A stretch of DNA of 63,585 bases, filler included, from Deltaproteobacteria bacterium (lineage in GTDB: Bacteria; JAUYMQ01), in the NCBI GenBank assembly GCA_030698575.1. It is 11 parts of 11 records of this genome, joined end to end, with 100 filler letters (N's around TTAATTAATTAA, not from the genome) between each part and the next. Parts side by side here need not be neighbours in the genome. Positions count along the whole stretch, not along the records: positions 20,765 to 33,266 come from JAUYMQ010000496.1; 10 more parts are not named here. One strand, given 5' to 3'. Position numbers and translations under genes: made by a program. The notes under the pieces are model-generated. The model was given only the letters and a program-made list of their open reading frames with translations, was not told the origin of the DNA and searched no databases. Position 1 is the first letter of the stretch, and each line of letters opens with the position of its first letter. Shown piece after piece: positions 1 through 63,585 of the stretch.

Positions 1-1
1 C

Positions 2-850
2 AAGGAGCTGGTCGCCCGCGAGCTGCACCGGCTGGGCGCGAATCCCAAGGGACCGTTCGTGGCGATCAACAGCGCCGCGCTGCCGCACGAGCTGATCGAG
101 AGCGAGCTGTTCGGCCACGAGCGGGGCGCGTTCACCGGCGCCAGTGCGACCCGCAAGGGCGCGTTCGAGTCGGCGCACGGCGGCACGCTGTTTCTGGACG
201 AAATCGGCGACCTGCCGCCGGCGGCGCAGGCGAAGCTGCTCAGAGTGCTCGAGGAGCGGCAGGTCACGCGAGTCGGCGGGTCGCGCACGATCGCGGTCGA
301 CACGCGCGTCGTCGCGGCGACGCACCGCGACCTCGAAACGGAGGTCGCGGAAAGCCGCTTCCGGGACGATCTGTTCTATCGGCTCAACGTGCACGTGCTG
401 CGCGTCCCACCGCTGCGGGACCGGCTGTCGGACATCCCGGCGTTGGTCGAGCATCTTCTGGGGGCGACGTGCGCGCGGTTCGGCATGCGGCCCCGGACGC
501 TCGCCGCCGAGGCGCTCGACGCGCTGATGCGGTACGACTGGAAGCGCAACAACGTGCGCGAGCTGCGCAATGTGATCGAGCGCATGATCATCGCGAGCGA
601 CGGGGACAAATTGACGCTCGAGAACGTGCCTCTCGAACTCCGTGACGCGAAGCGGGCGTTCCCGCGCACCGCGCACCACTCACCGCGCACCTTCGAAGAG
701 CAGAAGCTCGAGGCCGAACGCCAGATCGTGATCAGCGCGCTCGAGCGCAACGACTGGCAAATCACCAAAACCGCCAAAGAGCTGGGGCTCGCCGACCACG
801 CGAGCCTGCTGAAAGTCATGCGCCGCCTGGGTGTCCAGCGCGACACGTAG
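2..850 (+). CDS. Sigma-54-dependent transcriptional activator (AAA+ plus HTH), 5'-truncated
   Basis: KELVARELH...[42 protein letters not shown] and a C-terminal HTH; the frame is open to the contig start. Confidence 0.95.
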   Translation, partial: KELVARELHRLGANPKGPFVAINSAALPHELIESELFGHERGAFTGASATRKGAFESAHGGTLFLDEIGDLPPAAQAKLLRVLEERQVTRVGGSRTIAVDTRVVAATHRDLETEVAESRFRDDLFYRLNVHVLRVPPLRDRLSDIPALVEHLLGATCARFGMRPRTLAAEALDALMRYDWKRNNVRELRNVIERMIIASDGDKLTLENVPLELRDAKRAFPRTAHHSPRTFEEQKLEAERQIVISALERNDWQITKTAKELGLADHASLLKVMRRLGVQRDT

Positions 851-919
851 GCCCGCTGCGGGTGTGAACGGCGAGACACAGCGTGGAATAGGAGCGTTGC
901 ATGGCAATCACTTAGAGTC

Positions 920-935
920 TGGCCCGCCGCCTGCT
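920..935 (+). promoter_or_regulatory. Putative sigma-54 (-24/-12) promoter for the TPR gene
   Basis: TGGCCCGCCGCCTGCT has GG-N10-GC spacing, lies 35 nt before the ATG at 971, and follows a sigma-54 activator gene. Confidence 0.55.
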
Positions 936-970
936 TTTCCTCCGGGCGAACCCAAGCTCCCGGAGGAGCC

Positions 971-1906
971 ATGTCGTACCAATTCTCGATCGATCGCACG
1001 TCTCCCGCGAAAGTCTCCGCGCTGGTCGTGATCGCGATGGTGTTCATCGTGGTCGCCGGCTATGTCCTCGCCGCCTGCGGGGACCGCACGCCGAAGCCGG
1101 CGTCGGCGGGAGAGCCCGTCGTGTCCACGCCCGCCGCGGACCCGGTGGCGGGGCCCGCAGAGACGTCCACCCTGATCATCGCCGGCCCGGTGTCGTTCGG
1201 CCTGGCCGACTCGGCGTATCGCGACCGGCGCTATGACGATGCCGTGACGCTATTCGAGGTGTACACCGAAGAGCACTCCACCAACCCCTGGGGCTTCTAC
1301 ATGCTGGGGCTGTCGGCGTGGAAGTCGGGAGAGGGGGAGCAGGCCGAGATCGCCTTCGGCCGGGCGCTCGCGCTCGACTCCAATCACGTGAAGAGCCACA
1401 TCAACCTGAGCCGGGTGTTGCTCGAGGGGGCCAAGCCGGAGAGCGCGCTCGTCCACATCGAGACGGCCATCACCCTCGATTCGACGTCGAGCGAGCCGCT
1501 GCGGCTGTTGGGCCGGGCGTATGAAGGTCTGGGCCGGACCGACGAGGCGATCGCCGCCTACCACCGCGCGATCGGGCGCAACGACGGCGATGTCTGGGCG
1601 TTGAACAACCTCGGCGCGCTCTACATCAAGCTGGACCGCTTCGAGGACGCGATCGGCCCGCTGGCGCGCGCCCTCGAGCTGGAGGACGGCGTCGCCACGT
1701 TCTACAACAACCTCGGGATGGCGTTGGAGCTGACGGGCCGCTTCTCGGCGGCGAGCGAAGCCTACCGGGCGGCGCTGGCGATCGAGGGGACGTACGGCAA
1801 GGCCGTGGCGAACCTCGCCCGCGTGGAGCAGGTGAAGGAAGATCCCTCTGTACCGCCGGTGGACTTGTCCGAACGCAGCCGGCAGTTCCAGCAGACGCCG
1901 CGCTAG
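971..1906 (+). CDS. Tetratricopeptide-repeat lipoprotein
   Basis: Hydrophobic N-terminus with LAAC lipobox, multiple TPR motifs (ALNNLGALY, FYNNLGMAL), GGAGG RBS. Confidence 0.85.
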   Translation: MSYQFSIDRTSPAKVSALVVIAMVFIVVAGYVLAACGDRTPKPASAGEPVVSTPAADPVAGPAETSTLIIAGPVSFGLADSAYRDRRYDDAVTLFEVYTEEHSTNPWGFYMLGLSAWKSGEGEQAEIAFGRALALDSNHVKSHINLSRVLLEGAKPESALVHIETAITLDSTSSEPLRLLGRAYEGLGRTDEAIAAYHRAIGRNDGDVWALNNLGALYIKLDRFEDAIGPLARALELEDGVATFYNNLGMALELTGRFSAASEAYRAALAIEGTYGKAVANLARVEQVKEDPSVPPVDLSERSRQFQQTPR

Positions 1907-2616
1907 TTCTCCGGGAGCCGCTTCAAGAATCTGTTGAGGCGGCTCTCGCTGCTGTGCGGATCGGTCCCGAGATAGTCTTCGCGGGCCTCCGAGAGCGCCG
2001 CGTGAACGGCGGCGCGCTGCTCGGCGGCGCGCGCGCACAAGGCCGCTTCTTCGGGCGACGCGCCCTCGAGCAGCTCGGCGGCGAGCGCGAGCATCCGGCC
2101 GGCGAAGGTAACGTAGGCGCGCACCATGCCGGAGCCGGCGCCGCGGCGCGCGACCCATTCGGGGAAACAGCCGGCCCACCACAGCGCGACCGCGGCGGCA
2201 TCGGCCGCCGCTTCGGCCTGCGCGATGGTGCCCGGCGGCAGCTCGGAGACGAAGCGCCACCAGGTGGCCACGCCGTTCTCGCCCTGGGCGATGACGTCGA
2301 GCGAGCGGGAGGTGGCGAACCAGACCGGCAGCGTGGCGGCGTAGTCGGCGAGCTGGACGTCGGTCACGCCGCGCGTCCGGAGCTGCGCACGCACGGGGAT
2401 GTACCACAGCAGCGTGAGGGGCAGGGGGGCGGGCACGCCGCCGCGGCCGAGCACCGCTTCGAGGGCCGCGGGGGAATCGAGCACCGAATCGACCTCGCCG
2501 GCCTGGATCGCCTGTTCGGCGTCCCGGCCCTGGGCGCTGTCCACGCGGGCGATCTCGTGCACGAGCAGCATGAGGTCGCCGCGGGTGAGTAGCCGATGGA
2601 TGATAGGCCTGATCAT
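1903..2616 (-). CDS. Hypothetical protein
   Basis: 237-aa ORF with AGGAGG RBS, globular composition and its own sigma-54-like promoter. Confidence 0.7.
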   Translation of the reverse strand: MIRPIIHRLLTRGDLMLLVHEIARVDSAQGRDAEQAIQAGEVDSVLDSPAALEAVLGRGGVPAPLPLTLLWYIPVRAQLRTRGVTDVQLADYAATLPVWFATSRSLDVIAQGENGVATWWRFVSELPPGTIAQAEAAADAAAVALWWAGCFPEWVARRGAGSGMVRAYVTFAGRMLALAAELLEGASPEEAALCARAAEQRAAVHAALSEAREDYLGTDPHSSESRLNRFLKRLPEN

Positions 2617-2643
2617 GCCGCCTCCTTTGCCTCTCCAAACCGG

Positions 2644-2659
2644 GGCAAGCTTGGTGCCG
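2644..2659 (-). promoter_or_regulatory. Putative sigma-54 promoter for the gene at 1903-2616
   Basis: Minus strand reads CGGCACCAAGCTTGCC, matching GGCAC-N5-TTGC. Confidence 0.65.
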
Positions 2660-2781
2660 TGCGCCTATATCCAGCCAATACAATCACTTACGTTTTTTGA
2701 GGTCGGCCGTGCTGTCCTCGTTTTCTGCGACAATATAAGGCCTTTGACCGTTTGGGTCCCGCGTTTATGTTCCCGCTCCCC

Positions 2782-3339
2782 ATGAAAGCCACCGATATCC
2801 GCAAAGGGCACGTGCTGCTGATCGACGGTCAGCCGTGCCGCGTCATGGACTTCACGCACCGCACGCCGGGCAACCTGCGCGCCTTCGTGCAGGTCCGGTT
2901 CCGGAGCCTCGTTTCCGGGAACACGTTCGATCAGCGTCTCGCCGCCACCGACTTCCTGAACGAGGCTCGGCTCGATACCAAGGAGATGCAGGTTCTGTAT
3001 CAGGATCAGGGCGGCGTGCACGTGATGGATCAGGCGAACTACGAGCAGTACACCCTCGACGAAAGGGCCGTGGGCGATGATGCGCCGTGGCTGCAGCCGG
3101 AGATGGTCGTCCAGGTGGAATGGCTCGAAGGGCGCCCGATCGCGATCGAGCTGCCGTCGGCGATCGAGCTGAAGGTCGTGGATACGTCGCCCGTCATGAA
3201 GACGGCGACGAAGAACGCCAGCACCAAGCCCGCCAAGCTGTCCAACGGCGTGACGGTGCAGGTGCCAGATTTTATCAGCCCGGGCGAGAAGGTCCGCGTC
3301 GATCCGCGCTCGGGACAGTATCTGGAGCGGGCGAAGTAA
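2782..3339 (+). CDS. efp: Elongation factor P
   Basis: MKATDIRKG...HRTPGNLRAFVQ...TKPAKLSNGVTVQVPDFI...VDPRSGQYLERA; TTGACC-N16-TATGTT promoter at 2744-2771. Confidence 0.95.
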   Translation: MKATDIRKGHVLLIDGQPCRVMDFTHRTPGNLRAFVQVRFRSLVSGNTFDQRLAATDFLNEARLDTKEMQVLYQDQGGVHVMDQANYEQYTLDERAVGDDAPWLQPEMVVQVEWLEGRPIAIELPSAIELKVVDTSPVMKTATKNASTKPAKLSNGVTVQVPDFISPGEKVRVDPRSGQYLERAK

Positions 3340-3901
3340 GGGTGGCGTAGCGGTGGCACGTCACCAGATGGTCGTTGACCATCCCGGTGGCCTGCATGAA
3401 GGCGTAGCAGATCGTCGGTCCCACAAAGCGAAAGCCCCGTTCCACCAGCGCTTTGCTCATGGCGACCGATTCGTTGGTCTCCGCGGGCACCCCGCGCATC
3501 GTCTTCCAGGCGTTGTGCTTCGGTTTCCCGCCCACGAATTGCCAGAGGAACGACGCGAACGACTCGCCCGCGCCCGTCATCGCGAGGAACGCCCGCGCGT
3601 TGGTGACGGCGGCCGCCACCTTCTGGCGGTTGCGGACGATGTCGGGATTCTTGAGGATCCTGGCGATGCGCCGCGCGTCGTAGCGCGCCATGCGCTCGGG
3701 GGCGAAGCCGTCGAAGGCGTCGAGGAAGCCGTCGCGCTTACGGAGGATGATCGCCCACGACAGACCGGCTTGAAAGCCGTCCAGCACCAGTTTGCCGAAC
3801 AGCTGCCGGTCGTCGTGGACGGGAACGCCCCACTCGCGGTCGTGGTAGGCGATCATCAGATCGCTGGAGGTCGCCCACCCGCATCGGTTTTCGGAAGTCA
3901 G
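3275..3901 (-). CDS. tag: DNA-3-methyladenine glycosylase I (start uncertain: CTG 3901 or ATG 3856)
   Basis: RCGW...YHDREWGVP...GFQAGLSW...GFRFVGPTICYAFMQATGMVNDHLVTC. Confidence 0.92.
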   Translation of the reverse strand: MTSENRCGWATSSDLMIAYHDREWGVPVHDDRQLFGKLVLDGFQAGLSWAIILRKRDGFLDAFDGFAPERMARYDARRIARILKNPDIVRNRQKVAAAVTNARAFLAMTGAGESFASFLWQFVGGKPKHNAWKTMRGVPAETNESVAMSKALVERGFRFVGPTICYAFMQATGMVNDHLVTCHRYATLTSPAPDTVPSADRRGPSRPG

Positions 3902-4755
3902 TCTGCCGTGCCGTTTGTTTGCCCTTCCAGAACGATGATGAGGAAGCGCGAGTTCCGCCAGAAATCCTCGGGCGAGGCGATCTGGAGGCTCGGCACATCC
4001 CTGACCCGGTTGCCTTTGCGCGGGGTCGCGAGCGCATCGAGGTTCTGCCGCGACGCGATGCGATACTCCGCCGTCGAGTCGGGCAGCGGGATCTCGATCG
4101 TGGCCCGCTTGTCGACCGCCGTGAACAAGGAGGGGTCGAGGTTCCGCGCCGGCGCGAGGGTGCGGCCGGTGCGCCACAGGATGAACAAGACCCGGCTGCC
4201 GCCCTCTTCCACGAGCAGGCCCCGCTGTTTGAGCTCGTCCCGCGTACCGATGACGTAGTACACGATGCTCAGCGAGTCGCTCATCGCCAGGTTCTCGGCG
4301 GTCAGCGTCTCGACGCGCTGGGTGAGCCAGTCGATCGTGCTCTTCTGCTCCGCGATGACGGTCTGGAGGTTCGTGACGGTGGAGTCGAGCATGCCGCGCA
4401 GGCTGTCCGACAGGCTGGTGAGGTTGCGGATCCGCGCGCGGCTCTGGCCCAGCTGCTGCTCGGTTTGGCGGACGCGGGTCACGACGTAGCGCAGCTTGGC
4501 CAGCATCGTATCGCGCTGCGCGGTCAGCGGCGACTCGGACGACACCGCCAGCCGGTTGCCGCGCACCTGCACCTTGGCGATCTCGACGCTGACGTCGCTC
4601 AGCAGCCGCGAGCTGAGCGCGATCTCCTGCATCAGACTGTCTTTCTGCGCGTTGGCCAGCTCCAGCTCGGCCAGCTTGCGCTCGGTCTCCGCCGACGTTC
4701 CGCACGCACCGGACACGGCCACGAGCAGCGCGCCGGCGATGAGCTTCAGATTCAT
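3898..4755 (-). CDS. Hypothetical coiled-coil lipoprotein
   Basis: MNLKLIAGALLVAVSGAC lipoprotein signal, long heptad region, YYVIGT-containing C-terminal domain. Confidence 0.75.
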   Translation of the reverse strand: MNLKLIAGALLVAVSGACGTSAETERKLAELELANAQKDSLMQEIALSSRLLSDVSVEIAKVQVRGNRLAVSSESPLTAQRDTMLAKLRYVVTRVRQTEQQLGQSRARIRNLTSLSDSLRGMLDSTVTNLQTVIAEQKSTIDWLTQRVETLTAENLAMSDSLSIVYYVIGTRDELKQRGLLVEEGGSRVLFILWRTGRTLAPARNLDPSLFTAVDKRATIEIPLPDSTAEYRIASRQNLDALATPRKGNRVRDVPSLQIASPEDFWRNSRFLIIVLEGQTNGTAD

Positions 4756-4804
4756 AGTGCCCCCAAACTCCCGGTTCGAAATAGGTCGCGTTAGCTTTGC
4801 CGCG

Positions 4805-5542
4805 ATGCCATCAGCTCCCAGGCTGCTCACCGGCACCTCCGGCTACAACTTCCCCGAGTGGAAAGGCAGCTTCTACCCGCCCACACTCTCGAGCGCCCAA
4901 TGGCTCGAGTACTACGCCCGACAATTGGGCACGGTGGAGATCAACTACACTTTCTACCGCATGCCCAGCGCCAAAACGATCGCCGGATGGAATGCGGCGA
5001 CCCCGGAGGACTTCATCTTTGTCGTGAAAGCGCCACAACGTATTACCCACTTCGCGCGCCTTCGGAACATCGATGAGCCGCTCCGCCTCTTCCTCGAGAC
5101 GGTGGGCAAGCTCCATGCCAAGCTCGGGCCCGTCCTCTTTCAGCTGCCGCCCAACTTCAAGAAAGATGTCGAGGCGCTCGGCGATTTGCTGACGCAGTTT
5201 CCGTCGCATGTCCGCTGCGCGTGTGAGTTTCGTCACACGTCGTGGTGGTCAGAGGACGTCTACGAGATGCTCCGGACCGCCAACGCCGCGCTATGCGTCG
5301 CCGATACAGAAGAAGGCACGACGCCCTTCGAGGTCACCGCCGACTTCGGCTATGTGCGGCTACGCGATGAGGGCTATACCGAGGACGAGCTGAAGGGGTG
5401 GGTCGAAAAACTGAAGGCGCCCGCCTGGGCGGACGCCTTCGTGTTCTTCAAGCATGAGGAAAAAGGAATCGGGCCGAAGCTCGCCGCCCAGTTTCAGGCC
5501 ATCTGGGGCATGCGCGGCGGGGCGCCGGAGCCGCCGCCCTGA
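4805..5542 (+). CDS. DUF72 family protein
   Basis: GTSGYNFPEWKGSFYP, VEINYTFY, VKAPQRITH, LFQLPP, EFRH, YVRLR motifs. Confidence 0.93.
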   Translation: MPSAPRLLTGTSGYNFPEWKGSFYPPTLSSAQWLEYYARQLGTVEINYTFYRMPSAKTIAGWNAATPEDFIFVVKAPQRITHFARLRNIDEPLRLFLETVGKLHAKLGPVLFQLPPNFKKDVEALGDLLTQFPSHVRCACEFRHTSWWSEDVYEMLRTANAALCVADTEEGTTPFEVTADFGYVRLRDEGYTEDELKGWVEKLKAPAWADAFVFFKHEEKGIGPKLAAQFQAIWGMRGGAPEPPP

Positions 5543-5883
5543 TACTCGGCGCTGCCCCAGGCGAGGATCGGCAGGAAGATGAGGCTCAGGAACGCGAGTC
5601 CGAGCCCGAAGCCCACGCCTTTGCCGAACGCCTGCGCGAACGCGATGTAGACCATGACCGCCACGACGATGTTGACGATCGGGATGAGCAGCAGCAGGAT
5701 CCACCAGATCGGCTTCCCGGCGATCTGCAGAATCACCACGAGATTGTAGATCGGGACGATCGCCGCCCAGCCGGGTTTGCCCGCCTTCGTGAAGACCTTC
5801 CACATGCTGGCGATGAAGAACACCATCACGCAGCCCCAGATCAACCAGAACATGATGCCCGGCTGTCCGGCTTGCTGATCCAT
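5494..5883 (-). CDS. DUF5684-like membrane protein
   Basis: WKVFTKAGKPGWAAIVPIYN...AFGKGVGFGLGL signature. Confidence 0.88.
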   Translation of the reverse strand: MDQQAGQPGIMFWLIWGCVMVFFIASMWKVFTKAGKPGWAAIVPIYNLVVILQIAGKPIWWILLLLIPIVNIVVAVMVYIAFAQAFGKGVGFGLGLAFLSLIFLPILAWGSAEYQGGGSGAPPRMPQMA

Positions 5884-5922
5884 GCGAAGCTCCCCGTGGA
5901 GGTTGGCCCCTAAGATAGGGAC

Positions 5923-6723
5923 CTAGCGGCCTCCCGCCACTTTTCGGCGCCTGGCCGGCTTCGGCTCGTCCGCTTTGAGGCTGGCTTTGAGCGCCTGCAT
6001 CAGATCGATGATCTGGGTCTTGGGCGCCTCTTCGGGCTCCTCGGTGATCTCCTGGCCCTCGACCTTGCGCTCGATCTGCTCCAGCATCCGTTTGCGGACG
6101 TTGTCCTCGTACGCCTCCGGTTTGAATTCGTCGGAGGATGCCTGGTCGATCACCCTGATGGCCATGTCGAGCTCGGCCTTCTTGACCTCGGTCTTGGGAA
6201 TCGGGACGTCCCCGATGCTCCGCAACTCGTCGGCGTAGCGGAGCTGCTCCATCGCGAGGCCCCCCTCCAACGGCCGCACCAGAATCAGATACTGCTTGCC
6301 GCGCGCGGCGTACTGGCCGAGCGCCACGCGATTCGTCTTTTTGAGCGCCTCGGCGAGCAGTTTGTAGGCGCGCTCGCCGCCCTTGTCGGGGGCGAGGAAG
6401 TACGTCTTCTCGAGGTAGATGCGGTCCACCTGCTCGGCCGGCAGGAACTCGTTGATGTCGATCGCGCCGGTCGCCCGCTCCTCGAGCGCCTTCAGCTCTT
6501 CGGGAGTGAAGAGGACGTACTGCCCCTTCTTGAACTCGTAACCCTTGACCATCTCGTCGCGCTCGACCTTCTCGCCGTCCTTGGAGCAGACGTATTGCTG
6601 CTTGAGGCGGGCGCCGTCCTGTTTGTGCAGCCAGTTGAACGAAATGCTGGCCTTCGATTCGCCCGCGGTATAGAGCTGCACGGGCACGGAGACAAGGCCA
6701 AACGAGACCGTGGCGGATCCGAT
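5923..6723 (-). CDS. ku: Ku protein (NHEJ), 5'-truncated
   Basis: IGSATVSFGLVSVPVQLY...VKGYEF...YFLAPD...IIDLMQALKASL. Confidence 0.95.
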   Translation of the reverse strand: MGSATVSFGLVSVPVQLYTAGESKASISFNWLHKQDGARLKQQYVCSKDGEKVERDEMVKGYEFKKGQYVLFTPEELKALEERATGAIDINEFLPAEQVDRIYLEKTYFLAPDKGGERAYKLLAEALKKTNRVALGQYAARGKQYLILVRPLEGGLAMEQLRYADELRSIGDVPIPKTEVKKAELDMAIRVIDQASSDEFKPEAYEDNVRKRMLEQIERKVEGQEITEEPEEAPKTQIIDLMQALKASLKADEPKPARRRKVAGGR

Positions 6724-6725
6724 GG

Positions 6726-6825
6726 NNNNNNNNNNNNNNNNNNNNNNNNNNNNNNNNNNNNNNNNNNNNTTAATTAATTAANNNNNNNNNNNNNNNNNNN
6801 NNNNNNNNNNNNNNNNNNNNNNNNN
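6726..6825. other. Artificial contig linker (N44-TTAATTAATTAA-N44); also at 13519-13618, 17481-17580, 20665-20764, 33267-33366, 36150-36249, 43866-43965, 49785-49884, 52782-52881, 59011-59110
   Basis: Identical 100-nt N-padded linker carrying stops in all six frames; genes are truncated at the junctions. Confidence 0.99.
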
Positions 6826-7159
6826 CCACTGGCGGCTCGAGCTCGAAGCCGGCCGGCAGCCGCGCGAACCAGAAGTCGAGTCGCGATCCCTCGACCGAGA
6901 CCTGCACGACCAGGCCCCGCCGCACCAGTGCCGCGCGCACCTCTTCGAAATGGCTCTGCGACATGCCGAGCTGCGCGGCCGCCTCTGCGGGCTTGAGGAA
7001 CGCCCCATCGCCGTTGTCGAGCTCACGCAGGAGCTGGAGCACGAGCTTCGCGGACTGGGGTAGCTGATACGAGGCCCGGAACACCGCGATCGCCCAGTGC
7101 GTGAGTCGCGGGCAGGGCCGCCGCTCCGGTCGGACATGGCGCCGGCGCCGCTGGGTCAC
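6826..7159 (-). CDS. Winged-HTH protein resembling a phage/plasmid replication-initiator N-terminus, 3'-truncated
   Basis: GTG start overlaps the upstream stop; AKLVLQLL...AEAAAQLGMSQSHFEEVRAALVRRGLV wHTH pattern. Confidence 0.6.
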
Positions 7160-7434
7160 GCGGAATCCTCGGAGGGTGGGACGTCGCGATCGGTCAGGCC
7201 CGGGCCCGCGGCGATCGCTCTCTCGAGCGGGGCGAGCTGTAGATAGGCGGTCACCGCCTCGACGTGCCGGCACGGCCGATGGAATCCGCCAGCCGGGCAA
7301 TCGCAGCGCACCGCGTCAGCGCTGATCGTGACGACGTGATGCCGCGCGCTGCCGCGGCAGATCCCGCCGCACGGGACCTCGTAGCGGCCGGCGCCGAGCG
7401 GCGTGACGTGCAGGACCGCGCCGGTGGCGGTCAC
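7156..7434 (-). CDS. SWIM zinc-finger protein
   Basis: CDCPAGGFHRPCRH matches CxC-xn-CxH. Confidence 0.8.
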   Translation of the reverse strand: MTATGAVLHVTPLGAGRYEVPCGGICRGSARHHVVTISADAVRCDCPAGGFHRPCRHVEAVTAYLQLAPLERAIAAGPGLTDRDVPPSEDSA

Positions 7435-7625
7435 GTCTCCACCTCGCGGAGCGCGTTGACCAGGTCGAGCTCACGCCGGACCACGGCGAAGCGCGTGAGG
7501 GCCGGATGCACAGTAGGTGGCAGCTCGACAGGCGCCGGGCCTAGTAGCCGGAGGACTCGCGCTCCCCGTCCCGCGCGATTAAGTTTCTGATGCGGCGCGT
7601 CCACGCCGTGCTCTTTCACTTCCAC
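7431..7625 (-). CDS. Small hypothetical protein
   Basis: Coupled by a 4-nt overlap to the SWIM gene. Confidence 0.4.
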   Translation of the reverse strand: MEVKEHGVDAPHQKLNRAGRGARVLRLLGPAPVELPPTVHPALTRFAVVRRELDLVNALREVET

Positions 7626-7869
7626 GCCGGCCGCCTGCTCGGGCGGCCGTCGCGTTTTCAGGGATGGTGGCCGGCGCGGCCTCCGCTAACACCTGCCGCA
7701 GGATCGCGCGCGCCAACCGCCCTGCTGGCACGCCCAGTCGCGCGGCCGTCCGCTCGAGCTGCTCGCGGTCCGTGGTGCTCACCCTTACCACGATCTGCTC
7801 GTCGAGCGGCTCGCTACGGCGGAGGCCCGGCAGATCCTCCAGCTTCGTCGGTGGCATGATCGCGTGCAT
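7579..7869 (-). CDS. Ribbon-helix-helix (CopG-like) DNA-binding protein
   Basis: QIVVRVSTTDREQLERTAARLGVPAGRLARAIL strand-helix-helix pattern. Confidence 0.65.
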   Translation of the reverse strand: MHAIMPPTKLEDLPGLRRSEPLDEQIVVRVSTTDREQLERTAARLGVPAGRLARAILRQVLAEAAPATIPENATAARAGGRRGSERARRGRAASET

Positions 7870-7900
7870 GACGCGATGATATGCCGTAGCTTTCGAAGTA

Positions 7901-8698
7901 GTGGAAATCCCGAAAATCCCCGATAAGTCGGACAGGCGACGCGCCAGTTCGGTGCCCCTCGACGGGCGAGCGGTCTACGGGCGGTTGGTGCAGGCCGTCA
8001 CCGAGCGCGCCGCGAGAGACGGACGGGTGCCCAGAGACCCATCGAGGCCCTCGGCGCGGTGGACTGGCGCCCGGCGGGCGCTGGCGTGCGCCATTCGACG
8101 GGCGGGCCTCACGTGGGACACGGTCTCGAAAAAGCTGAGGGGGGAGCGCCGCCTAACCCACACCGATCTTCGCGAGATCGCCACAATCTTCGGGGAAAAC
8201 GCCCAGTGGCTGGCGACCGGTCAGGGGCCCCACGGCGATGTGTGGATCCGACAGCACTTTGAGGCCCTGGCCCGCGGTCGCGGACTGTCGTTGCCACCTC
8301 ATCGATCCGTCCCCATCGTCCAGCGAGGCACGAAGAGGGGCCGAGGCCGGCCAAGAAAACTTATCCGCGGGCGGCGCCGACACCCGTACACGTCATTTCC
8401 GCAGGATCCGGCCGCGCTCAAAGCATGTCTCGCGTGGCTCGCCCGCAACCCGGACATCATCGACGAGTGGGTCGGAAGAGAGCTTGACCAGGGGCCGCAG
8501 AGGCCAGCCTTGGAGCTGCTACTCGAGGCCGCGCGCCGAGCGGAGGCTGCGGTCGACCGGGCCGCCGCGATCAACCGCCGTGCGCTGGTGACAGAGGTCC
8601 GAAGCATTCTCGACCACCTCGGGGATCACAGCGAGCAGATGCGAGAAGATGAGCAGCTCCGTCGCACGGCAAAGCGGACCCGCCGCCAGTCGCGTTAG
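7901..8698 (+). CDS. XRE-like HTH repressor with AT-hook motif
   Basis: AGLTWDTVSKKLRGERR...WLATGQG XRE-like segment; KRGRGRPRK; divergent from the RHH operon. Confidence 0.6.
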   Translation: MEIPKIPDKSDRRRASSVPLDGRAVYGRLVQAVTERAARDGRVPRDPSRPSARWTGARRALACAIRRAGLTWDTVSKKLRGERRLTHTDLREIATIFGENAQWLATGQGPHGDVWIRQHFEALARGRGLSLPPHRSVPIVQRGTKRGRGRPRKLIRGRRRHPYTSFPQDPAALKACLAWLARNPDIIDEWVGRELDQGPQRPALELLLEAARRAEAAVDRAAAINRRALVTEVRSILDHLGDHSEQMREDEQLRRTAKRTRRQSR

Positions 8699-8702
8699 GC
8701 GG

Positions 8703-8909
8703 CTACTCGACCAGTTTCAGCGGCCGGAGATGGTGAAGGTGCTTCGCCCACCCCGGCAACTTCTTCCGCGGACCCGGATCGTAGGGCGGGGCTGCCCCCA
8801 CGAGCCCGATGAACGACGGGCCCCGTTTGCAGGCCGCCAGCATGTCGTCGAGTCTGGGCGGCGACGGCGGCGTGCGCGGCAGCAGCCGAAGCGGAGCCGG
8901 ACGCGTCAC
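8703..8909 (-). CDS. Small hypothetical protein
   Basis: GTG start overlapping the upstream TGA, GGAGG RBS. Confidence 0.4.
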   Translation of the reverse strand: MTRPAPLRLLPRTPPSPPRLDDMLAACKRGPSFIGLVGAAPPYDPGPRKKLPGWAKHLHHLRPLKLVE

Positions 8910-9127
8910 GCCTCCACCTTCAGCAGATAGCCCGCCTTGACCGCGCGGCGGTGGCACATGGAGCAGTCGTCCGGGCCCTTCGCCTCGAGACGTCCCTGCG
9001 TATCACAGCGCGCGCCCGTAAACAGCCAAGCGCGGCACAGGCTCTGCGCCCCGCGCACCGGGAACAGGTGTGCTTTGCGCGAGAGCGGGGGCCAGCGGTA
9101 CTCGACGATGATCGCCTCACCGCTCAC
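8906..9127 (-). CDS. Small zinc-finger-like hypothetical protein
   Basis: KAHLF...SLC...CSMC; GTG start with GGAGG RBS. Confidence 0.55.
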   Translation of the reverse strand: MSGEAIIVEYRWPPLSRKAHLFPVRGAQSLCRAWLFTGARCDTQGRLEAKGPDDCSMCHRRAVKAGYLLKVEA

Positions 9128-9221
9128 GGAACGCCTCCGTCGCCCCGCTCGCCGGCGTCGGGTGGCGAGGCCGCGCGCGGCAGCAGCCTGAGCGGCGCCG
9201 CCCGCTCGTCTCGGTGGCCGG

Positions 9222-9434
9222 TCACCGCTTCCGTCGCGCCGTCGGGCGCGCCGGCACACCGTCGCGGCGCCAGCAGTCGAGGAGCAGGGCGACAGCCTCG
9301 GGGACATCGCGCCGTCCGGTAGCCCAGCGGTTGACCGTGCCGACATCGAGCTTGAGCCGGAACGCGAACTGGCGCTGCGAGAGCCCCAGGCGCTTCAGGG
9401 TATGGCGGAGCTGGATCGCCGTCATGGAGGTCAA
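9222..9434 (-). CDS. XRE/Cro-like HTH protein
   Basis: LKRLGLSQRQFAFRLKLDVGTVNRWATG. Confidence 0.85.
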   Translation of the reverse strand: MTSMTAIQLRHTLKRLGLSQRQFAFRLKLDVGTVNRWATGRRDVPEAVALLLDCWRRDGVPARPTARRKR

Positions 9435-9891
9435 CCTAATAGGTTGACATGGCCTTGCGCCATATAGGCCAAAGACTTATATCATAGTGTAGACAACCCA
9501 ACCGGAGAGGGACCCATGCTGCACTACTGGGAAGAGCTCGACGACGAACAGGACGACGAGGGCGAGGAGTGGAAACACGGCGCGCGAGAGGCTGCTGCGT
9601 CAGACGGCGAGACGGTCGAGCGCTTTCTCGCGGAGATCGACGTCGCACTCTACGACCGCAACGGGAACGCCGTCTCGTGCCCCGAGGAGCCCGCCGCATG
9701 GCAGCTCGCGCTCTGCTCTGGCGCCGACTCGGCCGGGGTGTCTGCAACAGGCTCTACGGTCGGCACGCTCGCATCCTCGCACGGTGGCCGCGCATCTGTG
9801 CGTGCGGGCGCGAGTTCCGGGGCCCGCAGCGCACGACGACGCGGTGCCCGACGTGCCGGCGACCGGGCCGCGTGGCGAAGGGAGGCCGTCG

Positions 9892-10819
9892 ATGACCGCC
9901 GCCCTCACCATCCGTTCCGGCATCGCCGCGCCGCTGGCCTCGATCGTCGAGAGCTTCCTTGCTGGCCGCAGCGCGCACACCCTACGCGCCTACCGGCGGG
10001 ACCTTCATGACTTCGCCCGCTACCTAGGCGCCCCTGTTCTCGACGCGGCGGCCGCGCAGCTCCTTGGAGCCGCGCCTGGTGGCGCGAACGCGCTGGCGCT
10101 CGCCTACCGCGCCAACCTCACGGACCGCCAGCTCGCCGCCGCGACCGTCAACCGGCGGCTCGCGGCGCTCCGGTCGCTGGTGAAACTCGCCCGCACCCTC
10201 GGCCTTGTGACGTGGACGCTCGAGGTCTCCGGGCTCGCGGCCGAGCCCTACCGCGACACCCGCGGGCCTGGACTCGCCGGCGTGCGCCAGCTCCTCCGCC
10301 GCGTCACCCGCCGGTACGACACCAAGGGACGGCGCGACCATGCGATTCTCCGGCTCCCTGTTCGATCTCGGCCTCCGCCGCAGCGAGACCGTCGCGCTCG
10401 ACCGCGCCGACCTGGACCTCGATGCCGCCACGCTCGCTGTCCTGGGCAAGGGGCGGACGGGGAAGGTTCCGCTCACGCTGCCCGAGCCCACCAGGGACGC
10501 ACTCCGGGCGTGGCTGGAGGCGCGCGGGGATGATCGCGGCCCGTTGTTCGTGGACCTCGCCCGGGATCGGCGAGGCGGACGGCTGTCGAGCACCAGCGTC
10601 TACCGGATGGTGCGGGCACTCGGCACGGCGGTCGGGCTCACGGTGCGACCTCACGGCCTCCGTCACACCGCCATCACCGCGGCGCTCGACCTCATGGGAG
10701 ACCTGCGCGCCGTGCAGCGGTTCAGCCGACACCGGGACGTGCGCACGCTCACCCGCTACGACGACAACCGAGCCGACCTCGGGGGAGACGTGGCCCGGCG
10801 GGTCGCCGCTACGGCCTAA
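9892..10819 (+). pseudogene. Xer-like tyrosine recombinase/integrase with a single +1 frameshift at 10356-10358
   Basis: SAHTLRAYRRDL N-domain; removing one C joins RDHAILRL to LFDLGLRRSE...GKGR...HGLRH...SRH...TRY (catalytic R-K-H-R-H-Y all present). Confidence 0.9.
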
Positions 10820-10926
10820 GGAGCGCATCGGCGCGCACGGGACCGACTTCACCGTGCTGATACCACGTGTCATGCGGTCAAGGCTAGATCACGTGGCGAG
10901 TTCAGCCTATCCGCTATTGTTTAACC

Positions 10927-11517
10927 ATGCCCATGCACGATATGACGATGGGAATGGCGCATGACCATGGCTACCTCTACCAACTCGCGCGCGCGTCGCG
11001 GTTCTTTGAGCGGGTCCTTAACCGGACGGGCCCGCTAAAGGGCTTGGATCCGTGGATGGTCCGATACGAGGACGACCTGTGGTCCTTTTTCATTCATTGC
11101 TGGCACGTTCGAGACTGGATCCGGGAGGACGACTCGCTCTCGCTGGGTGTTCGGCAGGGGATTCTCGCGGCGGCCAACGCCTCACACCCACTCTGCGTCT
11201 GCGCGGATATCGCGAACGGCCGCAAGCATGCCCGGCTGACCCGGCACCGCGCGGGCGTGGAGCTCGATGAGATGCGCCTGACCCCGACCACCCCCAACGT
11301 TGAAGAGCTCGTATTCGAGTGCTTTCTCTCTTGGGGCCCAGGCGAGGGCGAGTCCATCTCCTCGCTGGATGCGGCGATACAGGCGCTCCGCGCGTGGAAG
11401 GAAATCCTTGAGGCAAACGGGCTGCCGCTACCTGTCGGTTTCCCGAATGACCTTACGCCGCGAGGACAGTGGTTTCCAGACGGGTGGCCGCCGCCACCGC
11501 CCCGCGCGAGTCCGTAG
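10927..11517 (+). CDS. Hypothetical protein, HEPN-like helical domain
   Basis: FFIHCWHVRDWI and CADIANGRKH motifs, recalled from HEPN-like cargo proteins; start may be 10954. Confidence 0.55.
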   Translation: MPMHDMTMGMAHDHGYLYQLARASRFFERVLNRTGPLKGLDPWMVRYEDDLWSFFIHCWHVRDWIREDDSLSLGVRQGILAAANASHPLCVCADIANGRKHARLTRHRAGVELDEMRLTPTTPNVEELVFECFLSWGPGEGESISSLDAAIQALRAWKEILEANGLPLPVGFPNDLTPRGQWFPDGWPPPPPRASP

Positions 11518-11603
11518 AACACCAGCGGGACAGCCGGCGGGTCAGGGCGCGGTACGGTCCTGGTGCTAATCCGTAGCGACCCGTGGCCGGCTAGAGGTTT
11601 CAC

Positions 11604-11637
11604 GAAGGGTACGGAAACACGCATTATCGTACTCTTC
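11604..11637. other. dif-like tyrosine-recombinase site (14-bp inverted arms, 6-bp spacer)
   Basis: GAAGGGTACGGAAA-CACGCA-TTATCGTACTCTTC; arms match at 11 of 14 positions. Confidence 0.6.
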
Positions 11638-11648
11638 ACAAGCCCTCG

Positions 11649-12971
11649 TTGAGGGGCGGTCTGCGCGTTGGCTGGGAGGGTGCGGGCACCCTTAGGAGGA
11701 GTGAGTTGGACTTTCTTTCTGACCATGAGTTTGCCGTTTCCCGCCTTCGCTTGTTCACCGCTCATGGCGTGTACCATGGCCAGGGCTTCGTTCGATGGAT
11801 TCCGAAAGAGGGGGCCCGCATTTCTGCTCTTTTCGATAGGGCAGGGCCCGAGCTTCCGTCCAAGATCGACATTCCTGCCGTCCGAACCGGGAGGTTCTGG
11901 TCGCTGCGATTCGACCAGATGGAGGGATACGAATGGGGAATCACTCGCATCGCGGAGCCGCACTTCGACCTGGGTATGCTACTGACGCACACGCTCCGCA
12001 CGAGAGTCCCGCTGATCCTGCTTAGTGGCAGAACTCCCGTGACACGAACCCCAAACCCGTCCTGGGTCGGAAGCGCAAGGTACCGAGTGCAGCGTAACAC
12101 ACTGCTCCCCGATGCGGTCGAGGAGGAAACCACGGTCGCTGGGGAGCGCCTTGGCCGGTCGCTTAGCCGAACTGGGCTGAGACATGAGGAATCGGGGGGA
12201 CTCCGTCTCGCGGCAAGAATGGAGAGGCCCGGCATCCTCAGTGCCTCTTGGCGTCTTCCGAAGGCTGCGTGGGAGAAGGGATCCGATTGGCGTTTTGCAG
12301 ATGCACTCAGGTACGCACTATCGATTGTCACGGGGCAGAGCGCGGTCCTACTCGAGCAGCGCGTGATACGCGGAGGGCGAGAGTACCTACAGGTCCTCGC
12401 CGATTCGGCCGAGCCCCACTCTCTGGGCATTCAGGCGCCATTGGCCGAGAGAGGCTTGCCAGATCGCAAGCTCATAATCTCCCTCGCGACATCGCTGGCT
12501 CAACAAAGCAATGAAGCGCGCATCTGTCGGCGGATTTTTGACCAACTTGCGGAGGCTACTCGGCAACACACCTGGGCCGCCCGCGAACTACTCACTGCAA
12601 CGATTCTTGAAGCGACGCTACGTAGCCTTGAGAACGTGCCGTTCCGGCCCCGCCGGAAGTGGCCGATCCAAGGTCCACTTGAGCGATTCCGAAAGACCTA
12701 TCTCGGCGAACCGTGGCGGCACGTGTGTCAGCGTGTGCTTGCCACGCAGAAGCGCGTCCGCGACCGGAATGCGCATCCAGACTGGTTGGTCGAACCTGGA
12801 GGTCACACGGCTCCAGCCGGGCAAGATCCTTTGGATGACCTGATCTTCTTGTCCTGGTTCTACGGGTACGTTATCCGAGCATTATCTGGCGAGCGGACGT
12901 TGAACCCCCGATTTCCGCGCCCTCACTCCGAATGGCGGCCCATGGGCACGGTGCGTTTCGACGCTGGATGA
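11649..12971 (+). CDS. ApeA-like HEPN domain protein (putative anti-phage RNase); start uncertain
   Basis: Beta-rich N-terminus, ALRYALSIVTG, LLTATILEA, C-terminal R-x4-H motif RDRNAH. Confidence 0.6.
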   Translation: MRGGLRVGWEGAGTLRRSELDFLSDHEFAVSRLRLFTAHGVYHGQGFVRWIPKEGARISALFDRAGPELPSKIDIPAVRTGRFWSLRFDQMEGYEWGITRIAEPHFDLGMLLTHTLRTRVPLILLSGRTPVTRTPNPSWVGSARYRVQRNTLLPDAVEEETTVAGERLGRSLSRTGLRHEESGGLRLAARMERPGILSASWRLPKAAWEKGSDWRFADALRYALSIVTGQSAVLLEQRVIRGGREYLQVLADSAEPHSLGIQAPLAERGLPDRKLIISLATSLAQQSNEARICRRIFDQLAEATRQHTWAARELLTATILEATLRSLENVPFRPRRKWPIQGPLERFRKTYLGEPWRHVCQRVLATQKRVRDRNAHPDWLVEPGGHTAPAGQDPLDDLIFLSWFYGYVIRALSGERTLNPRFPRPHSEWRPMGTVRFDAG

Positions 12972-13185
12972 CTCCGTTCAGTGTGGACCTGCGATGGGCA
13001 ACTCGCGATTACTGCGAAGGACGGGTTCGATGAACGAAGGTTTCTACGGCCAAAGCTGGAAGTCAGTACCACGGACTGCATCACCCTTCGAGTTCCACCG
13101 CACCCCTTTGCGGAGTGGCGGCACCGGGCGCCCGGTCGAGCACAACTTCTGGCGGGTAATTCCCAATCGCCGCGATTCGCGTCAG

Positions 13186-13518
13186 CTACGCCGCATCCAC
13201 CGACAGCAACAGCAACAGCGCAGCCTCGGCCACTTTGACGGCGTACTCCGCTTCGACGGGGGCGATCCCGCCGGCGGCGCTGCCGCCGTGTCGGACGCCG
13301 GGCTCCTGATTCGCCCAAATCCAGAGCTCCTCGATCCCCTGTAGCAGGGGACTTTGGACCTTCTTTGAATCACGCAGCGCTTTGATGCACTTGCCAAGGG
13401 TAGCCGCCGGTTGACCCGTCAGGATGCGAGCTAGCTGCTCGACGGCACTCACCGCTTCCTTCGCGCATTTATCGAGGTCAGGCGGAGTCTGCCTCAACGT
13501 GTCCAGCGCCTTGAGCCA
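13186..13518 (-). CDS. AbiJ-type C-terminal HEPN-like domain protein, 5'-truncated
   Basis: PDLDKCAKEAVSAVEQLARILTGQPAATLG...LWIWANQEPGVRHG pattern. Confidence 0.65.
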   Translation of the reverse strand, partial: WLKALDTLRQTPPDLDKCAKEAVSAVEQLARILTGQPAATLGKCIKALRDSKKVQSPLLQGIEELWIWANQEPGVRHGGSAAGGIAPVEAEYAVKVAEAALLLLLSVDAA

Positions 13519-13618
13519 NNNNNNNNNNNNNNNNNNNNNNNNNNNNNNNNNNNNNNNNNNNNTTAATTAATTAANNNNNNNNNNNNNNNNNNNNNNNNNN
13601 NNNNNNNNNNNNNNNNNN

Positions 13619-15304
13619 GGGCTCAACAATTTCCAGAAGGCGGTCCTGCGCAAGCGCTGGGCGACGATGGAGGAGCTGATGAGTGCCGGCGAGCGCAAGC
13701 AGCGCATCATCGCCGACATTATCGAGGACTTCAGCCTCAAGCCGCGGCTGAACAACGACCGCGGTACGGCGCTCCTGGTCGTCGCTTCTATCTACGACGC
13801 CTGCCACTACTTCAGACTGCTTCAGAACACGAGCTTCGGCCCGTACTGCGGGATCATCACCTCGTACGAGCCGAACCACAATGCGATCTCGCGCGAGCCC
13901 CCCAACAGCGACGAGCGCTACAAGTTCGACACCTACACGCAGCACGTGCTCAAGAGCGGCCAGACCACCAAGAAGTACGAGGACGAAACCAAGCGCCGCT
14001 TCATCGAGGAGCCGGCGAACATGAAGCTGCTGATCGTCGTCAGCAAGCTGCTGACCGGCTTCGATGCGCCAAGCTGCACGTACATCTACCTCGATAACGA
14101 GTTGCACGACCACAGCCTGTTCCAGGCCATCTGCCGCACTAACCGGCTCGATGGCGACGACAAGGACTACGGCCACATCGTCGACTTCAAAGAGCTGTTC
14201 GGCGATGTGCAGCAGGCGATCGCCATCTACAACTCCGACGAGCTGGACACCGATGAGGGCGGCGGCGGCGACAACAACGTCCACCTCAAGAACTGGCTGG
14301 AAGAGGGCAAGAAGAAGCTCGACGAGGCCCGGGAGGCCCTGCGCTACCTGTGCGAGCCGGTGGGGCTGCCACGCGAGGTAGAGCAGTACCTTCATTACTT
14401 CTGCGGCGACGCCGCCAACCCAAACGCGCTGAGCGAGACCGAGGCGCTGCGGACTTCGTTCTACAAGGCCGTCGCGGTGTTTGTCCGCGCCTTCGCGGCC
14501 ATCGCACAGGACCTGGCCGAAGCCGGGTATTCCGACGCCGAGGCGACTGCGCTGCAGAAGGAAGTCGAGTTCTACGGCGAGATCCGCGCTGCCATCAAGA
14601 AGCACTCGGGTGAGGAGCTCGACATCAAGCCCTTCGAGGCGGACATGCGCCACCTCATCAACACCTACATTCAAGCCGACCCGGCAGCCGACCTGGGCGA
14701 GCTGGGCGAGATGTCGCTGACCGAGCTCATCATCGAGACAGGGATCCACGACGCCATCGCCCGGAAACTCAACGCCAAGAGCAACCTCTCGAAGAACGCA
14801 ATCGCCGAAGGGATCATCAACAACGTTCGCAAGACCATCATCCGCGACCAGCTCACGGACCCCCGGTTCTACGAGCAGATGTCGAAGCTGCTCGACGACC
14901 TCATCAAGCAAAGCCGGGCGGACACGGTGACCTATGAGGAGTTTCTGAGGAAGGCCGAGGCACTGGTGAAGCGGCTGGCAGAGAAGCAACCCGACGAGGG
15001 TGTACCCGCGGCGCTGCACGGCAGGCGGGAGGCGACTGTGATCTACAACAACCTGCCGCGTATCCTCGCGGTGGGGCGCGCCAAGACCGCTGGCGTGGCT
15101 GAGCCTGGAGCCGAATACGGGGAGGAGCGCGTCAGGTTGGCCCTCGAGATCGACCGCGCGATGCGCGAGCGGGCGCCCGCAGGCTGGAAGGGCGACCAGG
15201 CGCGCGAGGCGCAGGTCCTGAATGCGCTGTTCCCGCTGCTCAACCGCGACCGCGATGCCACACTGGCGCTCTTCGAACTCATCAAGAACCAGCCGGGGTA
15301 CTGA
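13619..15304 (+). CDS. hsdR: Type I restriction enzyme R subunit, C-terminal part
   Basis: LLIVVSKLLTGFDAP, LFQAICRTNR, GHIVDF helicase motifs. Confidence 0.93.
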   Translation, partial: GLNNFQKAVLRKRWATMEELMSAGERKQRIIADIIEDFSLKPRLNNDRGTALLVVASIYDACHYFRLLQNTSFGPYCGIITSYEPNHNAISREPPNSDERYKFDTYTQHVLKSGQTTKKYEDETKRRFIEEPANMKLLIVVSKLLTGFDAPSCTYIYLDNELHDHSLFQAICRTNRLDGDDKDYGHIVDFKELFGDVQQAIAIYNSDELDTDEGGGGDNNVHLKNWLEEGKKKLDEAREALRYLCEPVGLPREVEQYLHYFCGDAANPNALSETEALRTSFYKAVAVFVRAFAAIAQDLAEAGYSDAEATALQKEVEFYGEIRAAIKKHSGEELDIKPFEADMRHLINTYIQADPAADLGELGEMSLTELIIETGIHDAIARKLNAKSNLSKNAIAEGIINNVRKTIIRDQLTDPRFYEQMSKLLDDLIKQSRADTVTYEEFLRKAEALVKRLAEKQPDEGVPAALHGRREATVIYNNLPRILAVGRAKTAGVAEPGAEYGEERVRLALEIDRAMRERAPAGWKGDQAREAQVLNALFPLLNRDRDATLALFELIKNQPGY

Positions 15305-16020
15305 TGGCTGAGACGATCCAGGTCGGTAACATCGTCATCGCGATGACGCGAAAGAACATCAAGCACGTCCACTTGTCGGTACATCCGCCGATAGGGCGTG
15401 TCACGCTGGTTGCACCCAAGGGGACCCGCCCCGAGGTGGCGCGAGCCTACGCGATCTCCAAGCTCGTTTGGATCCGTGATCAACAGGCGAAGCTGCGTGG
15501 GCAGGCGCGGGAAACACCTCGTCAGTTCGTCGAGCGTGAGAGCCATTGCCTCTGGGGCAGGCGTTACCTGCTCTCCGTGAAGGAAGAAGAGGCCAAGCCC
15601 TTCGTCCGCCTCAGTCACCGCAGTATCACGCTCACCGTCCGCCCCGGCAGCAGCAGCGCGAAGCGCGCGGCGGTCATGCATGCCTGGCACAAGTCCCTCC
15701 TGCACGCCGCAGTACCCGAATTGATCCGCAGGTGGGAGCCGAAGCTGGGGGTGGAGGTGGCCGGATACTTCCTCCAACGCATGAAGACAAAGTGGGGCGG
15801 CTGCAACAGCCGGGCGCGGAATATTCGGCTGAACACCGAGCTCGTGAAGAAGCCCAAGGACCTGCTCGAGTACGTGGTGGTCCATGAGATGCTTCACCTG
15901 CTCGAACCCACCCATAGCGAGCGGTTCGTCACACTGATGAGCACGCACTACCCGGCATGGCGCGAGGCCAGGGCAGAGCTGAACGAGTTGCCTCTGGGTG
16001 CGGAGAGGTGGAAGTTATAG
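15304..16020 (+). CDS. SprT/YgjP (DUF45) zinc metallohydrolase, common next to type I RM loci
   Basis: MKTKWGGCN...IRLN...EYVVVHEMLHL; coupled to hsdR. Confidence 0.92.
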   Translation: MAETIQVGNIVIAMTRKNIKHVHLSVHPPIGRVTLVAPKGTRPEVARAYAISKLVWIRDQQAKLRGQARETPRQFVERESHCLWGRRYLLSVKEEEAKPFVRLSHRSITLTVRPGSSSAKRAAVMHAWHKSLLHAAVPELIRRWEPKLGVEVAGYFLQRMKTKWGGCNSRARNIRLNTELVKKPKDLLEYVVVHEMLHLLEPTHSERFVTLMSTHYPAWREARAELNELPLGAERWKL

Positions 16021-16067
16021 GCCTCTGTCCGAGGAGCAGGAATTGGCAGGTCACGGCGAGAAGGGCC

Positions 16068-16131
16068 ATCTAGCAGCCGGTTGCAGCAGACGGTCCGCTG
16101 CGCGGCCCGCCGCTGAACCGGGGCGCTAGCC
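16068..16131 (+). other. Integron attC-like site with variant core (AGC/GCT instead of AAC/GTT)
   Basis: ATCTAGC...CGGTTGCAGC...GCTGAACCG...GCTAGCC; 64-nt imperfect palindrome with an extrahelical G in the L box. Confidence 0.65.
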
Positions 16132-16147
16132 CGACCTGAGGAAGAAC

Positions 16148-16543
16148 TTGAAAGGTCTGATCATCAAGCAGCCGTGGATCGACAAGATCCTGACTGGGTC
16201 GAAAACCTGGGAGCTGCGGGGTCGCCGCACGCGTCATCGCGGCCAAGTGGGTCTGATCGAGAGCGGGAGCGGCACGGTCGTTGGCACGACGCGACTAGTC
16301 GACGTCGTCGGCCCTCTCTCGCCGCGTCAGCTGCTCGGTTCGCGAAACAAGCATCGTGTCCCGGCGAGCTCGCTCCGTGAGGGCGGACGTTACCGGAAGA
16401 CGTTCGCGTGGGTTCTCGAACACAGCCGACGGTTAAGAAAGCCTGTCCCCTATGCCCACCCCGCTGGTGCGGTCATCTGGGTGAACCTAGCGGCCGGCGT
16501 TGCTCGGAAGGTGCGAGATGCGAACGGTCGGGCACCTCGGTAA
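16148..16543 (+). CDS. ASCH domain protein
   Basis: MKGLIIKQPWIDKILTGSKTWELR...RG...GTVVG...FAWVLE; TTG start. Confidence 0.9.
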   Translation: MKGLIIKQPWIDKILTGSKTWELRGRRTRHRGQVGLIESGSGTVVGTTRLVDVVGPLSPRQLLGSRNKHRVPASSLREGGRYRKTFAWVLEHSRRLRKPVPYAHPAGAVIWVNLAAGVARKVRDANGRAPR

Positions 16544-16575
16544 CCAACATCTAACCTGCGAAATCCACCCCACCC

Positions 16576-17395
16576 CTACCTACACCCCGCCCCCTTGCAC
16601 CCGCGCAACTCAGCCAACCGCGCCGCCAACCGCCCCTCGATCTCCGCAACCTCCGCCTTCCCGGCCAGGTTCTCCATCTGGTCGGGGTCGATCTCCAGAT
16701 CGTACAGCTCCCGCTCCCCCTCGGCCGAGCCCAGGTATTCGACGTAAACGTATCGCTCCGTCCGCACGCCGACGTAGGGGGGAAGCTGGGGGTCGCCCTC
16801 GGCGTCGGGTTTCTCCTCGAAATCTAATTGCTCCATCAGGAAGTCGTCGCGCCAGCCGGTCCCGGCGCGTTCTCGGAGCAGCGGTACGAGCGAGCGGCCG
16901 TCGAGGTCTTCCTGCGTGGGCGCGCCGGCGATCTCAAGTAGCGTCGGCGCGAGATCCAGGTTCAGCGCTAGCTCGCCGGCCACGGTGCCTACGCGCACGT
17001 CTGGCCCGCGCACGATTAACGGCACGCGGATCGAGGGCTCGTAGGGTGAGAGCTTGCCGATGTCCCAGTGCTCGCCGAACAGGAAGCCGTTGTCGGACGT
17101 GAAGATCACGTAGGTGTCGCGGGTCTCGTCGAAGCGATCCAGCGCGTCGAGAATGCGATCCACCGCGTGGTCCACGCCGGCGAGGCAGCGGAGGTAGCCC
17201 CGGTACCAGGTGTCGACCATTTCCAGCCGGTCGTCGGGGAACTCCTTCAGGCGCTGCATGGCCGCGGGCTTGTCAGACATGTCGGCTTCCCTGAACGAGG
17301 GCGGGCGCGGCGCCTCGAACCCCTTGAACCGTTTCCGGTCGCGCCGCGCGTAGACCCACGGGCCGTGCGGCGCGGTGGTCGCCACATAGAGAAAG
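16576..17395 (-). CDS. Sulfatase, C-terminal part (N-terminus missing)
   Basis: FLYVATTAPHGP, FTSDNGF, YEPSIRVPL, LDLAPT, ELYDLEIDPDQMENL. Confidence 0.88.
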
Positions 17396-17581
17396 AGGCT
17401 CTTATCCCAAAGTTGTGGGTAGCGGATGGGGCCGATTCCCGCAGGCGTGAAAGATCGCCGCAATGTGATGGACCGGGTTCNNNNNNNNNNNNNNNNNNNN
17501 NNNNNNNNNNNNNNNNNNNNNNNNTTAATTAATTAANNNNNNNNNNNNNNNNNNNNNNNNNNNNNNNNNNNNNNNNNNNNC

Positions 17582-18049
17582 AAGGAGATAAGCCCCTACG
17601 GGAAAGTACCGGTGCTCATCGACGGCGACGCGCGGATCTACGAGTCGGCGATCATCAACGAGTATCTCGACGAGAAGTATCCCGAGCCGCCGCTCATGCC
17701 CCCCACGCCGGCGGGAAAGGCCTATGTGCGAATCTGGACCGATTTCGCGAACAACCAGCTCATGCGCGCCGGCTGGCGCGCCGTGATGGGGCCGGAAGAG
17801 AAGCGGGCGGAGGCGCTGGAGGAGTATCAGAAGCTGCTTCAGACACTCGACCGGGAGATTGACGCGAAGAGTTGGCTGGCCGGCGAGCAGTTCACCCTCG
17901 GCGACGTGGCTTACGCGCCGGTCTTCGCGCGGATGGCGAAGGACGAACGTCTCGACTGGTCGAGGTTTCCCAATCTGAAAGGGTGGTGGGAGCGGATCTC
18001 TCTGCACCCGGCCTACAAGGCGACCGGGGGGCTGGAGCCGCCCGAGTAG
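17582..18049 (+). CDS. Glutathione S-transferase, 5'-truncated
   Basis: SPYGKVPVLIDGDARIYESAIINEYLDE, WLAGEQFTLGD. Confidence 0.93.
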   Translation, partial: KEISPYGKVPVLIDGDARIYESAIINEYLDEKYPEPPLMPPTPAGKAYVRIWTDFANNQLMRAGWRAVMGPEEKRAEALEEYQKLLQTLDREIDAKSWLAGEQFTLGDVAYAPVFARMAKDERLDWSRFPNLKGWWERISLHPAYKATGGLEPPE

Positions 18050-18179
18050 GGTGGCCATCGAAACGGCAGAGCCCCGGGACGCCTTTCCGGAGTTTTTGTT
18101 TCCAGCCGCGTTCGGGATGCAGGTACATTGCAGGTATATTAAGGACACGCCTTAAATCAATAATCAGGAGGTAGTCACC

Positions 18180-18974
18180 ATGGACTGGGGAATGGAAAAC
18201 CGGCTCAGCCGGCTTTTCGGGAGCGACGGCCATTGTTTTTTTCTGCCCATTGATCACGGTTACTTCCAGGGACCGACCCATTGCCTCGAGAAGCCCGGCG
18301 AAACCATCAAGCCCCTGCTCCCCTACGCCGACGCGCTCTTCGTGACCCGTGGGGTCTTGCGCTCAGCCATCGCGCCGGTCGGTTCGAAGCCCATCATCCT
18401 CAGGGTTTCCGGCGGGACCAGCGTGATCGGGGCCGATCTGGCGGACGAGGGGCTAACGACCTCGATCGAGGAGATCATCCGCCTGAACGCCGCCGCGGTC
18501 GGGATTTCCATCTTCGTGGGGAGCGATTACGAGAAGCAGACGCTCCTGAACCTGGCTGAGCTCGTCAACGAATGCGAAGACTACGGCATCCCGGTCATGG
18601 CGGTCACCGCTGTCGGAAAGGAACTGGAGAAGCGGGAGGCGCGACATCTCGGGCTTGCCTGCCGAATTGCGGCCGAGCTGGGTGCGCGGGTGGTGAAGAC
18701 CTACTGGTGCGACAAGGATTTCGAAAAGGTCGTCAACGGTTGTCCCGTCCCGGTGGTCATGGCCGGCGGGCCTCAGTGCGAGACCGAGCGCGAGGTGTTC
18801 GACTTCGTCCACGATGGGATGCAACGCGGCGCGGTGGGAATCAACCTCGGGCGCAACGTCTGGCAGAACCCGAACGCCGTCGCGGTCGCCAGGGCGCTGC
18901 ACGCGATTATCCATGAGAAGGCGACGGCGAAGCAGGCGAACGAGCTCTTCGAGGACCTGAAGGAAGACAAGTAA
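18180..18974 (+). CDS. lsrF: LsrF-like class I aldolase/thiolase
   Basis: MDWGMENRLSR...DHGYFQGP...AELGARVVKTY...MAGGP...GRNVWQ. Confidence 0.9.
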   Translation: MDWGMENRLSRLFGSDGHCFFLPIDHGYFQGPTHCLEKPGETIKPLLPYADALFVTRGVLRSAIAPVGSKPIILRVSGGTSVIGADLADEGLTTSIEEIIRLNAAAVGISIFVGSDYEKQTLLNLAELVNECEDYGIPVMAVTAVGKELEKREARHLGLACRIAAELGARVVKTYWCDKDFEKVVNGCPVPVVMAGGPQCETEREVFDFVHDGMQRGAVGINLGRNVWQNPNAVAVARALHAIIHEKATAKQANELFEDLKEDK

Positions 18975-19011
18975 CCTCCGGCGGCAGCCTTTCTGGCGGA
19001 AGAGGCACTTC

Positions 19012-20043
19012 ATGCGGGTCGCGATGTACTACAACAACAAGGACGTGCGCCTGGAGGAGTCGCCCGTCCCGCAGATCGGCCCGGGCGAGCTGCTGCTCAA
19101 GGTGCATGCGAGCGGGGTATGCGGCCGCGATGTCATGGAGTGGTACCGAATCAGGAAGGCGCCGCTGGTTCTAGGGCATGAGGTGGCGGGCGAGATCGTC
19201 GAGGTCGGGGAGGGGGTCGACCGCTACAAGGTGGGCGACCGGGTTTTCGTTTCGCACCACATTCCCTGCAATACCTGTCACTACTGCCTGAACGGCCACC
19301 ACACGGTTTGCGAAACGCTCCATACGACCAACTTCGATCCGGGTGGTTTCGCTGAGTACCTGCGTGTGCCCCCGCTGAACACCGACCGCGGGGTATTCCT
19401 CCTTCCCGACGAGGTTTCCTTCGAGACGGGCTCGTTCATCGAGCCGCTGGCCTGCGTCGTCCGCGCCCAGCGGCTGGCCCGGCTGAGGCCCGGCCAGACC
19501 GTCCTTATTCTGGGCAGCGGGATCTCCGGCCTCCTCCATCTTCTGCTGGCCCGATCACTGGGTGCGGGGCGCATCATCACGACGGACGTGCACAAATACC
19601 GTCTGGAGGCTGCAAAGCGCTTCGGTGCGGATGCGACGATCGACGCCCGCCAGGACATCGCCGCGCGCGTCCGCGAGCACAACGACGGTCGCCTGGCGGA
19701 TCTCGTGATTACCTGCGCCGGCGCGCTGCCCGTCTTCGAGCAGGCCCTGCGATCGGTCGATCGCGGGGGCACCGTTCTTTTCTTCGCCCCGACCGATGAA
19801 GGGGTCAACCTTCCAGTTCCCGTGAACGATTTCTGGCGAAACGGGATCACGCTGATGCCCTCCTACGGAAACAGCCCGCTCGATGCCGTCCAGGCCATCG
19901 AGCTGCTTCGCGCGGGGCGTGTCCGGCCGGACGATCTGATCACGCACCGGCTGGGTCTGGAAGAAACGGGAAAGGCATTCCAGCTCGTCTCCGAGGCGGG
20001 CGCTTCTCTCAAAGTGATCATCGAGCCCCATCGCGCTTCCTGA
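19012..20043 (+). CDS. Zinc-dependent (sorbitol/threonine-type) dehydrogenase
   Basis: GVCG, LGHE, CxxCxxCx7C, GSGISG. Confidence 0.93.
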   Translation: MRVAMYYNNKDVRLEESPVPQIGPGELLLKVHASGVCGRDVMEWYRIRKAPLVLGHEVAGEIVEVGEGVDRYKVGDRVFVSHHIPCNTCHYCLNGHHTVCETLHTTNFDPGGFAEYLRVPPLNTDRGVFLLPDEVSFETGSFIEPLACVVRAQRLARLRPGQTVLILGSGISGLLHLLLARSLGAGRIITTDVHKYRLEAAKRFGADATIDARQDIAARVREHNDGRLADLVITCAGALPVFEQALRSVDRGGTVLFFAPTDEGVNLPVPVNDFWRNGITLMPSYGNSPLDAVQAIELLRAGRVRPDDLITHRLGLEETGKAFQLVSEAGASLKVIIEPHRAS

Positions 20044-20074
20044 TCCCGGCCAACCTGCAAGTCAGAGGCACCAC

Positions 20075-20664
20075 TTGAACCGCTTCAGCCGTTATCTGCA
20101 CGCAATCGGGCGGATGCTGGAGGTGAACGCAACGATTCTGTGGTTCACACTCGTGCGCCTCGCGGAGCTCCTCGGCCTTCGCCGGCTCTGGGCCGTGGTT
20201 CGCGGCCACCCCCGGCCCGATCCGCTCACGGGCCCGGTGATTGTGAGAAAGGCCCTCGAAGCGCTCGGGCCCACCTACATCAAGTTCGGCCAGCTCGCGG
20301 CTTCTTCTTCAGGATTCCTTCCGGATCGCTATTCGCTCGAGCTTTCCAAGCTGCTCGACGAGGTGCCGCCCGTTCCCCTCACGGAGGTACGGCGTGTCAT
20401 CGAGGAGGATCTCGGTGGCCCCCTGGAAACTTTCTACGCCGAGTTCGATCCAACTCCTCTCGCGGCCGCAAGCATTGCGCAGGTTCACTGCGCGCGGCTT
20501 CCGGACGGCGCCGAGGTCGTGGTCAAGGTCCAGCGCCCCGGGATCAGCGAGACCATCGAGCGCGACATGCACCATATGCGCATGCTCACCCGCACGCTCG
20601 AGACGCTGTTTCCCGTGGTACGCCTCGCCCATCCCACGCGCCCGATCGAGGATCTGAAGGTCCA
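20075..20664 (+). CDS. ABC1/UbiB/AarF family kinase, 3'-truncated
   Basis: LGPTYIKFGQ, PLAAASIAQVH, VVVKVQRPG. Confidence 0.92.
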
Positions 20665-21039
20665 NNNNNNNNNNNNNNNNNNNNNNNNNNNNNNNNNNNN
20701 NNNNNNNNTTAATTAATTAANNNNNNNNNNNNNNNNNNNNNNNNNNNNNNNNNNNNNNNNNNNNTGGCGTTCGGCAGGGGAAAGACGGGGGCTTCCAGCA
20801 GGCCAGTCTGATTGGGGGGGCTCATGGATCCTTTCTCGCACGCCCGGGCTCCGGGGAGGCAAGGGGGAGGCGCCCGCCCCGTTGAAAATTAGCGCAGGCC
20901 GCCTATGATAGGGCCAGCCCTCACCCGACGGAAGGCCGCGAGGACAGAAAATCGAATAGATGCGTCCTTTCGGCATCTCCCGGGCTGGATGGGGGCCCTC
21001 CGGCCCCCATCGCGTCCCTCCTGCCATCCTAGGAATCCC

Positions 21040-21966
21040 ATGTCCGCAGAGTCCCTTCTCGTCACGGAGAGTCTCACGAAACGCTTCGGCGGTCGATGCG
21101 TGGTCGACGGCGTCTCCCTCGAGGTGAACCGGGGGGACGTATTCGGGTTCCTGGGACCCAACGGCGCGGGCAAGAGCACGACCATGCGGATGATCCTCGG
21201 GCTCGTCCGTGCGTCCTCGGGGACCATCCGAGTCGCGGGCATCGATGTGGGGAGAGATCGGCGCGCGGCGCTTGCAAAGGTCGGTGCCGTCGTCGAGGGC
21301 CCCGCATTCTATGATCATCTTTCCGGGTGGGAGAACCTGGAGATCTTCACGGCGCTGGGCGGAGGGGCGACGCGAGCCAGGATGGAGGAGGCGCTGGAGA
21401 TCGTCGGCCTCCGCGGGCGCGAAGGCGATCCAGTGGACGTCTATTCGACCGGAATGCGCCAGCGCCTGGGAATCGCGCAAGCCCTCCTGCCGCACCCGGA
21501 GATCATCCTGCTCGACGAACCGGGCAACGGGCTCGATCCCCGGGGAAGCCTGGAGATTCGCGCCCTCATCCGGCAGCTCTCCACGGATCATGGCCTGACC
21601 ATCTTCCTTTCGAGCCATCTCCTTCACGAGGTCGAGCAGCTTTGCGACCGGGTCGCAATTCTCGACCGGGGGCATCTCCTCTACCAGGGAAGCGTGGCGG
21701 GTTTGCTCACGCGTGCCTCTTACCTTCGCGTCGTCGTTGAATCGCCGGCGGCGGCGGGGCGTTTTCTGGAAGGTTTCGAAGGGGTGCAGGTGCTCTACGA
21801 AGAGACCGGCTCGCTCACGCTTCGCCTCTCGGGCGTCGATCCCGCATGGGTGAATGCGCGCTTGGTGGAGAAGGGTTTCCGGGTCCAGGAGTTGCGGCAG
21901 GTGCGTGAGTCACTCGAGAACATTTTCCTGCGGCTTACCGGCGGCGAGCGGGAGGCGGCTGCCTAG
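21040..21966 (+). CDS. ABC transporter ATP-binding protein
   Basis: GPNGAGKST, YSTGMRQRL, LLDEP, SSH. Confidence 0.95.
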   Translation: MSAESLLVTESLTKRFGGRCVVDGVSLEVNRGDVFGFLGPNGAGKSTTMRMILGLVRASSGTIRVAGIDVGRDRRAALAKVGAVVEGPAFYDHLSGWENLEIFTALGGGATRARMEEALEIVGLRGREGDPVDVYSTGMRQRLGIAQALLPHPEIILLDEPGNGLDPRGSLEIRALIRQLSTDHGLTIFLSSHLLHEVEQLCDRVAILDRGHLLYQGSVAGLLTRASYLRVVVESPAAAGRFLEGFEGVQVLYEETGSLTLRLSGVDPAWVNARLVEKGFRVQELRQVRESLENIFLRLTGGEREAAA

Positions 21967-22006
21967 GCGCGAGCTGGAACAGCCGGTGGCGTCCCGGAGC
22001 GTGACG

Positions 22007-22858
22007 ATGGGTTTTTCAGTCCTCATTCGAACGGAATTCCTGAAGCTTCGCCGGAGCCGCACTGTCACAGTGGGCGTGGTGAGCCTGCTTGCTTTCGTGC
22101 TCCTGGTCCTCTGGGGGTTTCACAGCTATGCTGCCCAGCGTCTGGGAGGGGTCTCCATTTTCGGAACCTCATCGGGCGAACCGGGATATTTCAACGGGCT
22201 GCTCTTTGCGCTCTACTCCCTTTATTTCGCTTTCAATTTCATCATGCCCGTTGTCATCGCCGTGGTCGCCGGCGCGCAGATCTCCGGGGAAGCGAGCGCG
22301 GGCACCCTTCGGGCAATTCTCAGCCGGCCGGTCGACCGCACGTCGCTGCTGCTCTCGAAATTCGCGGTGACGGCGATGTACGCCTGGATGGTCATCACCG
22401 GTTTCGTGATTTTCAACTTGGTCCTCGGCTTCGCGCTGGTGGGATGGGGCGACCTTGCTCTCTATCCCGGCCCCCTCGGCCTGGTCGAAGAGCCGGGGAG
22501 CATTCCGCTCCGGGATGCCCTGGGGCGGTTCGCGCTCGCCACGCTATCCGGCACCTGGTCGCTGATGACGCTCGCGGCCATCGCATTCTTTCTGAGCGTC
22601 GTAACCCGATCGCCGGTGGTTTCGGTGACGGGGGCGATCCTCGCCTACATGGTGCTTACCGTGGTGGGGCGGGTCGAGTTCTTTACCGAGATCAAGTCCC
22701 ACTTCTTCACGACCGACATGGATTTCTGGCGGATCGTGTTCAAGCCCGAGATCCCCTGGCGCGAAATTGCCTACGGCGCATCCCGCTGCGGGGTCTACAT
22801 CTTCACGCTGCTGCTGGTCTCGGCGGTTCTCTTCGAGAGAAAGGACATCACGACCTGA
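22007..22858 (+). CDS. ABC-2 type permease
   Basis: About 6 TM segments, GEASAGTLRAILSRPVDRTSLLLSK, FERKDI. Confidence 0.9.
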   Translation: MGFSVLIRTEFLKLRRSRTVTVGVVSLLAFVLLVLWGFHSYAAQRLGGVSIFGTSSGEPGYFNGLLFALYSLYFAFNFIMPVVIAVVAGAQISGEASAGTLRAILSRPVDRTSLLLSKFAVTAMYAWMVITGFVIFNLVLGFALVGWGDLALYPGPLGLVEEPGSIPLRDALGRFALATLSGTWSLMTLAAIAFFLSVVTRSPVVSVTGAILAYMVLTVVGRVEFFTEIKSHFFTTDMDFWRIVFKPEIPWREIAYGASRCGVYIFTLLLVSAVLFERKDITT

Positions 22859-23739
22859 TGGGCCGCGAGGGACGAACGATCAAGATAGTGCTGCTGCTGG
22901 GGATCATCGCGGCCCTCGGCGGGGTGAGGACCTTCCGGCCGCTGGGCGCGGTGCTGGCGCTCGCGCCAGCCATCGATCTCGAAGGGGAAGGGCGCACAAT
23001 CCGCGTTCTCACCTGGAACGTCGGAGAGGCCTACGGAGGGGGGGACAGCCGCGCCAAGGACTCGTCCCTCGAACGCGTGGCGCAGGTGATTGAAATGGAG
23101 CGGCCGGACGTGGTGACCCTGCAGGAGCTTGCGGGACGGCAGCAGCTCGGGAGTCTCCTCCGGCGGCTCGGCGGAGGGTACGAGGGGTTCCTGGAAGAGA
23201 GCGGTGATACCGATCGCCATACCGCGGTGCTCGCCCGCGGATCAAAGGTCGAGTTCCGGGCGCTCGAGACGAGCACCGGGCGCGGCGCCAGCGCCGCCAT
23301 CTTCCTGCTGGCCCGAAGCCAGCTCCGGATTTGCGCCGTGAGCGCCCACGCCGACGCCTGGGACCCCGAATCCCGGAGGCAGTACGCGCGCGAACTGGTC
23401 GACTGGGGGCGCCGCCAGGATTTCGACGTGGTTTTCCTGGCCGGGGATTTCAACTTCGCAAGCGGATCCGAGGGGCAGGCGGATTCGCTCTTCTCGCAGA
23501 ACCAAGCCACCGACACCGCGGCCTATGCCTACGTGACCGAGCATTTCAGGGATCTCGGGCGCGACGGCGGCGAGACAGCGCTCCTCGGCCGGCGCATCGA
23601 CTACGTGTTCTCACGGGGAGGGAGCGTCAAGGTGAAGCGCGTTGCGGTGCTGAAGGGCCAGCGCGCAGGGCGCATGGATCACAACCCGCTCGTGGTGGAT
23701 GTGCTCATACCCAAACCGATGATTCTTACCCGCCGCTGA
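22858..23739 (+). CDS. Endonuclease/exonuclease/phosphatase family protein
   Basis: VLTWNV, DVVTLQE, AGDFN, RIDYVF, MDHNP; N-terminal TM segment. Confidence 0.9.
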   Translation: MGREGRTIKIVLLLGIIAALGGVRTFRPLGAVLALAPAIDLEGEGRTIRVLTWNVGEAYGGGDSRAKDSSLERVAQVIEMERPDVVTLQELAGRQQLGSLLRRLGGGYEGFLEESGDTDRHTAVLARGSKVEFRALETSTGRGASAAIFLLARSQLRICAVSAHADAWDPESRRQYARELVDWGRRQDFDVVFLAGDFNFASGSEGQADSLFSQNQATDTAAYAYVTEHFRDLGRDGGETALLGRRIDYVFSRGGSVKVKRVAVLKGQRAGRMDHNPLVVDVLIPKPMILTRR

Positions 23740-23761
23740 AATCGCTTCACCCGCAGACAGT

Positions 23762-24481
23762 TTATCTGGAGGATTTTCGCCGGGGCTTTCTGGCACGGGG
23801 ATTCCTGCGCGTCTTCACGGTTTCCGGCTCGGCGAGCGGTCCCGTCTTGTGTTCTCGCAGACTATCAATGATGAAACTCACCGCTTCCTCGGGCTCGTCC
23901 GTCAGGTGAAACAGCCCGAGGTCCTTCCGGGTGATGGTCCCCGTCTTGAGTGAGGTGTTGCGAAGCCACTGGACGAGGCCGCCCCAGTAGTCCTTTCCAA
24001 TCAGCACGATGGGGAAGTGCACCATCTTGTGCGTCTGTATCAGCGTGATCGCCTCGAAGAACTCGTCCATCGTGCCGAAACCGCCTGGAAGAACGACGTA
24101 CCCCGATGCATAACGCGCGAACATCACCTTGCGGGCGAAGAAGTAGTCGAAGTTGATCACGATATCGAGGTAGGGGTTGGGCTTCTGCTCCTTCGGCAGC
24201 TGGATGTTGAGCCCGATGCTCTGGGACGGGCCCTTGCGCGCGCCACGATTGGCTCCCTCCATGAGGCCCGGCCCCGCTCCGGAGATAACCGAAAGGCCGG
24301 CCTTGGAGAGGCGCTCGCCCACCTCCACGGCCGTCTTGTAGTAGGGATGCTTGCGTGAGAGTTTGTTGCTGCCGAATACCGAGATGGCTGGCCCGACCCC
24401 CCGAAGCGTTTCGAACCCCTCGACGAACTCACCCATGATCTTGAAAACCATCCAGGTATCGTGACTCCGGAAGTCTTCCAT
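23762..24481 (-). CDS. LOG family (TIGR00730-type) phosphoribohydrolase
   Basis: GAGPGLMEGANRGA, FFARKVMF, PGGFGTMDE. Confidence 0.95.
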   Translation of the reverse strand: MEDFRSHDTWMVFKIMGEFVEGFETLRGVGPAISVFGSNKLSRKHPYYKTAVEVGERLSKAGLSVISGAGPGLMEGANRGARKGPSQSIGLNIQLPKEQKPNPYLDIVINFDYFFARKVMFARYASGYVVLPGGFGTMDEFFEAITLIQTHKMVHFPIVLIGKDYWGGLVQWLRNTSLKTGTITRKDLGLFHLTDEPEEAVSFIIDSLREHKTGPLAEPETVKTRRNPRARKPRRKSSR

Positions 24482-24820
24482 TGCGGGATCTCTCCTCCTC
24501 TGTTCCACTCGGCGATGCGGCGCCGGCCGCGGGGGGACCCCAAGCTATCACAACGGGCGGGCCGCGCCCCCGCAGGATTCCCACAGGCGCCACCGGAACC
24601 TGGCGGATGGCCTCCGGGCGCTCGAGGCCGAGAAATTCAGGCCGACCTCGTCTGCTTCTACCTTCCGTCTGCAGTCTCAGTCGGGGAGCGGATGGACATC
24701 CTGGACCACCCGGTCGAGGTGAATATGATCGGCGCCTCCCCCGGCTGACGGCCAGGAGGCTTCAGGTCCGGGCGGGGCTCACCGATAGGGAGGGCTCGGG
24801 CGGGGGTCGTGACAATCCGG

Positions 24821-24849
24821 TTGACAACCCCACTTTCCGGGCCTATTGT
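24821..24849 (+). promoter_or_regulatory. Near-consensus sigma-70 promoter
   Basis: TTGACA-N17-TATTGT. Confidence 0.85.
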
Positions 24850-24854
24850 GGGCG

Positions 24855-25570
24855 AAGCATCAGCGCGGGTACCAGAAAGCGCAGCAGATTCAAGGGATTA
24901 TTCCCTCCGGCAAATGTTCGGAGGCAGATTCAGTTCCTGAGCCGCCGAAGGCCCCGCCATGGAGGATGGTGGCCGAAATCGGCGGGCAGTCCGGGAATAA
25001 GGGGATCGGCGGGGCCGAGAAGGAGCCCGCCGGTCGCAGACAGGAGGAGGTTCATCCCGCACGGCTGGCGCACGGACTCGACGGTTCCCCGGGGATCATC
25101 CCGAGGAGAGAGTCCCGAGGCCGGCATGAATGCGCGACGGCTCGATCATTCGGTTGCATGCAGGCGGGTGCATCGGGAAGGGCTGGCGCGGAGTCGGGAT
25201 CAAGCGGGACGGCTTCCTCTCGCATGGCTGGGAATTCTACGCCGGACGGCGCCTTGACTGTAGGGACCGCGCGATAGCGCGACCCGGAGGGAGACCCCGA
25301 AAGGGCTCCCGCGGGCAGCCCGGGGCACCGGAAGGCGAAAGCGGCGGTTATGCCGCGGCGAGACAGTTCAATTCGTAGACTCGGACGAACCCTGAAGGCT
25401 TCAAGCTCCATCCTCGAAGCGGTCCGGAAGGCCGGCCAGGCCGGCCGGCTGTTCGGCGGGGCAGGTGTGGTTTGCCTGCCGTACGCCGTTGCGCTCCGAG
25501 AGGGTTTGTTCGTCGGTGTGCCGGTTTAGAGATTGCGCCGGCGGTACCGGGTCTGACGACTTCTCGCCTG
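24855..25570 (+). ncRNA. Candidate large structured non-coding RNA (about 710 nt), possibly OLE-like
   Basis: Begins at the sigma-70 promoter; 5'/3' closing helix; more than 12 nested helices; GAAA tetraloop; no credible ORF (details under findings). Confidence 0.6.
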
Positions 25571-25807
25571 TCCAGTTCCCTTCCAGCGATAAATTTATTG
25601 CGGCTTTGCCGGATCGGCGCCTTGCCAATTCACGGGCGCCGCCCCCCCCGATCCTTCTCACCAAACACAAACCGCGTTCGCGCCGAGGCGGCTCAAGCCG
25701 CCATCGCCAGGCCGGCGGAGCACGCTTCATAGCGGCTTCGCGGCCGATAGGCACCGGCGCACGGGCCCCCTTCGGGGCGCTCGACGAGACGCTCCAGAAA
25801 GGAAGTC

Positions 25808-28618
25808 ATGGCTGCAACAACAAGGAACAGTGGAGGGGGAACGAGCGGCGGATCGAAGGGACGAGGTGGCGCTTCGCGCTCGCGTGGCCGCCGGGGTGGC
25901 ACACGACGCCGCCGGCCGGCCGGGCAGGAAAGCGGACCGCCGCAGAAGTTCGAGCCGGATCGCGACGCGCGGACCGAGCTTCTCCAGGAGCAGCTCGAAG
26001 CCGAATTTGAGGGTTCCCCGGACTACGGGGATCCGCTCGACCCCGAGGAGGCTTCGGCCGACGACATCGCGGCGGAGCTTTCGCGATCACGACGCGAGGA
26101 GAATGAAACAGCGCCCGACGACCAGAGCGCCTTCGAGGATACGTCCGAGGCGGTCGAGTTCGGCATCGACGGCGCGCGGGGTGGATTCCCCGACGAGGAG
26201 GGGGAAGACGCCGCTCCTTCGGCGGGCGACTTCGTCCATGAATCCGGAGAATCGACGCGGCCGGGGTCGACCTTCAGAGCGCGGGAGACCGGGCAAGACG
26301 CGCGCGGTAGAGATTCTTCAGCAGACCGCGTCGAGGCCCCGGTCAGCGATCGCAGCGGGGAAGGGCGGGATCGCCTCTCCCGGCTTTGGAATGTTCTCAT
26401 TCGCCCGCGCGCGTTTCCGCTGGGGGATCTTGTGCGGGAAGAGGGAGGGGCGCCAGGTTCCGACAGGTGGCTGTTCGCCACGGGCAAGACGGCCGACGGA
26501 CAGGTCGCTGCGGTGGTGGCCACACCCAACGTCGATTCCAATTTGCTCACCGAGGGACTGCTCTTCCTGACCCAGCTCTCCAGGTCGAAGGGCGCGATCA
26601 AGCATCTGTTTCTCTGCGCCCCCTATTTCGAGGAAGAGCAGCGCAAGACCGCCTACCTGGTCGATCCAAAGAAGGTGCGCCTGCGGCTCGTGAGGGTCCC
26701 CTCCGTGGACGAGGGAACAGGGTCGTCGCGCATCGTCGAGACGCTGCGCCCGGAGACGCGCGACACCAGCCGCACGTTCGAGGAGATACTCTCCGAAGTA
26801 CCGGGTCCGAAAACGCGGAACCTTCTCTTCCGATTCAAGGAGGTCGCCGAGGGGTCGCTCGTGGACAGCGGCGGCGAGGGTGTGGTCTGCCGCGGCCGGA
26901 AGATCTATTTCCGGATGCGAGGCGAGGATCTGATCGTCGCGCGCCCCCGTGACAACACGGTGCTACTCGAGATTCTCTATCCGCGTGGCCGGACGTTGCG
27001 GCTCTCCGAGAAAAACTTCGACCAGACCCTTTCGCGAGTCAGGGAGTGCTTCGAGGCGGCGCGAAAGAGCCCCAACCTGCCGAGCCGTGAAGGTGGATTC
27101 CGGCTTGCGGTGCGGGAAGCGCTGGAGACTAGGGAGAACGGCCTCATCCCGCTCGACGCCGAGGTGAGCGTGGGGCCGGGCAGGCTTCGCATCGACGTGC
27201 TGGCGGCCCGGAACGACGGCTCGCCTGCCGCGGTGCAGATTCGCGCCCGCCTGTCGCCGGAGGATTTTGAGCGCAGCTTGCTCGCCTTCACGGCGCTTCG
27301 GGAGCAGGGGACCCTGCTGAAGAAGCTCCTTGGTGATCGTGGCGGGCTGCTCAACGCCGCGGGGGATGCCGAGCTCTGCTTCGTCTCGCTGAACGTGCAC
27401 GAAGGGCTGCCAGCCATCGCGGAACTTCTCGTTCCGCGGGTCACCTTCTTCCGCGTTACGCCCGAGCGGCGCTGGTGGGAGGGGACGCTGAAGCTGACCG
27501 GACCCGGCCAGGCCATCCAGGCGGCGCCGAGCGCCCCTGCAGCGCAACAGTCCGCGGTCCAGCAGGCACCGGCGCCCCCGGTCCGGACACGCCCTGAACG
27601 GCCGAGCTTCAAGATCGAGGGGAAGAATCCGGCCGTTATCGCGAGCCATTACGACAGGGACGGAGTGGTAGGGAACATCGTCCTCTCGCGGGCTGTTCCG
27701 AACGTGGTGGCCCACCGCTTCATGAGCAGCGAGGACCTCATCATTTTCTTCTTCACGCCCGAGGTCCAGGCAACGCTGCCGGAGATCTACGATCTCTTCC
27801 TGACCGATCTCCGTTTCAGGCCCAGCACCCGCCTGTCACCTGAAGTGAAAGAGGCCTTCGTCGAGAATCTCCGGAACTTCAAGGGGAACATCTACTGGAT
27901 CGATCACGTCTACTGGCAGGATTTCGATCGCCGGGAGATTGAGGGCGCCATCGGAAAGAACAACCTCGTGATATCGCCCCGGGAACGAACCGCCGGCCAG
28001 GCTGTCATGAAGGCATTGCGGGTTCGGGACGATTTTTCGTCACAGCTGGTCGAGATGGTGCTCGGCAAGCTTGCTGACGATCCCCAGAAGGCCTGGGGGA
28101 AAGACTGGATCAACATCATCGACTACCTGCGGAACGATCTCGATCGAATCGAATCGGCGATGAAGCCGCTGTACGAGGGGCGGCCCGAGGAGATCGACGA
28201 ATCACTGCGGGACGAGGGGCTGCGGAAAGAGGGCGAGGCGGAGGCCTACGTCGCGAGCCGCGACTTCCGCGTCGTGATCTTCGGTACCTACAAGCTGGTC
28301 GTGGTGGATCTTCCGGAGAAGCAGAGCTTCAACTACACCAGCGTGACTCAGAAGGTGCGCGAGCGTTACCGCGCGCAGCTCTCGATCACGAGCTTTGGCA
28401 ACTCCGAGACCATCATCATTGCCAATTCGTTCTCGAACCGGCAGGTGGTCAACATGATCCAGGTCAAGGATCACCTGACGCGGAAATTTGATTGGCTGAA
28501 GCCCGTCCAGGGGCACGAGAACGTGATCACACTGAAGGTGGAGGGGCTCCTCGAGAACAAGGAGCGTTTAGATCAGGCTCTGAACGAGCTGGTCAGGAAC
28601 CGCTCGCTCTTCACCTGA
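25808..28618 (+). CDS. 936-aa multidomain protein: disordered N-terminus, degenerate PD-(D/E)xK (NucS-like) domain(s), degenerate DHH/DHHA1 domain
   Basis: AAAGGAAG RBS; AEVSVGPGRLRIDVLAARNDGSPAAVQIR; SHYDRDG, LTDL, WIDHVYW, QGHEN. Confidence 0.75.
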   Translation: MAATTRNSGGGTSGGSKGRGGASRSRGRRGGTRRRRPAGQESGPPQKFEPDRDARTELLQEQLEAEFEGSPDYGDPLDPEEASADDIAAELSRSRREENETAPDDQSAFEDTSEAVEFGIDGARGGFPDEEGEDAAPSAGDFVHESGESTRPGSTFRARETGQDARGRDSSADRVEAPVSDRSGEGRDRLSRLWNVLIRPRAFPLGDLVREEGGAPGSDRWLFATGKTADGQVAAVVATPNVDSNLLTEGLLFLTQLSRSKGAIKHLFLCAPYFEEEQRKTAYLVDPKKVRLRLVRVPSVDEGTGSSRIVETLRPETRDTSRTFEEILSEVPGPKTRNLLFRFKEVAEGSLVDSGGEGVVCRGRKIYFRMRGEDLIVARPRDNTVLLEILYPRGRTLRLSEKNFDQTLSRVRECFEAARKSPNLPSREGGFRLAVREALETRENGLIPLDAEVSVGPGRLRIDVLAARNDGSPAAVQIRARLSPEDFERSLLAFTALREQGTLLKKLLGDRGGLLNAAGDAELCFVSLNVHEGLPAIAELLVPRVTFFRVTPERRWWEGTLKLTGPGQAIQAAPSAPAAQQSAVQQAPAPPVRTRPERPSFKIEGKNPAVIASHYDRDGVVGNIVLSRAVPNVVAHRFMSSEDLIIFFFTPEVQATLPEIYDLFLTDLRFRPSTRLSPEVKEAFVENLRNFKGNIYWIDHVYWQDFDRREIEGAIGKNNLVISPRERTAGQAVMKALRVRDDFSSQLVEMVLGKLADDPQKAWGKDWINIIDYLRNDLDRIESAMKPLYEGRPEEIDESLRDEGLRKEGEAEAYVASRDFRVVIFGTYKLVVVDLPEKQSFNYTSVTQKVRERYRAQLSITSFGNSETIIIANSFSNRQVVNMIQVKDHLTRKFDWLKPVQGHENVITLKVEGLLENKERLDQALNELVRNRSLFT

Positions 28619-28645
28619 GAAAGCCCGGCGGCCGCGGGGACGGGC

Positions 28646-28945
28646 TCAGTCCTTTGTCCCCGCGGTCTCCTTTTTTTTCTCCGGCTTGTTGTCCGCCTTG
28701 GAAGAAGACGTAGACTCGGAGGTCTTCTCCGGCTTGGGCTCGCCGTCCTTCTTATCCTTCTGCCCCTTGCGAACGTAGTCGGTGACGTACCACCCGGAAC
28801 CCTTTAGGTGGAAGCTCGACTGGCTGATCAGTTTTTGCAGCTTTCCCCCGCAGGCGGTGCACTTTTTGAGCGGCTTGTCCTTGAACTTCTGGACGACCTC
28901 GAAGTGCTCCTGGCACTTCTGGCACTGGTACTCGTAGATCGGCAT
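28646..28945 (-). CDS. FmdB family zinc-ribbon protein
   Basis: MPIYEYQCQKC...CTACGG...FHLKGSGWYVTDY. Confidence 0.95.
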   Translation of the reverse strand: MPIYEYQCQKCQEHFEVVQKFKDKPLKKCTACGGKLQKLISQSSFHLKGSGWYVTDYVRKGQKDKKDGEPKPEKTSESTSSSKADNKPEKKKETAGTKD

Positions 28946-29001
28946 GCGTGAAACCCTGAAGCGTGAGGGTTGGAATCGAGGGGGCCGGCCGGGCGCGCGA
29001 A

Positions 29002-29093
29002 AATATGATCTGGGAGAGGGCTAAAGTCAATATACCAGCGCCCGGGCTCGCCACCATAAGTACTTGACTGAGAGACGGATTTCTCCATAGAAT
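29002..29093. promoter_or_regulatory. Divergent sigma-70 promoters (FmdB gene on minus, greA on plus)
   Basis: Minus: TTGACT-N17-CATATT (29030-29002); plus: TTGACT-N18-TAGAAT (29064-29093). Confidence 0.65.
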
Positions 29094-29265
29094 GATCTCG
29101 CCTCGCCGTGGAATCATCTCCCCGGCGAGGTATCCGTTCAAGCGGCGGTTATTCGAGATCGCCCGCGCCCCGCGCCGATTGTGCGCGGGTTTCGCGTCCT
29201 CCTGCGGCCCGGGTCCGCGCCGGGCCAGTGCCGCATCGAGCGTGGAGCACCAGCGTGGAGCACGA

Positions 29266-29745
29266 ATGAGCGACAAGATTCCGATGACCCGCGAGGGTTA
29301 CCTCAAGCTGACAGATGACCTCGCGCGAATGAAGCGGGTGGATCGCCAGAAGGCCACCCACGACGTCGCAGAGGCCCGGGGCCACGGCGATATATCCGAG
29401 AACGCCGAGTACGACGCGGCGAAGGAGCGCCAGGCGTTCGTCGAAGGGAGGATCCGGGAGGTGGAGCGAAGGCTGGCCCACGCCCAGATCATCGATACCG
29501 ACAAGTTGCCCGACGATCGGGTGGTATTCGGGTCCCGGGTTCGCCTTTCCGAGATCAATACGGGCGATGAAGTGGCCTACCGCCTGGTGGGCGAGGACGA
29601 GGCCGACGTGAAGGCCGGGTTGATCTCCGTCACCTCGCCCCTGGGGCAGGCGCTTATCGGCCGCGAACTGAACGATACCGTTGAGGTGAGGACGCCGGGC
29701 GGCCTGCGTGAATATGAGATCCTCGAGATAGGGCTCAACCGCTAG
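29266..29745 (+). CDS. greA: Transcription elongation factor GreA
   Basis: ARGHGDISENAEYDAAKE, VVFGS, ISVTSPLGQALIG. Confidence 0.96.
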   Translation: MSDKIPMTREGYLKLTDDLARMKRVDRQKATHDVAEARGHGDISENAEYDAAKERQAFVEGRIREVERRLAHAQIIDTDKLPDDRVVFGSRVRLSEINTGDEVAYRLVGEDEADVKAGLISVTSPLGQALIGRELNDTVEVRTPGGLREYEILEIGLNR

Positions 29746-29810
29746 CTGCTCATGGCCGCCCGGTTTCAGCATGGCGGCTCTCCTTCGCAGTCACCCGTCC
29801 AAGGCATCCC

Positions 29811-30545
29811 ATGCCCGATCAGCCCACGCGCATCCCCGTCCGCGACGCCAGCACCGTCATCCTTCTCAGGCCCGCGCCGGATTCGGACGAGGGCTTCGAG
29901 GTCTACCTGACGCGGCGCCGGCCCGAGCTGGTCTTCGTCGGCGGGATGCACGTGTTTCCCGGCGGGAAGGTCGATCCGGAGGACTCTGATCCCGGGGCGG
30001 TCGCCAGGTCGGAGGGGCTTTCCCCCGAGCGAGCGGCGGAACTCCTGCAGGAAGAAGCGATGGCGCCCGCGCGCGCCTTTGCCTTCTGGGTGGGCGCCGT
30101 ACGGGAGCTGTTCGAAGAGGCGGGCGTTCTTCTTGCCTATCGCGGCGACGACATTGTCGATCTCTGCGCGCCCGGCGCGCTGGAACCCCTCGAGGAGTGG
30201 CGGCGGCGCCTGAATGCGAACGAGGCGGGTATCGCGGACATGCTTGCACAGGAGGATCTCCGCCTGGCCCTCGACCGTCTGCACTACGTCTCACACTGGA
30301 TCACCCCGGTCGGTCCCCCGCGCCGCTTCAACACGCATTTTTTTCTGGCGGAAATGCCGGAGAATCAGCAACCCTGCCATCACGAGGGGGAGGTGGACGA
30401 GAGCCTCTGGATCGGCCCGCGCAAGGCTCTGGCGGCGTGGGCGGAGAACCGGATCGCGATGATCCCGCCGACGGTCATGAGCCTGCAGACAATCGCTGCT
30501 TTCAGGAGCCTGGAAGACGTGATGAAGAATTTCCCCCGACCCTGA
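29811..30545 (+). CDS. NUDIX hydrolase (NUDT19-like)
   Basis: FPGGKVD...AVRELFEEAG, HWITP...RRFNTHFF, MIPPT. Confidence 0.92.
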   Translation: MPDQPTRIPVRDASTVILLRPAPDSDEGFEVYLTRRRPELVFVGGMHVFPGGKVDPEDSDPGAVARSEGLSPERAAELLQEEAMAPARAFAFWVGAVRELFEEAGVLLAYRGDDIVDLCAPGALEPLEEWRRRLNANEAGIADMLAQEDLRLALDRLHYVSHWITPVGPPRRFNTHFFLAEMPENQQPCHHEGEVDESLWIGPRKALAAWAENRIAMIPPTVMSLQTIAAFRSLEDVMKNFPRP

Positions 30546-30581
30546 GGCGCGGGGGAGGTGGGACCGGGCGGGAGGGGCGGA

Positions 30582-30992
30582 TCATTTCGGGTCGGTGGTG
30601 ATGGACAGCCGGAGGCCTTGTCCGCCGCGCTGTCGGCCACCGCGCGATCCGCGACCGCCTGCGGTGCGGGGTGTGAAGGCGATGCGCGCCTCGATGTCTA
30701 TCTCGAAGTCCTTCAGGAAGCGCGCGCCTACCTTGTTGACGTCGAGGTCGCGCACGGCCTTGCCTATCTCGGCGGCGATGGCTTCGAAGAATTCCTTCTT
30801 CCCGCGCTCGGCCTGGCTGAGCACGGCGTCGACGGCCTCCCGCGTGAGCTTCATGTCGCGGGTTGCGCGGCGGAGAGTCTCCTCCGCCATGAATACGCCT
30901 CCGAGCGAGAGCACCAGCATCGACTTGGCGACGTCAGGCAACCGGCCGAGGAGCGATTTTTCAGCCTCGCGCTTTCGTTCTGCCATGGCCAT
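30582..30992 (-). CDS. Hypothetical protein
   Basis: 136-aa helical ORF (LSLGGVFMAEETLR) with a plausible start. Confidence 0.6.
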   Translation of the reverse strand: MAMAERKREAEKSLLGRLPDVAKSMLVLSLGGVFMAEETLRRATRDMKLTREAVDAVLSQAERGKKEFFEAIAAEIGKAVRDLDVNKVGARFLKDFEIDIEARIAFTPRTAGGRGSRGGRQRGGQGLRLSITTDPK

Positions 30993-31119
30993 TGACCCCC
31001 AAGGCCTCCAGGCAACGCCCTAGGACCTTTCTCTTTACTACATGATGGCGCCATCCCCGGCAAACCGGCCCGGACGCCGGTGGTTGGCGCGGTCCCGGAG
31101 CGAGGGTTAGAATCGAGCC

Positions 31120-31740
31120 GTGCGAATCACCGAAATCTTCCATAGCATCCAGGGCGAGAGTACCCACGCGGGGCTTCCCTGCGTCTTTGTGCGCCTGACG
31201 GGGTGCAATCTCCGGTGCGTCTGGTGTGACACTGCCTACGCCTTCCAAGGCGGGCGCGAGATGTCGGACGACGAGATACTGGAGGAGGTTCGCCGCTATC
31301 ACTGCCGTCGCGTGGAAATCACGGGGGGGGAGCCGCTGCTCCAGGACGGCGTGCACGATCTCATGGGGCGGCTCGCCGATGAGGGCTACCGGGTGCTTCT
31401 CGAGACCGGCGGGTCGCTTGATGTATCACGCGTCGATCCCCGGATCGTGAAGATCATGGATCTCAAGTGCCCGGAGAGCGGCGAGTCCGGCAAGAACCGC
31501 TGGGAGAATCTTGCGCATCTCACGGCGCAGGATCAGGTCAAGTTCGTTCTCCGGAACAGGGCGGATTTCGACTGGGCTTGCGCGGTCGTGCGCGAGCGGG
31601 ATCTCACCGCGAAACACGCCGTTCTCATGAGCCCCGTGCACGGCGAAATGGACCCGCACGTCATGGCAGGGTGGATTATCGAGAGCGGTCTCGATCTGCG
31701 GCTCCAGATTCAACTTCACAAGGTGCTGCGCGTCCCCTGA
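31120..31740 (+). CDS. queE: 7-carboxy-7-deazaguanine synthase (radical SAM)
   Basis: EIFHSIQGE, FVRLTGCNLRCVWCDT, TGGEPLLQ, QLHK. Confidence 0.93.
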   Translation: MRITEIFHSIQGESTHAGLPCVFVRLTGCNLRCVWCDTAYAFQGGREMSDDEILEEVRRYHCRRVEITGGEPLLQDGVHDLMGRLADEGYRVLLETGGSLDVSRVDPRIVKIMDLKCPESGESGKNRWENLAHLTAQDQVKFVLRNRADFDWACAVVRERDLTAKHAVLMSPVHGEMDPHVMAGWIIESGLDLRLQIQLHKVLRVP

Positions 31741-31758
31741 GCGCGGCGCCGGATCGAC

Positions 31759-32475
31759 TCAACGCCCCTTTCCCCGAAGACCGTCTCCCGAGGCCTCCTT
31801 CTCGATCAGCGCCCCCACCCTCTGGAGGTCGGCGTCGCGCTGTCGCGCCTTGGTGGCGCCGTAGGCCGCGGTGTCGAGCGAGGCCGCCAGGGCGGCCCGG
31901 GCCCTCGCCGCCTCGACAAGCTGGTCGGCGGGGCGCGCGATTTCGTCGATGATTCCCCGTTCGAGAGCCTCTTCCGGCGTGTAGGGCCGCGCGTGCAGGA
32001 TCGCTTCCGTGTGCCAGCGGTCCGGGATTCCACGCTCCGCAATAGCAATGGCCCAACTCGGCAACGTCAGCCCGATTGCCGTTTCGTTCAGCTGAATACG
32101 GTATGGCCCTTCCGCCATCACGCGCAGGTCGCAAGCGTGCATGAGCATCGCCCCGCCCGCGATCGCATGCCCGCTCACGGCGGCCACGGTGGGAATGGGG
32201 AAGCCGTACACGCGGAGCATCGTCCGCCCGAAGGAGGTCATGGTGGCGGCCAGGGCCTGCTGATCGAGGGTCGGCAGCACCTTCAAGTTCAGCCCCGCCG
32301 AGAAGAGTCCCGGCCTCCCCTTGATGATCACGGCGCGGGCGGCATCCTTCTCCGCCTGATCGAGCACGCTGTTGAGGCCGTCGAAGAAGGGATCGCTCAT
32401 TGCATTGACCTTGCCGTCGTCCATGGTTATCTCGGCAAGGCCGTCCTGAAGGGCGTAGCTAAAGGTTTCCGGCAT
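31759..32475 (-). CDS. Enoyl-CoA hydratase/crotonase family protein
   Basis: DDGKVNA, FSAGLNL, GHAIAGG, NETAIG. Confidence 0.92.
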   Translation of the reverse strand: MPETFSYALQDGLAEITMDDGKVNAMSDPFFDGLNSVLDQAEKDAARAVIIKGRPGLFSAGLNLKVLPTLDQQALAATMTSFGRTMLRVYGFPIPTVAAVSGHAIAGGAMLMHACDLRVMAEGPYRIQLNETAIGLTLPSWAIAIAERGIPDRWHTEAILHARPYTPEEALERGIIDEIARPADQLVEAARARAALAASLDTAAYGATKARQRDADLQRVGALIEKEASGDGLRGKGR

Positions 32476-32520
32476 GGGAGGTCTCCCTGGCGCGCAGTTC
32501 GCCGGATTGCCCGGCGGCTG

Positions 32521-33195
32521 CTAGAGGTTCGAACGGAAGAACGCCAGCGTCTTTGCCCAGGCGTCCTTGGCGGCGCCGGCGTCGTAGACGTCGGGGCGGG
32601 TGTCGTTGAAGAATGCGTGACCCACTCCCTTGTAGAGGTGGGTCGTCATGGTCTTCCCGGCCTTTTTCAACTGGGCCTCGAGGCCGGCCACCGCTTCGGC
32701 GTTCACGAACTCATCCGTCTCGGCGAAGATGCCGAGAACCGGGCCGCCGAGCCGGGTGAAGTCGACGTTCACTGCCGGGTGAATGCCGTAGTAATTGGCC
32801 ACGGCGCCAACCTTCGGATTGAGCGCCCCGGCGAGCATGGCCAGCTGCCCGCCCATGCAGAAACCGATGACGCCAATCTTCTCCGATGCGCAAGCCTCGT
32901 GAGAGGCCAGGGTGTCCGCGGCGCCGCGAAGCACTTTCTCGGTTTCGGCGATGTTGAGCGCCGCCATCATGCGCCCCGCTTCGTCTGGCCCGTCGGCCGT
33001 CTTGCCCTCATAGAGATCCGGCGCCAGCGCCGTGAAGCCTTCGGCGGCGAAGCGATCAGCCACGTCCTTGATGTGCGGCACGAGGCCCCACCACTCCTGA
33101 AGCACGATCACCCCCGGGCCCTTTCCGGATGCGGCCGGCGCGAGGTAGCCCTGGCAGGTCTTTCCATTCCCCTCGAAACTGATCATGGAACCCAT
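32521..33195 (-). CDS. Dienelactone hydrolase
   Basis: QEWWGL, GFCMGG, GHAFFND. Confidence 0.95.
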   Translation of the reverse strand: MGSMISFEGNGKTCQGYLAPAASGKGPGVIVLQEWWGLVPHIKDVADRFAAEGFTALAPDLYEGKTADGPDEAGRMMAALNIAETEKVLRGAADTLASHEACASEKIGVIGFCMGGQLAMLAGALNPKVGAVANYYGIHPAVNVDFTRLGGPVLGIFAETDEFVNAEAVAGLEAQLKKAGKTMTTHLYKGVGHAFFNDTRPDVYDAGAAKDAWAKTLAFFRSNL

Positions 33196-33366
33196 GCAAC
33201 CTCCTTTCAGCCGATCGGATGGGCGTCAATGAAGCCGCCGATCTTTCCGGCCAGCTCTTCTCCTTTNNNNNNNNNNNNNNNNNNNNNNNNNNNNNNNNNN
33301 NNNNNNNNNNTTAATTAATTAANNNNNNNNNNNNNNNNNNNNNNNNNNNNNNNNNNNNNNNNNNNN

Positions 33367-34164
33367 GTAGGCGCGGTGGTTGAATGGCTCGATCAGGATT
33401 GCCCTGATGCCCTCCTTGCCGATCAACGCTTCGACCTTCTTCAGATGGGCGCCGGACGGTGGAATGTTTGGCTTCGGTTCCAGAAAGGTGTCGATTCGCA
33501 GATCGAAGGCCCGGGCGAAGTAGGGCCAACTGTTGTGATAGGCGGCGACGGGTTTCCCCGCGAAAGGGGCAAGCCGGGCCTTCCATCGCGGAATCGCGGC
33601 ATCGAGTCGCGCATGGAAGTTTGCCAGGTTTTGCTGGTAGCTCGCCGCATTCGCAGGATCAAGTTCCGCTAGCCGCTCCGAGATTGTGTTGGCGATGATA
33701 GCGAGGTTCTCCGGATCGAGCCAGAAGTGCGGGTTGCCGGAGACATGGACGTCGCCTTGCGCCCGCGAAACGTTTCCGGAGGGTACGTCGAGGAGCGTGA
33801 TCCCCCGAACTGCTGCCACGTCGCCTGGTCCTCCGGGGAAGATCTTCACGTTGGCCGAGGCCTCGATGAGTGGCCCGCGCCACAGCTCCAGATCGAGGCC
33901 GCCGTGCACGAATAAATCGGCCTTCGAAATCTTGACGATGTCGCTCGGCGTAGGTTCGTAGAAGTGCACGTCGCGTCCCGGCGGTTCCAGGACCTTCACA
34001 TCCAGGTGCTCGCCCCCGACATGCCGGAGAAGATCGCCGAAGATCGAGATAGTGGCAACGGCCTTAATCTTGTCGCCTGTGGCGGCGGGCGAGGCGGGGG
34101 CGAGCAGCGCGGCCAGGGCCAGGGCGGGCAGCACGAGGCGCCGGCGGGAGTTCGTGAAGTTCAT
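33367..34164 (-). CDS. Metal (Zn/Mn) ABC transporter substrate-binding protein, 3'-truncated
   Basis: Signal peptide, DVHFYEP, GNPHFWLDP, YHNSWPYF. Confidence 0.92.
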
Positions 34165-34191
34165 CTGTATGCCTCTCATCTTGACTTCTCC

Positions 34192-35637
34192 TCACTGGAG
34201 ACCGTGGCGATCGACACCGATCTGGAAGCGGACCTGGAGGAACAGATCGTCACGGTGATCGTCCACCAGATCATCGAGGAAGAACGGCCTGTCGAACTGG
34301 GTGTGCTGGTACTGGAGACGGACGAGCATCAGCTCGCTCTGGTGAAACGTGAGCCAACCCGCCGCAGCCCAGGCCTGATCGCCCGAAAGCGACCCGTCGA
34401 TGGGCTGCACGTAGTCGAATTGCGTGCCGGCGGACCATTTGGGATGGAACCGGTAGTCCACGAGCGAGTAGAGCCCCCATCCGTCGTGCCCCGCGTTCCA
34501 GCGTGATCTTTCGAGATCCAGGAGCAGATCGCCGATCTCCGCCTCGTCGAGAGCCCCCAGCATCTCAGCCGCTTCCTCGGGGGATTCCACGCCGAGCACG
34601 TCGGCGAGCGAGAGGCCGGTGTCGCCGGGGCGGCTGGCGTACATGAACTCGCTCTGCCAGAGAAGCTTCTTCGATCCCGGCATGTGTCGCGTCAGCGTCA
34701 GATCGGCGCCCGCGAGGTGCGCGTACCGATCGGCGTCGTCCTGGCTCGGACCCGCCATGAGCGAGGCGCCAAGCTCGAGTCCGGTGACGTCGTCGAGATC
34801 GAAGTAGGATTTGATGTGGCTGTTGACGATCGGCTTGTTCTTTCCTGCGCAGAAGATCCGGCACTCGTCCTCCGGATCGCCCCCGTTCACGAACTCAATC
34901 GTGCCCTCCAGGAAACCATCCCAGGGGTTCGGTATAAGCCGCTGGAGCCGGACGCCGGTATGCGAGAATCCCTCGGGACCCAGGAAGTTCTGGATCACGA
35001 GCGGCTCGGTCACCATGGGAAGTGCATTCAAATCGATCAGGTTCAGCTTGCCGAACTTGGACCGGAACTTCCCCACCTGCCCCTTCAGGGCGAAGGGGAG
35101 ATCGAATCGGGTGAGAAAGGCTTCCTCGATCTCGATCCCCTCGTCCTCGTTCAGCACGATGGCGAAGTCGGCGCGGCTGTAAGGATCCACATACCCGCCG
35201 AAGACCAACTCCAGTTCCCGAAAGCTGAACTGATCGCTCCCCGCGAGGCCGCTGTTCTCCGTCGAAGCATTGCCGACCACGTCGCCGACCACGCCGATTT
35301 CCGGATTGAGCGAGGCCAGTCCGGTAGGAGGCGTTGGAGCGGGAGCCGTCGTCGTGACCGGCGCCTGCGGGGCGGGGCCCGGAGGGCCGACCGGGCCAGG
35401 ATAGGGCGCTGAAATGAGTGGCTGCATGCGGGGCGCCCGCTGGAGAGCCCCGATGAGCTGCGACTGCTCCTCGACGGTCACCGCGAGCGTGCGGACCGTT
35501 TCGCGAAGCTCCGCCATCTCCTCCTGCACGCTTTTCTCCGACGTGCCCCCCGCGGCGGCCGTTTCGGTCGCTGAAGCGGGCGCCATCGGGTAAAGGGCGC
35601 TCAGACCGCACAGAACTGCCAGTGATGTGATGCGCAT
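34192..35637 (-). CDS. Outer-membrane beta-barrel (porin-like) protein of a metal-uptake operon
   Basis: Signal peptide, coiled coil, LNPEIGVVGD, RELELVFGGYVDPY, EEAFL, terminal LFLQVRFQIG-H. Confidence 0.85.
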   Translation of the reverse strand: MRITSLAVLCGLSALYPMAPASATETAAAGGTSEKSVQEEMAELRETVRTLAVTVEEQSQLIGALQRAPRMQPLISAPYPGPVGPPGPAPQAPVTTTAPAPTPPTGLASLNPEIGVVGDVVGNASTENSGLAGSDQFSFRELELVFGGYVDPYSRADFAIVLNEDEGIEIEEAFLTRFDLPFALKGQVGKFRSKFGKLNLIDLNALPMVTEPLVIQNFLGPEGFSHTGVRLQRLIPNPWDGFLEGTIEFVNGGDPEDECRIFCAGKNKPIVNSHIKSYFDLDDVTGLELGASLMAGPSQDDADRYAHLAGADLTLTRHMPGSKKLLWQSEFMYASRPGDTGLSLADVLGVESPEEAAEMLGALDEAEIGDLLLDLERSRWNAGHDGWGLYSLVDYRFHPKWSAGTQFDYVQPIDGSLSGDQAWAAAGWLTFHQSELMLVRLQYQHTQFDRPFFLDDLVDDHRDDLFLQVRFQIGVDRHGLQ

Positions 35638-35809
35638 GACGTTCTCTCTCCCACGCGCCGTGACGCGACGCGCCTCGATGCCCGCCTGCGCGGCGCCGGA
35701 ATGCCCGACGCGCGTTGCCGCAGGGGCCGCCGCCCGGCTCGCCAGCGGCGCCGGAACGGACCCGGTTCGGAGCAGTGATCCCTGGAAGTAGGAGACTCGA
35801 GGGATGCTT

Positions 35810-36121
35810 CTAGAGGGAGAGAGATGGAGGACCGCGGGTGGTTCGCTGCGTGGGGAAGGGGCTCGGAACATCCAGGCGGACCGTGGTCCAGGGGAGGGCC
35901 GCGGCGTCGATGGAAGCGACAATCTGCTGGGCGTGTCCCGGCACGCCGTTGGCGGCATGGGTCCAGGCGCATCCCCGGCAGTCGAACTGCGCGGCGCCCG
36001 CCTCGCCCCCGTGCTGGTGGAGGGCGCTCGCGCCGACGGTCAGAAGCGCCAGGAGCGCGGCCAGCCCGAGGGCAATCGCCGCCAGGCCGCGCCGCCGTGC
36101 GGCGCGTGGGCCGGTTTTCAC
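35810..36121 (-). CDS. DUF2946-like CxxC / RGPP small protein (putative metal-sensing leader)
   Basis: Signal/TM segment, HQH, CRGC, C-terminal RGPP; sits upstream of the porin gene. Confidence 0.7.
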   Translation of the reverse strand: MKTGPRAARRRGLAAIALGLAALLALLTVGASALHQHGGEAGAAQFDCRGCAWTHAANGVPGHAQQIVASIDAAALPWTTVRLDVPSPFPTQRTTRGPPSLSL

Positions 36122-36249
36122 GGGCCTTCCTTTGGTGTGAAGCGAATGCNNNNNNNNNNNNNNNNNNNNNNNNNNNNNNNNNNNNNNNNNNNNTTAATTA
36201 ATTAANNNNNNNNNNNNNNNNNNNNNNNNNNNNNNNNNNNNNNNNNNNN

Positions 36250-36723
36250 GTACTCCCCCACGCCGATCAGGAAGAGCAGTTGGAAGCCCGCGAGCGCAAG
36301 GACGGCCGCGAGCGCACCCGCCGCCCCCGGCACCCCCCGCCCGAGCGCCCGCGTCGCCACGAGGAGGGGAAGCAGGATGAGCCAGTTGAAGTGGGTGCTC
36401 CGGGCGTCGATCTTCGTTCCAGTAGCCGGGATCTTCGCCCAGAGATGAACGTAGAACGTCCGGTCCACGAGCGTCACCTGGTGATGGGTGACGCGGGGGG
36501 TGAGACGATGGAGCGCCGCGCTGGCCGCGCCGGCGAGGAGCCGCTCGTAGGCCGGCGAAGCAGCGATCCAGAGGGCCCAGCCAAGCAGGTAGGCCAGGAC
36601 GAAGGCCGCCGTGAAACGCCGGAGATCAAGCCCCCCGGGGGGGTCGCGCGGCGGGGACGGCGCGCCGGGCCCAGAGGAGCCAGAGGAGGACGGCGGCCCC
36701 GATGACGACGGACTGCCATACAT
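36250..36723 (-). CDS. Exosortase H-associated membrane protein, 3'-truncated; start uncertain
   Basis: Multiple TM segments directly after the exosortase; HFNWLILLPLLVAT. Confidence 0.55.
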
Positions 36724-37192
36724 AGATGTGGGCTCCCTCGAAGGCGCCCGGATAGTGGAGGACGATGTAGTACAGGCTCAGGACGCGGATCAGGTTGATG
36801 ACGAAGATGGCGGCAAAGCCGGCGGCGACGCCGATGAGCTTCGCCCGCATAGTGCTCGGGAAGGCCAGCACGGCCGAGACGAAGATGATCGTCGCCCAGA
36901 CGCCGTTGCAGCCGTTGCGCAGCTCGAAGGAGACGCCGCGGCCGGCGAGCCGCGTGCCGCTGGCATGGGCGTCGGTGCCGAGGAGCTGAAGCGTCGCGCT
37001 TGACACCTTCGCGATGAACGCCGTGAACGGATTGATCGCCCGCTCGACGACAGGCGCGTAGATGCTCAGGTAGTAGCCGGCCCCGAGAAACGCTCCGAAG
37101 AGCAGGCAGAACACGATCGTCCGCCGGTTCTCGTCCCTTCCGGCCCGCGATCCCTGCCGCGGGATCGGGGGACGGCCGCCGTTCGGCGCCAT
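36626..37192 (-). CDS. xrtH: Exosortase H-type transpeptidase
   Basis: NGCNG (Cys), VINLIR (Arg), AHIYVWQ (His), AVLAFP. Confidence 0.85.
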   Translation of the reverse strand: MAPNGGRPPIPRQGSRAGRDENRRTIVFCLLFGAFLGAGYYLSIYAPVVERAINPFTAFIAKVSSATLQLLGTDAHASGTRLAGRGVSFELRNGCNGVWATIIFVSAVLAFPSTMRAKLIGVAAGFAAIFVINLIRVLSLYYIVLHYPGAFEGAHIYVWQSVVIGAAVLLWLLWARRAVPAARPPRGA

Positions 37193-37204
37193 GCGTCCGC
37201 CGCG

Positions 37205-38236
37205 TCAGCTGCCGGCTGCCGGCGGGGCTTCCTCCGCGGGCGCGGGCGCGGCCTCCGGCGCCTCGCCTGCCGGCGGTTCACCGGCCGGTTCGCCGGGCTG
37301 AGCCTCTCCCAGCTCCTCCAGGATAATCGCGTTCGTGATCTCGTAGGTGAGCGTCCCCGACATGAAGACGTCGTTCACCAGGAACGCCGGAGTTCCGCGC
37401 ACGCCGATGGTCTTCCCCTCGTCGACGTTGGCGAGGATGGCCTCGGTCTGCTCCGCCTCGAGGTAGCACTTGTTGAACGCGTCCATGTCGATGCCTTCGT
37501 CCTTCACCTGCTCCCGGCTCTTCTCGAAGACGTTGGTTTGATTAATCACGGTCGACTGCGTGTAGTAGAAGTCGTGGAGCTTCCAGAAAAGTTCAGGCTT
37601 CTGCACGCGCGCGCACTCGGCGAGAAGCGAGGAGTCCATCGCCCAGTCGTGGATCTTGAGCGGGTAGTGCTTGTACACCAGCTTCACGCGCCCCTCGTAT
37701 TCGCGGAGGATCTGATCTATCGCCGGCTGGCTGGCCCGGCAGTAGGGGCACTGGAAATCCGAGTACTCGACGATTGTCACTTCCGCGTCGGCATTGCCCC
37801 GCACCGGCACGTCCGTGAGCTTGACGTTGTCGAGGTCGACGCGCATGCGGGGGATTATTCCGAGAGGGAGAATGGACCCCGCGACGGCGAACTTCATGTC
37901 GGGGGTGACGGGGAGCCGGCGAACGGCCGATCGTCCCTCGCGGGTCACACGCAGCTTCAGCTCCACGAGCCCGGGAACTCCCGTGGGTGCGGCCCCGACG
38001 ACTTCGATCTTGGTTTCACGCGAAGCCCCCATGGTCAGGCGGACCTTTTCGATTTCTTCCTCCGCCTTTTTCACCACAGCGTCGAGATCGGCCTCGGCCG
38101 AGGGCGCCGCGGACTCGGTAGCGGGAACACCGGCCTCCTTCGCGGGCGAACAGGCGGCCAGGGGCGCAAGGGCGAGCGCCGGGACAAGCGCAACGGCCGG
38201 CAGGACGCCGGCGATGATCCTGAAACGAGACTGCAT
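37205..38236 (-). CDS. DsbA/Com1-like thioredoxin lipoprotein
   Basis: LAAC lipobox, EYSDFQCPYC, KHYPL, GVRGTPAF. Confidence 0.92.
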   Translation of the reverse strand: MQSRFRIIAGVLPAVALVPALALAPLAACSPAKEAGVPATESAAPSAEADLDAVVKKAEEEIEKVRLTMGASRETKIEVVGAAPTGVPGLVELKLRVTREGRSAVRRLPVTPDMKFAVAGSILPLGIIPRMRVDLDNVKLTDVPVRGNADAEVTIVEYSDFQCPYCRASQPAIDQILREYEGRVKLVYKHYPLKIHDWAMDSSLLAECARVQKPELFWKLHDFYYTQSTVINQTNVFEKSREQVKDEGIDMDAFNKCYLEAEQTEAILANVDEGKTIGVRGTPAFLVNDVFMSGTLTYEITNAIILEELGEAQPGEPAGEPPAGEAPEAAPAPAEEAPPAAGS

Positions 38237-38260
38237 CTCTTGGTTCCTCCTGTGCGGGCT

Positions 38261-39238
38261 TCAGCCCGCGAGCTGACCCGCCTTCTTGAGCTCCTCCTGG
38301 ATGATCTCCTCGAGAACCGGAAGGGGCTGGTTGCCGATGACCACCACGCCGTTGATGACGAACGTGGGCGTCGAGGTGAAGCCGTAGTTGATCGCCTCGT
38401 TCAGGTCATAGTCGATTCTTGCCTTCGGCTCCTGGCTTTCGACGCAGGCGTTGAGCTTGCCGATGTCGAGGTCGAGGGTCTTCGCGAAGCTCTCCGTCTT
38501 GTCCTTGAAGTTATCCTCATCGAGCCGCTTGGAAGGATCGAAGAAGTAGTCGTGGAAGTACCAGAACGCTTCCGGCTTCTGCGCCGCGGCGCATTCGGAC
38601 GTGATGGCGGCGTCATAGGCCCAGGCGTGAAGTTCCGAGAGCGGCATGTGCTTGAAGACGAGCCGCACCTTGCCATCGTACTTCTTCATGATGGCGTTCA
38701 CGGTGCGTGAAGCCGCGCCGCAGAAAGGGCACTGAAAGTCGGAATACTCGGCGATCACGATGGGCGCCGCTTCGGGGCCTTTCGCGGGCCGATCGAGCAG
38801 CACCATGTTGCGCGTCTCGACGCGCGCCCGGAACACCTCGCCCACCGTGTAGACGGGCCCCATCACGAAGTGCTTCGCTTCCGCGTCGAAAAAGAAGGAT
38901 CGCCGCCCCTGGACGCCGCCCACCTCGATCACGAAATTCGCTTCGAACATTCCCGTGTAAGGCGCCTTCTTCACCCACTCGAGCGTCACCTTTGCGGTGC
39001 TCGGCACCTTGTTCGTGATGATAAAGTCCTGCATGTTGGCCTGGATCTTCTCGGCGACTTCCTGCGACTCGGCGTCGAGAGCGACGCGGCCGGGAGGCGG
39101 GGTCTGTATTTCGCCTTTCTCCCCCGATCCTTCTCCGCATCCCCAGACGGCCATGAGCAGGCCGAGCAAGAGGGCAGCGGCGCCGGCCGCACTGCGGCGC
39201 GAGCTCCCGGAAATTGCGTAACGTCGAGGCTTGGGCAT
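38261..39238 (-). CDS. DsbA/Com1-like thioredoxin lipoprotein (paralogue)
   Basis: VWGC lipobox, EYSDFQCPFC, KHMPL, TSTPTF. Confidence 0.92.
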   Translation of the reverse strand: MPKPRRYAISGSSRRSAAGAAALLLGLLMAVWGCGEGSGEKGEIQTPPPGRVALDAESQEVAEKIQANMQDFIITNKVPSTAKVTLEWVKKAPYTGMFEANFVIEVGGVQGRRSFFFDAEAKHFVMGPVYTVGEVFRARVETRNMVLLDRPAKGPEAAPIVIAEYSDFQCPFCGAASRTVNAIMKKYDGKVRLVFKHMPLSELHAWAYDAAITSECAAAQKPEAFWYFHDYFFDPSKRLDEDNFKDKTESFAKTLDLDIGKLNACVESQEPKARIDYDLNEAINYGFTSTPTFVINGVVVIGNQPLPVLEEIIQEELKKAGQLAG

Positions 39239-39852
39239 CGAGTCTTCCTCCTTCGTCCCTGTCCGTGTGGTGTGGTGAGATCTAACCCGGTCATTCGTCA
39301 TCAGCTATTGGGCGTCATCAGACACTGGGCGTCAGAGGACGGACATCAGATGACTCAGAAATGACCTGACATCGGATGACCTGACATCGGATGAACCAGG
39401 GCTGTACCTGAATGGACTTCGAGCGGTCCGAAGGCCGAGAAGCCTCCCCTCACAGGCCGGGAAGGCTATCACACCGGCGCGCGCCAGAGTACGCCGCGGG
39501 ACGAGATTTCTCATCCGGGAGCCGCCGGCCTCGCCCGGCGGCTCCCGGCGCCATGACACCGCGCCCCTTCGTGGACCACTATTAGAGTGAGGAGAACGGC
39601 GCGGGAATACGCCCGAAGCCCGGCAGGGCTGGGAAGCCTGAACCAGAACTGTAATAGTCGTTTTATTCAGGAATCCTGCTTCCGGCAAAGTTTTTCTCCC
39701 GGATGCAAAGGTTGTCATAAAAAGGGAAAAGTTTTGCCCACCCCGAGGCACCCAAAGGGACCGCTGACTGGGCATTTGGTCAGGATTTGAATTTTCTCAT
39801 TTAGTTTCAGGAGGTTACGGAGGCCCAAAAAGCACCTGTAGCCTGTCAATTT

Positions 39853-39868
39853 TGGCACATGGCTTGCA
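39853..39868 (+). promoter_or_regulatory. Sigma-54 promoter
   Basis: TGGCACATGGCTTGCA is a consensus match; upstream AT-rich region has inverted motifs at 39684-39699 and 39724-39738. Confidence 0.85.
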
Positions 39869-40171
39869 CTATCCGGGGTCGGGCTTCATGTGCTGATCCA
39901 GCCAGGGGATCTTTTCCCCTGGGGAAGCCGTCAGCAACGGCTCTTTTGGAAGGGCGACGGAAACTGAAGGGAAAACGCCGGGCCTCCGGGGGAAAAATCG
40001 GGGGCGCGGTGGCCGGCAACGGCCAGGTTCCCGACGCGGCCCCGGGCCAACCCGAGAGGGGGTGAGCGTCTCTTCCGTATGAATGTTTCTAAGCTAGTAA
40101 GGGTAATGAGGGTATCGCTAAGCAAGAAGTCGAAACACTGAGGGTTAATCTTCCAAGGAGGTCTAGACCCC

Positions 40172-41503
40172 ATGAGAAAGCTGACTGCGTTAGTTTTTGC
40201 AGTGGCGCTTGTGTTGGGTGGAACGTCAATGGCGTTCGCCCAGGCGACCTATACGTTTGATACGGTTCGCAGCGCAGGCGCACACGAGATCTGGCCGAAC
40301 CAGGCCAACTCGCCGAACACGTTCGAAGCGGATGGCGGTCTTCTCGGCCGCGTGGTGACGACCGCTGGTGGCGCAACGCCGGTTCTGAACCCGGCCGTGG
40401 CGAACGCCTGCGAGCTCGCACCGAGCTTTGACTGCTCCGGAACCACCCCGCCGGTCTTCCTGCTTCCGGCGGGTGCTGCTGAGGGTCCGGCCGGTGCGGG
40501 CGGCGGTTCGGAGTGTAACCGCGTTGTCAACGCTTGTAACGCGGCGCCCATCCCGAGCGGGGGACACGGCGGCCACTTGAACGAGACCGAGGGTAGCTAC
40601 AGCTACCTGGTCATCCACACGCCTTCCCAGGGCACGAACCCGGCCGGCAAAGGCATTGGGTTCTTCACGGGTAGCTATCAGATCGTGCAGCAGCCCTACC
40701 TCTGCAACGATTGCCCCGTGGGCGGCGCTGGCAAGGACATCGACAACCAGCTCGCCATGGACAACACGGGCCCGGGCTCGGTTGCCCAGAGCACCAACGT
40801 CACGCTCTGGCTCTCCCAGTCCACCGCGCCCTTCGGCCACGCGCTCGTTTCTCTCCAGAGCGCGGGTCCCGGGAAGCTCAGCCCCTGCGGCTCCGGCATC
40901 GTCTTCCAGGATCTCACTACGGATCTTTGCGTCGACGGTCTGCAGGGTGGCGTGGGTAACTTCCTCATCCCGGCACAGAAGGTCGTTGCTCGCAACTACT
41001 CGGTCAACCTGGCCAACCATTCGGCGTTTGGCGCCAACTCGGGCCTCTGCAACGCGCCGGACTGCTACGTCGAAAACGTGATCATCCCGGCGGCGCTTAC
41101 TCAGAACGCCGGAACGCTCAACGTTCAGACGCAGTCGGCCACCAGCGTTCTTCCTTCGACCGCACCGGGCAGCCTCGCGAACGCGACGGTCGACTCGCTC
41201 CTCTTCTTCCTCACCACCCAGCAGCTGGATATGGATGGCGACGGAACCGAGGACCGGATCGACCCGTGTCCGAACGACCCGGCGAACGGTTGTCTGTTCA
41301 ACGTGCTCACCAGCTCGGCTTGCCCCGCTGGCACGGTCTTCTGCAACGACCTGGCCGGCACACCGGGCTGCTACTCGGCATCCCTCTGCGAGACACGGCG
41401 TGACGTCGACCAGAACTGCTTCGTCGATGGCGGTGACCTTAACACCGTTCAGAACACGCTGTTCTTCAACAACCCGTTCCCGATCGGCCCGTTCGATCCA
41501 TGA
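40172..41503 (+). CDS. Secreted Cys/Gly-rich surface protein with TSP3-like and dockerin-like Ca-binding motifs
   Basis: AFA signal peptide, about 17 Cys, DMDGDGTEDRIDPCPND, DVDQNCFVDGGDL; AGGAGG RBS. Confidence 0.8.
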   Translation: MRKLTALVFAVALVLGGTSMAFAQATYTFDTVRSAGAHEIWPNQANSPNTFEADGGLLGRVVTTAGGATPVLNPAVANACELAPSFDCSGTTPPVFLLPAGAAEGPAGAGGGSECNRVVNACNAAPIPSGGHGGHLNETEGSYSYLVIHTPSQGTNPAGKGIGFFTGSYQIVQQPYLCNDCPVGGAGKDIDNQLAMDNTGPGSVAQSTNVTLWLSQSTAPFGHALVSLQSAGPGKLSPCGSGIVFQDLTTDLCVDGLQGGVGNFLIPAQKVVARNYSVNLANHSAFGANSGLCNAPDCYVENVIIPAALTQNAGTLNVQTQSATSVLPSTAPGSLANATVDSLLFFLTTQQLDMDGDGTEDRIDPCPNDPANGCLFNVLTSSACPAGTVFCNDLAGTPGCYSASLCETRRDVDQNCFVDGGDLNTVQNTLFFNNPFPIGPFDP

Positions 41504-41531
41504 TCAGGCTGATCTAAGCGTCATCCCCGAA

Positions 41532-41560
41532 GGGGGCGGTCCCGGAAACGGGGCCGCCCC
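41532..41560 (+). terminator. GC-rich hairpin (terminator or stability element)
   Basis: GGGGCGGTCCCG-GAAA-CGGGGCCGCCCC; no U-tract. Confidence 0.5.
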
Positions 41561-41673
41561 CGGAAGGGGCGGCGGCGGCAAGCACCAAGGCATCATGATT
41601 TGAATGCACGAGTTCCAAACAACCTGAAGCAGAGTAAGCAAGCAGCGCTTCACTTCACGAAGGAGAAAATCAA

Positions 41674-42312
41674 ATGAGAGTCCGCCATCTGTTGATTGCA
41701 TCAATGGTGGTATTAGGCCTCGTCATCGCCCCGGTCACGGCCAAGGCCATCGTGGTCGACTGGGAGATCGAGGTCCTGGTGAACAACGTCTCGCAGGGCA
41801 CCGCCAGCTCCGCCGGCGGGATCCTCGACGTGAGCGTTGCCGTGGGCGACACCGTACGCTTCATCGTCGGCGTCTCGGCCCTCGGGACGGGCACCCTGAC
41901 CACCTACACGACGTCCGTCACGTCTGACGATCCGCTCGAGATCGACTACACCATCAACAGCGCCGTCGATCTGACGGGGCTCGGCTTCACGAGCGGCGCG
42001 CAGCCGAACGCCACGTTGAACGACGCTTCCCCGGGTGACGGCGCGGTGAACGCCAACGCCGGCGCAGTGGCGCAGGTGCTCGACCTCTACCGGCTCGACT
42101 ACGTCGTGCAGGCAGGCGTCGACAGCACTGCGGGCGTTGACTTCACCGCTCGCGGTATCATCGTCACGACCGGTGGCGACACCGCCACCACCGGCACCGC
42201 CCAGGTTCGCCTGAACGCGGGCGTTGCGGTCCCCGAACCCGCCACGATGCTGCTCCTCGGCAGCGGTCTGGCAGGCCTCGCGGGCTTCGGCCGGAAGAAG
42301 CTCCGAAAGTAA
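41674..42312 (+). CDS. PEP-CTERM sorting-domain surface protein
   Basis: Signal peptide; C-terminal VPEPATMLLLGSGLAGLAGFGRKKLRK. Confidence 0.92.
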   Translation: MRVRHLLIASMVVLGLVIAPVTAKAIVVDWEIEVLVNNVSQGTASSAGGILDVSVAVGDTVRFIVGVSALGTGTLTTYTTSVTSDDPLEIDYTINSAVDLTGLGFTSGAQPNATLNDASPGDGAVNANAGAVAQVLDLYRLDYVVQAGVDSTAGVDFTARGIIVTTGGDTATTGTAQVRLNAGVAVPEPATMLLLGSGLAGLAGFGRKKLRK

Positions 42313-42413
42313 AGCACTCACTCTGTAGCAAGCGAAGGGCAGGTTCCCGCAAGGGCGCCTGCCCTTCGTCCGTTGGGGCCAATGCCCGAACCGCCCCCCT
42401 CGGCGGCCACCCC

Positions 42414-42650
42414 CCGCATGTCATCGCGAGGAGCCCCTTCCCGCATGTCATTGCGAGGAGCGCAGCGACGAAGCAATCCCCCGGCAGCCCACCCCCCGCA
42501 TGTCATTGCGAGGAGCCCCTTCCCGCATGTCATTGCGAGGAGCCCCTTCCGCATGTCATTGCGAGGAGCGAAGCGACGAAGCAATCCCCCGGCAGCCCAC
42601 CCCCCGCATGTCATTGCGAGGAGGGCCGCAGGCCCGACGAAGCAATCCCC
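42414..42650 (+). repeat. Cluster of six REP/RPE-like palindromic repeat units
   Basis: CCGCATGTCAT(T/C)GCGAGGAG at 42414, 42441, 42496, 42523, 42549, 42604; three copies continue to CGACGAAGCAATCCC. Confidence 0.85.
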
Positions 42651-42987
42651 ACCATCCCGTGAATCGCCCGGCTTCCTGGCGAATCCCAATTCCGGGACAT
42701 TCGCCCCGCAGCCCCATCCGCATTCCCGCCCGGCCCTCCACCGGTTTGTGTCAGGACTAAAGTATTCCGCAAGGCTGCCGATGGTGCTCCATGTATCCGC
42801 GCCCTCCCCCCCTAGAACCGGGCGGACGGGCCGACCTGACGCCGGAGCACCGGGCTGCGGGACTTAACGCGAGGGCCGACGGGCGGCGCTCGCAGGCAAG
42901 CCACGGCTCCGGGAACAACGCGCGCAGATCCATCAAGGGAACACCAGATCACGAGTGGATCGCATCGCAGGCATGGAGGAACAAGTC

Positions 42988-43626
42988 ATGAGGGGTCGCT
43001 TCCGCTTCACGCTCTTATTCGCAGCTCTGGGCATCGTCGCGATGCCCATCACGGCCAACGCCATCGTGGTCGACTGGGAGATCGAGGTCCTGGTGAACAC
43101 GGTCTCGCAGGGCACGGCCAGTTCCGCCGGCCCCATCCTGGACGTGACCGTCAACGCGGGCGACACCGTGCGCTTCATCGCCGGCGTCTCGGCCCTCGGG
43201 ACGGGCACCCTGACCACCTACACGACGTCCGTCACGGCTGACGACCCGCTTGAGATCGACTACACCATCAACAGCGCCGTCGATCTGACGGGGCTCGGCT
43301 TCACGAGCGGCGCGCAGCCGAACGCCACGCTGAACGATACCAATCCGGATGACGGCCAGGTGAACGCCAACGCGGGCGCGGTGGCGCAGGTGCTCGACCT
43401 CTACCGGCTCGACTACGTCGTGCAGGCAGGCGTCGACAGCACTGCGGGCGTGGACTTCACCGTTCGCGGCATCATCGTCACGACCGGCGGCGACACCGCG
43501 ACCACCGGCACCGCGCGCGTGCGCCTCAACGCCGGGGTGGGAATCCCCGAGCCGGGAACGATTCTCCTGCTCGGCAGCGGCCTGGCCGCCATGGCGGGCT
43601 TCGGCCGCCGGCGGGCGCGCCGGTAG
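42988..43626 (+). CDS. PEP-CTERM surface protein, near-identical paralogue of 41674-42312
   Basis: Same mature domain (IVVDWEIEVLVN...); IPEPGTILLLGSGLAAMAGFGRRRARR. Confidence 0.92.
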   Translation: MRGRFRFTLLFAALGIVAMPITANAIVVDWEIEVLVNTVSQGTASSAGPILDVTVNAGDTVRFIAGVSALGTGTLTTYTTSVTADDPLEIDYTINSAVDLTGLGFTSGAQPNATLNDTNPDDGQVNANAGAVAQVLDLYRLDYVVQAGVDSTAGVDFTVRGIIVTTGGDTATTGTARVRLNAGVGIPEPGTILLLGSGLAAMAGFGRRRARR

Positions 43627-43726
43627 CCATTCCAGCCGGCACCGCGCGACGCGTAGGAATCACGGTCCGCTTCTGACGGATCCAGGATCCGATTCTGACG
43701 GAACCGGGATCCGGATCTGAATCTGA

Positions 43727-43865
43727 ATCGGGATAGGGGACGGCGGGGTTCGCCCCGCCGTTCCCCTCCCACACCACCGGACATGCGGGTCCGCATCCGG
43801 CGGTTCGAAAGGTTGAGGTTACGCGGCGAGCCGGGGTACTCCTAGCTCGTCGAAGTAGCGAATGG
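43727..43865 (-). mobile_element. Group II intron (class IIC) 3' end: RT C-terminus, domain V, domain VI
   Basis: Minus strand: IRYFDELGVPRLAA-stop, then GAACCGCCGGATGCGGACCCGCATGTCCGGTGGTGTGGGAGGGG (DV with CGC triad), DVI hairpin ending CTATCCCGAT. Confidence 0.92.
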
Positions 43866-44045
43866 NNNNNNNNNNNNNNNNNNNNNNNNNNNNNNNNNNN
43901 NNNNNNNNNTTAATTAATTAANNNNNNNNNNNNNNNNNNNNNNNNNNNNNNNNNNNNNNNNNNNNGGGCGTACCGGAACGCAGCATTGTCCCGGCTCCGA
44001 TCGCGATGTTTGTTTCGAGCGGTTCGACCTTTTCAAGGAGAGGCA

Positions 44046-45452
44046 ATGGGTAAGGAGACGTCAATCCTCGTGGTGGATGACTCCGAAGGCATCCGCAATT
44101 ATCTCAAGAACCTCCTTTCGATCAAGGGCTACAAGGTTCGAAGCGCCGCCGACGGCGAAGAGGCCCTCGCGCAGCTCTCATCCGGGTACCGACCCTCCAT
44201 CGTCATCCTCGACGTCATGATGCCCGGGCTGGACGGCCTGGAGACGCTCCGCCGCGTGAAGTCCATCGACCAGGACGTGCCGGTCATCATGCTGTCTGTG
44301 GTCGGCAAGGCCAGAACGATCGTCGAGGCCATGAACCTTGGTGCTTCGGACTATCTGAACAAGCCCTTCGAGGAGGAAGAGCTCGACATCTCGATCAAGA
44401 AGGTGCTCGAGTCGAGCAAGCTCCGTGGAGAGCGGGATTACCTCCGGTCACAGCTCAGCGAAAAACCCCAGTGGGGAGAAGGCGCCGTCTGGATCAGCCC
44501 GCCGATGACCAAGATCAAGGATCTCATCGAGCAGATCGCCGAAACGGACGTGACCGTTCTCATCCAGGGGGAAAGCGGTGTCGGGAAAGAGGTCATCGCT
44601 CGGGCGATCCATGGCAGGAGCCTCCGAAAAAACAAGACCTTTGTGAAGGTGAACTGCGCGGCGCTTCCCGAGCAGCTCCTCGAGAGCGAGCTGTTCGGAT
44701 ACGAGAAGGGCGCCTTCACCGGCGCCTCCAGCCGCAAGCCTGGCAAGTTCGAATTCGCCAACCACGGGACGATGTTTCTCGACGAAATCGGCGAGATGAG
44801 CCCACTCTTGCAGGCGAAGCTGCTCCAGGTGCTGCAGGACGGCGAGTTCGCGCGCCTGGGAGGGCAGCGTGACATCAAGGTGGACGTGCGGGTTCTGGTC
44901 GCCACGAATCGGGATCTGGAGCGGGAGGTCGAGGAGGCGCGGTTCCGCGAGGATCTGTACTACCGGCTCAACGTCGTGAACATTCGCGTCCCTCCGCTGC
45001 GCGAGCGACGGGAGGAGATCCCGATCCTCGCCGAGCAATTTCTCGAGCGCTACAACCGGAAGTACAACAAGAACGTGAAGTGCGTCTCCCCCAGTCTCAT
45101 GAAGGCCTTCCTGAACTACGAATGGTCGGGGAATGTGCGGGAACTGGAGAACCTGATCAAGCGCACGGTCGTGCTCGAAAACGAGGCCTCCATTCTCGAG
45201 GAGCTGAAGGGGGAGAAGACGACGCCATCCAAGCCCTCGGTTATTCAGAACATCGTCGACATGGAGACCGGGACGATCTCGCCCCTCAAGGAGATCGGCC
45301 GGAGGGCGGCAATGGAGGCCGAGCGCGAGACCATCGCGCGGGTCCTCCACCAGACGAACTGGAATCGGAAGAAAGCCGCAAAGATTCTGAACATCAGCTA
45401 CAAGACGTTGCTTCAGAAGATCAAGGACAGTGGCCTGGCGGACGACCGCTAA
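44046..45452 (+). CDS. NtrC-family sigma-54 response regulator
   Basis: REC domain (VVDD, LDVMMP), GESGVGKE, GAFTGA, C-terminal HTH. Confidence 0.96.
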   Translation: MGKETSILVVDDSEGIRNYLKNLLSIKGYKVRSAADGEEALAQLSSGYRPSIVILDVMMPGLDGLETLRRVKSIDQDVPVIMLSVVGKARTIVEAMNLGASDYLNKPFEEEELDISIKKVLESSKLRGERDYLRSQLSEKPQWGEGAVWISPPMTKIKDLIEQIAETDVTVLIQGESGVGKEVIARAIHGRSLRKNKTFVKVNCAALPEQLLESELFGYEKGAFTGASSRKPGKFEFANHGTMFLDEIGEMSPLLQAKLLQVLQDGEFARLGGQRDIKVDVRVLVATNRDLEREVEEARFREDLYYRLNVVNIRVPPLRERREEIPILAEQFLERYNRKYNKNVKCVSPSLMKAFLNYEWSGNVRELENLIKRTVVLENEASILEELKGEKTTPSKPSVIQNIVDMETGTISPLKEIGRRAAMEAERETIARVLHQTNWNRKKAAKILNISYKTLLQKIKDSGLADDR

Positions 45453-45668
45453 TGGGGAAGGCGGTCACCGTTTTTGTGCAATGAACTACCCACGCCCGGA
45501 TCCGGGGCGTGGACGCCCGCAGGGAGGTCGCGGGCGGCGTCAGAAGCGGATCGGAGCGAACGCCGGAAACCCGCGGCTCCACGGAGTTTCCGGCGGACTA
45601 ACCAGGTTCACGCCTTGCGATCAAGCCACGGCCCTCCGCCGTCGCGGGCGTGACCGGGGCGAGCCGAT

Positions 45669-45684
45669 TGGCACGCCCCTTGCT
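45669..45684 (+). promoter_or_regulatory. Sigma-54 promoter
   Basis: TGGCACGCCCCTTGCT is a consensus match, 80 nt upstream of the second regulator. Confidence 0.85.
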
Positions 45685-45764
45685 TAACCGGGGCCGCGCC
45701 GTTCGTCCCGCTGCGAGCCCTCGCTTGCGGGAAGCGGCATTCCCTAGAACCGCAGAGGTCTGGA

Positions 45765-47177
45765 ATGGTCGAAAAAATAAGAATCCTGGTGATCGACGAC
45801 GATGAGAGCACGCGTGACTATCTGCGGGCGCTGATCACGAAGAACGGCTGGCGGGTCTTCACTGCTGAGTCGGGCGAGCAGGCTCTCATGGAGATGGAAA
45901 AGGTCAATCCGACCCTGGTCACCCTCGACCTGGTTCTTCCGGGCATCGACGGCATCGAGACGCTCCGGCTGATCAAGGAGAAGGATCAGGACGTGCCGGT
46001 CATCATGTTATCGGGACACGGTCAGGCGAAGACGATAGTCCAGGCCATGAAGCTCGGCGCGACGGATTTCTTGCGCAAGCCCTTCGAGAGCGACGAGCTC
46101 AAGATCGCCATCAACAAGGCCCTCGAAAAGAAGAAGCTCGTTTCGGAGGTAGAGTTCTTACGCGTAAAGGTCCAGGAGCAGTCGAACAGCACCTTCCTGT
46201 TCGGGACGAGCACCCGAATGAAGGAAGTCGAGGAGATCGTCGAGCAAGTTGCGGACACCGACATAACCGTCCTGATTCGCGGCGAGAGCGGAACGGGCAA
46301 GGAACTGGTCGCGCGTATGCTGGCCGCGAAATCGGATCGTAGCTCGAAGCCGTTCGTCAAGGTGAACTGCGCGGCGCTCCCCTCGGAGCTGCTCGAGAGC
46401 GAGCTGTTCGGGTTCGAGAAGGGCGCCTTCACGGGCGCCCAGAAGCGGAAGCTCGGAAAGTTCGAATACGCCGACGGCGGGACGATCTTCCTCGACGAGA
46501 TCAGCGAGATGCACCCGAATCTCCAGGCCAAGCTGCTACAAGTCTTGCAGGACGGAGAGTTCTCCCGGCTCGGAGGCGAGGCTGACGTCAACGTTGACAC
46601 GCGGGTGCTTGCGGCGACGAACCGTAATCTGGAGGAGGCGGTCAAGGAGGGGAGCTTCCGGGAAGATCTCTTCTACCGGCTGAACGTTGTGAACATCCCG
46701 ATTCCGGCGCTCCGGGAACGGCGCGCGGACATCCCGTTGTTCATCGACTACTTCCTCACGAAGTACAACGAGCAGTATCACAAGGACGTGCCCTTCTTAT
46801 CCACGGGGACGATGGACACCTTCATGAAGTATGCCTGGCCGGGGAACGTGCGTGAGCTGGAGAACATGATCAAGCGGATTGTCGTCCTCGGGAGCGAGAA
46901 GGCAGTGCTCCAGGAATTCCAGGTCCGGGAAGATCACCCGGCGACGCAGAAGCAGTTCGAGCACGAGGGGATCGATTCAATCACCGAAAGCGATCCGGGC
47001 CGCTATGGCTTGAAGGAGATCGGGAAGCGGGCGAGCCAGCTTGCCGAGAAGCGGGTGATCGCGCGGGTGCTGCAACAGACGCGCTGGAACAGAAAGGAAA
47101 CGGCCGAGATTCTGCAGATCAGTTATAAGGCGCTTCTCTACAAGATGAAGGAGAGCGGGCTGTCAGAGATGTCCTGA
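45765..47177 (+). CDS. NtrC-family sigma-54 response regulator (paralogue)
   Basis: REC domain, [17 protein letters not shown]. Confidence 0.96.
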
Positions 47178-47261
47178 GGGGAACCTCCGGGCCCGTGGGT
47201 AACACCCCACACCGGCAGGGCGGCTTGTCCGTCAAGGGCTTCCTGCTCAGGGCCGATATAG

Positions 47262-47843
47262 GTGACACAAACGAGTGACTATGAAGGGGGGCCGGGTTGC
47301 GCCATGAACGACACGAATCCACACGCAGGCGCCGGCGATCCGGTATGGGTGAGCATGCTGGATGAGGAAACGCAGGTCCTGAAAGATCGCGTCTTCGACT
47401 ATCTCTTCGACCTGGAAGTGAAGAAGGCCACTCGATATCAGTATTTTCTCGCGGTGCTCTTCCTCGAGCTGGATCACGGCGCCGGGGGGAGACCCGTGGA
47501 GGAGCAGGAGAAGGCTCGCCAGAGGCAGCTCAAGGTGCTGGCCGACTTGCTGCGGGACGAGCTTCGCTCCACCGACATCATCGGCCGCTTCGCCGACGGC
47601 CGGTTCTCGGTCCTCCTTCACCACGCCGACGAGGTGAACACCCAGCGGATCGGGGAGCGCATCAGAAGGCGAATTCATGACTATGTTTTCAGCCAGGAGA
47701 ATCCGGGTCACCGCACGGTGAGCATCGGCGGAGCGTGTTTTCCGGGCAGCGGTAACTACGCGGACGATCTCAGGGGCGCCGCCTTGAAGATGATGGAAAG
47801 GGCGAAGATCGACGGGGGGAACAAGGTCTGCACAACGAGCTGA
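47262..47843 (+). CDS. Degenerate GGDEF-domain protein (start uncertain)
   Basis: LAVLFLELD...LRSTDIIGRFADGRFSVLL...TVSIGGACFP. Confidence 0.8.
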   Translation: MTQTSDYEGGPGCAMNDTNPHAGAGDPVWVSMLDEETQVLKDRVFDYLFDLEVKKATRYQYFLAVLFLELDHGAGGRPVEEQEKARQRQLKVLADLLRDELRSTDIIGRFADGRFSVLLHHADEVNTQRIGERIRRRIHDYVFSQENPGHRTVSIGGACFPGSGNYADDLRGAALKMMERAKIDGGNKVCTTS

Positions 47844-47882
47844 AGCCTCGACGGTAGCTGACTCTCGATGGGGGGAGAGGGA

Positions 47883-48482
47883 ATGAAAAGCGTTTTGGTC
47901 CGGAGCGCGATTGCGGCGCTTTGGTTTCTGACGGCCGGTTGCGAACATTTCCGCGGGGAAGATGCAATCCCGCCGTCGGTGATGGCCGTGGCCGATGAGT
48001 ATCGCGTGGGTCCGTCGGACGTGCTGAGCGTCTCGGTCTGGAAGCAGCCGGATCTGACCCTGGGTCTGACGCCTATCCGCCCGGATGGAAAGATCTCGCT
48101 GCCGCTGCTCGGTGACATCGACGTGGAAGGGCTTACGGCCCTCGAGATCAACGAGGTCATCACCGAGCGGCTGAAGGAATTCGTGAGTGATCCGGAGGTT
48201 ACGGTTGCCGTAGTGCAGGTGAACTACCCGGTGGTGTTCCTGATCGGCGAGATCAACCGGCCCGGCCCGATTCCGATCCGGCAGAACACGACGATGCTGC
48301 AAGTGATCTCGATGGCGGGCGGGTTCACCCCGTTCGCGGACAAGGACGACGTTCACATTATTCGCCGCGAGGGGGACATGGAATACCGGATCCGCTTCGA
48401 CTATGACGAAGCGCTGAAAGGGAAGGCGACCAAGCCGACGCTCTACGTGAAGCCCGGGGACGTCATCGTGGTGGAGGACTAG
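47883..48482 (+). CDS. Polysaccharide export lipoprotein (Wza/OPX family)
   Basis: TAGC lipobox, EYRVGPSDVL, RPDGKISLPLLG, AGGFT, KPGDVIVV. Confidence 0.93.
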   Translation: MKSVLVRSAIAALWFLTAGCEHFRGEDAIPPSVMAVADEYRVGPSDVLSVSVWKQPDLTLGLTPIRPDGKISLPLLGDIDVEGLTALEINEVITERLKEFVSDPEVTVAVVQVNYPVVFLIGEINRPGPIPIRQNTTMLQVISMAGGFTPFADKDDVHIIRREGDMEYRIRFDYDEALKGKATKPTLYVKPGDVIVVED

Positions 48483-48537
48483 GCCGGGTCGTGGCGCTCG
48501 GGGACGGGGCTGTGCCGTGGGGGAGGGCGCGGATCAC

Positions 48538-49784
48538 ATGAGGCGGGCTCTGGCCAGCTTCGGGAGCATGCTCGCCGGCTTCGCCTGCGCCGGCCTGCTG
48601 TTGTTGGTCGGCCCGGTCGATGCGGCGGCCTTCGATCGCATGGTCGTGACTTACGGGCTTCGGGAGTACGCCGAGTACGACGACAACCTTTTCTTCGCCG
48701 TGGAGGGAGAGCCAAAGATCTCCGATGTGGCGATCAATACGGCGCCGGATCTCTCATTCCTTTACGACGACGGCAAGACGAGGCTGCTGGGTCGCGCGAG
48801 CTACAGACGCGAGAGCTTCATCGACAACAGGGAGGGGAGCGGAAACTACTATTCGTTCAGCGGAGAGTTCTCGAGGTTGCTGACCGACCAGGTCTCCTTC
48901 TCCCTGCTGGGCGGCTACACGAACTACGCCTCGCTCCAGCAGGGCCAGGTGTTGCAGGAGCCGGGCCAGCGCAACGTGATACGGCCGATCCGGGGCGCGG
49001 TGACGGAGGGGACCGTTTTCTCGCCCTCGCTCTCCGTCTTCTGGTCGCGCCGGTTCGGAACGAGCCTGACCTACGAGGATAACCAGAGTTTTACCGAAGG
49101 AGGGCTTGGCCAAATAGGGCGGTCCATCGCGCTGAACGGTTTCTACGGGCTGTCCCGGCGCACGACGCTGAGGGGCTTCCTTGTGGCCCAGTCGAACCGG
49201 AATTCGCGCCTGCCGCTGGTTGAGAGATCGGACACCGATTCCTTCGCGGCGCGTTTCGGGTTCCAGCACACGTTCTCCCCGAGGCTGACGGCGGAACTCT
49301 CGGCGGGTCCGCAATGGACAAAGGACGTCAACACGCCGCGGAACGTGACCGTGCTTTACAACGGGATTACCGAGGTGGTCGTGGATCCGGTCCTGGGGCT
49401 CACCGCGCCGGCGTACGTGAGCGAACCAGGGAAGAAGGTGGAGGATACGTCGCTGGGGCTATCCTTCAGTCTGCAGATGTCCTACCAGCTCGACAAGCGG
49501 ACCAACCTCGCGCTTTTCGCCGCGCAGGGAACCACGAGCGGCCAGGGCGCAGCGGGGACGCAACTGACCCAGGAGTTGCAGCTGACCGCCTCGCGGCACT
49601 TCGGATCGAAATGGAATCTTTCGGTTCGCGGCGCGTGGCAGAAGCAGTCGAGTGTGACAAAGGACGTGTCGATTCTCTTTTTCCCGGTAAACATCGGAGG
49701 AATAGTCGTTCAGTCGCCGGACCCGATCACGGGAGAGTTCGCGGCGCTCGACCGCAGGAGTTTCGACATCAACGCGCGCCTCGA
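48538..49784 (+). CDS. Outer-membrane beta-barrel protein of an EPS export locus, 3'-truncated
   Basis: Signal peptide, EYDDN motif, alternating beta-strand pattern; follows the OPX gene. Confidence 0.75.
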
Positions 49785-49884
49785 NNNNNNNNNNNNNNNN
49801 NNNNNNNNNNNNNNNNNNNNNNNNNNNNTTAATTAATTAANNNNNNNNNNNNNNNNNNNNNNNNNNNNNNNNNNNNNNNNNNNN

Positions 49885-50250
49885 GGGCGGGGGGGGGTGC
49901 CCCGGCCGGGGCCCCGCGCGGGGCCCGCGGGGGGGGCAGGGAAATCTTTTTTCCGAAGTATGAGTAGGGCGGAAGCCGATGCCGTAAAGAACACTGGGAA
50001 GCTTCGTGGAGGGAATGCTGGAGAAACCTTTTTTACTGATTCACGTTTTCGGAGTGGTGCTCGGGCTAAGGATCGGCTTTCGTTGCGAGATGCCCCCGAA
50101 GTGCAAATGGAATTCCGAAAAAAAAACAACCCAGCACTGAATATAAATGGACCGAAAGTACGACCTAGGGTCGGAGGTGGAGGAAAGGGCAAAGAATTCA
50201 GTACTTTTGATCCTGTAGAAGTCGAGGTTATCAATGTCCAACCCTTCTAA
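49885..50250 (+). CDS. Polymorphic (Rhs-type) toxin C-terminal domain, 5'-truncated
   Basis: Low GC; FFRSMSRAE...ETFFT...EF pattern; overlaps a small downstream gene. Confidence 0.6.
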   Translation, partial: GRGGVPRPGPRAGPAGGAGKSFFRSMSRAEADAVKNTGKLRGGNAGETFFTDSRFRSGARAKDRLSLRDAPEVQMEFRKKNNPALNINGPKVRPRVGGGGKGKEFSTFDPVEVEVINVQPF

Positions 50251-50596
50251 ATTCATTGGCAAATTATTCACGGCAAGCATTGGTGAGCCGTGGGACTTCA
50301 CGTCGAAAGCAGGCAGGAATCTACTTACTGGGCGAATAATTGACGTTATCGATGACGTCCTGTTGTGCGAGGTATCTCCTTTTGAGGATAAGGGGATAAC
50401 GATTGATCAAGTAGCAGCAGTTAATCGATATGTCGGGTCACAAGACTTTCTGGATTCAGCGTTAGACAAGAAGAACACCACCGCTAATTTTATGTATCCC
50501 TGCGATGGACATCATTTTTCTAGAGAATCTGCGATAGAAGAACTGGAAGCAGATCAAGGGATAACATTCTTGGTGGGGTCGCTAAAAATTGACTGA
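50234..50596 (+). CDS. Putative immunity protein
   Basis: 120 aa, acidic, low GC, overlaps the toxin stop. Confidence 0.55.
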   Translation: MSNPSKFIGKLFTASIGEPWDFTSKAGRNLLTGRIIDVIDDVLLCEVSPFEDKGITIDQVAAVNRYVGSQDFLDSALDKKNTTANFMYPCDGHHFSRESAIEELEADQGITFLVGSLKID

Positions 50597-50748
50597 CGAT
50601 TCATATGAATACGACACGCTGTTGGTTAACACAGGGGACCGCCGCGCTGCCGGCTGGCACGGTTGAGCGCCGTGACGCTGCTCATCGGGGAGCTTCCGGT
50701 CTGGGCGGGCGCGCCCTTCAATCATGGAAAAGAATAGGAGACGAGATC

Positions 50749-51966
50749 ATGGTGGATCAGTCGAATGAAGCGGCTGCACCGCCTCTAGTTGTTTCCCGCT
50801 GGCCCAGCGAGCGCCCGCTGTTCGTCCTCGTGCTGATGGTTTCGCTCGGATTTTGGTGTCTGCTTGCCGTTTCGATAGTCGGACTTCTCTACGCGGTGCT
50901 CATTGGTATCTTCTTTGGAATTGCACATCTCATCTTCATCGCTCACCTGCGGGGGAGCGCCGTCCGCCTGGGGCCGGAGCAGTTGCCCGAGCTGTACGGG
51001 AGGGTACAGGAACTCGCAGGCCGGCTCCGGATGCGCAAGACGCCGGAGGCCTATCTTTTACAGGCGGGGGGAACCCTCAACGCCCTGGCCACGAAGTTCA
51101 TGCGATCGAGCTTCATTGTTCTCTACGCCGAGCTTTTGGAGGCCTGCGGCGAGAATCCGGATGCGCGCGACTTCATCATCGCCCACGAGCTGGCGCACCT
51201 GAAAGCGGGTCACCTCCGCTGGCGATGGCTTCTGCTGCCCGGGATGTTCATCCCTTTTCTGGGCCACGCCTACTCGCAGGCGCGCGAGTACACTTGTGAT
51301 CGCTACGGCATCGCGGTGAGTCGCGACCGAACTGCGGCCCTCGAAGGATTGGTGGTTCTCGCGGCAGGGGGAAAGCACGCCCCCATGGTGAACCGGCGCG
51401 CGCTCGTCGAGCAACGGCGGGATCTCAACACCGGTTTGATGAAGATCGGCGAGTGGCTTTCGACGCATCCCCCCATCGCGCATCGTCTGGCGGAGATCAA
51501 GCCGGCACTGTTGGAAGGTGGTTCTTCAGGAAGGTTTGCAACCGCGAAGGCTCTGGCCCTGATAGCCGCGTTCGTCCTCATCCCGACAACGCTGGGGTTG
51601 GTCTTCGCGCAGAAGCTTTGGCCTACGCTCCGAGAACGGCTGAAGGAAGCGCAATCCCGAACATCGGCCGGAGGAAGCTCGCGCGACGAGACGTATGCGC
51701 AAATCTATCGCGATATTTCCGCTCTCGCGGAGGTGGCTGAATTCCACAGGCAGCGGTCGGGTGCGCCGCCGGCCGACACGGAAGCCCTGGCGGCCGCCTG
51801 GATCGAAACGCACCCTGATCGGGAACTTCCCAGGGATCCACAGAGCAATCTCCCATACCGCTACGACGTGGAGGGAGAGCACTACCTCATTAGCAGCATA
51901 GGTATCGACCCCGATACGGATGCGGACGACATCTATTTTTCCTCGCGCCAGGCGCTGGTCCGCTGA
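50749..51966 (+). CDS. M48 (HtpX/Ste24) zinc metalloprotease with C-terminal pseudopilin-like domain
   Basis: AHELAH, REYTCD, STHP; TM segment followed by LPRDPQSNLPYRY...SSIGID...DDI. Confidence 0.88.
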   Translation: MVDQSNEAAAPPLVVSRWPSERPLFVLVLMVSLGFWCLLAVSIVGLLYAVLIGIFFGIAHLIFIAHLRGSAVRLGPEQLPELYGRVQELAGRLRMRKTPEAYLLQAGGTLNALATKFMRSSFIVLYAELLEACGENPDARDFIIAHELAHLKAGHLRWRWLLLPGMFIPFLGHAYSQAREYTCDRYGIAVSRDRTAALEGLVVLAAGGKHAPMVNRRALVEQRRDLNTGLMKIGEWLSTHPPIAHRLAEIKPALLEGGSSGRFATAKALALIAAFVLIPTTLGLVFAQKLWPTLRERLKEAQSRTSAGGSSRDETYAQIYRDISALAEVAEFHRQRSGAPPADTEALAAAWIETHPDRELPRDPQSNLPYRYDVEGEHYLISSIGIDPDTDADDIYFSSRQALVR

Positions 51967-52018
51967 CAGACTTCTGCACCGTGCGGAATGCCTCTACGCG
52001 GGCCAGGTTCGCGGCTCT

Positions 52019-52535
52019 TCAGTTCTTCTCGCGCGGCCGTCTGCCTGTCACGAACCAGTCCCATATGCGCGGCTCGCCGGGGAACAAGCTCGTAGCCTAT
52101 GCGCTCGGCGTCCCAGGGGTAGAAGACCTTCCCCTGGCGCACCCAGCGGAAGCCTGCCCGGCGCAACCGGTAACGGATCTCGAAGTCGTAGTAGAACTTC
52201 TGGGCGAGCTTGCCGTCGTCGTAAAGTCCCAGCTCGAAATTGAACTTGCCGCGCTCGATCCGCCGCCGCGTGCGCGCCAGCGCGCGCTTTCGCACGCCCG
52301 TCTCCTGCAACTCCTCTTCGTGAATCAGCATTGCCTGGTAAAGCACCGGTTCCATGGCCGGGAAGATGGAGGTGAGCCGTCCGCCGGCGCGCAGGCTGTC
52401 GTGAATTCCCCGGAGAATGTCGTTGACCTCGCGGGCGTCGGGCGAGAGCACCGCGTTGACGGTGATGGCGACGTCGAATTGCTCGCGGCAGCCGTGGAGA
52501 TCGCGCAAGTCGCGCCGCAGGAAACGCACGTTGTG
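52019..52535 (-). pseudogene. Class I SAM methyltransferase C-terminal fragment with a frameshift near 52088
   Basis: DLRDL...FDVAITVNAVL...SLRAGG; deleting one base restores ELFPGEPRIWDWFV...-stop at 52019. Confidence 0.65.
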
Positions 52536-52539
52536 TCCG

Positions 52540-52781
52540 ATCGGCTACGCCTATAACGCCGCCGGCGCCGTGACCGACCTGACCTATCCAACGGGAGAAG
52601 TCCTCCACCACGACTACACGAAGGGCTATCTCACGGACCTTACGGGGAACGATGCGTACGCCTCGAACCTCCAGTACAACGTCTTCGGCGCGCTCGCGAG
52701 CGCAGCCTACGGCAACGGCGACACGGCGGGCTACGAATACTTCCAGAACGGGCGTCCGAGCCGGGCCCAGGCCAACGCCAA
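52540..52781 (+). CDS. Rhs/YD-repeat fragment (no start, truncated)
   Basis: YAYNAAGAVTDLTYPTG...YNVFGALASAAYGNG. Confidence 0.75.
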
Positions 52782-52881
52782 NNNNNNNNNNNNNNNNNNN
52801 NNNNNNNNNNNNNNNNNNNNNNNNNTTAATTAATTAANNNNNNNNNNNNNNNNNNNNNNNNNNNNNNNNNNNNNNNNNNNN

Positions 52882-53558
52882 CCGAGGTTGTGCCCGTCGT
52901 TCCAGCCTTCCGACGCATTGCCGCCCCGCTCATCGGCTGTCATATCGTTGCCGAGCCAGACAATTGGACTGCCAACGCCGGTCAGGTCCAGCGGGAGGCC
53001 GCCTGAGATAAAGCTCGATGCGTCAAGCGCAGCGGTAAAGTCGATGAAAATGTCGCCGACTTGCTCGACATCCACTGGAACTCCACCCGCTCCTGTGGAG
53101 AGAATGCCGTAACTCGCCCTTGTATGGTCGATCGTGCCGGCGGTCGCTGCCGTAGTTACCGTCATGCTGCCGGTTACATCCACACCATCGATGGTCACGA
53201 CAACAACAGGCGTTGTGGCGAAGTCTCCTTTGAAGTGAATATGCGTCAAGCCATCAGCGGCGGCCACTGCTGGCGTCAGCGCATCGTAAAGTGTTTCAGC
53301 AGCCGTATTGCGGATGAAGAACCTGATCTCTGTATTCAGCCGCTTGATTAGTGAACGCCCGTTGACCTCAAACATGTTCGTCGTGCCACTATCCGACACA
53401 AAATCAAACCACCCGGAGAAGGTAAGATACTGGCTATCAGCCGCGCCAGTCAGCGCCGTTGTCGTTAAACAGGCCGTTGCCTGATTGTCAACAAGGTTTT
53501 GCGAGTAGGCAGCCGCCGTTCCGCCGCCACAGCCCAGCAGCAATAGGTTTTTGCTCAT
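52882..53558 (-). CDS. Phage LamG/concanavalin-like virion protein, 3'-truncated
   Basis: Beta-rich (LTFSGWF, THIHF, VTIDGVD). Confidence 0.6.
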
Positions 53559-53617
53559 GCTGTCGGTACTCCACCACCGGTAAGCATAAAGTTGGTCATT
53601 ATACCTCCCACGGGTAA

Positions 53618-55174
53618 CTATAAGTCATAGTCGGTGTCAATCGACCCATCCCGCCCCGGCACCGTCGAGGGCCATGTCACGTAGCCCGACCCGATGGCCC
53701 CGGCGTCTCCGACACTGGCGCCGCCGCTGGCGTCAATATCGGCCGGCCCATTGGCTTTGATCGACCACATGGTCATGAACTCAGCGAGTGAGGCGGCGTC
53801 AAAGGAGCCGCCATCGCCATCGAAGGTTTGGGCAATCGTGCCGTCCACACCAATCTCTACATTGCTTTCCGTCGTGGGCGTGCCGGCGATGAGGTACGAA
53901 CTGGCAATGCACCGTTTGACAACATGTGTCCCGGTTGTCGTACCCTGACCGATCTTGACCGGCGCGTTCGGTGTTTGGTTGCCAAGGATTTGCGAGCAGT
54001 CCTTCGCCTGCTGCACGGTGACCCCGTGTGTTGAAGTAATGTCAGTCGCATTACCTACTATCCTTGGGTTGTCATAATAGAACCCGGAACCATTCATGTC
54101 ATCCATAAAAATGAATTGTGCCGTGCCCCTGGCGTCCCCTTGCCAGAACCTATTGCCCTCTACGGTAATAGACGCCCAGTTTGCCGCCGCAGTGGCCGAT
54201 CCGATAAACTGAAGAAAGTCTACATGCGGGTTGTCGGCGTCATCGCTGCGTCCGATAGGCTGCGACGCGACATTGTACGACATGGTAACAGCGACGCTTG
54301 CGCCCGGCCAAGTTATCTGGCACACATCCCGATAAAAGCGGTGGACCTCATTGCCCTGAATGTCGATGGTGCCTGTAGCGGACACGTTGAACGCCTTGTC
54401 CACATCCTCAATGAGGTTGTCATAGATCGTGATGTTCGAGTGATTGCCGCCGTTCGTGCTCACGCCGGTTGAATTTGTGCCGTAGGAACCTGCCTCCGAA
54501 TAATCGCCGTTCGGGTCCTTGAAAATCCCGGCCATTGTGCAGTTCTGCACGGTGATGTCGGCGCAGCCAGTGGACACTTCCTCGATGAGCATGACGAAAT
54601 GGTTGCTGTCCTGATTGGTGATGTTGACCCCATCCAGAACGACATTGCTGCACCGCCGGAATTGGAACTGATCCCATGTGCCCTTACTGTTCGTGTCGTG
54701 GCTGGACACCGTAAGCGGAGATGCAAACTGCCGGTTGCGGAAATCGAAGGTTGAGGCAATCCGCGACGTGATGGACGTTCCGGGGCGCGCCTTGATCGTC
54801 TTGCCGGAAATGGTTGCTGTGGTAAGGTCCAACACAGCGTTCCAATCGGCTTGACTGGCCACCGAATAGGTGTCGGCCTCGCTGCTGATCGTCAGATCAA
54901 CCGTGCCGCCCGCATGTGAACAGTGCAGTACCGCACCATCTGGCGCCCCCGCGAGGTCGAACACGAGCCGCCCGCCGGAGATCGAAGGCGTATAGCTGCC
55001 GAGCGAGCCGCTGACGAGGCTGTCGTAGGAAGTCAGGGCGACCTCGTTGTTGCTGGTATCGATGGGCTTGAAACCGCCGGAACTCGCCAGCGTCAGCGCG
55101 CCGAAGCCGGCGTTCTGGTCCAGCACGAGCCCGGACTGCCGCATGGACGGGAATGAGAGCGAAAAAAAGCTCAT
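53618..55174 (-). CDS. Phage parallel beta-helix (pectate-lyase-like) fibre/depolymerase
   Basis: Repeated NVVLDGVNI / ITVQNC / NITIYDNLI / ITVEGN strands, PHVDFLQF. Confidence 0.75.
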   Translation of the reverse strand: MSFFSLSFPSMRQSGLVLDQNAGFGALTLASSGGFKPIDTSNNEVALTSYDSLVSGSLGSYTPSISGGRLVFDLAGAPDGAVLHCSHAGGTVDLTISSEADTYSVASQADWNAVLDLTTATISGKTIKARPGTSITSRIASTFDFRNRQFASPLTVSSHDTNSKGTWDQFQFRRCSNVVLDGVNITNQDSNHFVMLIEEVSTGCADITVQNCTMAGIFKDPNGDYSEAGSYGTNSTGVSTNGGNHSNITIYDNLIEDVDKAFNVSATGTIDIQGNEVHRFYRDVCQITWPGASVAVTMSYNVASQPIGRSDDADNPHVDFLQFIGSATAAANWASITVEGNRFWQGDARGTAQFIFMDDMNGSGFYYDNPRIVGNATDITSTHGVTVQQAKDCSQILGNQTPNAPVKIGQGTTTGTHVVKRCIASSYLIAGTPTTESNVEIGVDGTIAQTFDGDGGSFDAASLAEFMTMWSIKANGPADIDASGGASVGDAGAIGSGYVTWPSTVPGRDGSIDTDYDL

Positions 55175-55229
55175 GAACCATCCCTTTGCACGCCTTGCCC
55201 AGCCTCGCCCGGATGTGTCCTTGCCCACA

Positions 55230-56144
55230 CTAGACCTTGCTCTTGAAGCCTATCATCGAGCATGTCACGGTCGTGGTCGCAGCCGAGGGATCGAAGTTCC
55301 ATGCCGTCGCGGCCGTGCCTGGAATGGGCACCGGAAACACCACTTTGTTGCCGCCATTGGCTGGTACGCTCATGGTCCACTTGACCGTCGCACCGTCGAG
55401 AATGTCTACCGTGATGTCCGATGTCGATGAATTGACCAGTTCGACCGCTGTGAGGTAGTGCTTGATGCCCGCCGCGCCAGCCGCGATACAAGCTGTGGAC
55501 GTGCCGTCCGTATTCGACGCATTGCCGGTTACGATGTCCTCCAGCCCACAGTGGGGCCGAGTGATCTGCGCCCCGTCGAGACCGAAATAGGCGTCGGTAC
55601 GGTCGGCAGCGGCCACCAACGTGACGCCGGAAAGCCCCGCCACGGCCTTACCGCCCGTCTTGACCGGATCGCCGGAGTCCACCGCGTCATGGGCCACCTG
55701 CTCGACAGGATCGACCACCGTGCCGGCGTCGTTGGTGATCTTCACCTTGCCGATGGCATTGGTGCCTGCCGGCAGAGCGGCCACGACATCGACCTGCATC
55801 TCGGTGCCTGACACCGCCCCGGCAAGCGTCGTGGTGTCGGCCTCGATGGCGTCGAGCACAGCGTTATCGGTGGCGCCGAGGTCCGCCGTCACCGTGCCGG
55901 ACACCGGCTGCGTTACGCCTGATCCATCGACCACGACCGGCGTCATGGACGCGATGCCCTGTACGCTGATCACATCCGTCGATGCCGTGCCGGCAGTCCC
56001 AAGCGCTGGCTGCTTGGCGGCGGTCGACGCCCCGCTGGGCAGCGCACAGGTATCCACGTTCACATGCCCGGTATGAACGCCTGCGGTGTCAGTCGTCTTG
56101 AACGTCGTGCCGGTTCCGGCAGTGACTGCCACATTATTTGCCAT
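55230..56144 (-). CDS. Phage structural/fibre-like protein
   Basis: Thr/Ala/Gly/Val-rich, TQPVSGTVTA and LPAGTNAIGKV motifs. Confidence 0.7.
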   Translation of the reverse strand: MANNVAVTAGTGTTFKTTDTAGVHTGHVNVDTCALPSGASTAAKQPALGTAGTASTDVISVQGIASMTPVVVDGSGVTQPVSGTVTADLGATDNAVLDAIEADTTTLAGAVSGTEMQVDVVAALPAGTNAIGKVKITNDAGTVVDPVEQVAHDAVDSGDPVKTGGKAVAGLSGVTLVAAADRTDAYFGLDGAQITRPHCGLEDIVTGNASNTDGTSTACIAAGAAGIKHYLTAVELVNSSTSDITVDILDGATVKWTMSVPANGGNKVVFPVPIPGTAATAWNFDPSAATTTVTCSMIGFKSKV

Positions 56145-56145
56145 T

Positions 56146-56289
56146 TTACAGCATCCCTACATGCAGCAGCGTCACGCCGCCTTCATCGAACAAAAGCAGG
56201 CTGTCACCGGCCTCGCCAGAGGCGGCCCCGCTCCCACTCCCGACGCCGCGCTTGAGCGCAGTCATCATCAGTCCCAAGATCATTCGCAT
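56146..56289 (-). CDS. Small phage protein with an MILGL hydrophobic N-terminus
   Basis: Fills the gap between the spike-base and fibre genes with tight spacing. Confidence 0.5.
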   Translation of the reverse strand: MRMILGLMMTALKRGVGSGSGAASGEAGDSLLLFDEGGVTLLHVGML

Positions 56290-56293
56290 GGCA

Positions 56294-56524
56294 TCAGCCG
56301 TGAATCGCGACGATGTTCGTCGCCGTCGTATTCGTCGACATGATCTTGTTGCAGGCGATGGGGTACACCGTGCCCGCCGCACAAGCCGTCAGCGTGACAG
56401 CGGCCGTGTCGTCCTGTGCGATCACAGCCACGTCGCCGGCAACGCCGACGTAGAAGCTTATGCAGTTCACCACCGTGCTATCGCTCGGCGTCACCGCCCG
56501 CAGCTTTCGTCCAACGTCAATCAT
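56294..56524 (-). CDS. Head spike base protein (RcGTA Rcc01079-like)
   Basis: AVTPSDS...FYVGVAGDVAV...AGTVYPI...TTATNIVAI. Confidence 0.8.
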   Translation of the reverse strand: MIDVGRKLRAVTPSDSTVVNCISFYVGVAGDVAVIAQDDTAAVTLTACAAGTVYPIACNKIMSTNTTATNIVAIHG

Positions 56525-58080
56525 TGGTTCCGCTCCAGTTGCCTCTGCTTGTCCATGATGATCTCCAGCACCGACTTGTTCGCCGTGATCCGCCCGGATT
56601 CGTCGGCCATGAACACCAGGTGCTTGGGCTTCTCGGGCTCGCGCTTCACCGGCTGGTAGGGCCGCGACATGCAGGCGTAGCGTGCCTCGTCCGGCGCGTG
56701 ATCCTCGCCGTCGGTGTCAACATCCTCGGGCCGGTTCACGTCATGCTGCAATGCCGGCAGCGTGCGGATCAGATCGCGGCACGTCGAGAACACGTAGAGC
56801 ATCGGGCGCTCGCCATCACCGCGCAGCCTGGCACGCATCTGATCCCAGCCGCCCATGGCGCCGCGCGCCGCGACGCGCTTGTTGTCCGCCCGGCGGAAAA
56901 CCACGCCAGCCTTTGCCATGCGCTCGGCTATCGACGGCCCGCCGTCAGACGCATAGGCCGCCGGGTCGATCACGCCATAAGCGATCTTTTCGCCGGTCTC
57001 CTTGGCGAGTATGCCGCGCGCCACGTCCTCTGCCGGCAACGGCGGCTTGAGGCCGATGTTCGGCGCGCTGGCCCCGTACCATTCCCGGTAGCGGACAATG
57101 GCCCCCTTGGGGATTATTCGCCGTTGCGCTCGATCCGCCCCGTGCGTGGGTTCCACTCGACCTTGGTCCACTCGTACTTCGACCCCGACTCCGTAGTCTT
57201 CTCCGGCAACGGCCCACCAGCCGATGCTGAAAGGATGGGCCGAGCCCCAATCGCCGCTGCGGAACCGTAGCCAATCATCCGGAATAGTGAACGGCGCGAT
57301 AACATGCTTTTCAGTGCTCCATTCTGGAAAGTACGCCCCATCTATAACAGACCAGTCGCCCTCAAGCCAAGCCTTGACCAAGTTCTCCGAACCCGTCATC
57401 TGCAGGTTCGCAACGTACTCGGCCCCGAGATAGCGGTTGTCCTGCAGCTTCGACGGAATGAACACCCGGTCCCGCTCGACTACCTCGCCTGTCCAGGGGT
57501 TCTTGTAGCTCGTAACAGAGCGCGTCCAGCCGAGCGGGGCCGGATCGATGTAGCGCGCCTTGACCCAGTGATGGCCGGGACCGCCGGGGTTGCCCGTCGC
57601 CCTGAAGCCGCACGGCACGCCGGCGCCGGAGCGCAGCGTCGCCATCAGCTTCAGGATCGGCCGGTCAGACGGGAACGTCCCGATCTCCTCGACGTAGACG
57701 CGCGAATAGCTGTGGCCCTGGTACTGGTCCGCGTCCTGGTCGCGCTCAAGGTACGCAAACCGCAACCGCGCCCCGTTGGGCGCCCGCCACATCTTGTCCT
57801 GCTCGTTGTACTTCCAGCCCAGCGGGCCGTAGATCATGCGCGAACGCTCGATGGTCTCGACGAGCTGCGTCCGTTCCAGGCGCACCATGAGGCCGATGGC
57901 GTTCTCGCCGAACATATCGGCATGGCGGATGAAATCGCCTAGCACGCCGTCCGTCTTGCCGCCGCCGCGTGCCCCGCCAAAGAAGACCTCGAAGACCGGG
58001 CAGGCTATGAGCGCGGTTTGCGGCCCGTCCTGAGCGCGCCAGGCTACTGCAGTCTGCGGGGGCTGTACTGACGCTCCCAT
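56521..58080 (-). CDS. Phage terminase large subunit
   Basis: GGARGGGKT, YVEE, TGNPGGPGHHWVK, GDWG, EDHAPDEARY. Confidence 0.95.
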   Translation of the reverse strand: MGASVQPPQTAVAWRAQDGPQTALIACPVFEVFFGGARGGGKTDGVLGDFIRHADMFGENAIGLMVRLERTQLVETIERSRMIYGPLGWKYNEQDKMWRAPNGARLRFAYLERDQDADQYQGHSYSRVYVEEIGTFPSDRPILKLMATLRSGAGVPCGFRATGNPGGPGHHWVKARYIDPAPLGWTRSVTSYKNPWTGEVVERDRVFIPSKLQDNRYLGAEYVANLQMTGSENLVKAWLEGDWSVIDGAYFPEWSTEKHVIAPFTIPDDWLRFRSGDWGSAHPFSIGWWAVAGEDYGVGVEVRVDQGRVEPTHGADRAQRRIIPKGAIVRYREWYGASAPNIGLKPPLPAEDVARGILAKETGEKIAYGVIDPAAYASDGGPSIAERMAKAGVVFRRADNKRVAARGAMGGWDQMRARLRGDGERPMLYVFSTCRDLIRTLPALQHDVNRPEDVDTDGEDHAPDEARYACMSRPYQPVKREPEKPKHLVFMADESGRITANKSVLEIIMDKQRQLERNQ

Positions 58081-58349
58081 GTGTCACCGTCCTGTGCCAC
58101 GCTGGGAAGCTCGGCGACGTAGCGGGTTTCGACCTCGGCGCTGATATGCTGCGCCGGCTTGCCATAGCCCCGGTCCAGAATGGCATTTGCCGCCACTACG
58201 CGGGCCGCTGGGGCCGCTTCCTTGTCGCGCATGACCTCAGCCAGCGTGGCAACGGCCTCGGTTGTGTAGGTGCGCGCAAGCTCCTGTACGTCCTTGACGA
58301 CTTTGGGCCGCCCGTTCGGGTTGCCAGACTTGCCTTTTACGAAGGGCAT
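58044..58349 (-). CDS. Terminase small subunit-like (DUF5681)
   Basis: PFVKGKSGNPNGRPK...ILDRGYGKP. Confidence 0.85.
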   Translation of the reverse strand: MPFVKGKSGNPNGRPKVVKDVQELARTYTTEAVATLAEVMRDKEAAPAARVVAANAILDRGYGKPAQHISAEVETRYVAELPSVAQDGDTWERQYSPRRLQ

Positions 58350-58480
58350 TGTTCCGCTCTGTTTGCAATTGTAGCCACGTCAATTCCCCTGCCGCTCTTA
58401 CGGACGACGAAACCCGGCCGCAGTTTCCCGCGCCGGGCGCACAACCCCACCATGTAAATTCGTCCTTGCCATGATTCGGC

Positions 58481-59008
58481 CTACTTGTCAAGCAGTTTCT
58501 GCAATGCCCGCCTCAGCAGCACCCGGTCGCTCGGCTCCTCATCGCAGGCGCATACCCGCATCATCTCCCGCATGGCGCCGAAACCGGCTTGCCTGATCCG
58601 GTTGTCGGCATCGTTCTTGCGCTCCTTGATCTGCTCGATTTTCTCCTCGTCTGGCGGCTTGGAGAGGGAGCGGCCCTGCGAGCCCTCCCAGTCGATGGCC
58701 TTGCATTTGGGCAGCATGAGCCCGATCATTTGGGCGTGACGCCATGTGAGTTCCGCCCAGGCTCGGCCAGCATCCAGTTCCTCAGCCGTGATGTATTCCT
58801 CAAGCGCCAATTGGCCGAGCGGAAAGCCGAACCACGGATGAGTCACATCGTGGCGTAGCTTATCGCGTACCCGGCGCAGCACGACCACCTTCTGGGCGTC
58901 GCGTTCCTCATGCTCGCGCATTCCGTCCTGCGCCGCCTGTGAGCGGCTTATCCGGCCGCTTGACGTGCGCTGGGCGTGATCCTTGCGCTTTTTCCCCCGC
59001 TGCCCCAT
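58481..59008 (-). CDS. Phage hypothetical protein at the late-regulator position
   Basis: Basic N-terminus, LGQLALEEYIT; upstream of the terminase genes. Confidence 0.65.
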   Translation of the reverse strand: MGQRGKKRKDHAQRTSSGRISRSQAAQDGMREHEERDAQKVVVLRRVRDKLRHDVTHPWFGFPLGQLALEEYITAEELDAGRAWAELTWRHAQMIGLMLPKCKAIDWEGSQGRSLSKPPDEEKIEQIKERKNDADNRIRQAGFGAMREMMRVCACDEEPSDRVLLRRALQKLLDK

Positions 59009-59110
59009 GGNNNNNNNNNNNNNNNNNNNNNNNNNNNNNNNNNNNNNNNNNNNNTTAATTAATTAANNNNNNNNNNNNNNNNNNNNNNNNNNNNNNNNNN
59101 NNNNNNNNNN

Positions 59111-59160
59111 GAGCGAGCTTGCTCGCGAATTCGATGATTCGCGAGCAAGCTCGCTCCTAC
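59111..59160. repeat. GTAG-family REP doublet
   Basis: GAGCGAGCTTGCTCGCGAAT...ATTCGCGAGCAAGCTCGCTCCTAC inverted pair. Confidence 0.85.
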
Positions 59161-59286
59161 ATCTACAAGGCAGACAGACTTCGAAATTAATGTGTCATCG
59201 TACTCGTCTTCTGGATATCCGCGCTACAAAGCCGCGCCGACGCCCATCGCCTGGTTCATTTCCGGCGATTAAAAGCGAGCAGTGAA

Positions 59287-60060
59287 TCAGCTCTGTTCCT
59301 CCCCTTCTGCCCAGATCAATCGGCGAGGATCGAATCCTGCAGCGAGCGTCGGCTTGACCACGTCGAAGTAAGGGGAGACGTCGAAATCCCTAGGGACGAA
59401 GAGGCTGTGGTGACGCACGTGCAGCAGTTCAGCGACGCATCCGGGGCAGGCGGGATCCTTGGATGGGCCGCTCTTGACGATGGGCAGGATCGGGTAGCGC
59501 ACCGACTGAAACGCTTTGGCGATCAGGGTAGAGCAGATGGCCCGGGTCGGGTCGCCGCTGCCCAGCGCGAGCATGCGCCGGCGCCAGCGCAGCGGGACCG
59601 GAGGTGTCGGAAAGAGGTAGCGCGCAAGGTCGAAAACGTTTCTCAGGTCGTATTGATGGCCGATGCGCGCGCAGGCGTAGTTCAGCAATTGCTCCAGATC
59701 CTCCGGCGACAGGTTAAGCGGACGGCAGATTCGCGTATGCAGCCCGTGAAACAGCGACAGGGGCACGGCACGCACGCCCTCGGTGATGTCCGCTTCGACG
59801 AAGCACAGCGATTCCCCCTCTTCGTTGGTCCGACCCAGGGCTGGGCCGATGTAGAGGGCGGCATGCGACCAGGTGGACTGGGTGAGATACTTGATCGCGA
59901 CGCTGAGCCGCGTATTTCCCTCGACCAGCAGGACATCGCCCGGCCGAAGTGCCGCGGCGAGCCGGCCGGGCTCGGTCGGCATGGAGGTGCTGTCGGTGTG
60001 CGTCCTCCGGCTGAGATAGTCGCCGATTCTGCGCCCGAGCCACAGTCCGACCTTGTTCAT
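59287..60060 (-). CDS. YiiX/YebB-like permuted papain (NlpC/P60) 'lipo-like' protein
   Basis: PGDVLLVEG, STWSHAALY, YDL, ICSTLIA. Confidence 0.9.
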   Translation of the reverse strand: MNKVGLWLGRRIGDYLSRRTHTDSTSMPTEPGRLAAALRPGDVLLVEGNTRLSVAIKYLTQSTWSHAALYIGPALGRTNEEGESLCFVEADITEGVRAVPLSLFHGLHTRICRPLNLSPEDLEQLLNYACARIGHQYDLRNVFDLARYLFPTPPVPLRWRRRMLALGSGDPTRAICSTLIAKAFQSVRYPILPIVKSGPSKDPACPGCVAELLHVRHHSLFVPRDFDVSPYFDVVKPTLAAGFDPRRLIWAEGEEQS

Positions 60061-60072
60061 GTCTATGTCATC

Positions 60073-60873
60073 TCAACGCGCATCGTTAAGCTTCCAGTCG
60101 TACTCGAGGAACTCGAGACGGTAGTCGCCCGAGCGTATCCGCGCCTGCGCCTCGGGCGTGTCCGCCATGCGCTCGGCATGTTTCGCGAATGTCGCGGCGA
60201 GCGAAGTAAAACCAGCGTGGCCGATTTCGAAATCCTTCCCGTACCAATCGAACAGCTTCGATACGCGCAGCGTGCCGCCGGCGGCATCGAAGCGGTTGCG
60301 GGTCCGATCGGACAAAAACCGGCGCATGCCGTCTTCCATCTGCGCCTCGATCCGCTCGGCGGTATAAGTCTCGTTGCGCAGCATCGGGCAGCCGATCGAG
60401 GCGCAAACGAGGGTGACATGAATGCGCGGCTCGTCGAAAGTCCCCGGGGCGCGGATCAAACCATGCTCGATATCGTCGAGAGTGCGTTCACTGCCGAGCA
60501 GGGTGAAGAGCCTGCGCTTCCACGGCGACTGAAACAGGCTGCCGAGATCTTTGATCGATAGGAGATCCGGGTACTTGGTAAGGATCAGTTCGACGGTAAA
60601 GGCGTTGTAGGCATTGATCAGAAACGCGAGCTTCTGCGATTTGGTCCAGCCCCGGTACTCGGTCTCGGTCACAGCCGACAAACTGTCCAGGTAAGCCTTG
60701 AGCGACCGGCGCTCGGCCAGCATGCCAGCATAGCGAACTTGCGCCGCGTTGCCTCCCTGAACCAGTACCACGTGGTTTTTCAGCAGGGCGCCCCAGACAG
60801 CATGGCTATGATCGAAAGCGAATGCCGCTGCGGAGCCAAGCATGAGGACGAGGGCGACGAAGATCCGATTCAT
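60073..60873 (-). CDS. DUF547 domain protein
   Basis: LAFLINAYNA, TLDDIEH, EPRIH..VCASIGCP, FDWY. Confidence 0.93.
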   Translation of the reverse strand: MNRIFVALVLMLGSAAAFAFDHSHAVWGALLKNHVVLVQGGNAAQVRYAGMLAERRSLKAYLDSLSAVTETEYRGWTKSQKLAFLINAYNAFTVELILTKYPDLLSIKDLGSLFQSPWKRRLFTLLGSERTLDDIEHGLIRAPGTFDEPRIHVTLVCASIGCPMLRNETYTAERIEAQMEDGMRRFLSDRTRNRFDAAGGTLRVSKLFDWYGKDFEIGHAGFTSLAATFAKHAERMADTPEAQARIRSGDYRLEFLEYDWKLNDAR

Positions 60874-60905
60874 GGCTTGTTGAATGCAGTGAGTGGGAGC
60901 GGTCA

Positions 60906-62126
60906 TTAGTCCGCGAGGCGCGTCGGGATGTTGACCTCCGAGTGCAGGGTCCGGTGCACCGGGCATTTGTTCGAAATCTCGAGCAACTTGGCGCGCTGCT
61001 CCTCACTCAAGGGGCCTTCGAGACGAATGAGCCGGTCGATGCGGTCAATCTTGCCGTCCTTGGTTTCACAATCCGTGCAATCTGTCGCATGAATCTTCTC
61101 GTGCCTTAGTTCGACCGTGGCGCGCTCAAGCGGAAAGCCTTTGAGATCGGCATACATCCTGATGGTCATGGAAGTGCAGGCACCGAGCCCGGCGAGGACG
61201 AGATCGTAGGGCGACAGCCCGGAATCCATGCCGCCGGCCGCGAGCGGCTCGTCCGCGCGGATGACATGGCGTCCGGCGACCACGCGTTGGCTGAATTTGC
61301 CCTCGCGCGTTTCCTCTACCAGCACGGTGCCGGGGACCGGCGCGGGAGATGTATCGGCGGAGGCGGGCAGGTAGCGCGCCGCCCAGGATGCGAGAATGTT
61401 ACCGGCGTAGAGCGCGTCCTCGCGCCGCGACAGCATATGGTCGGCCGGATCGAGGGAAATGAAACTCCGCGGATGCCTGGCCGCCGAAAAAATCCGCGTC
61501 GCATTGTCGACGCCGACCACGCTGTCGCGCGGCGAATGCATGACCAGCAGCGCCTTGCCCATATTGGCGACTTCGTCCCCGAGTTTGCTGCCCGCGATGT
61601 CTTCGAGGAACTGCCTGCGTATGCGGAACGGCCGGCCGCCGATATCGACCTCGACCTCGCCATCGCGCTCGACTGCCTCCCTGTCCTTGATCAGGTGCAG
61701 CACATGAGCCGGGTCGAAAGGCGAGCCTATGGTCGCCACCGCCACCGCTTCCGGGACTCGCCGCGCAGCGGCGAGCACCGCGCTGCCGCCAAGGCTGTGG
61801 CCGACCAGGATCGCGGGCGCGCGGTAATGCTGCCGCAGGTAGTCGGCGGCGGAAACGAGATCCTCCACGTTCGAAGAAAAATTGGTGCCGGCGAAATCCC
61901 CATCGCTTCCGCCCAGTCCGGTGAAATCGAAGCGCAGCACGGCGATGCCGCGCTCGGCCAGCGCGGCGCTGACATAGGTCGTGGCCTTGGTTTCCTTGGA
62001 GCAGGTGAAGCAGTGCGCAAACAGGGCATAGGCTATCGGCGCCGCCGCGGGCGGCAAGTCGAGGCGCGCGGCGAGCATGGTGCCGCGGGCGCCGGGAAAG
62101 GATAGTGAAAGTGTCTGGGCAGGCAT
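60906..62126 (-). CDS. Bifunctional alpha/beta hydrolase-OsmC protein
   Basis: FAHCFTCSK, GHSLGG, ADEP...LGACTSMT...KCPVHRTL. Confidence 0.95.
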   Translation of the reverse strand: MPAQTLSLSFPGARGTMLAARLDLPPAAAPIAYALFAHCFTCSKETKATTYVSAALAERGIAVLRFDFTGLGGSDGDFAGTNFSSNVEDLVSAADYLRQHYRAPAILVGHSLGGSAVLAAARRVPEAVAVATIGSPFDPAHVLHLIKDREAVERDGEVEVDIGGRPFRIRRQFLEDIAGSKLGDEVANMGKALLVMHSPRDSVVGVDNATRIFSAARHPRSFISLDPADHMLSRREDALYAGNILASWAARYLPASADTSPAPVPGTVLVEETREGKFSQRVVAGRHVIRADEPLAAGGMDSGLSPYDLVLAGLGACTSMTIRMYADLKGFPLERATVELRHEKIHATDCTDCETKDGKIDRIDRLIRLEGPLSEEQRAKLLEISNKCPVHRTLHSEVNIPTRLAD

Positions 62127-62214
62127 GGACGCTCCTCGCAGGCAGGTTAACGGGCACCGTTTTCGCAACGAACGCTGCCCGGACGAAAGCTATAGTACGC
62201 ATGCGCAGCGAAAT

Positions 62215-63177
62215 TCACGGGTGGCGTTTCGGTGAAGGATGGTCCCCGGCGCGAAAGACCGCGGTCTTCGGATTGAATGCGTACCACGCAAACCAGTAGC
62301 CGACCACGGCCGGAAACTGGCGCCCGTCCGCGGTATAGGCGGTGGCGCTCGACGCTACGCGGTCGAAACGAATGCTCAACTCCGTGTCGCCGATCCGGTC
62401 CGATACCACACCAGTCGTCCTGCCCAGTTCGACGAAGGGATACGCCTTGGCACGCTCGCCGATCTTGATTCCGAGAACGCGCTCCTTCGGATGAAAGCCG
62501 GCGGAGCGAAAGGCCACCGGGAACATGATTTCCCCGCTGCTTGCGTAGCCGGCGTAGGGGTCGCGCGCGTAGGGCCGCGGCTGCCCGGTGTCGGGCGAGA
62601 GCACCAGCGTCGCCGAGTGGCGCGCGCGCCAATCGGCCCAAGTGGTATGCGTCAACGGCAGCATCTTCAGGAATTGCCCTTTCATCGGGCCGCTGATCGC
62701 CTGTCCGAGCAGTTGGGACCACAGCGATTGGGTCTGCCGGTCGTAGAGCAGCACGTCGCTGTTGTAGAGCAGGCCGGAGACGCCGAAGCTCAGCACGCGA
62801 CCGTCGATCCTCGCGTCGAAGGCGACGCCGGTGCCGCACAGCGGGCAGAAGGTGACGACCACAGCTTCGTCGCCGTAACGGTCGTTGACCACTTCGTGCC
62901 AGTTGAGGATCCGTACCGGATAGGCACGCGCGACGCCGCCACGGGCGATGCCGAGCACGGCGTCGTCGTCGCGCAGGAAGGCGGCAAACTCGCCGGAGGC
63001 GAACTTCGGACTGTCGATCGCGGGGATGCCGTCCTTCGGCGGTCCGCCGAAGTGAATCTGCTCGCTCGGAATCAGCGAGCCCTTCAGGTCAAAGCCGTTC
63101 ATCTCCTGCGCAAGCGCGGCGACAGGCGTGCCTGCGGCGATGAGGACGAGGCAAAGAAGAAGTTGTCGGAATCTCAT
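62215..63177 (-). CDS. DUF3179 domain protein
   Basis: GGPPKDGIPAID, WHEVVND, TFCPLC, SGLLYNS, YWFAW. Confidence 0.93.
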   Translation of the reverse strand: MRFRQLLLCLVLIAAGTPVAALAQEMNGFDLKGSLIPSEQIHFGGPPKDGIPAIDSPKFASGEFAAFLRDDDAVLGIARGGVARAYPVRILNWHEVVNDRYGDEAVVVTFCPLCGTGVAFDARIDGRVLSFGVSGLLYNSDVLLYDRQTQSLWSQLLGQAISGPMKGQFLKMLPLTHTTWADWRARHSATLVLSPDTGQPRPYARDPYAGYASSGEIMFPVAFRSAGFHPKERVLGIKIGERAKAYPFVELGRTTGVVSDRIGDTELSIRFDRVASSATAYTADGRQFPAVVGYWFAWYAFNPKTAVFRAGDHPSPKRHP

Positions 63178-63418
63178 TGGGCCTCCAGAGACGTGGCTTG
63201 GGGACAGATGCTTAGTCGCGTTGGGGAGGCGAATTCTTACATTGACCGTGCATGTAAGAAAGCGCGAGTTCGTGCGACTAAAGGAGCATAGGGGCGCATT
63301 ACCGGGTCTTGCGGCTGCACCTGGTGCGCAGGGCGGGCACCTGTGCAGCAGGCACGGTATTCCAGTAACTACGTTTGAGGCGCCGCCTTGTTTCTTGGGA
63401 GAGATCGTGTCCAGACCG

Positions 63419-63585
63419 ATGGGGATTCGCTGGTTGGCGCTGAGCGGCGCGGCGCTGGCTATGGGCGTGCTGCTGTCCTGGCTGACTTACGCGCGCAGCG
63501 AAGCGGTACTCGAGGTTGCCCGTCCGCTGATCGATCGCGACTTGCCGGCGCTGCGCGCGATTGCGGAACTCAAGGGCAGGGCTTC
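63419..63585 (+). CDS. Membrane sensor N-terminus (four-helix-bundle type), 3'-truncated
   Basis: MGIRWLALSGAALAMGVLLSWLTY...DLPALRAIAEL; frame open to the window end. Confidence 0.5.
   Translation, partial: MGIRWLALSGAALAMGVLLSWLTYARSEAVLEVARPLIDRDLPALRAIAELKGRA

Follow-up and report, generated by a model that had tools for sequence, protein, structure and literature searches.

Apart from the ribosome, RNase P and group I/II introns, large and intricately folded RNAs are scarce in bacteria, and every further class has led to new biology. OLE RNA, found in Bacillota that are typically extremophiles or anaerobes, adjoins the oapA gene. In the HEARO/IscB system, the structured omega RNA is encoded immediately before a nuclease-type gene in the same orientation and forms a complex with the protein of that gene. 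Within mRNAs, the E. coli ribonuclease genes rne, pnp and rnc carry long, structured and autoregulatory 5' leaders. An intergenic region of the window, i.e. the whole 63,585-nt stretch of DNA that was analysed, was compared with these systems. We consider it most likely, with a rough probability of 0.55, that the region specifies a structured 5' leader of about 950 nt on the mRNA of a gene for a 936-aa protein (P0001), lineage-restricted, previously undescribed and probably acting in cis.

The region is a non-coding gap of 1299 nt (24509–25807) between a LOG-family gene and the 936-aa open reading frame (ORF). The first-pass annotation had reported this gap and a promoter in it (TTGACA-N17-TATTGT), and both are present at those places. 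Six loci were compared, namely the window locus (W) and five related loci carrying a homologue of the 936-aa gene (L001–L005). The following features were assigned, the helices being predicted:

23762–24508, minus strand: LOG-family gene (PF03641, E 8e-33).
24647–24739, plus strand: remnant of an 881-aa upstream gene, comprising its last ~34 codons (stop region ~24748); context, outside the RNA.
24821–24849, plus strand: sigma-70-type promoter with −35 element TTGACA (24821–24826), 17-nt spacer and −10 element TATTGT (24844–24849), matching the consensus at 10 of 12 positions.
24856–25003, plus strand: variable 5' domain, with hairpin CCUCCG 24904–09/CGGAGG 24919–24.
24934–39/24992–97 and CCGCCGA/UCGGCGG, plus strand: further helices of the variable 5' domain.
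25005–25034, plus strand: invariant hairpin (hp), with stem 25005–25013/25026–25034 and a purine-rich loop.
25017–25024, plus strand: loop of hp, GAGAAGGA, Shine-Dalgarno (SD)-like, the 5' strand of a long-range helix.
25043–25220, plus strand: middle domain, of a length that varies between loci, from the minimum-energy fold of W.
GGAGGAGGUU 25043–52/GGCUUCCUCU 25211–20 and UCCCGC 25055–60/GCGGGA 25204–09, plus strand: closing helices of the middle domain.
25236–25356, plus strand: conserved core, with islands 25242–25261 (CCGG...GCGCCUUGAC) and 25327–25362.
CGCGC-GAUA-GCGCG, GGGAG..CCC-GAAA-GGG..CUCCC and GCGGC 25341–45/GCCGC 25352–56, plus strand: internal hairpins of the core.
25357–25568, plus strand: long-range helix set from the W fold, 25357–66/25560–68 (GGCGAGA.../CUUCUCGCC), 25373–81/25550–59 and 25382–93/25501–12.
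25652–25659, plus strand: CU box UCCUUCUC, which supplies the 3' strand for pairing with the hp loop, inside an island (25641–25668) also present in L005.
25796–25810, plus strand: ribosome binding site AGAAAGGAAG and ATG (25808) of the 936-aa gene.
25808–28618, plus strand: downstream gene P0001, 936 aa, with an Arg/Gly-rich N-terminus, a middle domain without known family and a predicted C-terminal DHH/DHHA1-like fold.

Transcription from the conserved promoter would yield an RNA in which the variable 5' domain is followed by the invariant hairpin, the variable middle domain, the core, the helix set ending in CUUCUCGCC (25560–68) and the tail.

In all six loci having upstream sequence, the element lies immediately 5' of a member of the 936-aa gene family and in the same orientation. 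The gene next after P0001 encodes GreA. On the other side, the 881-aa gene precedes the promoter in L001–L005 (intact or cut by the contig end), whereas W has lost it save for ~34 codons, yet still keeps promoter, leader and 936-aa gene together. The remnant was recognised by BLASTP of ORF 24461–24748 against L005:348–2993 (16 of 34 C-terminal residues identical) and placed, weakly, by tblastn at 24647–24739 (E 0.62); collinear DNA matches to L001, L004 and L005 cover 24646–24829 of W. The gene family is rare. Among 8000 candidates scored from a collection of 5.8 billion sequences, 10 proteins reached E ≤ 0.001, the query included, and the Atlas cluster of the 936-aa protein has ~221 members. 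An alignment-based search recovered one locus in genome contigs, four in metagenome contigs and none in viral contigs, and P0001 alone as the query gave no match in genome contigs. One homologue was labelled by its source as a Myxococcota MAG, and the related genome G001 belongs to a phylum with only two genomes in the collection searched. Genome G002 has the gene from residue ~473 onwards only, the contig beginning there, and neither a DNA search nor the covariance model R1 described below located the RNA region; the matches of R1 there contained none of the motifs. This narrow distribution limits the present weight of the element.

The flanking proteins of the six loci are only 53–58% identical, yet the gap is of similar length throughout and the promoter and the ordered islands are invariant; the leaders of W and L005 are 51.7% identical overall, yet their islands reach at least 80% identity. 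No ORF in the gap matched a Pfam family and none was conserved in frame across the loci, in line with the earlier statement that the gap holds no credible ORF. A decayed gene, or a chance GC-rich spacer with fortuitous complementary segments, is very unlikely. Many helices are expected at 66–70% G+C, and several of the helices first annotated went unused in the folds (see below), as such a spacer would predict; the lack of any frame-consistent coding signal argues against a decayed gene, and the conservation pattern has already largely refuted both variants.

The promoter comprises invariant columns in all six loci (TTGACAA and CCTAT..T, arranged as TTGACAA-N17-TAT..T). W contains two promoter-like sites in 24400–25900, including that at 24821–24849, compared with 0.2 expected in shuffles, and in the intergenic regions of L003, L005 and L002 the conserved promoter was the sole promoter-like site. 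Transcription probably starts near 24855–24858. Between RNA and gene, a scan for sigma-70-type promoters detected no second promoter in W, L003, L005 and L002, and a plus-strand scan for U-tract terminators detected no conserved terminator in the same four loci. Single terminator-like sites in W and L002 fall inside the RNA, at a count equal to the shuffle expectation. The RNA therefore had no visible boundary before the gene in the four loci scanned, which weighed against the discrete RNA of ~710 nt proposed at first and is consistent with a transcript that runs on into the mRNA.

The same results bear on the tentative possibility that a large, stable non-coding RNA exists in its own right, with termination or processing ahead of the gene, and acts in trans or as ribonucleoprotein partner, scaffold or substrate of the DHH-like protein. 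This reading would call for such a boundary, and no copies occur away from the 936-aa gene (model R1 gave only chance-level matches elsewhere in the window, G001 and G002). The distribution of conservation speaks for it: the conserved structured part is concentrated in 24856–25668, and little conservation is seen over the final ~140 nt leading up to the ribosome binding site. The modular arrangement of variable domains between invariant islands also resembles large ornate RNAs, and the strict linkage in six of six loci fits a partnership with the neighbouring protein as well as it fits regulation in cis.

For the preferred reading, a 5' leader, the ribosome binding site was of particular interest. 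The context AGAAAGG-N-ATG is common to W, L001, L002, L003 and L004, and L005 has GAAAGGGAGACATG. The SD was predicted to be 32–91% unpaired across loci. No consistent partner sequestering the ribosome binding site was found, be it the CU box or CUUCUCGCC, as predictions varied between loci; therefore, a regulatory mechanism is not visible. Riboswitch and T-box leaders are similar: they too are conserved, folded 5' leaders that go with a single gene family, and their purine-rich and CU-rich stretches could form alternative pairings. They differ in that the present RNA is three to ten times larger, contains neither a ligand pocket nor a known aptamer (no Rfam match) and has no conserved terminator or ribosome-binding-site sequestering helix that could be found.

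A search of the gap with all 4227 families of Rfam 15 (cmscan) gave nothing at the gathering score. At a permissive E ≤ 10, 24400–25900 gave only three chance-level matches (mir-572, abiF and ncrMT1302) and no OLE, and L001–L005 gave, at E ≤ 1, a single chance-level match outside the leader (whalefall-1, E 0.65). Covariance models of GOLLD, ROOL, HEARO, raiA, RNase P, tmRNA and 6S had no match in the window or L001–L005. A divergent OLE RNA or other described large RNA of this list is extremely unlikely: besides the missing matches, the gene downstream is P0001 and not an OLE-associated gene (the annotation had likewise seen no oapA there), and the only points in its favour are the motif order named in the annotation, the length of the RNA and its GNRA-type loops. 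The suggested kinship with OLE was accordingly abandoned, the motif order being unaccompanied by any model match. Large size, numerous helices and conserved islands are what the element has in common with the bacterial OLE RNA (RF01071); it differs in the lack of a model match, the GC-rich, possibly non-Bacillota host, the DHH-like neighbour and the apparent continuity of the RNA with the downstream mRNA. HEARO/IscB omega RNA is comparable as a sizeable structured RNA directly upstream of a nuclease-type gene in the same orientation, and differs from the present case, which has no model match, no RuvC/HNH signature in Pfam and no signs of mobility (one copy, syntenic). Literature searches on large or ornate noncoding RNAs and on candidate structured RNAs, Myxococcota included, yielded in the accessible text no description of the element; supplementary motif lists may hold it.

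Both hp and its long-range pairing were kept in all six loci. The stem of hp had pair probabilities of 0.95–0.99, and 92.6% of its cells were paired across the six loci, including four G-U cells, which favour the plus strand, and two pairs in which both partners differ between loci (A-U/G-C and G-C/C-G). Between the hp loop and the CU box, eight Watson–Crick pairs form in W and 7–9 pairs in six of six loci, at a separation of about 600–640 nt, with 95.7% of cells paired. At the second pair of this helix (22–866), W and L005 have A-U, the other four loci G-C; L002 carries an extra G in the loop and an extra C in the box. For hp together with the loop-box helix, covariation scored 0.231, compared with 0.142 in shuffles (0 of 500 reached 0.231) and at most 0.114 with the partners slid. 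The CU box was the top duplex partner of the hp loop in five of six loci; as a chance control, a perfect loop complement occurred in 16–147 of 5000 shuffles of each downstream part. A pairing of the hp loop with the CU-rich stretch before the core had also been considered and was dropped, as the tail box is the perfect complement in all six loci. Since the covarying loop-box pairing reaches 25659, the RNA would extend to at least that position, beyond the end first annotated.

A Shine-Dalgarno-like stabiliser (STAB-SD) is present in the cry3A 5' UTR (PMC4113751). According to that review, STAB-SD is similar to the hp loop in that it is a purine-rich, SD-like sequence of a long leader, well removed from the real start site and not initiating translation. 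The difference is that the hp loop finds a complement in its own RNA, one that is conserved and covaries. The selected partner of the loop is therefore probably intramolecular rather than, or besides, the 16S rRNA. No start codon is found 4–14 nt downstream of the loop that would open a small ORF behind it.

The other domains were conserved to different degrees. Helices of the 5' domain had pair probabilities of 0.72 and 0.26 in the leader fold, and L005 has, by our reading of the alignment, a hairpin of different sequence at the aligned place. An analogous middle-domain helix is present in L004 (CGGGAGG/UCUCCCG). The long-range helix set encloses variable hairpins, including GGCAGGU 25460–66/GCCUGCC 25474–80, and has counterparts at matching places of L005 (GGCGAG/CUGCGCC and ACGAACCCGA/UCGGGUUUGU). 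For the arm after the A4 hairpin, CUUCUCGCC was the first-ranked partner in W, and in L005 the equivalent segment came second; the pairing was not top-ranked in the other four loci.

Evidence for folding was moderate to good. In the core structure of a trio of loci plus L002, 91.7% of cells were paired, compared with 42–49% in slid controls, and five pairs were changed on both sides, which 0 of 500 shuffles reached; this structure, like that in the strain-variant test below, was derived from the same sequences as were tested. Compensatory changes between homologous loci were thus found in hp, the core and the loop-box helix, and rest on few events because only six sequences, from about four lineages, are available. 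Alifold of the trio against column shuffles gave z −3.2 for the core (structure conservation index, SCI, 0.81), −2.2 for the 5' domain and −3.8 for the tail, and no structure signal (z about 0) for the middle and 3' parts of that alignment. Model R1, built from the trio and L002 without W, had its best window match at 25218–25407, a weak one (14.1 bits, E 0.018), and missed L005. The single-sequence fold of 24850–25570 was not beyond chance (z −1.55; 1 of 20 shuffles folds as well, a point in favour of the chance reading above), and the minus strand scored z −2.94.

All nine helices annotated with coordinates are fully complementary there, and the other named motifs are present. The four terminal helices, by which the ends of the ~710-nt transcript were thought to pair with each other, had a probability of 0.00 in the fold of the whole leader (24850–25812), reached 0.01–0.99 only if the RNA was cut at 25570 and had no counterpart at the aligned positions of related loci. 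UCUACG/CGUAGA and GACGAAC/GUUCGUC had pair probabilities of about 0 in both folds. What stands of the first-pass annotation is a large structured non-coding RNA, with its strong promoter in six of six loci, no conserved ORF, compensatory changes and natural variants that spare the fold; the ~710-nt RNA closed by its own ends falls away. The comparison of loci indicates that this RNA is real, conserved and folded, and puts its length at about 0.8–0.95 kb.

Natural strain variants were taken from DNA contigs of four runs and comprised 31 substitutions (32 rows, as one site occurred in two runs). Their combined cost in energy to the predicted W fold is 13.1 kcal/mol, compared with 34.6 ± 7.4 kcal/mol for matched random substitutions (p about 0.001–0.002 on the plus strand and about 0.01 on the minus strand). 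Half of the 32 rows fall at unpaired positions, which make up a third of all positions; 8 keep a pair and 8 break one. A25209>G and U25214>C keep pairs of the middle domain (pair probability 0.96–0.99 at both sites), and A25463>G plus U25477>C in one contig form a double change from A-U to G-C that keeps the pair. In record 7 of run X3, no strain variant occurs within 25215–25383.

A function at the DNA level, be it a long regulatory region to which proteins bind or inverted repeats for a recombinase or invertase, is unlikely. Loop and box do amount to an 8-bp inverted repeat, additional conserved motifs are found upstream of the −35 element, and both strands score in the structure tests, including the trio alifold (on the minus strand, core and 5' domain gave z −2.5 to −2.9). 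Several separate helices show compensatory changes and G-U pairs, which argues for RNA, as do indels by which, in our reading of the alignment, entire hairpins are gained or lost without the closing helices being affected (5' domain of L001). The strain contigs contain neither joints nor strand switches, and the about 900 nt downstream of the promoter would be transcribed in any case.

Neither P0001 nor nine family members matched Pfam DHH/DHHA1 or any other family, even at E ≤ 1, and P0001 had no sequence match in the PDB. Foldseek on an AF2 model of poor quality (mean pLDDT 50.5) gave 42 matches at E ≤ 0.001, including PAP phosphatase 8a8k (E 3.5e-6) and NrnA, GdpP and RecJ-type chains. Atlas structure rows carrying DHH had TM scores of 0.66–0.74. 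SHYDRDG and DH(V/I) stretches are conserved in the family, which we take to resemble DHH motifs. On these models, P0001 may be a nuclease-like, DHH-like protein. The DHH/DHHA1-like fold is typical of enzymes acting on nucleic acids or nucleotides, and an Arg/Gly-rich N-terminus is present in six of nine family members; both features would suit a protein that binds a stable RNA. A more specific proposal, a new class of large (0.7–1 kb) ornate RNA, limited to a scarcely sampled lineage, forming a particle closed by SD/anti-SD mimicry and serving as subunit, sensor or substrate of the Arg-rich DHH-like protein, is doubtful.

As a leader, the RNA would probably act in cis on expression of the 936-aa gene or on mRNA stability. 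Pairing of the CU box in the tail (25652–59) with the hp loop ~640 nt upstream would bring about a pseudoknot-type closure of nearly the whole RNA. Our guess is that alternative pairing occurs among purine-rich (SD-like) and CU-rich (anti-SD-like) elements; an alternative guess is a feedback loop in which the nuclease-like product of the gene acts on the leader of its own mRNA. Leaders of ribonuclease genes offer a plausible feedback logic for the present one and share with it a long structured leader before the gene of a nucleic-acid-processing enzyme and one promoter far upstream. They differ in that the rne leader is ~2.5 times shorter and that the enzyme family here is another, uncharacterised one.

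The element matches no described family and is tied to an uncharacterised multidomain DHH-like protein in a lineage known only from metagenomes. An SD-like hairpin loop and an anti-SD-like box about 600 nt apart constitute a clean and directly testable feature. Should the element be a leader, few structured 5' UTRs in bacteria would exceed it in length, and it could serve as a model of how translation or mRNA stability is controlled over long distances; should it be a stable RNA, it would add a candidate ribonucleoprotein. A length of about 950 nt would be exceptional for a leader, and this, together with the tail next to the gene being the part with the least conservation, counts against the leader reading. 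The non-coding sequence ahead of the start codon measured 725–1056 nt across the six loci, and the element equals OLE or GOLLD in length.

Comparative sequence evidence indicates that the region ahead of the gene for P0001 (936 aa) encodes a genuine RNA element, both conserved and folded. The window copy was compared with five related loci carrying the same gene (L001–L005). The promoter named in the first-pass annotation, TTGACA-N17-TATTGT, was present, and TTGACAA and CCTAT..T were invariant with identical spacing in the six-way alignment. According to scans, it was the sole promoter-like site of the intergenic region in L002, L003 and L005; in the window that region had two, the second sitting upstream, inside a gene remnant. 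The features of the locus are:

24509–25807, gap between the minus-strand LOG-family gene (PF03641) and the P0001 ORF
24640–24750, truncated remnant of an 881-aa gene
24760–24815, conserved motifs lying past the upstream stop codon and ahead of the −35 element, in the same alignment columns in L001–L005
24821–24849, promoter
25008–25038, 25242–25261, 25327–25362 and 25641–25668, islands of ≥80% identity between the window and L005
25808–28618, plus strand, P0001
29092–29745, GreA, after P0001

The 881-aa gene, of unknown family, lay upstream of the non-coding stretch in L001–L005. Approximately its last 34 codons were left in the window, in agreement with collinear DNA matches. Because promoter, spacer and P0001 were intact in the window despite this loss, the spacer belongs with P0001 and not with the lost neighbour. 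After rearrangement, the LOG gene, in opposite orientation, replaces the 881-aa gene; a contig of sequencing run X3 diverged upstream of 24693, so close relatives differ at this junction. The motifs upstream of the −35, one CTCAGGTC-like (five of six loci) and one CGATAGG-like (approximately 45 nt before the −35), may be an operator, an UP-type element or the terminator of the upstream gene.

Relatives of P0001 were few (10 proteins at E ≤ 0.001, P0001 included, from 8000 candidates scored), and for one of them the source gives a Myxococcota MAG label. An alignment of nine family proteins, used as the query for contig searches, retrieved four metagenome contigs (L001–L004) and one MAG contig (L005), and had no match in the viral contigs searched. 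L005 came from G001, one of two genomes representing its phylum in the collection searched. In the other, G002, the family gene was cut at the contig start, and the RNA region was not found by DNA search or by a core covariance model built from L001–L004. The non-coding length from the promoter to the AGAAAGG-type ribosome site was 725–1056 nt in L001–L005. Across the leader (the predicted RNA from the promoter to the P0001 start), the window and L005 were 51.7% identical; the islands occurred in one fixed order across the six loci, with intervening segments of varying length. As the first-pass annotation had stated, there was no credible ORF: a six-frame comparison showed none that was frame-consistent, and L001, L003 and L004 (the trio) matched one another in every frame and switched between frames. 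The trio was wholly missing the initial ~35 nt of the 5′ end that the window and L005 share. An AT-rich palindrome, ATAAATTTAT (25589–25598), the leader's only AT-rich spot, occurred in the window copy only and was absent from L005.

A hairpin at 25005–25034 had 92.6% of cells paired over the six loci and two pairs changed on both sides, and its G-U pairs would be mismatches if read on the other strand. Its loop, GAGAAGGA (25017–25024), was exactly complementary to a CU box, UCCUUCUC (25652–25659), 642 nt apart and 107–249 nt before the start codon among the six loci. The loop-box helix was 7–9 bp in every locus. Its second pair, A-U in the window and in L005, was G-C in L001–L004, and an extra G in the L002 loop was matched by an extra C in its box. 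Among all leader windows, the box was the loop's best duplex partner in five loci and tied second in the window copy. The helix had 95.7% of cells paired in a MAFFT alignment with L002 one column out of register. The covariation score of hairpin and loop-box helix was 0.231, versus 0.142 for shuffles (0 of 500 reached it) and ≤0.114 for slid controls; a perfect loop complement arose by chance in 0.3–3% of shuffles of each downstream part. In the trio, the box was followed by G(C/U)GA(C/A)GCA(U/C)UUUU (L001 1000–1010, L003 2306–2325, L004 1299–1315). In L003 and L004 it could alternatively pair with nearby GAAG/GGAAG, followed by a U run, possibly an attenuator; the window copy, L005 and L002 did not have this arrangement.

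The core of the trio and L002 had 91.7% of cells paired versus 42–49% with partners slid, and five pairs changed on both sides (reached by 0 of 500 shuffles), the structure being the RNAalifold output from those same rows. By our reading, the CCGG core helix was retained in L005, where it was one complete base pair longer, and only four of its pairs remained in the window. A covariance model without these two located the window core correctly but weakly (25218–25407, 14.1 bits, E 0.018) and missed L005; the two lineages differed substantially in the core's inner hairpins. Scored against column shuffles, trio segments gave z −3.2 (SCI 0.81) for the core, −2.2 for the 5′ domain and −3.8 for the tail, with no structure signal (z about 0) in the indel-rich, poorly aligned middle and 3′ parts; the minus strand scored similarly. 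The structure evidence comes from six sequences and from folds partly derived from the sequences on which they were tested.

All nine helices placed by the first-pass annotation were fully complementary, and its other motifs were found. In DNA of ~66% G+C such complementarity alone tells little: in the folding-energy check proposed with them, 24850–25570 gave z −1.55 (1 of 20 shuffles equally good) and the opposite strand z −2.94. The helices said to close a 710-nt RNA (GAAG/CUUC, UCAG/CUGA, GGUACC/GGUACC, GCGCAG/UUGCGC) had probability 0.00 in the whole-leader fold and formed only if the RNA was cut at 25570. In the whole-leader fold, CUUCUCGCC paired with GGCGAGA, immediately 3′ of a conserved hairpin (25341–25356), and L005 had an equivalent pairing. 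DNA contigs of four runs carried 31 leader substitutions, costing the predicted window fold 13.1 kcal/mol versus 34.6 ± 7.4 for matched random sets (p about 0.001–0.002; minus strand, p about 0.01). The 32 variant rows (one site in two runs) comprised 16 unpaired positions, 8 pair-keeping and 8 pair-breaking changes. One contig turned an A-U pair of hairpin 25460–25480 into G-C (A25463>G, U25477>C), and record 7 of X3 had 0 changes in 25215–25383 and 14 in 25384–25477.

The suggested kinship with OLE is unsupported, because cmscan against Rfam 15 gave no OLE match in the window, its gap, 24400–25900 under permissive filters or L001–L005. The sole match in the whole window was a group II intron domain elsewhere. 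The permissive search returned three chance-level matches, among them neither RNase P nor tmRNA, as anticipated, nor GOLLD, ROOL, HEARO or 6S; L001–L005 at E ≤ 1 gave one, whalefall-1 in L003, outside the leader. The RNA family is new relative to Rfam 15, survey supplements aside, and is known to date from six loci, all in a single sparsely sampled lineage.

The covarying loop-box helix runs to 25659, which leaves some 150 nt to the start codon, and so places the 3′ limit of the RNA at or beyond that position. Of the discrete ~710-nt RNA first proposed, a conserved folded RNA is supported and closure by its own ends is not. Between 25659 and the start codon, scans of the window, L002, L003 and L005 detected neither a further promoter nor a conserved terminator-like site. 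The simplest reading is one predicted transcript, the structured RNA being the 5′ leader of P0001; we give a roughly 0.95-kb structured leader a probability of about 0.55. The main rival, a separate stable RNA working with the protein, is less likely.

P0001 matched no Pfam profile. Its N-terminus was disordered and Arg/Gly-rich, the latter in six of nine family members. A poor AF2 model (mean pLDDT 50.5) gave Foldseek matches of the C-terminal third to DHH/DHHA1 phosphoesterases (PAP phosphatase, E 3.5e-6; NrnA, GdpP and RecJ-type chains), a lead repeated by the Atlas's own model; this part contained conserved SHYDRDG and DH(V/I) stretches. The nearest Atlas structure neighbour of residues 190–569 was a DUF91-named cluster (TM 0.49). 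The models suggest that this uncharacterised family has a C-terminal DHH/DHHA1-like fold.

Because a search for a conserved helix hiding the ribosome binding site found none, we can only infer the regulatory mechanism of the leader. Several SD-like, purine-rich elements occur in the RNA, namely the hairpin loop, GGAGGAGG at 25043 and, in the trio, a GAAGGA that follows the conserved hairpin. So do several CU-rich elements: CUUCUCGCC, the tail box and a stretch preceding the core. Alternative pairings among these elements are possible. In the STAB-SD elements described in PMC4113751, SD-like elements of long leaders stabilise mRNA via 30S subunit binding; relative to that description, the element here has a selected partner inside the same molecule. 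As a guess, P0001 might be a nucleic-acid or nucleotide phosphoesterase feeding back on its own long leader. Ribonuclease autoregulation is known, and such feedback would be parallel to it.

Elsewhere, positions 43727–43805 (minus strand) matched domains V/VI of the Rfam group II intron (40.6 bits, E 1.5e-4; gathering score 40) and probably hold a group II intron or intron remnant.
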